Assembly (NCBI GenBank): GCA_039621445.1
Contig: CP154954.1
Coordinates: 25,370,954 to 25,434,953, forward strand
Length of the DNA stretch: 64,000 nt
Direction of reading: 5' to 3'
Source of the DNA: Euglena gracilis
Taxonomy: Eukaryota
Within the stretch, counting starts at the first letter, position 1, and each line of letters starts with the position of its first letter. The notes under the pieces were generated by a model. That model made no database searches. It was not told where the DNA came from and was given only the letters and a program-made list of their open reading frames with translations. Positions 1 through 64,000 of the stretch are shown piece after piece. The translations under genes and the position numbers were made by a program.

Positions 1-1906
1 GATACAGACCTGTAACTAAAGTCCCCGGGTGAGGATCACCGCCATCATGAGCGGGAGGAGGGAATACCTGCAAAAAAAACAGACGGTAAGTTGATGAATC
101 GGTATTCCGCTTCCTGAAAATGAAAAGGAAGGAATTTCACCGATTCATATTATACTGCAGAGGTCCAAAACTGAAAAGAGTGCCACCAACGAAATTGAAA
201 TCACTGCATGCTCAATGTAATAACAAACACTGCAGTCCCGAACAATCTTGAATGGATCATCAAACCCCACTGAGAAGATGCATCCGAAACAAAGCAGTAA
301 AAAGCCATCAAGATCAAGATGCTGTAACGTCAGCTTAATTGCCAAACAAATGAATGAAATGAATGGTCTCAGCAACCCACGTCCCCCCGGCACACCACCC
401 AGCTCCGCAGCCATGCCAACACCAAACACAAAGGAAAGACACGGGTGGTTCTGGTGTGACGAAGGTGTGCGCAGGTGTGATGGTGCGACGAAGGTTGGGG
501 ACTGGGTCTGGATGGATGCACCAGCCCTGCACCTGCAGGCACTGCCCCTTCAGGACGTGCACTGACTGACCTGTCTGACATGTGCAGCGTGTGTCCCAGG
601 TTTGCTGTATTGATATCCTTCAGTTTCAACCGGATTTTCTTCAATCACAGGTAAATCGTTGTAACCAAAGAGATCAAACTCCACGGTTTCTGGTTTTCTG
701 GCTGGTTTTTCTCTCGTTTCCTTTGTCAGATCCACTGCAGATTCGGCAGATTTAGCTTGCTGATTTTGTTGCAATTTTTTCCGCTCCTGCTGTTACATTC
801 GAAGTTCGCTGCACTGCTGTTGCAGTAAAACTCCAACCTGCTGTTTCATCTTTCATCTTTCATCGAATTTTCCATTTCCGCCCGGATTTTCAGTGTCTGG
901 GTGGAGGTTCGTGTGACCTCGCCATAGAGGTGGCCGGGGGGGGGGGGCACAGAAATTAGGCACTGCAAAAAATGCCCAAAGAACTGCAAATTGTGTAAAA
1001 TACCGACCTTTCAAAACCAAATTTGAGCTGGGCGGCCCTGATGGACGGGGGTCGGGGGGGCTACTGGGCTGCTCTGGTTAGGTTGCAATTTTGGACCCGA
1101 GCCCTACTGATGGTTGGGGTGGAATTTTACCGTAACAGTTTAGACCGTGCCGCTGCGTCTGGGCTGGGCCAAAACCGGGGCCTGGCAGCAGCCCTCTGGT
1201 GGGATTTGCCAAATTGTAAAGAGATGTATGTGCCCCATAATAATCTACCACAACCACTGCTACTGCCAGTGCTGCTACAATGATGCTGTGCTCTGTTGTC
1301 CTAGGAGTAATCCGCATAACATACACCCAATGGAGGGAGCAGAAAGGTCTAAGTTTTGGAGTATACGTATTTGTTTGCTACCCAAAGAAAAACACATGAG
1401 AGGAATACCTCCTGTCTTTCTGTCTGCAAGGGGGTATATGCAACAAAGCCCCTCAAAATATGCAAATACGCAGATGCACTTTTATGTTGGAGAGGACATA
1501 ACGTTGGAAAGGATCATTTTTTCATCTCCTTCAGAAAAAAAATCACTTTGCGACATTAATGCATTTGGTGTGCAATACGGTGCATGTTTTTGGACAATCA
1601 TACAATTATTCAGATTTTTCTGTAACAGGACGCATAAAAGCATAAACAAAACAGTGTCTTTAACAAGTTTTTGAAAAATGCCAAAAAAAAAAGATCAAAA
1701 AATGCACCAAAACTGCACAAAAATGCACACCAAAAGAAAGAGTGGTGCAAACTTGCAAAATGACATTGGTTGGTTTGCCCAGTTTGCTTGACCTCATATT
1801 TCATTATGCAACGATTTTCACTGTTTAAGTTTCTGTGTAGAATTGGTCAAAAAAATTTTGAATTTTGCAACTTCCAGTATTCTTGGAGTAGAGCTGTTTG
1901 CCTGCA

Positions 1907-2095
1907 CCTTCCCCTTGCCCTTGACACGCCAAAATATGGGGAAGGTGCGGTTGACAGGGGGGGGTGTCATGGACACACCGTGCCACATGTACTGTACCAT
2001 AAAAAAAATGGAATTTGGGTACGGGAAAAATGCGGTTGACACGGGGGGGGGGGTTGTTTATGGACCAGCCATGTCAAATACAAAGGGGGGAAAGG
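1907..2095. mobile_element. TA-type MITE nested in the tandem unit (also present in the other copies)
   Basis: Imperfect TIRs CCTTCCCCTTG..TTGACA / TGTCAA..CAAAGGGGGGAAAGG, flanked by CA and TA. The inverted homolog of the host element shows an empty TA site at 54640. Confidence 0.7.
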
Positions 2096-2494
2096 TACAA
2101 TCCCCCCCAAATGTGAGACAAAATATGCAACAATTGCAAAAAAGAAGCTTTCCGCAAATGTTTCATTTTGCAAAAAAAAATCAAATCAACTTGCATTTCC
2201 CTCCCCCTGCTGTCTATCTGTTTCCATGTATAAAAGCTGGCCACCAGTTGTTTGAAAAGGTAGATGGGACTGGGACCTTGAGCAAACCAAGAGTCGGCTT
2301 GCTTCCAAAGTTGGCCAAAACCAAGAAGGGGCCAGCACGAAAAAAAGACATCAACAATACATCCTGGCGGTTGTATACCTCTTTAAGGACCCCAGGGGAT
2401 GTAGCTATGGGATGGATGTAGCTATGTAGGGATGGAGCTATGGTAGAAGTTGGGGCTGGTTAGCTCTCCCCTCTGCACCTACCCAATTGGGGAG

Positions 2495-2553
2495 GTGTTC
2501 CGTGGGGATCGAACTCGAGAACTACTTTTGGGGGCTAACTAACTGAGAACCAC
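2495..2553 (-). mobile_element. Possible tRNA-derived SINE head
   Basis: Minus strand reads GTGGTTCTCAGTTAGTTAG (A-box-like) ... GAGTTCGATCCCC (B-box/T-arm-like). No full cloverleaf; the B-box is intact only in the first array copy. Confidence 0.35.
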
Positions 2554-5500
2554 TCTTGGGGGTCAATCTTGGGGTTCCACAAGAAGATTTCCTGCGCTTC
2601 ATGCAAAAAAATAAGTCATGCAGGTGCCCACGCTGCTGCTGGGCGACTTCAACGGGCCCCTGAGCCCGGTAACCAATTTCCTCAACTCTGGTCGCCGCCC
2701 TCCCTGCGGCCTGCTCGCCGATCTCCTTGGCCCTGGTCATCCCTTGGTGGATGTGCTTCCAAAAAGGGCCGTTTTTTTTTGAGGTTTCTGGAAGAGGTCT
2801 GGTTGAAAGTACTGAGTCATTTGAAAGTGGTCAATGACGTTTTATTCAATTTAGGCATATTATTAGGTTTATTGGAATAGGGAAGCAGCCACCACTGGAT
2901 GGCTCTGCTCGATGACCTGGAGCGCCGTGGGGTGGCCCTGCCGCGGGAGGTGCCGGTGGCTGTGCTGGCAGCGGCAGTGCAGAACGCCATCTCTGCCCGA
3001 CTCCCAGACCTGCAAGCCCTGCTACGGTGTCATCGGGCAGAGCGTTGCAAGCGGTTCAAGGCTGCGCTGCCCCGCTTGTTTATCTGCACTTCAAAATACT
3101 CAAATCTTGAAAACTTTATCTTTTTTGTGTCTGAAGTTGGAGTTTTTGGTAATTTTTCAGGGAAAATTTCATCCGTCCCAGCGCTTCAGGGGGACATTTT
3201 TTGGGGACCTGTATTTGTATTTTTTTCGGCCCAAGGTGGGCTTTTGGGGGATTTTGGGGGATTTGGGGAATTTTATTTTGAGTGGTGTTATTTTTGGGGG
3301 GGGGGGTAGCAGGGCTAGCAGCTCCCCCGGGGAGGGGGTGCCGCTGCGTCTGGGCTGGGCCAAAACCGGGGCCTGGCAGCAGCCCTCTGGGGGGATTTGC
3401 CAAATTGTAAAGAGATGTATGTGCCCCATAATAATCTACCACAACCACTGCTACTGCCAGTGCTGCTACAATGATGCTGTGCTCTGTTGTCCTAGGAGTA
3501 ATCCGCATAACATACACCCAATGGAGGGAGCAGAAAGGTCTAAGTTTTGGAGTATACGTATTTGTTTGCTACCCAAAGAAAAACACATGAGAGGAATACC
3601 TCCTGTCTTTCTGTCTGCAAGGGGGTATATGCAACAAAGCCCCTCAAAATATGCAAATACGCAGATGCACTTTTATGTTGGAGAGGACATAACGTTGGAA
3701 AGGATCATTTTTTCATCTCCTTCAGAAAAAAAATCACTTTGCGACATTAATGCATTTGGTGTGCAATACGGTGCATGTTTTTGGACAATCATACAATTAT
3801 TCAGATTTTTCTGTAACAGGACGCATAAAAGCATAAACAAAACAGTGTCTTTAACAAGTTTTTGAAAAATGCCAAAAAAAAAAGATCAAAAAATGCACCA
3901 AAACTGCACAAAAATGCACACCAAAAGAAAGAGTGGTGCAAACTTGCAAAATGACATTGGTTGGTTTGCCCAGTTTGCTTGACCTCATATTTCATTATGC
4001 AACGATTTTCACTGTTTAAGTTTCTGTGTAGAATTGGTCAAAAATTTTTGAATTTTGCAACTTCCAGTATTCTTGGAGTAGAGCTGTTTGCCTGCACCTT
4101 CCCCTTGCCCTTGACACGCCAAAATATGGGGAAGGTGCGGTTGACAGGGGGGGTGTCATGGACACACCGTGCCACATGTACTGTACCATAAAAAAAATGG
4201 AATTTGGGTACGGGAAAAATGCGGTTGACACGGGGGGGGGGGGTTGTTTATGGACCAGCCATGTCAAATACAAAGGGGGGAAAGGTACAATCCCCCCCAA
4301 ATGTGAGACAAAATATGCAACAATTGCAAAAAAGAAGCTTTCCGCAAATGTTTCATTTTGCAAAAAAAAATCAAATCAACTTGCATTTCCCTCCCCCTGC
4401 TGTCTATCTGTTTCCATGTATAAAAGCTGGCCACCAGTTGTTTGAAAAGGTAGATGGGACTGGGACCTTGAGCAAACCAAGAGTCGGCTTGCTTCCAAAG
4501 TTGGCCAAAACCAAGAAGGGGCCAGCACGAAAAAAAGACATCAACAATACATCCTGGCGGTTGTATACCTCTTTAAGGACCCCAGGGGATGTAGCTATGG
4601 GATGGATGTAGCTATGTAGGGATGGAGCTATGGTAGAAGTTGGGGCTGGTTAGCTCTCCCCTCTGCACCTACCCAATTGGGGAGGGGGTCCGGGGGGAGC
4701 AAACTCGAGAACTACTTTTGGGGGCTAACTAACTGAGAACCACTCTTGGGGGTCAATCTTGGGGTTCCACAAGAAGATTTCCTGCGCTTCATGCAAAAAA
4801 ATAAGTCATGCAGGTGCCCACGCTGCTGCTGGGCGACTTCAACGGGCCCCTGAGCCCGGTAACCAATTTCCTCAACTCTGGTCGCCGCCCTCCCTGCGGC
4901 CTGCTCGCCGATCTCCTTGGCCCTGGTCATCCCTTGGTGGATGTGCTTCCAAAAAAGGGCCGTTTTTTTTTTGAGGTTTCTGGAAGAGGTCTGGTTGAAA
5001 GTACTGAGTCATTTGAAAGTGGTCAATGACGTTTTATTCAATTTAGGCATATTATTAGGTTTATTGGAATAGGGAAGCAGCCACCACTGGATGGCTCTGC
5101 TCGATGACCTGGAGCGCCGTGGGGTGGCCCTGCCGCGGGAGGTGCCGGTGGCTGTGCTGGCAGCGGCAGTGCAGAACGCCATCTCTGCCCGACTCCCAGA
5201 CCTGCAAGCCCTGCTACGGTGTCATCGGGCAGAGCGTTGCAAGCGGTTCAAGGCTGCGCTGCCCCGCTTGTTTATCTGCACTTCAAAATACTCAAATCTT
5301 GAAAACTTTATCTTTTTTGTGTCTGAAGTTGGAGTTTTTGGTAATTTTTCAGGGAAAATTTCATCCGTCCCAGCGCTTCAGGGGGACATTTTTTGGGGAC
5401 CTGTATTTGTATTTTTTTCGGCCCAAGGTGGGCTTTTGGGGGATTTTGGGGGATTTGGGGAATTTTATTTTGAGTGGTGTTATTTTTTGGGGGGGGGTAG

Positions 5501-8500
5501 CAGGGCTAGCAGCTCCCCCGGGGAGGGGGTGCCGCTGCGTCTGGGCTGGGCCAAAACCGGGGCCTGGCAGCAGCCCTCTGGGGGGATTTGCCAAATTGTA
5601 AAGAGATGTATGTGCCCCATAATAATCTACCACAACCACTGCTACTGCCAGTGCTGCTACAATGATGCTGTGCTCTGTTGTCCTAGGAGTAATCCGCATA
5701 ACATACACCCAATGGAGGGAGCAGAAAGGTCTAAGTTTTGGAGTATACGTATTTGTTTGCTACCCAAAGAAAACAACATGAGAGGAATACCTCCTGTCTT
5801 TCTGTCTGCAAGGGGGTATATGCAACAAAGCCCCTCAAAATATGCAAATACGCAGATGCACTTTTATGTTGGAGAGGACATAACGTTGGAAAGGATCATT
5901 TTTTCATCTCCTTCAGAAAAAAAATCACTTTGCGACATTAATGCATTTGGTGTGCAATACGGTGCATGTTTTTGGACAATCATACAATTATTCAGATTTT
6001 TCTGTAACAGGACGCATAAAAGCATAAACAAAACAGTGTCTTTAACAAGTTTTTGAAAAATGCCAAAAAAAAAAAAATTAAAAAATGAACCAAAACTGCA
6101 CAAAAATGCACACCAAAAGAAAGAGTTGGTGCAAACTTTGCAAAATGACATTGGTTGGTTTTGCCCAGTTGCTTGACCTCATATTTCATTATGCAACGAT
6201 TTTCACTGTTTAAGTTTCTTCTGTGTAGAATGGTCAAAAAATTTTGAATTTTGCAACTTCCAGTATTCTTGGAGTAGAGCTGTTTGCCTGCACCTTCCCC
6301 TTGCCCTTGACACACGCCAAAATATGGGGAAGGTGCGGTTGACAGGGGGGGGTGTCATGGAAATGGAATTTGGGTACGGGAAAAATGCGGTTGACACGGG
6401 GGGGGGGGGGGGGGTGGGTTGTTTATGGACCAGCCATGTCAAATACAAAGGGGGGAAAGGTACAATCCCCCCCAAATGTGAGACAAAATATGCAACAATT
6501 GCAAAAAAGAAGCTTTCCGCAAATGTTTTCATTTTGCAAAAAAAAATCAAATCAACTTGCATTTCCCTCCCCCTGCTTTCTATCTGTTTCCATGTATAAA
6601 AGCTGGCCACCAGGTGTTTGAAAAGGTAGATGGGACTGGGACCTTGAGACAACCACGAGACGGCTTGCTTCCAAAGTTGGCCAAAACCAAGAAGGGGGCC
6701 AGCACGAAAAAAAGACACATCAACAATACATCCTGGCGGTTGTATACCTCTTTAAGGACCCCAGGGGATGTAGCTATGGATGGATGTAGCTATGTAGGGA
6801 TGGAGCTATGGTAGAAGTTGGGCTGGTTAGCTCTCCCCTCTGCACCTACCCAATTGGGGAGGGGGTCCGGGGGGAGCAAACTCGAGAACTACTTTTGGGG
6901 GCTAACTAACTGAGAACCACTCTTGGGGGTCAATCTTGGGGTTCCACAAGAAGATTTCCTGCGCTTCATGCAAAAAAATAAGTCATGCAGGTGCCCACGC
7001 TGCTGCTGGGCGACTTCAACGGGCCCCTGAGCCCGGTAACCAATTTCCTCAACTCTGGTCGCCGCCCTCCCTGCGGCCTGCTCGCCGATCTCCTTGGCCC
7101 TGGTCATCCCTTGGTGGATGTGCTTCCAAAAAAGGGCCGTTTTTTTTTGAGGTTTCTGGAAGAGGTCTGGTTGAAAGTACTGAGTCATTTGAAAGTGGTC
7201 AATGACGTTTTATTCAATTTAGGCATATTATTAGGTTTATTGGAATAGGGAAGCAGCCACCACTGGATGGCTCTGCTCGATGACCTGGAGCGCCGTGGGG
7301 TGGCCCTGCCGCGGGAGGTGCCGGTGGCTGTGCTGGCAGCGGCAGTGCAGAACGCCATCTCTGCCCGACTCCCAGACCTGCAAGCCCTGCTACGGTGTCA
7401 TCGGGCAGAGCGTTGCAAGCGGTTCAAGGCTGCGCTGCCCCGCTTGTTTATCTGCACTTCAAAATACTCAAATCTTGAAAACTTTATCTTTTTTGTGTCT
7501 GAAGTTGGAGTTTTTGGTAATTTTTCAGGGAAAATTTCATCCGTCCCAGCGCTTCAGGGGGACATTTTTTGGGGACCTGTATTTGTATTTTTTTCGGCCC
7601 AAGGTGGGCTTTTGGGGGATTTTGGGGGATTTGGGGAATTTTATTTTGAGTGGTGTTATTTTTTGGGGGGGGGTAGCAGGGCTAGCAGCTCCCCCGGGGA
7701 GGGGGTGCCGCTGCGTCTGGGCTGGGCCAAAACCGGGGCCTGGCAGCAGCCCTCTGGGGGGATTTGCCAAATTGTAAAGAGATGTATGTGCCCCATAATA
7801 ATCTACCACAACCACTGCTACTGCCAGTGCTGCTACAATGATGCTGTGCTCTGTTGTCCTAGGAGTAATCCGCATAACATACACCCAATGGAGGGAGCAG
7901 AAAGGTCTAAGTTTTGGAGTATACGTATTTGTTTGCTACCCAAAGAAAAACACATGAGAGGAATACCTCCTGTCTTTCTGTCTGCAAGGGGGTATATGCA
8001 ACAAAGCCCCTCAAAATATGCAAATACGCAGATGCACTTTTATGTTGGAGAGGACATAACGTTGGAAAGGATCATTTTTTCATCTCCTTCAGAAAAAAAA
8101 TCACTTTGCGACATTAATGCATTTGGTGTGCAATACGGTGCATGTTTTTGGACAATCATACAATTATTCAGATTTTTCTGTAACAGGACGCATAAAAGCA
8201 TAAACAAAACAGTGTCTTTAACAAGTTTTTGAAAAATGCCAAAAAAAAAGATCAAAAAATGCACCAAAACTGCACAAAAATGCACACCAAAAGAAAGAGT
8301 GGTGCAAACTTGCAAAATGACATTGGTTGGTTTGCCCAGTTTGCTTGACCTCATATTTCATTATGCAACGATTTTCACTGTTTAAGTTTCTGTGTAGAAT
8401 TGGTCAAAAAATTTTGAATTTTGCAACTTCCAGTATTCTTGGAGTAGAGCTGTTTGCCTGCACCTTCCCCTTGCCCTTGACACGCCAAAATATGGGGAAG

Positions 8501-9134
8501 GTGCGGTTGACAGGGGGGGGTGTCATGGACACACCGTGCCACATGTACTGTACCATAAAAAAAATGGAATTTGGGTACGGGAAAAATGCGGTTGACACGG
8601 GGGGGGGGGGGTTGTTTATGGACCAGCCATGTCAAATACAAAGGGGGGAAAGGTACAATCCCCCCCAAATGTGAGACAAAATATGCAACAATTGCAAAAA
8701 AGAAGCTTTCCGCAAATGTTTCATTTTGCAAAAAAAAATCAAATCAACTTGCATTTCCCTCCCCCTGCTGTCTATCTGTTTCCATGTATAAAAGCTGGCC
8801 ACCAGTTGTTTGAAAAGGTAGATGGGACTGGGACCTTGAGCAAACCAAGAGTCGGCTTGCTTCCAAAGTTGGCCAAAACCAAGAAGGGGCCAGCACGAAA
8901 AAAAGACATCAACAATACATCCTGGCGGTTGTATACCTCTTTAAGGACCCCAGGGGATGTAGCTATGGGATGGATGTAGCTATGTAGGGATGGAGCTATG
9001 GTAGAAGTTGGGGCTGGTTAGCTCTCCCCTCTGCACCTACCCAATTGGGGAGGGGGTCCGGGGGGAGCAAACTCGAGAACTACTTTTGGGGGCTAACTAA
9101 CTGAGAACCACTCTTGGGGGTCAATCTTGGGGTT

Positions 9135-10802
9135 CCAAAAGAAGATTTCCTGCGCTTCATGCAAAAAAATAAGTCATGCAGGTGCCCACGCTGCTGCTGG
9201 GCGACTTCAACGGGCCCCTGAGCCCGGTAACCAATTTCCTCAACTCTGGTCGCCGCCCTCCCTGCGGCCTGCTCGCCGATCTCCTTGGCCCTGGTCATCC
9301 CTTGGTGGATGTGCTTCCAAAAAAGGGCCGTTTTTTTTTGAGGTTTCTGGAAGAGGTCTGGTTGAAAGTACTGAGTCATTTGAAAGTGGTCAATGACGTT
9401 TTATTCAATTTAGGCATATTATTAGGTTTATTGGAATAGGGAAGCAGCCACCACTGGATGGCTCTGCTCGATGACCTGGAGCGCCGTGGGGTGGCCCTGC
9501 CGCGGGAGGTGCCGGTGGCTGTGCTGGCAGCGGCAGTGCAGAACGCCATCTCTGCCCGACTCCCAGACCTGCAAGCCCTGCTACGGTGTCATCGGGCAGA
9601 GCGTTGCAAGCGGTTCAAGGCTGCGCTGCCCCGCTTGTGGAAGGAGGACCTGGGTGTCATCCAATGCTGGCTGCGGGTGCCGTGGGCTCGTGCCCTGTCC
9701 TGGACGCCTTGGGGCAGCAGTGCCTCACCGCGGCGGCTGTGGATGGGGCTGTGCGCGCCTTCTGGGTCGACCAGATGCTGCGGAAACATGCGGGGCTGGA
9801 TGAAGAGGAGCGCTGGAGGGCGTTCATCGGCTCCGGCTTTGGTACCTACAACCCGCCGCCACATGGCCCTCCTCACCCTGGACTGCAACACAGGTGTCTG
9901 CGGCCCTGCGTTTGATGCGGGAAGATGCTGCGCCGGGTCTGGCCGCATCCCATCGCGGTGTGGAGGTCGCTGCCACCTCCTTGGCCGCAGGCCGTCGCGC
10001 GTCTGCTGACGCTCGTGCAGGCGCAGCAGTGCTGGCCATCCTGCTGGCTCGATGCATACGTGGCCAAGATCCCCAAGGCGTCCGGAGGGGCGCGCCCACA
10101 AGACCAACGCCCCATCACGGTCCTCGAGGTCTTGTACCGGCTGTGGGCGAAGGGGATCGTGGCCACGTGGACACCAATTCTTTCAATTCTGAAGAACGTC
10201 TTCCTCTCGGACACCGCCTTCGGCTTCCGCGCTGGCCGCGGTACTTTACACGCAGCGCAAGTGGTGCAATACATCATGCGCCTGCAGCGCCACCGCCGCG
10301 TGGAGCTGTGGGTGGCCTCTTTTGACTTGGCGAAGTGATACGACAGCTTGCCGTGATGGGCTGTGTTCCGGCTGCTGCGGAAGTCGGGCGTGAGGATGTG
10401 GTGGCCACATTCGCTGCATTCTCCGGGACGTGCGCAGGCAGTTCCGCTACGACACCGTCTTCGGCGAGCCGTGGAAGGCGTGCAATGGCCTCGCGCAGGG
10501 CTGCCCGGCAAGCCCCGACTTGCTGAACATCCTGTTTGAGACCTTCCATCGGTGGGCAGCCGCACAGCGCCTGGGGGTGGATGTGGCTGGCCTCCACGTG
10601 GCATCCGTCAGCTTCGCCGACGACCTGGTGCTGCTGGTCCCATCCCAACCGGCAGTGGAGGCATTGATCACGGCGTACCTGGAGTGGTGCGCATTGCTGG
10701 GCATGAAGGTCACGAAGGTCCAGGTCTGGTCCACGCAAGGCCCAGAGCAGGCCGTGTCCGTCGGCGACTCCTCCGTCCTCACCATGGCCGAGTTCCGCTT
10801 CA
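9135..10802 (+). pseudogene. Decayed non-LTR (LINE) retrotransposon ORF2: APE endonuclease fragment plus reverse transcriptase
   Basis: LLLGDFN (APE motif, from ~9176). RT motifs in order: IPKASGGARPQDQRPITVL, AFGFRAGRGT, SFDLAK*YDSL, GLAQGCPASPDLL, SFADDLVLL. In-frame stops (10336, ~10354), frameshifts, and truncation after AEFRF at ~10802. Confidence 0.93.
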
Positions 10803-11335
10803 CTTCCAACAACCAGCTGTGGGAGAGAGGGAGGTACAAATTTTCACGCATTCCTCCGGTCGCGGAGTCAGTTAGGATTTTGTATTTGAAGGGGTTCGAT
10901 TGTTCAAACCTGACGAGTTACATTCGCGTTTACAAATTTTTTTTTTGGCGGGCAGTGTGCAGGGTCCCAGGGGTTTCGTAAAAATTGTGTATTTGCGTAG
11001 TTGCGCAAATTTCAAAAAAACCCTTCAGAGCGAATCCGGCCGCCTAAGTGCGCACTCCGCTTCCAGAATGCGCAGATGCGCATTTTCATTACAGCTACCA
11101 GAATTTTGTGACTCAACAAGAAAAGTGCATTCCCTGTTGTCTGAGGAACTAATTTAGTTTGATGTGAAGCGAGGGCACCTACTGATGAAGAGCCATCAAC
11201 AAGATGGCTCCTCTGGGCTTTTCACCACAGAAACACCGGATAGCGATGGATGTTTATGGTCGTTGGTCAACCATGGTGGCAGCAACGTCGATTTGCTTGG
11301 ACCCCCCCCACCCCCCACCCCCAGGGTTGTCCGCC

Positions 11336-12954
11336 ATGGGCTGCGCCTCCTCCTGCGCCACCGTTGTGCCCCGCGCGGAGGCCCCGCCGTCTCGGGCCGC
11401 CGCCGCCGCCGCTGCCCTGAAGGCAGAGTCCAGCCTGCTCTCTGCCAACCCAAACCGACGTGACTGGTTGGAGCACGTCGAGCGGTGGGTGGGGCAGGCT
11501 TGCCAGGGGTTGCGGGGACACCATATGGTGGTGTACGGTGTTTAGATGGGGGTGTCTCCCCTCACGCCTCCCTCCTGGACCGGAGGGGGTGGTTCGACCC
11601 ACCCCTCTCCACCTGCCCTGGCATCGACCCCTGCCCATGACCGGCAGGGGGGCGGGACCGGGCAGCCAACGGTGAAGCCCCACGCCGCCGCAACCGCCTT
11701 GTTCGACCTGCTGGAGCAGGAGGAGGAGGAGCACTCCCCCAACCAGGTTGCAAGGGCCGAGTAGTCAACGGGGTCAGGCCTCTTTCCTTAACCCCCCCCC
11801 TTGTTGTCGACCACCCCTCATTTACGACCACCGCGCGGTCGCAGGTTGCAGGTTATGAGGGTGTTACGACCACCCCCCTGGTCGCAGGTTGCAGGAACCT
11901 GGTCGTACGACAAGGGGAGGGGGCGGGTAATTGAAACAACTGTATCCTGTGTCGGGCTTTTTTGCCTCCAGCGCGTTGTGGCATTTCGATGTCGCGTGAT
12001 GTGTCGTGGCGTGGTGTTGTGGATATTGTGTCTGTTTGTGTGTCCGGATGTTTGCGTGCGTGCATGGGTTTGTGCTTGTTCGTTGTGTTCGTGCACTGTT
12101 CCATCCTCAAGCCTCTCAGACTTCCTCAGTAACTGGCCCTCTGGTTGCCCGGTTAAGTTCTGAGCCCCCGGGTCTGCCCCTGTCAGTTTCCGTACGCTGT
12201 CTGACGACGAGGACCTGACAGGCCCTACGGCAGCCTGCGCCAGCCCCCTGCCGCGGCGCCGCCCAAACGCCCTCCTCACGTTCCGCGTTCGGGCGCCCCC
12301 ACGGACCCCCCAGGGCGAGAACGTGCTCACGTCCCACCCACTGTTTGCTTTCATGGCCTGTGCTGCAATTGCACAGGTACACCCTGATAAAGCGGCCTGA
12401 TATTGTATGCCCAAGTAAACTACACCCCCTGCTGCAATTTGCTGCATTTCAGTGAAGGCAAATGAGGTGCAAAATGAGACATCAGATTGAAATTGCGCTC
12501 ATTGCCTAAAAGATTGCTTAACAGATTGCAGATGAAATCAAACCACACACACATCAAACAGAGGGTACATAAAATAATGCACGCTGTGGTTTGAAAACGT
12601 GAGATTTGTGGCAGGATTTTGAAATTTGGAGCATTCATCATGTCCTGGGCTTACCCCAAGTTAATGTCTTTATGCCCAACGTGCCCAGAAGGAAATACTG
12701 TAAAGCTTAATGAATTGGGCACACACAGTGCAATTCTGACCCCTCGGCTTGCCCAGCGGGCAGCAGAGCCCATTTCCCAGTGTGGCCCGTCTGCCCATTG
12801 TGGCCCACTCCCCCAAGCCCTGGGCTACGGAACCCCGGCCTCTGCCCCGCACCCACCGGGTCTCCCCCCTCCTCCCCCCGCGGCCCACTCGACCCCCCAG
12901 GGGCCTGCCCGCGGGCCGAAAGCTGCCGCAGCTGCAGTCCGGGATCTGGCTTGG
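11336..12954 (+). CDS. Multi-exon gene 1, uncharacterised protein with N-terminal MGC (3' end unresolved)
   Basis: C-rich tract plus AG (11324) before the ATG. A phase-consistent GT-AG model (11336-11488, 11648-11760, 12187-12376, ~12764-12859, 12901-12954) gives MGCASSC...RRRPNALLTF...PLFAFMACAA...PWATEPRPLP. These motifs align with gene 2. Confidence 0.65.
11791..11927. mobile_element. MITE family B (GTCGTACGAC TIR, TA TSD), short copy in intron 2 of gene 1
   Basis: TA|ACCCCC..TTGTTGTCGACC ... GGTCGTACGACAAGGGG..GCGGG|TA, with internal GGTC(A/G)CAGGTTGCAGG repeats. Confidence 0.8.
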
Positions 12955-13729
12955 GTGGCGCAGACTTCCCCAATTTTTCTTTTCCCTCCCCAACCCTTCA
13001 GAGACAGATTTATTTGGTACTTCGCACTTCGTGAAGACGCCATCCTCCTCCCCCGAAAAAAAAACACAGCTACCCTTCTCAGGGGGGGGGGACAGGTTGG
13101 GTCAAGCACCTTCGGCGATGCAGGGCGATGCAGGGCGATGCAGGGTGATGCGGGAATTTTGGAGGCGAAAGGTGGGGTTCCGATGCAGGGCGACGCGGGG
13201 ATTTTTTTGGATTTTTTGGATGCGGGGATTTTGGATGGCTGAAGTGGGGTCCATATTTGGGCCCATACTGCTGGGCGATGCAGGGCGATGCGGGGCCCAA
13301 AGGGGTGGGTGACTGAAGGTGCTTGGTTGGGGGGGAGGGGGCTGGGTGACAGGTTTACCGGGAAAGGGTGAAAAAAAAGCAGTTATTTCTGGGGAGGCTG
13401 ACATAGCCGAAGATCGGGGCAGTAGGTACTCTGGCAGGCGGGGGGTGGGGGGGGGCAGGAGGGCATTTTTGTCGGTTTTGAAGTGGGTAGCGCCACAGAA
13501 CACCCAGCGGCGCCGACCGAAGGTGCCAGGTGCCTGGAAACGGCTTTTGTAAAGGAAGATTGCTTGGTTTCCTAGGGCCGTGACCCAACACCAACCCTTC
13601 AGGTGCGGCTGCCCCACAACCTCAAGCAGCGTTGATCTTTCCGTTTGAGACCTTTTTTTTTGGTCTTCAGTGCCAATGGTCCTCACGGGCACCATCACCC
13701 TGATTTTGCAATCAATCTTCAGGTAACGT

Positions 13730-13730
13730 T

Positions 13731-13761
<31 letters not shown>

Positions 13762-13890
13762 TACCTACCTACCTACCTACCTACCTACCTACCTACCTAC
13801 CTACCTACCTACCTACCTACCTACCTACCTACCTACCTACCTACCTACCTACATACATACATACATACATGCACGCATGCATGAATGCAT

Positions 13891-13929
<39 letters not shown>

Positions 13930-14800
13930 TCCCCGCAGGCAGGCATACATACATACATACATACATACATACATACATACATACATACATACATACATAC
14001 ATGCATGCATGCATGCATGCATGCATGCATGCATGCATGCATGCCAGGCTTTTGCTTAAGGGATTGCAGTACCCCCCCGGGGGGGGGGCTGGACTGCAGC
14101 TAGTCCAAATTTGGCTAGTGGGTTTTCTAGCAGACCCCCCCCCCCCCCCGGGGGGGGGGTCTGCTAGCAGGGCTAGCTAGTGGAAATTTTTTTTCCAGTG
14201 ACCGGCGCGAAGCGCCGAAAATTTTTTTTTGGACCCCCAAAAATGGCCAAAAATGCCCGTTTTTGGCCATTTTTGGGAATTTTTGGAACAAAATCAGCCC
14301 AAAACCTGTTAAAAACCTCATTTTTCCTCCGGCGCGCAGCGCCGGGGGAAATTTTTTTTCCAGTCTGGGGGGCCCCCGGACCCCCCCCCCCCCCGGGGGG
14401 GGAGGGGGGGGGTCTAGCTAGTCCACTTTTTCCAGTGTCTAGCCGATTGGCTAGCCAGTACCCCCCCCCCGGGGGTCCTTAAGCAAAAGCCTGATGCATG
14501 CATACATACATACATACATACATACATACATACATACATACATACATACATACATACATACATACATACATACATACATACATACATACATACATACATA
14601 CATACATACATACATACATACATACATACATACATACATACATACATACATACATACATACATACATACATACATACATACATACATACATACATACATA
14701 CATACATACATACATACATACATACATACACACATACACACATACATACACACATACACACTCATACATACATACATACGTACGTATTTACATTCATACA
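13730..14800. repeat. Compound microsatellite (TACA)n/(TACC)n/(GCAC)n/(ATGC)n interrupted by a MITE
   Basis: Directly visible tetranucleotide runs. Confidence 0.97.
14045..14493 (+). mobile_element. MITE family A (hAT-like, 8-bp TSD)
   Basis: Perfect 17-bp TIR CAGGCTTTTGCTTAAGG / CCTTAAGCAAAAGCCTG; TSD ATGCATGC (within a microsatellite, so weak on its own). Confidence 0.92.
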
Positions 14801-14802
14801 TA

Positions 14803-14979
14803 CCTCCCCCCCTTGTTGTTGACACGGCGTGTCGTTGACACACCTCCCGTGTCAACGACACTTTTTGAGAACATTACATATTGAATCACAGTGACATTGG
14901 CAGGGCGTGTCGTTGACACACCCCCAGTGTCAACGGAACTCTTTTGGAACATTGGCGTGTCAACGACAAGGGGGGGAGG
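14803..14979. mobile_element. TA-MITE family C
   Basis: TA|CCTCCCCCCCTTGTTGTTGACACG ... CGTGTCAACGACAAGGGGGGGAGG|TA; related sequence near 27970-28120. Confidence 0.88.
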
Positions 14980-14985
14980 TACATG

Positions 14986-15340
14986 CCAGACAATTGCTTA
15001 AGCACTGACCTACCCCCCCCCCCCCCCCGCGGGGTGGGTGACTGGTTTTTTCAAAGTGACTGACTGGTTTTTGGCCCGACCCCCCCCCCCGGGGAGGGGG
15101 TCGGCCAGGAGTGGGCAAAAGTGGCTTGAGTGACCCCGGCGCCGAAGGCGCCGGAAAAAAATTTTTGGCCTAAAATGGCCTAAAGTGACTGGAAAGTGGC
15201 CGTTTTTCTGAGTGGCCGACCCCCCCCCCCGGGGGGGGGTAGTGACTGGCTGGTTTTTTGAAAATGAGTGACTGACTGGTTTTTAAAAAAGTGGAGTGAC
15301 CCCCCTCTCCCCCCCCGGGGGTCGGTAAGCAATTGTATGG
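14986..15340. mobile_element. MITE family D
   Basis: TIR CCAGACAATTGCTTA / TAAGCAATTGTATGG; internal GTGACTGACTGGTTTT repeats shared with 46417-47224. Confidence 0.75.
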
Positions 15341-15779
15341 TACATACCCCAGTAGTTAAACAGGTGGGATCAGACCCCCTGCGTTCATAAAGAGAAAGTT
15401 CGCCAGTTTTTTGCGCTATCCCGAACAAATTTGTAGTTTGGAAATATCCATATAGGATTTAGGATAGGGGCAGTGTTTGGGTTAGGGTTAGGATTATTAT
15501 TATGTTGAGAATTAGGGAAATGGTTATGATTAGAAAGTTTGGCTTGTTTCAGGGCCCAAAATTAGGCTAATTCAAGCGTACGTGTAAACCCAATACTAAT
15601 ACCTTTCTTAGTGACAATCATTCTCCGCCTAAAAATGCTCAGGGACAGTGTATTTTGCGGTGTATTTCGACTCCCGAATGAGTTTCTAGCACCTGTACCA
15701 GAAAAGAACCAATGCCAGGCACTGTTGCTGTCTAAACCATTGTGAAAAAGCAATCTAGACGAGCAAGGATGCAGTAACA

Positions 15780-16130
15780 TACCTCACTTGCTCCCCAGGC
15801 CTCACCCGGACAATCTTTCCTTCCGACAAAATGATCTTCGACCAGTCGAACACCTGATGCTTCCTGGCGTACTCCAGTCTCTTGCGCTTGTTCGTCCAGG
15901 ACAGCAGTGGCTTCTGCACGTCCCGAACGACGCAACATGCGCTGCACCGTTGATTTTGAAGGGCGCGCTGGTATCTGCAAATGGTTACAACAACACAGAC
16001 AAGCCCCAGAAGCATTTGTACACCTATATCACAGTTCCAGGGGGTCGGTTGGTCAATGCTCCCAGCATGACGGCGTGTAACGCCAGCTGGGTCGCCCCCG
16101 AGAAAGGATGTTTGTTTTTTTTGGCGAGGC
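15780..16130 (-). pseudogene. Tc1/mariner transposase remnant (DNA-binding region to the first catalytic Asp region)
   Basis: RGRP, then PSKSTVQRMLRR, frameshift, then KPLLSWTNKRKRLEYARKHQVFDWSKIILSE. Matches the Tc1 pattern KPLL....R..RL..A..H...W..V..SDE. Confidence 0.82.
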
Positions 16131-19100
16131 GGAACAGTGCGTTTTGTACCCGAGCACGCATAAAAACATTGATTCACCCGTCAAAAAGATGGGAAATCAC
16201 ACCTCTGATGCCACAGGGGGACGCCCAGTACCAGTCATTGCGGCGATTTGTCCCGAATCTCGAATCTGCTTGACAATGGAGTGCACGGTGCTGTGGCCGA
16301 GCCGACGTCCCCATAGCTGGAGCTACCACAAAAGGAAGCCCAAATCCGGGCCCGCTGAGCATCATGCTCAGGGCTGGTTCGCTTGGGTGGCATTGTGCAG
16401 AAATGCTCTGCGGATATGCAGAAGCACATTTTATATTACCATGCCACCAAATGGGACAGGCGATATGGCAATATGCACGTCGTGCGGAACTGCAGTGGAT
16501 CCTTCACATTTTTCCTTTGGGAGGGTGTACGAGTAGTTATGACCCTGTGCGAGCAGTTTTGACCTACTGTACCAGAAAACATCAAAGCATGCCATCAAAG
16601 CCCCATCTGCACATGTTTGAGGAAGTGGACCCCCGCCCCCCGACTAACGAATAGCCTCCTCTGGGGGCTGGTAATTAGCTGCTGCCTAAAATAATAAGCA
16701 CAAAGACAACAGCAGGCACCTAAAATCGTCGACAAAAAAACATAGTTGCATTTAAGACAGAGGACCTCTGCCATCCATAACGTCCTTCCCCCCCTTATAA
16801 GACACCTTCAGCTGCTATTGCAGCTGCCGAAAATTGTCCCTGGGAGTACCTTGATTTCAGCTTTCTGTTCCCTGTTGTAAATGTCTTTTGTATGTGCAAA
16901 AAATTTACCTGGCATTTTACAAGATGTTTTGCAATACGACAAAAGTGACGTTGAAGAAAGTATGACATTTCCTCGGATTGGCTGTAATTTTCCGTCTGCT
17001 TTTCAGGGCGGTTTTCATTCGCTTTTCTGAAATCCCCCAAATGTGCCATATGTGACAGGTGGTCCGAAAACACCCAAAGGGTTTCTTACGTGAGGGGTGC
17101 TTTATCCGACATACATCGGAGGGGCTTCTTGCTACGCAATGCACATAATTTGACACCTGGACGTGCTGAAATGTCTTGTCTTTCTTCCGCAGTTTTCGCA
17201 TCCACCGCATGCTCAATTTCGGACCCAGGAAGCGCAATGTTTCTAAATTTAACCCCCCCCCGGATGGTTGCTCCTCCAAAAGTTCTTGGAAAGGTTTGGT
17301 GTGGACAAATGAAATTGGATGGAAGTTTTGGGTCGTTTCGTCTCATTTTTCTTTCTCGCAATTGTGTGAAGATTGTCTGTTTCGGGTGGAATTGATTCCT
17401 ATTGTTATAAATATTGTTTTTGATGGGGACGGACCTATGAAAGAGGTTTCTTTTGTCGACAGTGAGGATTAATTTCCTGGCCGGATTGGCACGCGCATCC
17501 CAATTTGCATTGTTAATGTCCTGCAGCAATGCAAACCTTCCCCCTCGTGCATCGGGTTAATGGTTGTGGCCCCTCTTTTCCTAACCCCCCTGATTTTTGC
17601 AGTCACTACCCCTCACAAAGTTTTCCATCTGGGCTTTCAGGTAAAATACAGCTATTTTTTCAATCGAGTTTGTCCCCTTAATTGGGACGTTGCAGCCAAT
17701 ATGGTGTCCTAAGGCGTCCCCAAAGGCTTGTCCAAATGTTGGATTGCCCAGGCCAATGTATTGGCTGGGTATTAAATTTTCAGGCGGGGAATTGGTAACT
17801 GCAATTTTCCCACAATTTCCACAATTTTCTGCACCGTGCCACCCCGATCAATTTAACCCCCACTTGGGAAGCCAAATTTCCTGAAATTTTGGGGGAGTTG
17901 TTTGATGGTTTTTTGGGTTGACTGCGAATTTTGGCCTCCTAAAAGAGGACTGCCTTTGAAATTGAAAACAATCCATGAGAAAGCGTGTGCAAATCGGTTC
18001 TCAAGTGATGGGAGCAAGAAATGGATGACGCCCACGACCATTTATGTTTCCAAATTTACTCAAAATTTGGCACTAAACCTGTGACTTTTTGAAGACAGCT
18101 TAGATTGACATCCTCTTTTTGGGCTTGCCACAGAATTCCTTTTTTATTTCCGTCCTGGCTGAAAATATATCTGTGACTGTCCGTGATTTTCCGTGAATTT
18201 TCATAAATTTCCTTTTTTTGAAAGCCAATGTTCACGATCGTGTGCAGGGGGGAAAAACCAATGAAAGATTGCCCAGATATCAGTCCAGTCATCAGATCCT
18301 ATCTAAACCTGTAGATGAATTTGAAAATTGTTCAAAATGGAGGGAAAGCACAAAAACAACTTTTTTGACCTCCTGAAGATGTTAAGTAGTGTCAAACTGC
18401 TTGAATGTCGCAAATGATTGTGTTTTGGTATGGTGGGGATCCCATGCTCTTGGCAGCAAACTTCTCCAGCAAGAACCTAAAGCCCAGGCACCTGGAGCTA
18501 CACTTTAAGATTGACATTTTTAGGTGCGCTTATAGGGGAGGTTAGTCAACCCCCCCCCCTAATAGAAGCACGGGGCCGCTACAAGCGCAGGGTCCAAATA
18601 AAAGCGCACCCCCCGCCGCCGAAGGCGGCGGTCCGCTGCAAGCGCACCCCCCATTTTGATGGGATTCCTAAAGGAAATCAACAAAAATCACTCAAATTTC
18701 TGAGGTCTATTTTCAAATCAATCATAAGAAAAGACCACCAGAAGTCCATTTTGACCATTTTTTGAGTTCCCATCAATTCATCAAAAAAAATTTTTGAGTT
18801 TCCTATATGTTTCCAAGGTCAACATTTTCCAATGATTTTTCCCGTAATTTTTGTCTCTCTCTGTAATTGGAAGCGATGAATTGCACAGGTTATGATGCAG
18901 TTGTTTTGGGGACAAAAACGCCCTAGAATTATGATTTTCAGAACCACCTCTTGGTTAAAATGCTAAAGTGGCTTTTAAATGGCCTAAAACGGGCAAAATG
19001 TTGGGCTTCATTATAGGTGCTTGCTCCCGGCCTGCGCTGCAGACCGTACATTTTTTCGAAGAAATGGTCGAAGTCCCTTAATCTCGGTCTTTTGGTCCGA

Positions 19101-22100
19101 AGAGCTTGAGAAACCAATGCCCCATGGGGGGCGGGGCGGGCGACCGGAAGTGCCTGGTTTTCAACTTTGATTTTTTGATTGGCTTCTCAAAATGGGAGAC
19201 TGATCTTTCCAACGGGTGGCGAGTGATTGCCCCGCCACTTCCCTGCCTGTGTCCCCTCCCAAAGCAGTGGACTCCCCCAGGTCCTGCCACACCTCTCTCC
19301 CCATTATCTTTTTTTTCCCTTTTGGAAGAGGGCCATAGTCCGAGCCGGTCCCCTCGCCAGGCACACGGCGTGCCTCGCTTCCTGTCCGGGTGTATGTCTC
19401 CCCTGCCTACCCCACGTGGAGCTTTATGGCTGTGGCGCTGTTCCGTCCCTGCTGGACCGCACTGACAGCAGTGATCGCCAGACATAGGGCCCATAAACCT
19501 CCGTTTTGTTTGTATGGTCTTTGGGACCTTTGGTAAAAGAGGTTATTTGGAGTTTGTTATTTGGATTTGGGTGTACGGAGTCTGAAGGCTCCCCTGTTGC
19601 CCAACTCAAAACTGTGGGGCGCTTTGTGGCTCAGCCCCAGCCGCTACGGTGAACTCCTGTTCTTTGCAGTGGCCCACCCAGCCGGTCTGGCTATTTATAT
19701 ATGAGATGAAAGAAGGGAGATTGCTTGTCCATACCAACCGCCTGTTTTTCTTGCTGAAGGATGCGTGCTTATGCCGACCATCCCACTGCCTTCTTCAAAT
19801 AAAAATTGAAAAAGAAACTACAAATGCTTGCATGATGATGACGACACGATGATGATGGTGACGTCGGAAACGACGACGACGACAACGATGATGATGGCCA
19901 TGATGATGGTGATGATGATGAGGGTTGTGATGGTGATGGCAGTGGTCATGGTGATGCAATTATGCAACTGTTTTTAACGCTTTTTACAAAAATTGGCCCC
20001 CCACTAACCTTGGTGGGCGGGCGGATGTGGGGTGTGGGATGTGGGAGGTGGGTCAGTCCTTGCCCCAAAATTTATCCAGGCCTTTGAGACCATAGGTCAG
20101 GCACATGCACATCACAAAAAAAAAAAGCTTGCCGATGAACCCAGGAATTTTTTCCAGTCTGCTTTTTCTGTGTATTCCACCGTGTCGCACCATGGAAAAT
20201 GGATGAGAAAGGAATTTCAGTGCCCGAGGAAATACCTCAGTGACAGGTACCCTAATTCCCAACTGCGGTCAGCAGTCTTTCACGGAATGAGTGAAAAGCC
20301 GGTGAATGCGCAAAAGCACAAAAAGTGTGTTGTGTCTTGCTTTAAATCACAGATACATTGCCGAATAGTTGCACTCCCAGGTGGGCCGGCCAACCTCCAC
20401 GCCACCTCCCCCGCCTGGCCTGGGTTTGAAACCACATGGCTGAAGTGTAGACCTCCCTGCGAGGATCGAATGGTGTCCGAGGACGAGGCAGCCCTGGTGC
20501 GAAACACGGCAGAGGACGACCACCTGTGGCCTTGTTGGCAAGGCCACAACAAACGTCACCCACCACACAGATCCCTTTTTTATCTTGTACTCAGAGTTCA
20601 AGCTGCAGCACGGAGAACCATACAACACCTGGCCGCTGTGAAGACCAAGGAAAGCACATATGCACACACTTTCTCCACACCCCATCCGCAATGGCTGCAA
20701 TCAAACATGGCACATCGGGGTGAATGCGCACATGCGCATTCCCTTCCTGCGTCGCCCCTTAAGCACGCACGTGCCTTCTCATAGGCACCACGGCGTGTCT
20801 TGCACTCTTGAACCCGGTGCTAGCACAGCATTGTGGCAGGGCAACATCCATGGTGCACTGCTGGCCTTTTTGTTAGCGATTTCAGAGGCGTGTCATTGCA
20901 CAGGTGGATGTGGGGTGATTCATCTCCCCCTCACACACCCATGTTCTACAAGCCCAAAACCACATCATAACAGTGCACAACTCGGGTTCAGGGCAGGCAA
21001 ACAACAGGACATACTCAGTGTGTCCTTCAACATCAATGCGCATGTGCACATTCTCCCTTCCCACAGCCTGTGTCCATTCCAGAAAAATGTGCTCCTGCGC
21101 ATTCTTTTGGGGTTTCCAAAAAATGCACAGGTGCGCGTTCTTCGGCCTTGACACTCCATGACAACCCTATTGTTTTGACCTCGGGAGGGCTGTGTCTCTA
21201 TGGCTGCAAGGAGTTCCTTCCCATGCCGATCCCGAGTTCACCACTCCCAGCCTCTGGAAGCCATCAGCGCACATCAATGAACACAAGGTGGCACACCCAG
21301 GTCCAGGTTTGCCTGCGTCGCCCGTGTTCCAAGTGTCGTGTAAAGTGTGCCGAGTGTGTGTCCAGCCATGCACTGTACCACAGTCATCGCGAAGGAGTTG
21401 TAAACAGCATGATATATAGTTGAAGTAGAATATGAGGGTGTGGTCCTTGTGGTCGTGTTAAATGCAAACAGCTCATTTTTGTGGTGTTTACCCCTAGTCT
21501 GTAAGAGGCACGCAACCATTCAGAATGTGCGCCTGCGCACTCCGCTTCCAGAATGCGCTGATGTGAATTTTCATTAAACCTGCCTGATTTTTTGACTCAA
21601 CGTGCATTCACGGCCGTCTAAGTTACTTTTGCATTATCAGGATCGCTGTGAAATGTGCTTTCTATATTGGGTCATTTGTGGGGTCAAACAAAGCAGAAGA
21701 ATCTTTTGCACAAAAAAAGTCCGGAAATGGCCTTTTGACTGTTATTTGGGGGGGGGGGGCGGGGGGGAATGGGGCGGGGTGGAAGTCCCCCCTTCCCCCC
21801 TGGGCAAATTTTTCGTATTTTCCTCCGCCCCATGCCCAATGAACGCCCTTGCCCAATGAACAGCGGGTGTTCGGACCACCTGGATTGTCACCTCATTGTT
21901 CATTGGGCTTGGGGGGGGGGCATTTTTCAGGGTAAAGCCGTCGAAAAAAATGAAATGTTCTCAAAAACTGGGAAGGGTGAGTGAGGGTTAGCAGGGGGGC
22001 GGAAAGGGGTCTGGGGTGCAGTCCCCCCGGCCAAAAATTCACACATTTTTGCCATCTTCCCGGGGGGGAGCAGTCATTTGATGTTCACTTGGTGTGTATC

Positions 22101-23262
22101 ACCAAAAAAAATTGTATCACGTGTACAATCAAAAAAAATTGTGACCTTACTTGTGTATCACCTCTGTATTACCAAAAAATGTTTTGTGCATCACACGTGC
22201 ATAACCATTTTTTTGTGAATAATCTGTGTATCCCCAAAAATGACCAAAAATCCATTTTTGTTCATAGAGAATTTTTTATCTTTTGTGACGCTCACAATCA
22301 GGGGTTTATTGAAACGGAGGGGACCCTGCCCCCAGGGGGGGACCAGCCAGTAGCACCTGTTTTCCACCTTTTTTTGGGAGGGCACTATTTTTTCTTTTGT
22401 GCTATGAAACAAATTTGACTCAAATTTTTCATTTTTTGGCAGTTTGTATTTGTATGATTTATCAAGAATCTTCGTCATTTTACCACCAATTATTTGCCCT
22501 TCAGAAATTTTTGGATGAGCAAACTGTCCAAACAGCAAACAGGGTGACGAAAAGATTTAACTAACAGTTTAAGGACCATTTACTGTGATTTTTTTTTTTT
22601 TGCATTGGAGCAAATGTGTCTGGGACCAAAGCTGAATTTAATGGCGTGGCCGACCTCTCCCCCCGCCCGAGAGGCATTCCAAGATCCATCAGGGTGGCCA
22701 AATTCAGCCTGCCGAGACCAGGTTTGATGAGAAGAGATCGACCGGCCCACACAAAAGGCAATTTTTTCTTTCGGCACTTTGCCCCAGAATTTTGTTACAA
22801 GAATGTACAAAGGAAGAATATAGAATGGACCAAGTTGTCCAAATAGGAATCAATTTTCTCAGGTTTTCTCCTGCTTTAAGAATGTATTCTTATTTTTTTT
22901 CTTTCTTTATTTCTTCATTCATTCATGTATTCATTTGTTTGTTTGTTTTTTCTGTATGTTTATTACTGTGAAGGATTATGGAGCAGTTTGATTTTTTGTT
23001 GGATCTAGCTACAATAACAATAATTTATGGGGGCACGGTGGGTGGGTCCACTAGCCAGTCTGCAGAAAGCATAACGTTCAAGGAATTTTTAGGGGTAGGG
23101 TGGGTGGGTCTGCCGGACCCTCTCCCCGGAGGTTACCCCTAAGCCGCTAAAGCCGCCATCTTTGTTGTTGTTTTTTTGGCACAAAGCGCCAAAAAAATTT
23201 GACCCCAAAGTTGACCCCAAAAAGTGGGTACCCCGGACCATAGATTCAAATCAATAAATCAA

Positions 23263-23364
23263 TGGTGGTGGTAGTTATGGTGGTGGTGGTGGTGGTGGTG
23301 GTGGTGGTGGTGGTGGTGGTGGTGGTGGTGGTGGTGGTGGTGGTGGTGGTGGTGGTGGTGGTGG

Positions 23365-23395
<31 letters not shown>

Positions 23396-23415
23396 TCTGG
23401 TGTTGGTGGTGGTGG
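23263..23415. repeat. (GGT)n microsatellite
   Basis: Directly visible. Confidence 0.98.
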
Positions 23416-24878
23416 CGTTTTGTTACTGTTATTGACGTCGTCGTGTCGTTGCTCTTGTTATGCCATGAATGCATATATTGTCAGGTTTTTTTTAAAGAAC
23501 AGGGTCCCCCCACCCCCAGGGGGGTTCCTGGGACCCTGACCGCCCAATCTTGAAAACCAACCAACCCCCCTGGGGGGAGAAGGGTCACATACACAGGTTT
23601 GATCAACCTTGTTATCTTTTCCTTCTTTTCTATGCAGGATTTTTTTGATTATTGGTACCCCCTGCGCCCCCCCCCCCCCAGGTGCTTGGCCCCCTTCCTC
23701 CTTACATGCAAACTTGGCCCCCCTAAAGTTGGTAAGTAGATGGTCGAAGTCACCATCTCAATGGAATTGAAGTTGAAAATTGTTGCACGGAGGGAACTCT
23801 CCCAAAGCTCTACTCCTTCTTTTGCTCAGTGCAGGAACGGCATGCAATGCTCATTTGTTTTTATATCAGTTGCAGGAAAACCAAAAAAAAAGGAAAATAT
23901 GAGGGAAAAGAGAAAATTTGAATGTGGAGATATCAAAACGCTGTTAGGTTTGGAAAAGGGGGGGCATCTCCTCCCTTCGCAGGCAAGGGCAAGCCGTCAC
24001 GTTTGTGGCAAAAGAACTTGTTGCAAATATTTTGTTGCACGGGCAGCTCCACGTTCTGTCTTTATCTGCCGCTCCTCTGCATTTCTCTGCTGTCAAATAT
24101 TTTCTCAATGACAGTTATTTGAATTAACAGGTGGAAGTTTCACCAAGTCCACCATCTGCAAAGTGGAGGTATGCTGGTTTTTTTTTGCATTTGGCAGTGT
24201 GCTGGCAACAGCTGCAGCGCTGTTATGGAGGGCCTTGGACACCATGTGATTGCCCAGGATCCACAGCCCAAAATCAAAAATTTTCTGGACATTTTTGTTT
24301 TTACCTGTGCATTTCCCCAAGGCTCTTGTACACAAGCTGGATCAATGGTGATCGGTTTCCACCGAGATCTGAAACCGTTTCTTTTCCCCAACCATCACAC
24401 AGCATCAAAGTGTATTGTTAGGGTTCGCCCGACCTTTGCCAGCACAGGTATTTTTAAACCCTGAAACCAGATTTGCCCCCCTTGCCCCGAGGTAACCCTG
24501 CTTTGTGGCATATCCACCCAGGGCGAGGGCTGGCTGCCTGCCGCTGAGGGGCCATCATCCACCACACTTCCTGCGGCTGCCCGGTGCCCATTGCGCCGGA
24601 CGCTGCCAGCCATCGTGGCTCACACCCATCGGTTCATTTAACACCTGCGTGACCGCCTGCCTGGGGGTTTTTTGAGGGTGGGTGGGTGGGTGGGGCCGCT
24701 GGACCCCCCCCCAGGGAAAAATTTAAAGGGATTTCAGCCGATTTTTGCTGGGTTTTGGACGGGTGGATGGGTGGATGGGTGGTTGACCCCCCCGGGGGGG
24801 ATCGTGGGTGGGTGGGTTTTCAAAGAAATATGGATGGGTGGGGTTGGGCCCAAAGAAAAGTGCCCACCGGGGTAACTA

Positions 24879-25286
24879 CCCGCCCCCCTAGTCGTACGAC
24901 CACCCCTCATTTATGACCACCCCCCGGTCACAGGTTGCAGGTCATGGGGGTGTTATGACCACCCCCCCCGGTCACAGGTTGCAGGTTGCGAAAAATTTAA
25001 CCCCCCAAAATAAGTCCCCCCCCCGGCCGGTCCGAGCAAAAATCCATGAAATGGACCCCCCCCCCAAAATAAGGTCCCCCCTGCCGGCGCGAAGCGCCGG
25101 ATTTTTGAAAAATGGGACATTTTGGGGGGGGTAAATCTGCCATTTTGGGACAGTTTTCACACACTTCTACGACCGCCCCCTCATCTATGACCACCCCCCG
25201 GTCACAGGTTGCAGGTTATGGGGGTGTTATGACCACCCCCCCCCGGTCACAGGTTGCAGGAACCCGGTCATATGACAAGGGGGGGG
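24879..25286. mobile_element. MITE family B with an internal insert from another repeat family
   Basis: TA flanks, TIR CCCGCCCCCCTAGTCGTACGACC; ~160 bp extra (about 25000-25160) relative to the copy at 60611. Confidence 0.85.
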
Positions 25287-26892
25287 TAAGTGAATCTGTG
25301 CTCAGACCTCTGCGATGGCGACGTGCCGGTGTGGACAGCGAGCTGCTGCCAGAAGTATTCAGTTTGATTCCCCAATTTCTCCCAGAAGCAGCATCTCGGC
25401 GCCTTAGAAAACTGCGAGGTGGGATTTCCTTATTTCTCACGTTAGGAAGAGAGGTCGGCTTCGTACACCCAGCCAGGGTGTATGAAGGTGAGCCCCCCCT
25501 CCCCCCCGGAAAGTTGTCTTCTGAATAATGCAACCTGAAAGCAAAGAGTGGAGTGGAACCCACTTGGACTCCCCTCCCGATCTTCATATCTTCCTGCGGG
25601 AATTTGACTTTTTTGGTGTTTTTATCTTTTGGTTGGCAGGGTCCGGAGATGTACATCCTTGCAGTTATCTTCTCAATTTGGTTCGTTTGAGGTACCAAGC
25701 CCCAATCGCAGATGCACTCATTTTGAAGGTCTTAATCTGGACTGCATGTGTTTTTCATAATTTCCCAATGGAAAAAGTTGGTCTCGGAAGCTGGTCATGT
25801 ACGGGGCTTGACGCCACCGACGCTTTCACTTGAACGAGTCGCAAGGTGCGCAGGTTCGCTGGGCTGGTTTCTCTCTCTATATGCCCGATCTACCCCATCT
25901 GACACGCGTTATGAATGGCCGCTGTTGATGAACGGGGGTTGGTGTGCTCTTTAAAGGGCCTCTGGGAATACGGGGGGTGGGGGCAGGCAATGGACTGACT
26001 GGAAACAGAGGTTGGCTACTTCTCCGTGTTGCCCAGCTCAGCCTTCTTTTGAGAGATTCAATATTCTGTTGCTTTCCAATGAACACTTCATTCCCGAAGT
26101 TTTGACCCATGCAGGTTCGAGAAGTCTTCACCCCGCGCTTTATTGAACACATCAGTCGAATCATCCCCATGTGTTGACCCCACCTCCCAGCAAGAGCATA
26201 TGAGCAATGGCAGCGGTCCCAAGAAGGTTACACCCAAATGCCTGCGGGCCCACCGGTTCGGGGGTGGCTGTTCAAGTAATGAATAAAAATGTGAAATCAC
26301 GATCTTTTTGAGATGCCGCAGTGTGTCGTCGTGCTCCAGGCACAGAGTTGCCACCCTGCACGAAACACCATCACCAGGTCACAGTTGAGAATGGGAGAAG
26401 TAAGATGCAAATTTAATCTTTACAGAACCGACACTGCAAAATTTTTTAAGAGAATAGTCCTGCAGCGATGGAGAAAGCAGACATGGAAAGAAGATGACAC
26501 AAAAAATTAAGGATGTGCAGAATTTTCAATTGAAAAGCAAACAAAAAGAAAAAACATTACTTGTTATTTGGTAAGAAATGGAAGCACCGTATTCAACCGA
26601 ATTTGCTCATTGATCTAATTGGCTTATTTTTGCTTTCCTGGGGGGAAGAGCACCACTCTGGCAGGCAAGAGAAAGGGAAAGCAAAAACCAAAAAGACCAG
26701 CAAAAGAAACATGCGAAGGGCCAACAGCCATGTTTCTGTAAGTTGCCAGGGCCTCAGACATCGTGTCTCACCTTCTTGGGTGTGGGCCATCGCTCATCCG
26801 CATGCGGCGTTGGTGTGCCATTAAAACGTGGGGTGATGATTTTCCGAACCTGAATGGTGAAAATTTTTAGAGTGCACATTTAATCATGCTTA

Positions 26893-27134
26893 CCCGCCCG
26901 CCCCCCCCCTGTCGTACGACCCCCCCTATTTACGACCCCCCCGGTCGCAGGTTGCAGGTCATGAAGGTGTTATGACCCCCCCGGTCGCAGGTTGCGAAAA
27001 TTTTAACACCACCTTATCTACAACCACCCCCTCATTTACAACCACCCCCGGTCAGGTTGCAGGTTATGGGGGTGTTGTAACCACCCCCGGTCACAGGTTT
27101 CAGGAACCCAGTCGTACGACAAGGGGAGGATAGG
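26893..27134. mobile_element. MITE family B
   Basis: TA flanks, GTCGTACGAC at both ends, CAGGTTGCAGG internal repeats. Confidence 0.85.
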
Positions 27135-30100
27135 TAACATTCCAATGGAAAGTTGGCTTTATCGAAACAACCCCCCTCTATTTATACACCAAGCGTTGGG
27201 TGGGTAGCAGTATACCCGGCTGAAGGTGCCAAGCCCGAACAAGACAATTTTGAAGGGTATGAGCAGAAAGCTCCCCCGAGTTAGTCAAGAGGAAGCCTGT
27301 TTAGTTTTTTCCTTGTTTTTTTATGCAAGAACAGGGTCAGGGTTCTTTTTAATGAGGCCGTATGGGTTTAGGTGGGGAGGCACCTCGCCCTCGTAAACCG
27401 GAGGGTCCGGACCACCCCCCACCTGCCAGGGGGGGTCTGGACCCGTGGGGTACCAGGGACCCCCCCCGCCAAAGGTCAGATTTTTCCTTCCGCCGCTTCA
27501 CGCCGAAAATTTATTGACAAAATTTTGCCCAAAAAGTGCCAAAATGGCATTTTTCGCCGTTTTGGGGGGGGTCAAAAATTTTCGGCCCGGCGCGCCACTG
27601 TTTAGGTGGGGGTGTCCCCCCACCTCCCCCCCCCCCCCTAGACTGGAGGGTCCGACCCCCACCCGCCTGCTTTTATATCGAAGCCTGAAGCAGCCATTAT
27701 TAATGTTTGGTACGTACACGAGGGTTAGTAGATTTCGTCGCTCGCCGTTTTTTGAATGCCCAGTTCTTCATGTGTCACAATGGGTGCCCAATTCTTCTTG
27801 TGTCACAATGAGATCTGCGTGAGATATGCCGCCCTCAAATAAATACGCCATCAGAAAGTAATATTCTTTAAGATGGGCGGGTAACAGGCTCTGTCTGGGA
27901 TGGGGGGGATATAGTTTCTGCTTTTCGGGAAAAGTCTGCCCAAAGTTGAAATGGCCGGGGCTGCAAACTACCTCTCTTCCCACTGTCACGACACACCGTG
28001 CCGTTGACCCCCCCCCCCGTGTCAACGGCACTTTTCCAGAACACCACCTCAGGCTTTTCATTGAACTACAGTGGCGTTGAATGCTGTGTCGTTGGCAAAC
28101 ACACCGTGCCAACAGCACATTCCCTGAAAAGACGAGTTGAGGTATTTGAATTGCCTTTCTGGGCTATTTTGATATTTTGATTGTCTGACGGCAAACGAAT
28201 TCGTTTTTTTTTTGTTGTTTCTGACCCAGAGATGGGCATGCCCCAGCCCAACCTCCCAAGGGTTGCGGGGGGGGGGGGTCAGGCCAAGTGGAAACCCCCT
28301 GGAAGGGATGGTTTGCTCTATTTTTGCCGTGAAGCGGCGGAAGTTTTAGCCCTCAAATCACCCCCAACATGTGGTTCCCCTGAACCTCCCCTCCGTTAAC
28401 CTTGCAAAACAGGGGACCCGTCTGCCTTTTTGGGCCGTTGCTGAAAAACCCCAAGGGGGGGGTCTAGTTTGAACGGTGCATTATATTTTTTTCGATTTTT
28501 GCTAAAATTTTTCAGTCAAAAAAAAACTCTTTACGGGATGTGTGTCCAAAATAAAGTCAAAATATAATTTTTTTTAAAGCATGAACGTCTTAAAAATGCC
28601 ATTACCAATCCCAAAAAAGGGCAACAATTCAAAATCCGCGAAAAACACCTATTTTGGGGTATTTTCAGAGTACAGGAGTTGTCTGATGAAATTCAGGGGA
28701 GTTTGAGTGATTCCAATTTTCGGATTTTTGCTGACAATTAGTCGTTATTAGAGAGGGGAGGCTTATTTCGAGACCAGAGGCCAGGGGATGGCCGGGTGGG
28801 TGCTGAACTCTACACCGACTTTTTTTTCTTTAACTTGGCCCTACATGTGGATCAAATAATACCAAAATCGCAAAAGAGAGGGGAGTCCAACAACGATCAT
28901 TTTTTGTTGTCTGTTCCGTTGACGCCATGTTTTTTTTGCCACATGGACGCGGGAGAAAAGTTTTCTTCAAGAGTTTCTGTGCTTGAACATAATGGTGCAT
29001 GTCACGTGTGGGAAGTTGCCGTCCACACGTTACTAGCTGGCGTCATTTTGGGACGGTGTGCCATGAGAAGTGTCCAGGCGCAGGGTGAAAATGTGCAGCA
29101 AAATGTTCCGTTTTTTTCTCTGCAGATATTTTTGGTTTTCGCATTTTGTAGGTTTTTTTTTTTTGAAACTGACTTTCCGCATATTTGTATCTGATATCTT
29201 TAATTTTGTTGTCATTTTCGCAAGTTTTTTTGGGGGATTTTTATTTGTGTTTCCAAACTTTGTGCCTTTTCTCTCTGATTTTGCGCCCGAAAATGTGCAT
29301 TTTTTTGCATTTTTTTTCTAAAATGCTCGTTTCTTTACGACTCTTTTCCGCGCCCCCCCTGCTGTGTGGCAATTTCAGCTGTGTCTCACCCCCATCAGAA
29401 CCCTCCACTCCTCCTCAAACTCTGCACCACCATGCGGTGGGGAACGCTACACCGTCTGGTCTCCTCCTCCTCTCCACGTGCCGGGTGCTGTGAGTGTGTA
29501 GGGTGTGGCCCGCCCCTCCGCGGCTTTCGACCAGGAGGTCCTCCTCGCCGCAGTCATTGCTGCGGAGGGGCCGCCACGCTCCCTCTGCCATTCCTCTGCC
29601 CTGGCCGACTCTGCCCTGGCCCCGAGGGAGTCTGAAAGGTCAGTGACAGTTGCCAGCCAATCTGGGCCCCAATTCTCTTCTGGGGGGGGGGATGTTGTGG
29701 GACCAATCCTCACCCACCCCGACGCCCCGTCCCAAGTTAGCTAAACCGCCCAATCTCCACCTGCTTCAACTGCTGCCCAGTCACTCAAAAGTCTGGATCA
29801 CTCACTCAAACTTCAGGCTTCCAGCCACCGTTTTTTTTCCCGTTGGGGCTCCAGTCCCCTTCCCATTTTTTTTGAGGGCTGTACAAAGCGTCACGGTTTT
29901 CGTTGCTATGTATGTATTTTTGTGTTTATTTTTGATTAGGCCAGTTTTTACGAATACTGAGGGGATGTTGGGGGCCGCGCCACGTGTCGGTTGATAAACT
30001 GTGACTGAAAAACGTCCTGGCTTGGAGAGTTATTCTGGAGAGAATGGTTGGATGAAACGGCCCACACCCAGGGTGTACGGTCCGATGGGGTGCAGGCGCG

Positions 30101-32294
30101 GGCTGCCGCGACCCGGGTGTTGGACCCACGTGACCCCTGTGGTCAGCAGCGGGCCAACCCAGTGTCAGCGGACTGCCTGCTGGGCGTGCAGGGACGCCGC
30201 GGGCGCAGCCTGCGGATCCCGGCGCTGGTGGTGCGGTGGCTTTGGGAAACAGCCAAACTCTCTCCCATCTCCTTCGACGTTTATCGCGCATCGTTCTCGT
30301 TGGGCTTTCTTGCACAGCATTCGATGATGGCGGGTGGATCCGCAAATGCTACATCCCAATGCAGATGAAAACCTGTTCAGCTGCGTTGTTTTTTCGGTGT
30401 TTCTCTCCCGCCAGAGGTCGCCTAATCTTTCTGAAGCAGCAAGTTGTTTGGCCTTTGAATGAACAATAGCAACGAAGCAAATGATATTGTTATTGATTTT
30501 CACCAGCCAGCTTATTGTTTTTGTTTGCAAAAGAAATGGTTTTATCGTTCTGCCTTTACAAGGCTGGCCACCCTTGAAGAAGCACGTCAGGATGCTGTGC
30601 AATTGCACAGCAACGGTCTCAAAATTAATTTTGTTTTTTTAAGTTTTAACAGTGAGGATTACTGAGACAGGAGAGATTATTGAGAGTGGAAACACAAGAA
30701 CGGGCAGTTCCCACATTTGCGCAAGGGTATCCTGTGTGCATTTGCACAAAAGAACCACTTGTGTGTGCAATTGTAAAAATTGGTTCATTCAGATGCCGAT
30801 GTCAAATTTCGGGGGTCATTTTGTCGAAAAATGAGGTACAATACATTGCTTGCCTTGCTTGGAGTGTTTACTCGTTCAGGAGGGGCGTACGGTGCAATAC
30901 CGTTCTGCCCATCGAGCAAATGGACACCTCCCACTAATGTGTATGTGGTCCCTGTGTGAAATTGCGCAAACGGACTGCCATTTTTTTTTTAAATGTCAAA
31001 GCCTATGATATCGTGAGGATTTGGTCTCACCTGGCCCAAATCATTCCCCCCAGCATCCCATGTTTGAGGCAGTTTGCCGTGTGCTGTGGAGCACCTTCTG
31101 CCATCCAAGCACCTCTGATGATGCTGAGCATCGCTGGATGATGCTGAGCGATGCTGGGCGATGCTGGCTTGGAGACCAGAAGTGGTGTTCCGATGCCGGG
31201 GCGATGCTGGGCGGGGCCGGCATTGTTTTTGTATATTTTGAAGATTTAAACACATTAAGATAAATTTCCCACAAATCTTACACCCAGCTTGGCCATTTTG
31301 GATTAGTTTTTGCTAATTTGGGGTCTATTTGGACAAAAAATGTGCTGATTTGAGTCAATATGAGCACGTTTATGGCATTTTTGGCCATTTTATGTCATTT
31401 TTTTTATTTTATTTTATTCATTTTATTTTGTAGTCATTGTTGGCATTTTTGGGCTATTTTAGGTTTTTTCAAGCCATTTTAGGTCATTTTTGTTGCTTTT
31501 GGAATACTGGATTAGTGCGGTGGATGCAGATACTGGATTGGCCAAAATTATACTGGATTGGTATATAATTGGCTTTGGCCGATGGTCTAAAATTAGGTTT
31601 GGCCCACCAAAATGGCTTTAAAGGGGCCAAAAGCAGTCAAAAGTGGCCAGAAAACAATCAGAAGCAATCAAAAGCATCTAGCAGTAGCCGCAGCCAAAAG
31701 CGGCCAGAGGTGGGTGAAATTGGGCAAAGCGGCCAAAAGTGGCCAAGAGTGGCCAAATATTGCACATGTGGGCAAATGACCAAAAGTGGACAAAAGTGGA
31801 TGCAGTGGATGCAGATGCTGTAGTGGATGCTCTGGATGCGGGTATCTGAGTGGATGCGGGTTGTGTTTTTTTTTTTTTTGTGTTTTTATCGTATTTTTTA
31901 TTGTTTTTTTTGTATTCTTTCTTTTTTTTTTTTTTTCTTTTTTTTTTTTTTTTAAGGGCGATGCAGGGCGATGCTGGGTTGACCGACCTCTGGGGGGTGC
32001 CTTTTGGCTCAACCACAAACATGGTCACCTGGGCTTTTGGTAACCTGGAGCTCTGTGAAGGCTCCGCGGAGGCTGGCTACCAATTCCATTGAAAATTGAA
32101 AATTTCTTTTAGTCAATAAATGACCCCCAGACTAGCACAAGGCAATCAAGGTGCAGTCTGGCGGCTCAGAACTGCAGGCGGAGTGTAAGTTTGACCTTTG
32201 GGGTACCAGCAAGCAGCTCTGGTCAGCCATGCCCTTGGGCCCCCCACAGGCTGCAGACGTCACGTGCCCTCCACTCCCCCCCCCCAGGCTGACG

Positions 32295-32417
32295 ATGGGC
32301 TACGCTGCCTCGCATGTGACGGCCGCTGCCTGGCCGGGCCCCCTCGCGGCCTTCCCGGCGGCGCACTCGCCAGCGGGCGTGCCGCATTTCACAGATCACT
32401 TTCCTCGTCAACGTTGA
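32295..32417 (+). pseudogene. Possible orphan first exon of the same family (MGYAAS...)
   Basis: Same layout as genes 1 and 2: C-tract, AG at 32287, 7 nt, then ATGGGCTACGCTGCCTCG, followed by Ala/Pro-rich GC-rich coding. No downstream exons recognised. Confidence 0.35.
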
Positions 32418-32959
32418 ATAGATAATGACCCAAAATAGTATTTAAAGTATTTCCCCCAGGCATGTGCTCTACATTTGCACATGTCTTCTGTTTGCTCAAT
32501 CTTCTTTGGTCTCATCCTCGCTGCTGTAGCAAATTTTCTTTTAGGGTTTGTGTTTTTTTAGAGTAGCACCACCTGATTTCATTTCCAATTTAGTGCCGGG
32601 CGGCGATGAAATAGTATTGGAAAAAAAATTCGCCTTTTCCGTTTTGTTGCTATGTCAGAAATTCAACATTTTCTGTCTAGAGCATTGTGCCTGGCCTGTG
32701 ACTTTGATTTTGAATGTGACACCATTCCAAGACGGTTGGTTGTAATGCCAGGGTTACAAGACGAAAGCCCAAATGCCTGAAGTTTATAACGTTGTCGAGT
32801 AGTTGCCCAGCTGCATTAATACCCTGTATTCCACCAGATGTATCGCTTTCAGATACATCTGTACACCCCCCAGCAGCTACAAAAGCGCATCCCGGCTTTT
32901 ACACACACACCCTGTTTTTTTGGCCAATATGGCCGTTCTGTACACTTTTTCCGACTTAC

Positions 32960-33390
32960 CGTTTTGGGCCAAAAAAAAAGTTGAAAAAAAAGTCGAAAAA
33001 GTCGATTTTTTTTTTTGCCCAGAAGCATGTTTTTAGGACTCCCGGACCCCAAAAAGTGTTTCCGAGCCGAAAACGAGCGTTTTTTTTTTTTGACCCCCCA
33101 GCCCCCCGTTTTGGGCCCAAAACCAATGGATTTAGGGTGACTATCGGGTCAGAAAAGTCGAAAAAATCAAAAAAATTGCCCGAAACGATGTTTTTTGGCC
33201 TCCTGGGCCCGGAAAAACTGTTTTTGAGCCGAAAATGAGCGTTTTTCGACCCGCCAGCGCCCCCCCCCCCCCGTTTTGGTCTGCCAACCCATTGACTTTG
33301 GGTCATTTCTGGGTCAAAAAAGTCGAAAAAAATGGAAAAATGCTCCGGAAATTCCAAAAAAAAAAGTGTTATCTGGCAATCTTTCTGGAT
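32960..33390. repeat. Dispersed repeat family with A/T-tracts (relatives at ~47760-47990 and ~58960-59400)
   Basis: Shared GCCGAAAATGAGCGTTTTT..ACCCCC..CCCCCGTTTTGG blocks. Confidence 0.75.
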
Positions 33391-34609
33391 TTTTTTGAAA
33401 GAATTCTTTTGAGGGTTAGTTTCGCGGCCAATTAGGACAGTGTTTTTTGCCACTAGTGGCATAAATTTACGCTATGTTGTGCAGGTGTCTTTTTCAGGCA
33501 TTTTAATTTGTAATTGTTAAGTTTTACAGGGAGTTTGCTTTCCTAATGCTCCTGTTAAATTGTTCTCTGTAGTGGAGCCCTCAGATTTGTCCATTGTTTC
33601 TCACATGATTTTGATGTTTGCTTGTTAGAAGGTGTGCCTTCTGTGAAGTAGTTCTGGATGTTGTTCTGATTTATGTCGCTTGTATGCTGAAATTGTGGTG
33701 TTTTGGCATACATTCTGTTGTTTTTGATTGTATTGTTGTCCAGGTGTAATTTCTTGTGGTTTTTTTGTTCCTTATGCAACATTGCCAATGCCCTCTTGTT
33801 TTCAAGGAACGTGTACATTGTTTGTGGTTCGCTCGCATGTTGTTTGTGAATGTCATTATATTTGATGGTGTTTCTCACAGTTGATGAATTTCTCTTTGTT
33901 TTTGTGGGGAAAATGTTCCTTTTTGATGTGTTGTTTCGCATTTCACCTGCTTCGGATCTTTTATGTGTTTCTGAAAGGGTGTTGTTCCACTGGTGGCATA
34001 ATTGAGCACTTTTTGAAGCAAAATTACTTTTTATGCCACTGGTGGCATAAAAAAGTAAAAAGGATGTTCAAATGTGCCTTTTTTTGAGACTCCTCTTCTG
34101 TGTCCTTGGTAGATGCTATTTTACAGTTACACACCTGAAAATGCTTATTTTTTTGGCCAACAGCTGATTGTTTTTGCCACCAGTGTCAAAAGACGCTCTG
34201 AATGTCTGGTGACGTGTCTAATTCTACTTTTCTGCCATTTGTGTCATAAAAATGGAATGCGAGCTGAAATGAAGTGTATATTTGTATATGTTTGCATATG
34301 TTTGAATGAAGCCAGTGACGTGCGGTTTCCTTGCCAGAATGCATTCATCTTCATTTTCTACCTTGCAGGTGTGATTCAAGGCCAGAAGTCCTTTGAAGCC
34401 CCTTCCTCTTTTTCTTCAGCGTATCCCAAGTTTCAAGCTCAAGTCTTCCATCCTGATCATCATCCCCACCTCCAGCTGAACGGTGTTTTTCAACACCTGG
34501 CTCCCACACTCTCTGGTCTGAGTATGTTTTTGCAGTGCATATGGTTGGCCCCTGCTGTTGCCTCTTTTTGGCTGTGTTGATAGTCTGTTTTTCTATGGTG
34601 GTGATGGGG

Positions 34610-34735
34610 TGGTGTTGGGGGTGGGTGGGGGGGGGGGGCGGGGTTTGTGGGTTGGGGGGGGATGGGGGGTGCGGGGGGGGGGGCGGGCGCGTGGGGGGGG
34701 GGTTGTTGGGGGGTGGGGGGCGGGGGGGGGGGGTG

Positions 34736-34766
<31 letters not shown>

Positions 34767-34845
34767 TGGGGTGGGGCGGGGTGGGGGGGGGGGGGGGGGG
34801 GGGGGGGGGGGAGGGGGGGGGGGGGGGGGGTGGGGGGTTTTTTTT

Positions 34846-34907
<62 letters not shown>

Positions 34908-34913
34908 TTTTTT
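34610..34913. repeat. Poly-G followed by poly-T low-complexity tract
   Basis: Directly visible; may be a consensus artefact. Confidence 0.9.
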
Positions 34914-34933
34914 CATCGTTGACAGAAACCATA

Positions 34934-37075
34934 ATGGCGAAATCCCTTGCAGCATCTGATGTTCGTGGTGTGATGAACGATGGCCTTGAAATGGTGAACA
35001 GGAATTGCACAGAGGCAGCAAGTTGTGGGGAGACGTTGGGTAGGATCATTGCGGAAGGCACCTGGCAGAGTGTTGACGACATGATTCGAACAGCTCTGGA
35101 ACAGCATTCGCCGGCTTTTCAGTACCTCACCCTTGTTAATAACCTTCGTGTGAAATCCCGCACAGGTGTCTGCATTGACTTGCAACACGCCCTTGCAATT
35201 GCCGAGGATGCTTTCACGTGTGCTGTGGGCGGGCAGCACCAAGCCCGTCATTATGCGGTGCATAATTTCTTTCGTGGTGCATTTTACCTGTATTTGAGCC
35301 TACGGCACCTCGTAATACCACGGGCCCAATTCATTGAGAATAGCGTCTCCCGTCTACCCTCAGCCGGGCTGATCAACGTGTATTGGCTCCCACCGGGTTG
35401 GTGCCCTACGCCGCATACACTGTTGCACAGCAGGCAACTAATTCCCTCCTAGACGTTTGGGCTGAGATCAAAGGTAAAACCGTCGGAGTTTGGGTGGATA
35501 ATTTCTATAAGCGACACTTTGGGGTGAATCCTGGGAACACAGACACATCTCTGAATGGTTGCCGTCCTCCTTAACACTCCCACGTTGGGAACGTGGCAAG
35601 GTTATCTTTCTGTGATGACCTGCTCCGGAGGGTCAACTTTGCCAGTTCTTCTTTCGCCGTCTCTGACAAGGAGCTTATGTCGTTTGTACAGGGTGCTTTC
35701 ATGGGTTTCACGGCAGAAGCAATTCGCGTTCCTCTAGATGTTCCGAGGGGCAAGATCCGTGGCCCCAAATGGTGTGATTTGTCGCTAGAACCCCATGGAA
35801 CAGCTAGCCACGTGGATCTGCTCAAAACCCTCAAGGTGGTCTTCCAGGTTCAGCAGCACAATGAACGTGTAATAACGTTGCTGTCGGATGAGAACACACA
35901 CTCCCGTGTGATACGATGGATGTACAGCCGAACGTACCGTCATCTAGCCATTCACGAGCACATACAAAGCTGTGTTTTGTTGTACGGGGTGTGGCATGCT
36001 TACAAGAATGTTTGCCTCCATCTGCACCACGTGTTCTTTCACATTTGGATTTACCTGGACAAGGGCTTGGCGGTACCCACAGACGCTGTTCCATTGCCTC
36101 ATGTGAACGGTGTTCAAAAACTCGGCCACATCGAACGTCTTGTTGCGACAATCTTGCTCCTTATGAGCGAACTACTGCCTATGATCCAAGGACCAAGAGA
36201 TTGACCGCATACGTGTTTTGTTTTATCGCGTGACACGGTCATTCACTGTCGGCCAAACAGGTTCTGTCTTTAGACCAGTCTGTTGCATGAAAGGAGTTGT
36301 TGTATGCCTCGAGTTTGGCAGAGAATAAAGGCAAACGAGTTCGGTCGCGCCTGCACCAACTGTTGCAATTTCGGCTACTGATTTCTGTCCAGCATTGTTT
36401 GCTATTGGATACAAGGTTTGTACATGCACATGGGACGGGCGTAAGCTGGGGTCGGGTGTTTGTGCTCGCCAAGCTCTTCAGTGGTCACTTTCTATGCTGA
36501 TCCGGTTACATCCGACAGATTATTTAAGGGTCCGTTACGTGAAGACAATCACACAAGCACTCTTATTCTGAAGGTAGTGGCACGTTGTGGCTCCAGGAGT
36601 GGTCCACTGTGAAGAGCTATGTGAGGCACATCTCAGCAAAGTTACACGAACGATGAGACAATTTGGTGCACATTCGGGCCAACAAGACTACTCGAATATG
36701 TTCTTGCTCACACCACCTAGTAGGAAGATGAGGGAGCATTGTGCCAGCGTTCCGGAGCGTGTCCGTTGTGTCGTTCGTGAACGTGTCCTGGATTTCGTGA
36801 AATCATCATTTATCCTGCCTACTGTGCGGTGGACATCAAATGGCTCGATTTCCATCCCGGACATCATGTCGTACACCACAGAACAGCCCCTTGTTCCTTT
36901 GCTGAGGCCCGTAGCGGAGGAAAGCATCATGGCGTCCCTACGCAGTAATTTGCGAACCCTGGTGCAAGAGCATAAGGCAACATCTGCGTTTGTAAGCATG
37001 TTGGAATCAATTTTCCAAAGAAGGTCATTGGAACATACACGAGGAGGAGGAAGTGTTGCAGCGGTTGGAATTTGA
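34934..37075 (+). pseudogene. Frameshifted putative DDE-type transposase (DUF6589/KDZ-like motif order)
   Basis: Consecutive same-strand ORF pieces with VWVDNF, LLSDENT, YGVWHAYK, RYVKTI and HCEELCEAHLS; several frameshifts and stops. Family assignment is by motif recall only. Confidence 0.6.
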
Positions 37076-39083
37076 GCTGCAGAATACAGGTCCAAGGGTT
37101 TCACGTAAGCGACATCGAGCAGTTTCTCAGCCACAGTGCTCGTCGGATGTGGTACAGCTGGCACGTATTGTGCCCGGACCTTCCAGTTCATGCAGAACGA
37201 CGCAATCCTAGCCTGGTGTTGTCATCATATCGGTGTCCAACCAACGGTGATCAAAGACTGCATGATCTTTGTGAGAGGGTTCTTCTTCACAATGGGATTA
37301 GGGCAAGTTGTACAGTCAGGCTCATGCTATGTGGATCACCTTGTTTTCATCCAGTTCGTCAATTTATGACACTAGTGGCATAAGTTGAACTTAGGACGCC
37401 ATGTCCCATGCATTTCGACCCACAGGCAGAGAAAGCAAAAAACCTTCAGCGAAAATTACAATTGGTCCACAGCTCAGCCCGCTTCTTCCAGTTCACAGCG
37501 CACCATATGATGGCCTGAATACTAACCCGTGACGTGCAAACGGTTCGCCATTTCCGCACCTTTTTTGTTTCCATGTCGCTGCTTGCGGTGCCCAGTTCGG
37601 GCTGGATTGGAGGATCAATGCCACCAAGGGGGGGTGGTGTCATCCAGCCTGCCCAAACTTTCAGCCATTTCAGCACCCCTGGCCCATGGGTCCTCGTAGG
37701 GGCTGTTCAGAAAGGGTCAGTCCAGCCCGTTCAGAGGTAGATATTCCATACCTGCCCCTGGGAAACGGCCTGCATCGCTGACCTGCCTCATAGGAGCCTG
37801 CTCCAACGCTTGCACCCGCTGACCTGTCTTCCATTAATCTTTAAGGATTTTCATGCTTTTTTTTTTGAAAAACTATTTTCCCCCAGTCGAAAAAAAATTG
37901 CTTCCGTTTTTTCCCCTCATTTTGATCCCGATTTTCTGTGACAAAAATTGCCAATTTTGCCATTTTTGCATTTTTTTGGTCAACAAATGACCAAAAAAAC
38001 CTTTTTTTTATGCAAATGAAAATCTTTTCCTGGTGGAGGTGGAATTTCTTCTTCCTTTCTAGTAGAAAGTGCACATCCCGGGGAGCTCCTGAAGGATTTT
38101 ACATATGCAATTTTCTTTTTTTTGTATTATTTTGTGTTTTTTTGTGCCTTCTTTTTTGCGCCTGTGCGTTGGAAGAGTTGTTTTTTTTTTTTGGCGTCGT
38201 GTTCTCCAAGGATCCATATGTTGCGTTCCCTCTCCCTGGTGGATGAGGCTGGTGGCCAGATTTTGGCCAGGTTTTCTGATAAACACATGATCGCAAATCA
38301 GCACAAAATTTGGACTTCCCAAAAACACAGGTAATCACAAATGACCACCAACAGCTGATTTTTTGCAACGTGAAGTTTGGTGTGTTGAAATTATTCTGCC
38401 ACCTGAGGATTAAATTTTCCCACAATTTCTCTGAGGACGAATTTTGGGAACAAACATTGAACACAGGGCTGTCTTTCAGAAATTTCCATCCCATCACATT
38501 CAATGATCGTCAGGGTAAAGTACCAACTACCTCCCCCCCCCCCGCCCGCTTGTCCCCCCTCCTCCTTACATGCAAACTTGGCCCCCCCTAAAATTGACCT
38601 TTAGCCTTTAGCGCGTGGCTGCTGAAATTCTTAATTTTTCAAACTTGGCCCCCCAAAGGATGGCCCCCTGGCCTTACCTTCAATCATGGCACGGGGAGGG
38701 GGAGGTAATTGCCTTTTGCCCTTTGTGTTTGGAAAAAGACGAATTCTGTTGTCTTTGGACTTCCGCCCAATGCATCAAAACAAGCACGTTCCCTGCCCCC
38801 CCCTCAGGCAGGGCTGGACGGGAATCCCCACAATCTCACTTGGGTGGGGGGTCATCCTGGTGGTAGGGGGTCCACCACCTGGGCCTTCCCTTTGTTTCCG
38901 GTGGTACCTTTACGTCCAACTTTTCTTCCGGCGCCTCGGTGCCAATGGAGTTTTCTTTGAACGGGTGCCACGGTGGGCGGGGTCGACCCCCCCCCTCCCA
39001 GGCCTTCCCGTACAGCCCTGCCCCCCCCCAGGGCAACCGCCTGCAGGTGCTTCTTCCCCTGACCCTCCCTTCAGAGGCAGCCG

Positions 39084-44381
<5,298 letters not shown>

Positions 44382-45384
44382 TCCGGTCAACCACGACAAA
44401 TGACGAACCAGAACTAATCTAAACTGGTAAACTGAGCGTAAATATGCATCAAAAGTGGGATGGAGAGTGTTTTTTTTTGAGAATGTGGGAACGATTTGTA
44501 ATCGCTCCTCCAAAACCTTTTGGATGTGCAGCTTATATCAGTCTGTCTCCGTGGTTCTTCCCCTAGGAGTGTTGTTTCTTTCCCTTCACTGGCATTTCTT
44601 TGTGGTTCTTTGAATGGCCCATCCTGTTTCTGTAAGAATATTACTCCACCCTCAAATTGGCCACCAAAATCCTACATTGTTCACCGTCAGGGCTGTTTGC
44701 CCCTCTGACATGTTGACGTTTCCCCCAAAGTTAGCCCTCAAACGTGGCCCAAGCAAAGCCTGGGGACGGTTGGCTGATTTCAAGCCCTGGCACTCAACCA
44801 CACATTCATTAAGCTTGGCAAGGTCCTCCCTCCTGGGTTTATTGAAGACTTTTGTGTCGCTGGCACAAGGGACAATCTGGCCGGACTGTTTAATCTGTTT
44901 TATGGTTTCTAATGTTGTGGGTCGGTCGGACGGGTGGATCAGCCTTCCGTTTAACTCAGCAGACCCCCCCTGGGGGGAGGGTGTGGGTGTCTGGGGCTGG
45001 ACCCTCCCCACACCGCATTTGCTGGGAGGCAAACCTGAGCAGTGGCATACGTTTTGTGCTGTCCTGGCACAATGGGATTTTGTGGCATCAAGCGTAGCTG
45101 TAAAAGTTAATACAGAATCAATTGCGCACGGGGGTGTGCTATAGCACTACCGACCCAAAACCTACCCCCTTTGTTGTATTAAGGCTTCAGTCCTGCTTAT
45201 GGCCTGGCTTTGCCACTGGTGGTGAGTGACCAGGTACCCCTACCAAAACCCCACCCCCTGGGGGGGGGGGGTTCCAAAATGCCCTACCACCCTGCCCATA
45301 GCCCCCCCGGGGGGGGGGGGGGGCGCCGGAGACCCGAAAATGGCCATTTTCAAAGCCTGGGTCGATAGGCACCTCCCCCCGTGG

Positions 45385-45717
45385 GGGGGTCCGGGGATCC
45401 CCCCAACTGGAAAAAAAATTCCTCCGGCGCTGTGCGCCGAGGTGGAAATGAGGTTTTTAATAGGTTTTTGGCTAATTTTGTTCCAAAAATTCCCAAAAAT
45501 GGCCAAAAACGGGCATTTTTGGCCATTTTTGAGGGTCCCAAAGAAAATTTCCGGCGCTTCGCGCCAGCCACCGGAAAAGAAATTCCACTAGCTAGCCCTG
45601 CTAGCAGACCCCCCCGGGGGGTCTGCTAGAAATCCCAATAGCCAAATTTGGATTAGGCAGTCCAGCCCCCGGGGGCCGGGGGGGGGGGGGTACTGCAATC
45701 CCTAAAGCAGAAGCCTG
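45385..45717 (-). mobile_element. MITE family A, inverted and truncated
   Basis: Reverse-complement match to the family body, ending ..AAGCAGAAGCCTG. The other TIR and the TSD were not found. Confidence 0.85.
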
Positions 45718-46416
45718 GCCCCCACCCTGCCAGGGAAGCAGGCCGGGTTGTTTCCACGGGGTTCGGCTTCGGCTCTCTACCGTCACCGTTGCCCGCCACA
45801 GGGGTGACGTCCTGCAGAGTGCTTGCTGCCGGCCCCCGAATCGCTTCCTGCCCCAGTTCCTTCTCTGTCCTTACCTTCACCTCGACCGTCTCCAGACGAA
45901 GAGATGTGTGGGCGGCCTCCTCCCAACCTAGCCCCCGATTGACGTACTCCCCTCTGTCACCCATGACAGCATGACAATTATGTCGAGGTTCCGACCAGGC
46001 TGAACTTGAACGTGAGGTCGACTCCATCGTCGGGGGCCTGTTTGGACAGACAAACTTTAGGGGGAGTTGGACATGGTGTGCATGGCAAACAGTGGCCCAA
46101 CCGTGGTCCAGGCAGTCTTGTGCCAGAGCCTCCAACAATAAATAATATTTTTGTGGCAATTTTCCGCCCAAAGCTAGTCAGGAGCGACCTGGTCCGACCA
46201 GTCCGACCCCCCCCCCAGGCTTTCCCGTATTCCCGTTTTTGGGGGGGCACCAATTTTTCAGGTCAAAGTTCTCCTTTGGCGCCAAAGGAGGCTTCTTTGG
46301 CCAGGTGCCGTAGTGGGTAGGGCGGTCCAACCCCCCCACTTCCTGCACAGCCCTGACGACCCCCCAAAAGTATTTCCTGTGCTTTGTGGGTGCTTTGTGC
46401 TTTGTGGGAGCTCCCC

Positions 46417-47224
46417 CCATACAATCACTTAGTCACCAGGGGGTGACTGGTTTTTTTTGGAGTGACTGACTGTTTGTTTTCAGAGCAGGAGGGTCAAGAA
46501 AGAAACCACCAATTTTTTCGACTTTTTTTCCCGTTTTTGGTCAAATTCCCTTTGGATTCCAGAGTGGCCGACCCCTCCTGAGGGGGGGGTAGCAGGGATG
46601 GATGGGAAGCCCTTCGGTATTGAGGTAGGTGGTAGGGGGGGGGGGTCCCGACTACCCCCCCCCGGGGGGGGTAAGGTGGTAGGGGGGGGGGTCCGGACCC
46701 CCCCCCCTAGATGTTGGGAGGGGGGTCCGGACCCCCCACCCCCCCCTCCTTGACAGGTGCCAAATATAGCAGAAAATTTTCTTCCGGCGCTGCGCACCGG
46801 AAAATGAGCAAAAAACACCCCTTTTGCTGACTTTTGGCCATATTGCCCATTTTTTGATGTGTTGGTGTTTTCCCCCAAAAACATGTTCAAAAAATTTCAA
46901 AAAATGAGCATTTTTGGATCGATTTTCAAAGAAAAATCAGGGGTTTTTGACCGATTCCGACCCGATTTCTGGCCCTTTGCCCATCCATGAAATCGAAAAA
47001 ATTTCGGCCCCCCCTCAGTTTCGAGGTAGGAGGGGGGGGGTCCGACCCACCCCCCCCCCTCCGTGTCGGGAGGGGGGGTCCGACCCCCCCCCCCCTCAAG
47101 GCTTCCCATCCATCCCTGGGGGGTAGTGACTGACTGGTTTTCCGAGGGAAAAAGTGAGTGACTGGTTTTTGGAAGAGTGGAAGTGACCCCCCTTCCCCCT
47201 GGGGGTCGGTAAATAATTGCATGG
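46417..47224. mobile_element. MITE family D carrying a nested hAT-like MITE
   Basis: Collinear with 14986-15340 apart from the insert at 46593-47118. Confidence 0.75.
46593..47118. mobile_element. hAT-like MITE family F (CAG..CTG, 8-bp TSD)
   Basis: TIR CAGGGATGGATGGGAAGCC / GGCTTCCCATCCATCCCTG; TSD GGGGGTAG; empty site visible at ~15240. Confidence 0.92.
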
Positions 47225-50200
47225 TTCCCCCTCCGGGGGAATTGGTCCAGTTCGGCCTGATTCCAACCACCATGATGGGCCTCTCATCAGTTGTGGTGTA
47301 CAGTGGTTGGGCAGATCCTTGGTAGGGAAAGGGTGCCATACTGCAGCAGGTGTTTGGGGCCTCTGTCAGACCAAATGTGTCCCTGGGGAGCTTATATGGC
47401 CCCCAGTCGCCGTTCTGGCCGCCGACCTATGTTCGAACTCAGTTTTGTGGTCCAAGACAGCATTTGGGGGGGGGGGGGGCAAAAAAAAAGGTTGTTCCGG
47501 CGCGCTTTTGCGGCCCAAAACGCCATTTTGAGGTGGTTTTTTGGGGTTATTTGATGGTTAAAAAAAATCGATTTTTTTCAAAATATCTCGACAATGAAGC
47601 AAAATCAAAGAAATGTCCGAAGAGCAAAAATAAAGCCCTTGGAATGCTCTGTCCAACCATGGTTTTCTTTTCCCCCAACTCTTTGTGTAGCCCGAGTAAC
47701 GAACAATTTTCGGCCAATTTTGGCCATATTGTGCAGTTTTGGCCTGTTTTGACTTGGCCTTTTTTAGGTCAAAAAATTCGAAAAAAAATACCCAAAACCA
47801 TGTTTATTGGCCTCCCGGACCCAGAAAAGCCGTTTCAAGCCGAAAATGAGTGTTTTTCGACCCCCCCCCCCAGCCCCCCATTTTCGGCCTGAAACCCATG
47901 CATTTTGGCTCACTTCCGGGTCAGAAAATTTCCGGGCCAGTTTCGAGATTTTTTTTCTTTTCAAAAATCGATTTTTTTTATACCAAAAGTCTCACCCTGG
48001 CAGAGTCGAAACTGGGACGGGGTGGTGAATCCCACAGTTTGGACCCCTTATCGGCTGAATAACTCAGGCCGGCCAGGGAGTCAGGGTCAAACGGAGTTGT
48101 TTCGGAAAGCCAAGATCCAGTCACACGTGACTGGAACAAAAAAATCCAGAATGGGGCCGGGGTCATGGTGATAATCCATGGTTTGCATCACCCACCCCCC
48201 TTTCCCTTGGTGGTGAGCCCCACGCTTGCTCTGAAGAGATAAGAGCTCAGCGACCCCCCCCCCCATTTACACCCCCCCTGCACCTGACCAAACCAGCCAG
48301 ACCTTATAAATCCCAGGGTGTTTATAAGTGGAGAGTGGGTAGTTTTTCGATAATTTCTTTCCAATACTGGAAATCTTCCTCGAAACACCACCAGAAAGTT
48401 CAGTTCAAAGCTATTTTCCCAGAGTGCAACATCCTTCCCTCCCAAATGCAGGATTCACAATGCTCATTGGGGATAAATGTTCTTGTTTACACCGTTCGTT
48501 CTGTTTCTCAGACACGTTGGAGTTTTTCCTTCATTCATTTCAACTTGTTGGACGTCATGGCTGTGAGCCATCCGGATCGATTTTTTTCTGGTTCATCATT
48601 TTATGTTGGATTGAATCGCATCTGTATCGATGCTGTTGCCTGGACGTCGCCCAACCACTGCGTTTCTGGCCGCCCCCGCAGAAACCCCGGCCCACCTAAC
48701 CAGCGGTGTCGGAACAACTTTTTCCCGGGGGGGGGGGGGAGGAACCGACAAAATTTGGTGCACATCCTTTTTTTTCTTGGCGTGAAGCGCCGAGGAAATT
48801 TTTTCCTTGGCACAACCAAAACGTATTTTTTTTCTGTCCTCCCGGCCCCTTCGGGGCCGAGACGCTAACACCTTTTTGAAGTCCAATGCCCCAAAAAATT
48901 GAACCAGAAAAGCGAAATCATGGGTAGAACCCTTTTGGAAACCTCCCAACTCAACCCAAATGTCGACTTCGCATGTCGACTTGGGGGGGGGGGTGGCAAA
49001 GAAGCCATTTTCTCACTTTGCGCAAAATTGTTTTTTTTCATTGAAATTTACCCGCACAGTTTTCCCCAAACTCGGTTGGTCAAGAAAACGGAGGGAGGGG
49101 GACTCAGTTGGGGAATCGGTTTGTATTTAAAACTAGCGTTGGGTATCTTTCGAAAGATTGGGAAAATACATTTCATTTCAGAAACATTTCAGAAATATTT
49201 CGGAAATATTTCGAAAAATTAAAAAAAATTCCTTCATTTTTGCAACCATGAAGGATCCACCAGGATCCTTCATGGTGGACGACGTGCTTTTCATTATTCA
49301 AGTAGGTTTGCAGGAAGGGTGCATTTTGCAAATCTTTCACCAAGGGGAATATATACTTCTGAAATTTCATGAACCATTTCAAGTGAAATATTTCAACATT
49401 TTTTCGCCGCAATGCTACAAACGGCCAAGGCGAAAGTGGTTTGTGGGGTCCCAAAAAGCAATTAGCATCAAAGGTGGGAGGGAAAAAAGTCGGTTTGTGG
49501 CCAAAATCAAGCATCAAGAAGTGCCATGGGTTTTAGGCAAGTAAATGAGCATTTTCTCAGGGGCTTCATTTCGGCCGCCAAAGACGGCCGAGATATTTGG
49601 ATTTTGCAATTTCATTTTCCAGAAATTTGAATTTAACTGGTATGGTAGCTCCCGAAGGCAGCCAAGACGGTGACGCCCTTTGAAAATGGCATTTCAAAGA
49701 AAAACACCACACTCATCCCTCAAATTTTTTCTTTCCAAAATCCCGGGCGGCCGCCCCCCCCCCCCGACCCCCCCTTGTGACACCTATGCACTTAACGAGC
49801 AATGCCTCACCCCAGGCTATACCTCTCCTCGCAGCGACGCTTGCTGCCCCCCACACAACGTCCCGTCTGTGGTTGGGGGCAGGGGCCCTGCACCTGTATA
49901 TGGTGACACGCTCGTCCCTCGTATTCATTCTTTAACACCCCGCGCATGGTATATCCCTCACGTGCCCAACTTCCACAGTTGCCGATTGGTTTGAAGCACT
50001 CTCGTCGACCAATAGCACAGCTTTTCATGAATTGTGCAGAATTCAAATCCCGCAAAAATCACAACCTCATGTTCCCAATGCACAACATGGATCACAACAT
50101 TGTTTGAGAATGTCGACATTGTTCGGAATATCCAGCTGCAAATGTTTAGCATTCAGGTCAGTGAGTGTGCAACAGCAAGGATTCCTCTAGCGGACGTCTA

Positions 50201-50998
50201 TGAGGCAAGCCTTCCTTCCCAAGGAGAGTTGATTACCGACCTCCCACCCCTCCTTTCCCTAAGGGAGGGGACCTCAGGACCCCTCCGCTCCATGACAAAG
50301 GGCAGGGGGGGGGCTATTTTTGGCCTTTTTTGCCGAAGTTGGCCCACTTTGGACCATTCTGAGCCACAGTGGGCTATTTTTGAATCATTTGGGCCACTGT
50401 TGGCTATTTTTGGTCATTTTTGGCTACTGTTGGCGATTGTTTTTCATCTCATCAACTGTTTTTTTTTGGGGGGGTCATCTCGCCATTTTCTATCGCAGAA
50501 TCGGAAAATGCAAAATATTGCCGTTTTTGCCTTGTTTTTGGAGATTTTTGCCATTTTTGGCCACTTTTGGCCATTTTTTTGGTAATTTTTTTTGGCCCGG
50601 TTTGACCCATTTTGACCATTTCTTGCCCACTTTTTTGACTATTTCTGATCACTTTTGGCTGATTTTGCCCACTTTTGGTCATTTGAGATTATTCTCTCCT
50701 GCTTTGGGCTAATTTTGGCTATTGTGAGGCACTTTATTTTGGCATTTTTTGGTGATTTTTGGCCATTTTTTGTTGTTGTTTTTTTTTGCCTTTTTGGGCA
50801 CGCCTTTGTTGGATTCGGCTGGGGGATGTAGGTATTAGAGTGGATGCGGAATCATGGCATGTGGGAATTGGAGCGGATGTGGAATGCTGGTACTGGAGCG
50901 GACGCGATTACTGGAGCAGATGGGGATGTGGCTACTGGAAGCGGCGGATGCGGCCATTGAAGCGGTTGTGGCCACTGGAGCGGATGCGGCTACTAGAG

Positions 50999-51544
50999 CA
51001 GGCTTTTGCTTAAGGGGTTGCAGTGGGGGGGGGGGGCTGGACTGCAGCTAGTCCAAATTTGGCTATTTTTCTAGCAGACCCCCCGGGGGGGGGGGGTCTG
51101 CTAGCAGGGCTAGCTATTGGAAACTTTTTTCCCAGTGACCGGCGCGAAGCACCGTAAATTTTTTTGGGACCCCCAAAAGTGGCTAAAAATGCCCGTTTTT
51201 GGCCATTTTTGGGAATTTTTGGAACAAAATCAGCCAAAAACCTACCTACCCCCCCCCCCCCCGGGAAACTGGCATGCCCGAGAACCTGTCAGGGTCCCGC
51301 CCGGGAAACTTTCAGGGTCCCCGGTACCGGCCAACCTGTCATGATAGGAAGTTGTCAGGGTCCCCGGTACCGGCCAACCTGCCAGGTGACAGTTTCCCGG
51401 GGGGGGGGGTAGGTATTAAAAACCTCAATTTTTTTCCAGTTGGGGGGACCCCCGGACCCCCCCCCCCCCCCCGGGGGGTCTAGCTAGTCCACTTTTTCCA
51501 GTGTCCAGCCGATTGGCTAGCCAGTACCCCCCCCCGGGGTCCTT
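50999..51544 (+). mobile_element. MITE family A with deleted right TIR and a nested TA-MITE
   Basis: Left TIR intact after TACTAGAG. The right end stops at GGTCCTT, followed by partial TSD CTAGAG. Confidence 0.88.
51245..51413. mobile_element. TA-MITE family E nested in a family A copy
   Basis: TIR CCTACCCC..CGGGAAACTG / CAGTTTCCCG..GGGGTAGG. Duplicates the single TA seen at this site in the family A copies at 39599 and 42499. Confidence 0.92.
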
Positions 51545-52155
51545 CTAGAGCAGATGCGGTCACTGGAGCGGATGAGGAGATGCAATTCCATGGCTAGATG
51601 TGGGACGATGTGGGGATGCGGGTGCTGATGAAGATGTGCAGATACAGGCACTAGAGCGAAAATAGGGTTAAAATCAGCCAAAAAAGGTCCAAAAGTGACC
51701 AAAATTGGTCAAAAGTTGCCCAAAAGGGCCAAAAGTGGCAATGAGCAACAAAAGCAAAAAGGGCACTATTGAGGACCAAAGGCAATGCGGGGCGCTGCAG
51801 GGCGATGCGGGACCCAAAGGGGTGGGTAACCAAAGGTGCTTGCCTCTGGCTCAATAAAACTCTGGCAGCCTCAGAAAATTTTATTTGGTGCAAAGTGCCA
51901 AAAAATTTTGGGAAACGGGGTCAAAAAAAACACCCAAAAATGGCATTTTCCTCAACCCAAAAGTTTGGCCGAAAGATGCCAATCCAGCTGGATTTGTATT
52001 TTTTGCCTTATTTTTTGGGACACCTGCCAGGTCCAGCCGCCGGGCAGCCACCCCCCCCCCCACGGGGTCAGCAGTGTTTTTTTTTCCAGCCAGCACGTTT
52101 TCCAGCTGGCCCGTGGGACCCCTGGGTCGTTAAAGAGAAAACACCAAGAAAATTA

Positions 52156-52315
52156 CCAATCCCCCCCGGGAAACTCTCATGCCCTAGAACCTGTCAGGGT
52201 CCCGCCCGGGAAATTGTCAGGGTCCTTGGTACCGGCCAACCTGTCAGTATAGGAAGTTGCCAGGGTCCCTGGTATTGTCCAACCTGTCAGCTGACAGTTT
52301 CCAGGGGGGGGTAGG
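52156..52315. mobile_element. TA-MITE family E, second copy
   Basis: Collinear with 51245-51413; TA flanks. Confidence 0.88.
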
Positions 52316-54224
52316 TACCTGCTTGAGGCGTTGCTCTCACCTGCACAGGCTTTGGTTTGGTGTTCTTGGTTGCTTCCTCCTGCCCCCCACCCCCCCCCCC
52401 ACCCCACTCCCTGAGCTGCCAAGTCTGCCTGTGGGGAGAGGGAGACTGGACCACCTCGGTGACCAGACATTTTTCTTCCCCAGCCCCAGCAGGATCAGCC
52501 TTGTCACTTGTTCCAGTTGCATTGTTTGTGCGGCGTTTCAGGTGATTGGGGGGCGTGGCCGTTGCCCCGCGAAGCGGCACGTGAGGCCCCCAGCACTCTC
52601 CTGCCCTGCAGCGAAGCAACCCCTTTCCTCGCTTCGGGTTATATACGGCCAAGCCCTTCCCCGGCCAGGAGCTGGGTGGGCCGAGGACACACTGGATGAA
52701 AGTCAGCCGGATCTTGGCCTTGACAGGGAAAGTGTGTCAGGGATTTGGGGGGGGAGTTCCCTGCCTTTGACCATCGAGGGTCCAGCCCACCCTACCTGTC
52801 AGGTTTCCACCCCTGGTCCCTGACACTATTTATAAACCGCCTCATAATGATAACCGTTTTCAGAAGTAATCAAAAAGAATGCTCAAATTGCACCTATTGA
52901 TGATTTACTCTTTATGTGGAACTCACTTAAGAGATAAGAGTCCCCTACCATAATCGAGAAAAAGAGGAGTGCATGTGGACATTTCGCACCGTCAATGAAG
53001 AGGAGGGGTGACCTTTTTTTTTGAGGGGAACATCGGATGTTTTCTGAGACCAGAGGTGATTATCCCCCCAAGGGGGGGGGGGGCAGTCATGTGCACATAC
53101 AGAAAAGGACAGAGGCATGATGAAGGGCAGATTGTGGGCCGTGGCATCTGGTCGCGGAGACCAACGTGGTTCTGGACCCACTCTTTCAATTTTGTTTTCG
53201 CTTTGCACCGATATTTTTTTGATTCAGCTCGTCAGGCTGCAACCCGTCACCTTGAAGGACGGTCGTGGATGGGTTTGTCTGGCTGGGCATGTTGTGCCCT
53301 GCTTGTCTCTTATTGGACCGAGTTGTATGGCGCTCGCTTCTGCCATCACTGCTCACACGCTGACGCAAATAAATTTCAGGGTCGGGGTCAGGCAGAGCAA
53401 GTACCCCGACAAAGGCGGGCTTGCCTCTGTTTTTGGCACCGAAGGTTTTCCGGACCCCAAACTTGACGGCACAGTGTTCTAGTGCATCCCCAATTTAAGC
53501 CCTACCAAAATCCCCCCGGTGGGTGGGTGGAGGGACCCCTCCCCCTCCCCCTCACCGGGCAGGGCAGCAGAAAGGGAAACGGCCTCATGGCCAGGGTGGT
53601 GGGTGGGGGGGGGGGGTCGACCATCCCCCCCACCACCACCTCTTCCCGTTGTTTTGGTGGCACCAATTTTTGGACCCCAAAAAAATTTCCTGGCGCCTTC
53701 GGCGCCGGGTGTTTTTTTGACCCATTTTGGGATCCACATACGAGGTCCCCCCAAAAACCCCCCAAAACCCCATTTTTTCACACCTTCCAAAATATCAACA
53801 TTTTCTCGAAATTTTGATTTTCGGAGGTTTTTGATGCAAAAAAAGCCATTGAAAATCAAAAAAATCCAAGAGAAAAAATCTCAGTAAAATTGGACTATGC
53901 AAAAAAATTGTCCATTTTTTGAGCTTCGTTTTTTTTTTTTACCCCTCCTAAAAACTACCAACTTTTAACCTGAGAATTTTGAGATTTTTTTTTGTGAAAA
54001 AATGTGGTTTTCCATCAAAAAATCATGTATTTTGGGTTCGTTTTTCAAGAAAAAATCAAAAATTTCCCCCGGCCAACATCCCAGTTGGCCGAAATTGGTG
54101 AAAATGCTGTGGTGGGTTTGGGAGGTCGACTCACCCCCCCCCCCACCTCCCGGGGGGGAGGTCGACCCCCCCACCAGGCCTTCCCGTTCTGCCCTGTCCC
54201 CGGGGGATGAGTGAACCAGCCCAA

Positions 54225-55550
54225 ACGTCTAGCTCCATCCCTCCCCTGGGGTCCTTAAAGTGGCATGCAACATGTATTGTTGATATCTTTGCTAATGAAT
54301 GAACAAATGAACCTCCAACGTGCTGAGCAAACCTGTGTGCAAATCATCCTTTGCGTGTTGGCCCCTTCTTGGTTTGGGCCAACTTTGGAAGCAAGCCGAA
54401 TGTTGGTTTGCTAATACCCCATCTACCTCCCCAAACCACTGGTGGCCATCTTTTATACATGGAAACAGATGAACAGCAGGGGAGGGAAATGAAGTTGCAT
54501 CCCTTGCATATTTTTTGCACAATACTCCAAAATCTAAAAAGTTTGCATTTTTACAAAATAAAGCATTTGTGAAAAGTTGTTGTTTTTTTGCAATTTTTGC
54601 ATATTTTACCTTACCGATTTCGGGGGGGGGGGGCAATTATACAGGCAAGTTGCTCTACTCCCAGACAAATGGAAGTTGCAAACTACACGGTTTTAGACCA
54701 ATTTTACACAAAAAGTCGTTGCAAAATGAAATATCAGTGTGTGCAAACTGGGCAAAGCAACCATGTCACTTTGCAAGTGTGCACCACACCTTCTTTTGGT
54801 GTGCATTTTTTGTGCATTTTTTGACTTTTTGGGCATTTTTTCCAAAAATTGTACAAGACACTGTTTTTTTTTAATGCTTTTATGTGTTCTAGAGAGTTCT
54901 AGAGAGTGTTGTAGAGAAAAGTCTGAATAATTGTCTGTTTGTCCCAAACATGCACTGTGTTGCACACCAAATGCAGTAAAGTTGCAAACTGAATTTTTCG
55001 GAAGGAGATGAAAAGAGTCTTTAAGTCCTCTCCAACATAAAAGTGTATCTGCATACTGGCATGTTTTGAGGGGCTTTGTTGCATATCCCCCCTTTGCAGA
55101 CAGAAAGACAGGAGGTGCACGTTCCTCTTTGGGCGGCAAACAAATGTGGATCCTCGAAAATTTAGACCCTTCTGCTCCCTCCACTCCTGGGACAACTGAG
55201 CACAGCCTCTTTTTAGCAGCAGCGGTGGCAATGGCAGTGGTCGAGGTAGATTATTATAGGGCACATGCATCTCTTTACAGTTTTGCAATTCCCCTCGGAG
55301 GGCTGATGCAGCCAGCCCCAGTTTTGGCCCAGCCCAGATGCAGTGGACCTCCCCGGAGCTAGCCCTGCTGACTCCCAAAAAAAAATGACACCCCCAAAAT
55401 AAGACCACCCAAAATAAAGACCTCTCCAAAAAGACCCCGCCTGAAGCACTGGGAGGGATAAATTTTTCCCTGAAAAATTACCAAAAGCCCCAATTTCAGA
55501 CACAAAAATGATGAAATTTTGAAGATTTGAAGATTTTAGGGTTAGGGCAA
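54225..55550 (-). repeat. Diverged inverted homolog of the non-LINE part of the tandem unit
   Basis: The reverse complement is collinear with ~3080-4640; the ORF track shows matching MEGAE.SKF..I.ICL translations. Confidence 0.9.
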
Positions 55551-58500
55551 ATCAACATACTAAATGTCTATGTGTGCCAATTTACACATTGCACGAAGCG
55601 CTGGAGGAAAAATTTTAGTGTTCAGAGAATCTGAAAATGATGTTTTGGGTTTTTTGGGGGGTCAAAGAAAAATCAGACCCCCCCCATAAGTAAGTCCCCC
55701 TGATTCCCCTGTTTCCAACAACAGACCCAAAAATAAGAACTGGGTCTCATTTTGGGGGCAGGTTAGCCAGCCCTTTTTTGCTGGGTCCAGCCCAAGAGTT
55801 TTTGGCGTGAAGCGCCAATTTTTTTGGGGGGGGATGTTCAAAAATGGCCGAAAGTGGTTTTTTTTGAGCGTTTTGGGCGTTTTATTGGGAGTGTCAGATG
55901 CTCATTTCTGATCGTGTTCGCAGGTCATTTTGGGTATTTTCCCGATTTCGGCCCAACCTGGCCATCTCAGATCCAGCCAGGATCCAGCCCCCTCCGAGGG
56001 GGGGGGGGGGGGCTAGCCCGTCCAAATTTCCAGCCCCATCCCATCAATCCCCCCTCCAGAGTCCCTAATGCGATGCATGATAAAGCCTCAGACTCAAACA
56101 ACTGCCTTACGCGTACAACAGGGGACTTTTTAGCCTGGAGGAGCCCACTCCTCGCCCAGCTGGCTGTGCCAAAATTTTTGGAAACAAGGGTCAAACAGGG
56201 CCAAAGGATGGTTTTGGGGGGCGTTACCTCGAAGCGTCGGCTTTCAATTTCCAACCCAACCATCAGTAGGGCTCCGAGCCAAATCCCAACACTTGGAACC
56301 CAAGGTATCCCGAATGGGAGGGTCAGCCAGAGCGGCCCAGGAGCCCCCCATCGATCAGGGCCGCCCAGCTCAAGTGTCGAAATATCAATATTTTACACAG
56401 TTTGCAGTTCCTTGGGCATTTTTTGCACTGCCTGATTTTTTTGCCCTCCCCCCCTCCTCGGGCGCTTGGCCCCCTCCTCCTCACATGCAAACTTGGCCCG
56501 TTAAAGTTGGCTTTCGGCCTGTTGGCCGCCTTGACATGCAAACTTGGCTCCCATAAATTGGCCCCCTGGCCTTACCTTCAATCCTGTCCCGGGCCAAGCG
56601 CCGGGGGGGGGGGGGGGGGCTTCAATCGTGGCCTGGGCGGGCCAAAGCGCCGGGGGAGGTTCGCAGTTTGACCCTCGCTGGGCCCAGTTTCAGTTGGGGA
56701 ACCTTTCTTCCTGGCCCCCCCTCTCCACCCAGCCACTGAATTTTTCCAGTCCCTGAGCTGAACCCACCGAGGGTATTCATTAAGCGATGCCTGACCCTGA
56801 AGGGTGGTGATTTTTTCTTCTCCCTGTAAAAAATGTCTGTGTCTTATCCTGCTGTGCTACTGTGGAAACACCGACGAGCGCTATGCGCCTCTGATTGTGG
56901 AAGCAGCCAGGCACCTATGGCTAAAATGACCCAAAATGACGTTATGATTTCCGAGGCACAGGGGTCCCAAAATGCCCCCCCACCCCTGTCCAAGACATAC
57001 CATGTCGTTGACAAACCGTTGTGCCAATGACGCTTTCAGGAATGTTGCTGTGTCTTGGACAAGGGGTGGGTGGGAAGGGAAAACGAAATTATTGCCTGGA
57101 TTAATTGTAATACGCGGGAGTTGTTGTTGTCATGAGTGGCAAAAATGGCACGAAATCTGAAAACACGTATTGACCGCCAAAATTGCCGTCAGGAAAAGTT
57201 CTGTTCAGCATTTCTCCCAAAGCTAGCCAGGGTAAGTTGGGTTCAAGGTACCTTCATTACAGGGGGAGGGGGATTGGGCATAGATAAAATTGGTTCCCAC
57301 AAAATTGGCAGCACAAAAAATTGGGGACTTTTGTTGAAATGATCCAGAAATATTTGGGCACCTTCTTCAAAATGATGGGGAAAAAATGGTCGATAAAAAT
57401 TCTGAACTGAGTCAAAATCAAACCCATGATCATCAAACCCACACGCAGACGTTCCACCACTGAACCATCAGTACGATGGTGACCTCATTGATTATAACAC
57501 AAAACAGGTTGACCCTGCCAATCTTTAAAAAAGATGAACTCACAGATGAACGATTCAATGAATCTCAAATCGCAACAAAATGGAGTGACACAATCCCCAA
57601 CAAATGTCGATGCGTTCTTGTGTTTCTTGCTAGGCACAGAAGGAAGGAGGTGGGGGACAAGGGGAAAAAACGTTCATGGCAAACCACACCGCATCACAGC
57701 GCAAACCATCCAAGCCAGCTTTGCCTTGAAAAAAAAACCCAAATTTTCTTCTTAAAATTGTTCGGAAAAAGTTGGGCACCTTTCTTATTTTCATCCAGAA
57801 GTATTTGGGCGATTTTTGGCCAACCAATTTTGTCCGAACCAATTCTATCTATGCCCAATTTCCTCCCCCCTGTAGAGGAGAACACCTCAGTTTCTGGCAG
57901 GGAGGGGTCTGAAACCTTGGATATGGACTCCGACTATGCCTGGCAGGTGCCACCCTAAGGACAATTTGATTGTTGGCCTGCACTGGGACCCAAACCGACC
58001 CCTTCCCCCCCCCCCGGGGTTGCATATTGACCCCCCCCAAATTTAAAATCCCCCCAAATATAAAAACCCCCTGAAGACCTTGAAATCCCGCCCGAATATA
58101 AAACCCCCTCTCCTGGCGCGAAGCAACGGAAGGAAATTTTTTTGACAAATTCTCTCCTGAAATCGTGCTTTTTGGCAGATTTGGGAACACTTGGGACTAA
58201 AAACACCTGAAACCTGCTCCTTCGCCCGAAAGTGAAATTTTTGGACCCCCAAGGGTGGGCATGTTTGTGATTTTGGACCGAAAAAGTGACTATTTGATCC
58301 CACCAGCAAGTTGTTTTTCCCGACCGAATATACCCCCCCCCCCAAATATAAAACCCCCCTGGGGGTTTTGAAATTTCCGCCTGAATACAAAACCGGGGGG
58401 GGGGTTTATAATTGGAGGGGGTTACAATATTCGCAGCAGAAGGTCTTCTGTCAGGACTTCCTCCCAGGTAGGATTTTTGAACGTGAGTATATCCCTGCTT

Positions 58501-59732
58501 CCGTCGATACGTGTTCCCTTCTGATGAAATGTTAAAGATTTATGCACGTTTGATACCTCCCCCCCCCGGGGAGGGGGAGGTATCCCCCCCACACTTCTTA
58601 ACATGCAAACTTGGCCCCCTAAAGTTGGCCTTTTCTGCAAACTTTCAATCCTGGCCTTTAGTAAAATTTCTTTCCAGAAAGCCGCCGGGACGACGTTTGT
58701 AAACACAAATACTGATTTTTTGGCAATTTTATGAGACTGACCAACGTCAAAAATGCCTTTTTTGACCAAATTTGCCAAAAATTGTCACGTTGGGGGGTTT
58801 CGGCGTCATTTTGGTCGGATTTTCACCAACGATTCCTTGACTTATAAACCAGGTTTTGAATAGTGCTTACTCTTAATGGGACTTGCGCGCAACGTACGGC
58901 CGAAATAAATTACCATTGCCAATTTCGCATAATTTATGATTTATAAAATACACCTGTAAACAGTTTTTTTTTTTGACCCTCCAGAGCCCCGTTTTTGGCC
59001 CGAAAGGTTTTTGGTCAAAAAAGCTGGAAAAAAATATGTAACTTGCATAAAAATTACTGTTAGTTACGGTTTCGGGCAATTTTTTCGATGTTTCTTGACT
59101 TTTTTTGACACAAAAATTACCCAAATCCACAAGTTTCGGGCCAAAACCGGGGTGCTGGCGTGAAAATGAGCGTTTTTTGAACCCCCAGCACCCATTTTTG
59201 GCCCGAAACCTATGGAGTTTGGGTCAAAATAACGGGTCAAAAAAGGTCGAAACAATTGAAATTTTTTTGGCCGAAAGGATGTTTTTTGGGCCGGAAAATG
59301 AGCGTTTTTCACCCGCTCAAAAGCAGTTTTTCCAGGTCCGGGAGGCCTAAAAACATCGTTTTGGGCATCGTTTTGGACATTTTGTCAGACCGACACTTCC
59401 AGAAATAATGTACGTTTTCTCGAGATACTTTCGAAAAATCGATATTTGTGATGCTTGTGGTGAGCTTCATCGGTGAAGTTCACCATTGGTTATGTGAGGG
59501 AGGGAAGGTGTCCAGGAACCCCCAATGAAGTTCCAAACAGTGAGCCTCACCACGGGGGGGGGGGAGGTCCAAAATGGCCAATACTGCCTTATATCCTAGG
59601 CTGATGGCGGCCAGGAGTCCAAGATTCGACGGACAAAACTCTTTCCAAGCCGAAAGAAACCTTTCGGTCGCCTTCGGTGGCCGGCTTTTTGCAAAAAAAA
59701 AAAATGCGGGTCGCTGCATTATGGGTGTGGGG

Positions 59733-59980
59733 CTGGCCTTTGCTTAAGGGTTCGCAGCACCTCCCCGGGGGGAGGGCTGGATTGCAGCTGGTCCAAATTT
59801 GGTTAGTGGGAATTCTAGGTTCCCCGGGGGAATCTGCTTGGCAGGGCTAGTTAGGGAGGGAAAGTTAGGGAAGTTTTTCAAGTGACCGGCGCCCCAAAAT
59901 GGCCAAAAATGTCCATGTTTGGCCGTTTTTAAAAACCTCATTTCCACCTTAGTTGCACAGCGCCGGTTGGGGGGACCCTG
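59733..59980 (+). mobile_element. MITE family A, degenerate copy
   Basis: CTGGCCTTTGCTTAAGGG..GTCCAAATTTGG..CAGGGCTAG..AAAAACCTCATTTCCACC. Confidence 0.75.
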
Positions 59981-60610
59981 AACACCCCCTCCGACGTTGG
60001 TGTCGTTGGCCCCTTCACGCTCTTAGCATGCAAACTTGGACCCCCAAGGTTGGCCCCCCAGGCTTCCTTTCAATCATGGCCCGGGCCAAGCGCCCCCCGG
60101 GGGGGGGGGGGTATAGCATTGGTTTTGGAGAGCAACGCAGGTTTGGTCGAGATGTTTTTTTTGTGGAAGTGGCCCAAGGGCGTATTTAGGTGTGTGCCCC
60201 CAGCCCCTCTAGGCTGCAATGCCGTGGGGGTTCCACCGTGTCGCCCATGTTGGCCCCTCCTGTAGCTCTGCAGTGCCTTGTGCAGCGTCCTGTCCCCCCC
60301 TCCCTCGCCCCTCACGGTGCGTAGGCTTGCGCTGGTTGGCATTGCTTGCCAACCTGCTCGCAGGCTGTGTCGGCCCGCATTTTGGAGGTTCTTTTCTTTA
60401 AGTTTTATGAAAATGGGCTTTCTGGGCTTCAGACGCTTTCAGCCCCAAAAGGCGCCTTGGCCGATGTGCTACCCCCCCCCCCCTTGGGGGCGCAAAGCGC
60501 CGGGATGGTGAAAATTTTACCTGAAAACATACCGAAAACCCCATTTCAGACACAAAAATGAAGAAATTTGTAAGATTTTCAGATTTTTGAAGTGCAAAAA
60601 AAACATGGTA

Positions 60611-60880
60611 CCCGCCCCCCCCCCCCCTAGTCGTACGACCACCCCTCATTTACGACCACCCCCCGGTCACAGGTTGCAGGTCATGGGGGTGTTACGACCA
60701 CACACCCCGGTCACAGGTTGCAGGTTGCGAAAAATGTAACACCACCTTACCTACGACCGCCCCCTCATTTATGACCACCCCCCGGTCACAGGTTGCAGGT
60801 TATGGGGCGTTACGACTACCCCCCCCCCGGTCACAGGTTGCAGGAACCCGGTCGTACGACAAGGGGGGGGGGGGGGCGGG
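60611..60880. mobile_element. MITE family B, best-preserved copy
   Basis: TA|CCCGCCCC..TAGTCGTACGACC ... GGTCGTACGACAAGGG..GCGGG|TA. The homologous host repeat at ~55560 lacks the insert. Confidence 0.9.
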
Positions 60881-63800
60881 TAAATGTCAATTTATACCAA
60901 TATACACATGACGTGAAGTGCCAAAGGATATTTTTTGATGTTTTTTAGGAACCTGGAAAATTTTCAGGCCCCAATCCAAAAATAGGAGCCCCCAAAATAA
61001 GACCCCCCTGGAGGTTTGCAGCAACAGACCCGAAAAATAAGACCCGGGTTTTTTGGGGGGGTTTACCCCCAGGAGGTTGGGTCTGGGTGCCTTTGAATGC
61101 CTGCCCAGGCAGGTACCCCCTCCCCCCCCCGGGTGGGGTTGACCTCACCTTGAAATTCAGCTTGGGGCTGGATTAGCAACATCCCCATTGGTGGGGGGGG
61201 TGCCTTGGCTGGGCTGGGCCGAAATTGGGATACCTTTTTTTATTTCTTCCTCCTTTTTAATTATAAATTTCCCCAAAAAAATTATAAATTAAAAGGAGGA
61301 AGAAATTCCTTTTTTGAATCCCCCATTTTTTTTGTTTCTCATTAGATTTTCTTTTTACAAGAGGGGGTCCAGACCAGGGGTTTTTTTAAAGGTTGGACCC
61401 CGGTGGGGAGGGGATAAGGTGGGTGGGTTTGCCAGACAATCTCCCGGCCTGACGCCTCTCACCGCCTTTCACCGCCTGGGGGGTACTCCAAGGGCCTCGT
61501 GGGCCCCTTCCAGAGGCGGGGGTTTGGGCCATTGTCGCTTTTTTTTTTTTACCCTAAAAGTGACCCCCCCCAAAAAATGGTTCCCCTCAACCCCCCCCCC
61601 CGAGTGTACCCCCTGGCTGGGTGGGTTGGGACTCCCCTCCCCCCCTTGGCCTTAAAAAAATCTCTTGTTGGGGCTTAGGGCTCATTGAACCTCCGATTTG
61701 TTTCCCCAGCCTTCTGGCCTATCCCACAGTGTCAGGTCTTGATTGGCACCGCCAATGAGGTGCTTTCCCCGCTGGGTCTCTTGTGGGCAGGGTTGCTGCG
61801 ATACCGATGGGTCGAGACCTGACCGGCGGATGGATGGATGGGACGGCCGCGTGCCTGGGTCATTTTCTGTCACACCCAAAACGAGCTGGAGGTCAACCCA
61901 GTCACAGTGAGTTGTTAAAAGCAATGTCTGTATGTTTGCTCGGGGAAATGCTGAACAGATAATGTGATCGAAAACCATATGGCATAAACTTGATGAATAT
62001 GCTTCTTTTGAAACAACACTTTTTTTTAAGAATGACATAACATGAGTAGCAAGCAGAAAAACAGAAAATAAAATGGGAAATGCAATGTTGAAAAAGGGCA
62101 TGGAGTGGTTCAACGATTCGCTACATGAGACTGTCCTTCAACAACGAATGCCAGTTGGCGTCCCAGAAACGTGTGCTTGACGCGGGAGGGGGTAGCAAAT
62201 ACATATTGTGCCTTGGACAAGGGGGGACAACTAATTCACAATGTTTTCCCGGGCTTTCCCCCTACAGATTTTGTCCCCAGCGACCAGACCCCGCCAGAGG
62301 GGACCATGATGGGAAGCGTTGGTTGAGTGGTGGATTCTCGTATTTCCTAAAATACGGGGGGAGAGTCCCACTGGCTGGCTGCCTCCCCCCCACGCAACCA
62401 GGGTGGTCCTATCAGCAGCCAGCGGTGATTCCCCACACCGTTTTCCCCCCCAAGCCCAATAAACGCCTTGCCCGATGAACAGGGGGTGTTCGGACCGTCC
62501 AGATTGTCACCATATAAACCCCCCTCCCAAATAACACCCCCCCTTGGTGTGTTATTTGGGCACCCAAGTTTGGGAACTGGGGCCCCAGGGGGGGGGGTGT
62601 TATTTGGGGGGGTGCGTTATTCTTACATGGAAAACCAAAGGAAAACAGGGGGGGTGTTATTTGGGAGGGGGTTTTACCTTATCCAACCCGCCCCCCAAAT
62701 AGGACCCCCCAAAAAATACCCCCCCCCTGGGCCGATCGAACAAAAATCCAAAAATAAGACCCCCCCCTTACGGCGCGAAGCGCCGGAGATGGTGAAAATT
62801 TTCCCTGAAAAATTACCAAAAACCTCATGAGGGACATCACTGCCAACCGCTTTCCGTCGAACTTGATGGAAAATGCCCTGCGAGGTGCATGCCCGAATGA
62901 TGTGTCGGTGGTTCTTTGCGCAAAGTTGAAACACTTCTTGCAACTCAGCTTCCAATCGGTGAAGTCATTGCAACCCGTTGGGGGACGTCGCAACCGTTGC
63001 GTTGCGCTGGCGGGCGGCCCCACAACACACCCGTTCCAAAACCGCTGGCACATGACTCATACGGGCGTGGGCGCCACTCTCCGCCTGACCAAAGGCCTCC
63101 CGCCCATTTCCACTCGCCCTTCGCCGACTGCCTCAGCTCGGAAGTTTCGTCCTTTACATTCACCTGGGACGTTTCCCAAGGGGGGTTGGCCTTTTTGTCC
63201 CCAGTTCACTCATCTTGGCTATCTGGGGTCAGCCTACTTTTTTTCCCAAGGTTTGCACGTGGGCGGGTTGGTTCGAGTTTTGGTGGGGAGACACACCCAG
63301 GGGGGGGGGGTGATGATCCAGGTTTTAAAAACTTTGGGTGGCTTTTGGTGGAGTGGATGGGTGTGGGAAGGTGGCAGGTGGCCTGCCTTGTGGAACTGCC
63401 CCTTCCCCGCTGAGGGCATCACCCATATGAATCTCTGGTCCCCTCCGCGGCTTTCGACCGGGAGGCCCTCCCTGCTGGGTTGCCTCGCTGCCGTCAGTGC
63501 CGCGGAGGGTGGATCTCTCCCGCCACCTGTGACAGCCCGTCGCCTGCATCTGAACAAAATGTTGCTTGAAACTTATTTCATTTGTCTATTTGTTCATTTT
63601 CAAGGGGGGATTGGAGGTGTGTAATAGGAGGTGATGAGATGATTCATTTCTATATCCCCCCATTTCGCAGGTTTTAGCTGTTTCCCAGGTTTGCCGGCTT
63701 CTGGTTTGCTTTGACTTTCTTTTTCTTCACATTTTCCTGGGATTTCAAGTATTTGACATATTTAACTATCCTGATTGCTGAATGGCTTGAGAGAGTTAAC

Positions 63801-64000
63801 AAAAGTATGCCACAATGGAGTCTGTTTCGATCCGCAAGGCAAGCTGTGTGGCTGGCCGTTCCACTTTCGCCGCCAATGCTACCGGTCTGCAGCACCAGGC
63901 GCACCGTCAGGCAGGCACGGTGGCGGCCTGGCCCAGGTCTTGCGACCCCGTCCAGGGGCACCCGCTGCAGGCGACCCCGCCCCCCACGTCGTGACCTTGC

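What the first reader, a model, noticed from the sequence alone, without database searches (positions are those of the whole stretch)
33432..37397. Fully delimited DNA transposon with AGT..ACT ends, 6-7-bp TSD and a divergent transposase
Seen: (T)TAGGAC duplicated on both sides of matching TIRs that enclose about 700 codons of broken ORF. The motif order DN .. D(EN)T .. GxWH .. Y .. E-x3-E recalls DUF6589 or Kyakuja-Dileera-Zisupton-type RNase H-fold transposases (inference). The termini and TSD do not match hAT (8 bp), Tc1 (TA), MuDR (9 bp) or CACTA (2-3 bp), so this may be an undescribed family.
Basis: partly seen in the sequence, partly recalled or inferred. Interest (0 to 1): 0.75.

Follow-up and report, generated by a model that had tools for sequence, protein, structure and literature searches.

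The report
Decayed Euglena-type DNA transposon, unnamed transposase

Summary
TTAGGAC stands at 33432-38 and 37391-97. A 27-nt inverted repeat (89%) lies 6-7 nt inside each copy. About 713 codons of broken reading frame lie between.

Public reads show a high-copy, nearly uniform family with deletion derivatives and apparently one continuous frame. The window copy differs from it by 4-7%.

"Fully delimited" is not settled. The family's shared sequence includes both TTAGGAC copies and at least 8 nt to the left. Either copies insert at one site of a flanking satellite, or the ends lie further out.

Earlier notes of this scan describe 9-11 kb transposons in the same genome with an unnamed P/hAT-like transposase and private palindromes. 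I could not test whether it is the same family. Repbase and Dfam were not available.

The parts
33348..33431 (.). Left flank: a diverged unit of the ~162-bp satellite that fills 32900-33340, in register with it
   Evidence: Local alignment to the neighbouring units scores 34; 200 shuffles give mean 19.7, sd 3.2, max 30. The satellite's summed depth exceeds 1e6 in runs X1 and X4. 33424-33431 is identical in the family's main unitig.
33432..33438 (+). Left TTAGGAC copy: putative 7-bp (or 6-bp TAGGAC) target-site duplication
   Evidence: It is also part of the sequence shared by the family's unitigs.
33439..33471 (+). Left end: 6 outer bases (AGTGTT), then the left arm of the inverted repeat (33445-33471)
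   Evidence: pair I1: 27 nt, 89% complementary. No difference from the main unitig is listed in 33424-33473.
33444..34249 (.). Five copies of the ~21-nt palindromic site TTTATGCCACTAGTGGCATAA, at 33444, 33981, 34030, 34171 and 34229: likely transposase-binding sites
   Evidence: families D3 and D4; (7 strand-matches against 0.04 expected, none outside the element).
34591..34923 (+). Poly-G then poly-T tract, specific to this copy
   Evidence: G run 34617-34837, T run 34838-34913. In contig record 10 of run X15 these 333 nt are about 19 nt (table 8).
34934..37075 (+). Transposase gene, decayed: 713 codons when read through 6 frameshifts (near 35357, 35557, 35618, 36184-90, 36263-66, 36375) and 3 stops (36288, 36569, 36575); ends at TGA 37073-37075
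   Evidence: One alignment covers P0004 residues 73-673 (36.8% identity, E 1e-127) and another P0164 residues 10-673 (E 4e-123).
35497..35499 (+). Codon of the first catalytic Asp (WVDNFYK); corresponds to D156 of P0003, which lies on strand 1 of the RNase H-like core
   Evidence: D in 86 of 87 aligned homologues.
35887..35889 (+). Codon of the second catalytic Asp (LSDENTH); corresponds to D289 of P0003, just after strand 284-288
   Evidence: Invariant, 92 of 92.
35983..36006 (+). YGVWHAYK motif (G322, W324, H325 of P0003), at the start of the helix after the fifth strand
   Evidence: W and H in 91 of 91.
36611..36625 (+). EELCE: the acidic helix that most likely carries the catalytic Glu (E528, E529, E532 of P0003, helix 529-544)
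   Evidence: 49 of 54, 51 of 54, 51 of 53. The structural alignments to the P element, Hermes, Tn5 and Mos1 all run to model residues 562-570. Which Glu is catalytic is inferred.
37357..37390 (+). Right end: right arm of the inverted repeat (37357-37383, holding the sixth palindromic site at 37363-37383), then 7 outer bases (GTTGAAC)
37391..37397 (+). Right TTAGGAC copy: putative target-site duplication
   Evidence: A deletion-derivative contig matches the window up to 37396 (X1) or 37394 (X4) and then ends.

Best explanation
33439-37390 is a dead copy of a one-gene, roughly 3.6-4 kb cut-and-paste (class II) DNA transposon. The family is present in hundreds of copies or more in this Euglena-type genome.

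The single gene encoded a transposase of about 710 aa with an RNase H-like DDE core. The triad is D at WVDNF, D at DEN and E in the EExxE helix. A large all-helical insertion domain sits between the fifth strand and the Glu helix, the layout seen in P-element, hAT and Transib/RAG1 enzymes.

Inferred mechanism:
- The enzyme, probably as a dimer, binds the 20-bp palindromic sites (five near the left end, one at the right end).
- It pairs the ends and cuts about 10 nt outside the outermost site cores.
- It integrates with a 7-bp stagger, which gives the TTAGGAC duplication.

The protein belongs to a large eukaryotic family without a Pfam model. It is probably a distant relative of DUF6589.

The confidence given (0.78) is for the core claim: a decayed copy of a high-copy DDE cut-and-paste transposon with an unnamed transposase lineage. 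Sub-claims, with my odds:
- TTAGGAC is a true target duplication: about 0.55.
- The family inserts preferentially at one site of the flanking satellite unit: about 0.4.

What is shown: the repeats, the reading frame, the protein family, the predicted fold, the copy abundance and the deletion derivatives. What is inferred: DNA binding, cleavage positions, stagger and target choice.
For: Gene:
- The read-through of 713 codons aligns in one piece with full-length homologues (E 1e-127 and 4e-123; frames mapped).
- All conserved catalytic motifs are retained in the window copy.

Family:
- phmmer found 290 cluster representatives at E<=1e-3, 141 at E<=1e-10 and 10 at E<=1e-30. Many are about 700 aa.

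Fold:
- AlphaFold2 on 92 sequences gave pLDDT 91.9 and pTM 0.88.

Mobility (all):
- Unitigs of runs X1 and X4 cover the element at depth about 400-830 in runs of 1.4-1.6 billion letters.
- They differ from the window by 4-7%.
- Their indels (+C at 35356; +8 at 35557; +T at 35619; -4 at 36186; +TA at 36264; +7 at 36376) and the change A>G at 36571 restore one continuous frame. The restored frame reads homologous residues.
- Two internal-deletion derivatives exist: 35133>37040 at depth 230-288, and 34323>about 37327 at depth 44-50.

Ends:
- The TTAGGAC pair with its inverted repeat is the top TSD+TIR candidate.
- The two palindrome cores lie 10 and 11 nt from the two TTAGGAC copies.
- Both flanks look like one interrupted satellite unit. 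The left flank is significant, the right one is not.

Architecture in relatives:
- L001 has an intact 714-aa ORF. L001 and L002 carry their own palindromes in 4-5 copies: in L001 mostly flanking the ORF on both sides (one copy inside it), in L002 three downstream of the protein match and one inside it.
Against: - The outermost bases of the two ends do not mirror each other: AGTGTT against GTTCAAC. Only AGT is shared, and only with a 6-bp duplication.
- The family's main unitig is identical to the window through 33424-33473, which is 15 nt beyond the proposed left end. Contigs reach about 37396 on the right. So TTAGGAC is constant among copies, unlike an ordinary random-target TSD.
- A contig of run X15 runs on for 332 nt left of 33424 with sequence unlike the window.
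- There is no second copy and no empty paralogous site in the window.
- No clear TIR or TSD could be found in the relatives L001 and L002, where the best score of 16 is near background. Their contigs may be too short.
- Earlier notes of this scan report 5-bp duplications for possibly related Euglena elements (untested here).
- No RNA reads of run X21 lie on the coding part, with about 5 in 100 of the run read.
Confidence: 0.78

Rival explanations
1. The element is wider than the reader's borders. TTAGGAC and at least the 8-14 nt to its left belong to the mobile unit, for example as a flank captured and carried along. The 7-mer repeat is then an internal direct repeat, not a target duplication, and this copy has no visible TSD.
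For: - The main unitig of X1 and X4 matches the window without a listed difference from 33424 to 33473 and ends only about 6 nt further left.
- A 919-nt contig of X15 continues 332 nt beyond 33424.
- A derivative contig reaches 37394-37396 (all).
- The Dada literature describes flanking sequence that came to be transposed with the element (PMC8869645, passages read).
Against: - In the window the satellite register runs without a break across 33424, up to 33430. That is expected for a flank, not for element sequence.
- With borders at about 33424 and 37397 there is no inverted repeat at the tips and no duplication outside them.
- The two palindrome cores are symmetric (10 and 11 nt) about the TTAGGAC copies, not about the wider borders.
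Confidence: 0.25
2. The copies were multiplied mainly as passengers of the satellite (unequal crossing-over of a higher-order unit holding one old insertion), not by transposition. Shared flanks then simply reflect co-amplification.
For: - The element sits in a satellite of very high depth, above 1e6 summed.
- The family is nearly uniform, with long unitigs at high depth, and shares flank sequence.
Against: - The window copy shares only 15 nt of left flank with the dominant form, although the element itself is 93-96% identical. Co-amplified copies should share long flanks at similar identity.
- Two classes of internal-deletion derivatives with intact ends are typical of transposase-driven families.
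- The family's indel pattern preserves one long open frame, which suggests selection for a working enzyme.
- Only one copy lies in 64 kb here.
Confidence: 0.1
3. On classification: the transposase is not a new lineage. It is a very divergent member of an already named superfamily (DUF6589-type elements, Dada, P, hAT or KDZ) and may already be in Repbase or Dfam under a name.
For: - The atlas puts DUF6589 clusters nearest for two members: scores 0.90 and 0.95, with 173 and 200 of 256 features shared.
- The best structural matches are the P element and Hermes.
- A 6-7 bp duplication and insertion into a multicopy sequence are the hallmarks of Dada (PMC3706591, abstract and sections 5 and 12 read).
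Against: - No Pfam family matched at E<=10 in 0 of 40 long homologues (11 of the 40 had only weak unrelated hits), nor at E<=1 in 7 window pieces.
- A profile search of PDB sequences found nothing related.
- The family has no conserved Cys/His clusters: only H293, H325 and C466 stand out. Dada has CCCC and CCHC zinc fingers and a DxxH motif (PMC3706591, section 5).
- The motif here is GxWH.
Confidence: 0.35

Closest known systems
Drosophila P element transposase (PDB 6p5a, 6pe2) / P superfamily
   Different: No sequence or HMM similarity. No conserved zinc-finger (THAP-type) N-terminus (that P has THAP is recalled). A GTP-binding function of the insertion domain was not tested.
hAT transposase Hermes (PDB 4d1q, 6dwz, 8sjd)
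   Different: The duplication here is 6-7 bp, not 8. No hAT dimerisation-domain Pfam hit. The motif is GxWH instead of CxxH (the CxxH motif as described in PMC3706591, section 5).
Dada superfamily (Kojima and Jurka 2013, PMC3706591; PMC8869645)
   Same: 6-7 bp duplications. Insertion at one site of a multicopy sequence, with one flank more conserved than the other. DDE enzyme of the hAT/P/MuDR/Kolobok group. Flank sequence is sometimes carried along.
   Different: Dada enzymes have N-terminal CCCC and C-terminal CCHC zinc fingers and a DxxH motif, and are mostly longer with introns (section 5). This family has none of these. The putative target here is a satellite, not a small-RNA gene. Dada sequences could not be compared directly: the paper's FASTA supplement cannot be read here.
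Pfam DUF6589 (PF20231) proteins of fungi and invertebrates
   Same: Nearest named clusters in the ESM Atlas for P0003 and P0004, with similar lengths of 555-754 aa.
   Different: No HMM match at E<=10 in 40 homologues. The only paper holding the term names it as an enriched domain without a function (one passage read).
Earlier notes of this scan: 9-11 kb Euglena transposons with an unnamed DDE transposase, private palindromes and a ParB-like second gene (e1-7360171, e1-7359145, e1-7359641, e1-7359578, e1-7359108)
   Same: Same genome, same pattern of structural matches (P element and Hermes), same use of an element-specific palindrome.
   Different: Those elements are 2-3 times longer, carry a second gene, and are said to end CTTAG..CTAAG with 5-bp duplications. 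Word look-ups with this element's protein and DNA found no shared stretch, so whether it is the same protein family is untested.

Membership tests
Class II cut-and-paste (TIR) DNA transposon | Encodes a DDE transposase with an RNase H-like fold | tested here: met
Class II cut-and-paste (TIR) DNA transposon | Terminal inverted repeats | tested here: met
   27 nt, 89% complementary, at 33445-71 and 37357-83. They are subterminal by 6-7 nt and the tips share only AGT.
Class II cut-and-paste (TIR) DNA transposon | Target-site duplication that differs between copies | tested here: inconclusive
   A 7-bp direct repeat is present, but it is constant in the family's contigs. No other copy with its flanks could be read.
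Class II cut-and-paste (TIR) DNA transposon | Many copies, including internal-deletion derivatives | tested here: met
   Unitig depth 400-830 in two DNA runs. Derivatives 35133>37040 and 34323>about 37327.
DUF6589 (PF20231) | Match to the Pfam model at its gathering score | tested here: not met
   0 of 40 homologues at E<=10, 0 of 27 at E<=0.01, 0 of 7 window pieces at E<=1. The atlas resemblance is a lead only.
KDZ (Kyakuja-Dileera-Zisupton, PF18758) | Match to the KDZ transposase model; cysteine-rich CxC domain (this feature is recalled) | tested here: not met
   No Pfam hit. No conserved Cys cluster in 92 sequences.
P superfamily | P-element transposase Pfam domains and a THAP zinc finger (recalled); duplication of about 8 bp | tested here: not met
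hAT superfamily | 8-bp duplication; C-terminal hAT dimerisation domain; CxxH motif | tested here: not met
Dada superfamily | 6-7 bp duplication | tested here: met
   TTAGGAC or TAGGAC, if the repeat is a true duplication.
Dada superfamily | N-terminal CCCC and C-terminal CCHC zinc fingers and a DxxH motif (PMC3706591, section 5) | tested here: not met
   Only H293 (58 of 92), H325 (91 of 91) and C466 (51 of 68) are conserved C/H columns. The motif is GVWH.
Dada superfamily | Insertion at a fixed site of a multicopy sequence | tested here: inconclusive
   The left flank (15 nt) and TTAGGAC are constant in the family's contigs, and the flanks are satellite-like. No set of copies could be aligned. 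No tRNA or Rfam RNA lies at the site.
Dada superfamily | Sequence similarity to Dada transposases | not testable with these tools
   The Dada protein alignment is a FASTA supplement that cannot be read here. Repbase is not available.

The most novel reading that the evidence does not exclude
This is a member of a new superfamily-level lineage of eukaryotic DDE transposons: DUF6589-like, with a P/hAT-type fold, no zinc fingers, and private palindromic binding sites. It integrates sequence-specifically, with a 7-bp duplication, at one position of a hugely abundant satellite repeat. That would make it a second kind of target-specific DNA transposon beside Dada, using a satellite as a safe haven. 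It has reached hundreds of copies or more in Euglena, and its consensus gene may still be intact.
Probability: 0.22. Interest if true: 0.7.

Novelty: new variant of a known kind. Interest (0 to 1): 0.45.

Why it matters
Euglenid genomes are huge, repeat-filled and poorly annotated. A family of this size whose enzyme no domain library recognises will be missed or mislabelled by standard repeat and gene annotation.

The protein family is large: at least 290 clusters at 50% identity in environmental and genome data. It has no Pfam model, so a model and a name would improve annotation well beyond Euglena.

If the constant flank reflects true site choice, the element would be a rare sequence-specific cut-and-paste transposon. 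That bears on how transposons coexist with their hosts, and such enzymes are of interest as targeted-integration tools.

If the consensus reading frame is intact, as the indel pattern suggests, the family may still be active. It could then serve as a genetic tool in Euglena.

Tried and rejected
- Own genome: none is held, so termini could not be searched genome-wide.
- Other copies in the window: none by blastn.
- Paralogous empty site: none.
- tRNA at the rebuilt empty site or anywhere in the window: none.
- Rfam: nothing at gathering score in the window, and only chance-level rows in the flanks.
- Pfam on window pieces and homologues: no transposase family.
- PDB by sequence profile: three unrelated rows at E 0.019-2.
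- Foldseek alone: no match at E<=1e-3.
- Word-indexed protein search with the alignment: only 14 family members, no names beyond 'hypothetical protein', no Pfam.
- Cluster look-up of 10 homologues: no taxa or names, contigs of 1-7 kb.
- Related loci: 0 in viral contigs; 0 in prokaryote genomes (after one search failed for lack of a conserved stretch); 3 short loci in metagenomes, in which no TIR/TSD pair stood out.
- Searching PF20231 in the records of L001-L003 was not possible.
- Earlier-findings look-ups by sequence: 0 windows. One by words met no finding.
- Expression: no RNA holder was listed. Run X15, labelled 'RNA?', has the same element-to-satellite depth ratio as DNA run X1 (about 4e-4 in both), so I treat it as DNA.
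- A 5S-rRNA-like look of the flanks was considered. I dropped it because Rfam found no 5S match in 37380-38100 at E<=1.
- The idea that the two TTAGGAC copies are left tips of two adjacent CTTAGG-type elements was dropped. The sequences differ completely after the 7-mer, and no GTCCTAA partner lies nearby.
- Literature: I found no description of this family or of such a Euglena transposon. These four searches cover only the held library.

Full report
**What is in the sequence**

The window is eukaryotic. Earlier notes of this scan call the genome Euglena gracilis-type; I did not verify that.

TTAGGAC stands at 33432-33438 and 37391-37397. The 7-mer itself is not rare: 4 matches in the window against 4.46 expected. 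Its placement is. I scanned every 5-9 nt direct repeat between the two end regions and scored the inverted match of the 30 nt inside each pair. This pair came first, with 21 of 30 matched; unrelated pairs reached 15 or less.

The inverted repeat proper is 33445-33471 against 37357-37383, 27 nt at 89%. It begins 6 nt (left) and 7 nt (right) inside the TTAGGAC copies. The outermost bases (AGTGTT against the complement GTTCAAC) agree only as AGT/ACT, and only if the duplication is read as 6 bp.

Each arm is built round the palindrome GCCACTAGTGGC. About 21 nt of it recur at six sites, five within 810 nt of the left end and one at the right end, and nowhere else in 64 kb (family D4). A 16-nt version gave 7 strand-matches against 0.04 expected. 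The two outermost cores lie 10 and 11 nt from the two TTAGGAC copies, so the arrangement is symmetric.

**The gene**

Three frames hold pieces that map in order onto residues 6-673 of full-length homologues of 699 and 716 aa (tblastn).

Public contigs of the same family differ from the window by small indels: +C after 35356, +8 after 35557, +T after 35619, -4 at 36186, +TA after 36264 and +7 after 36376. These are exactly the changes that turn the window's frame changes into one continuous frame. The stretches read in the 'other' frames give residues homologous to the family. For example, VAVLLNTPTLGTWQGY matches the NATAFAV..LG.F..YP block.

I read the window through these six breaks in a script, with X at each break and at three remaining stops (36288, 36569, 36575). 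One of these, TGA at 36569, is TGG in the family (A>G at 36571). The result is 713 codons that align in one piece with P0004 (residues 73-673, 36.8% identity, E 1e-127) and with P0164 (10-673, E 4e-123).

The 333-nt poly-G/poly-T tract at 34591-34923 is about 19 nt in a family contig, so it is a peculiarity of this copy.

**The protein family**

phmmer with the 286-residue core (P0001) against 1.84 billion cluster representatives found 290 proteins at E<=1e-3, 141 at E<=1e-10 and 10 at E<=1e-30. Many are about 700 aa.

- Ten looked-up clusters carry no taxon and no name beyond 'hypothetical protein', and lie on contigs of 1-7 kb.
- No Pfam family matched 27 long homologues at E<=0.01.
- No transposase-related family matched 40 homologues at E<=10; 11 of the 40 had only weak unrelated rows.
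- No transposase family matched the 7 window pieces at E<=1.
- A profile of 92 sequences found nothing related among PDB sequences.

The alignment shows these conserved columns:

| Column (P0003 numbering) | Conservation |
|---|---|
| W154 | 85/85 |
| D156 | 86/87 |
| N157 | 86/87 |
| R235, P237, D239 | 89/89 each |
| D289 | 92/92 |
| G322 | 90/91 |
| W324, H325 | 91/91 each |
| E366 | 88/90 |
| E528 | 49/54 |
| E529 | 51/54 |
| E532 | 51/53 |

There are no Cys/His clusters. All of these motifs survive in the window copy.

**Fold**

AlphaFold2 on the 92-sequence alignment (target P0003) gave pLDDT 91.9 and pTM 0.88.

- D156 sits on strand 152-160.
- D289 sits just after strand 284-288.
- W324-H325 open the helix after strand 317-321.
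- A long helical region follows.
- The EExxE motif lies on helix 529-544.

Foldseek's own scores are weak: best is the P element 6p5a_A at E 3.3e-3, with none at 1e-3 or below. Even so, the list is headed by the P element, Hermes, Transib, RAG1 and Mos1.

**Named relatives**

The ESM Atlas puts DUF6589 (PF20231) clusters nearest for two members. For P0003, 28 of 30 hits were DUF6589, with score 0.90 and 173 of 256 features shared. For P0004, 29 of 30, with score 0.95 and 200 of 256.

The one paper holding the term only lists it as an enriched domain.

Dada (PMC3706591: abstract and sections 5 and 12 read; PMC8869645: passages read) shares the 6-7 bp duplication and fixed-site insertion into multicopy sequences. 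However, it is defined by two zinc fingers and a DxxH motif, which this family lacks. I could not compare sequences with Dada, KDZ, P or hAT directly. Repbase and Dfam are not on hand, and the Dada FASTA supplement cannot be read.

**Copies and mobility**

I laid two DNA runs, one run labelled 'RNA?' and one RNA run on 33250-37600.

- Unitigs of X1 and X4 cover the whole element at depth about 400-830, in runs of 1.4-1.6 billion letters.
- They differ from the window by 4-7%.
- They are long (up to 916 nt), so the bulk of the family is nearly uniform and the window copy is an older, decayed one. If these are shotgun runs at about 1x or less of a Gb-sized genome, that means hundreds to about a thousand copies.
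- Two internal-deletion derivatives are seen: 35133>37040 at depth 230-288, and 34323>about 37327 at depth 44-50. The second tool row reads 34323>37357 with 30 letters between; those letters are a diverged 37327-37356.
- No RNA read of X21 lies on the coding part, with 5 in 100 of the run read.
- X15 has the same element-to-satellite depth ratio as X1 (about 4e-4), so it is probably DNA.

The main unitig of X1 and X4 matches the window from 33671 down to 33424. All 17-18 of its differences lie at 33474 or beyond. So 33424-33473, including TTAGGAC and the 8 nt to its left (GCGGCCAA), is identical to the family's dominant form. The unitig ends about 6 nt further left.

A 919-nt contig of X15 stops matching at the same base and runs on 332 nt with other sequence. 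On the right, the deletion-derivative contig matches to 37396 (X1) or 37394 (X4). TTAGGAC is therefore constant among copies.

The flanks give a clue. The left flank 33348-33430 aligns in register with the adjacent ~162-bp satellite (score 34 against shuffles of mean 19.7, max 30). That register runs across 33424. The right flank aligns to the next part of the unit, but not significantly (28 against max 34). The satellite's summed depth exceeds 1e6 in X1 and X4.

The reading that fits most of this is an insertion into a satellite unit at a site that most copies share, with one side of the target more constrained, as reported for Dada. The main rival is that the 15 nt are carried as part of the element and that there is no true duplication. 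Co-amplification with the satellite is less likely, because this copy shares only 15 nt of flank with the dominant form while the element itself is 93-96% identical. None of these can be settled without aligned genomic copies. No genome is held, the window has no second copy or empty site, and the lay of reads can be run only once.

**Relatives elsewhere**

Three metagenome loci encode relatives.

- L001 has an intact 714-aa ORF and two private palindromes, each in five copies, mostly flanking the ORF on both sides; one copy lies inside it.
- L002 has its own palindrome in four copies (three downstream of the protein match, one inside it).

So an ORF flanked by element-specific palindromic sites is a family trait. 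No TIR/TSD pair stood out in these short contigs. No relative was found in viral contigs or in prokaryote genomes.

**Earlier notes of this scan**

These notes (unchecked) describe 9-11 kb transposons in the same genome. They have an unnamed DDE transposase folded like the P element and hAT, private palindromes, a ParB-like second gene, CTTAG..CTAAG ends and 5-bp duplications. The fold result and the palindromes agree with what I see. The size, gene content, ends and duplication length differ. Word look-ups with this element found no shared stretch, so whether the enzymes are one family is open.

**Verdict**

This is a real, decayed copy of a high-copy cut-and-paste DNA transposon. Its DDE transposase belongs to a large family that Pfam and PDB sequence searches do not recognise. 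The family is nearest to DUF6589 by language-model features and to the P element and hAT by predicted structure.

The borders and the nature of the repeat are not settled. The claim of an undescribed superfamily needs Repbase/Dfam and profile-profile tests. My four literature searches found no description, but they cover only the held library.

Noticed in passing
window 32900-33340 (also 47750-47930, 59070-59390): A ~162-bp satellite rich in A/T runs and C runs. Its summed contig depth exceeds 1e6 in two DNA runs. A few RNA-seq reads of run X21 lie on it (depth 5-7 in 33250-33395).
   Followed up: partly
window 34591-34923: A 333-nt poly-G then poly-T tract just upstream of the transposase start. 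It is about 19 nt in a family contig, so it is a copy-specific homopolymer expansion or an assembly oddity.
   Followed up: partly
window 33920-34271: The palindrome-bearing subterminal region has higher depth (up to 4,751) than the rest of the element. It also shows variant joints: one skips 33954-34028, and one is an inversion 33920/34171. This suggests more abundant short derivatives or rearrangement between the palindromes.
   Followed up: no
window 37398-37600: The right flank is itself repeated (depth about 170-220, plus a 21-nt deletion variant at 37455-37477 at depth 34-44). The element therefore lies inside other repeated DNA.
   Followed up: no
L001 241-957 and 3193-3323; L002 1599-2487: Relatives of the transposase in metagenome contigs carry their own, different palindromes (for example TCTGGTCGCGATCGCGCCCAGA, GGTGTTTTTCAACACC and AGTCCGCGAGCGATCGCGGACT) in several copies around the ORF.
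   Followed up: partly
window 40760-41218, 14497-14803, 13730-14044, 23263-23415: Long microsatellites: (GT)231, (CATA)77, (TACA)/(CATG) arrays and (TGG)51.
   Followed up: no
It is unrelated to this element, and I did not examine it.
   Followed up: no
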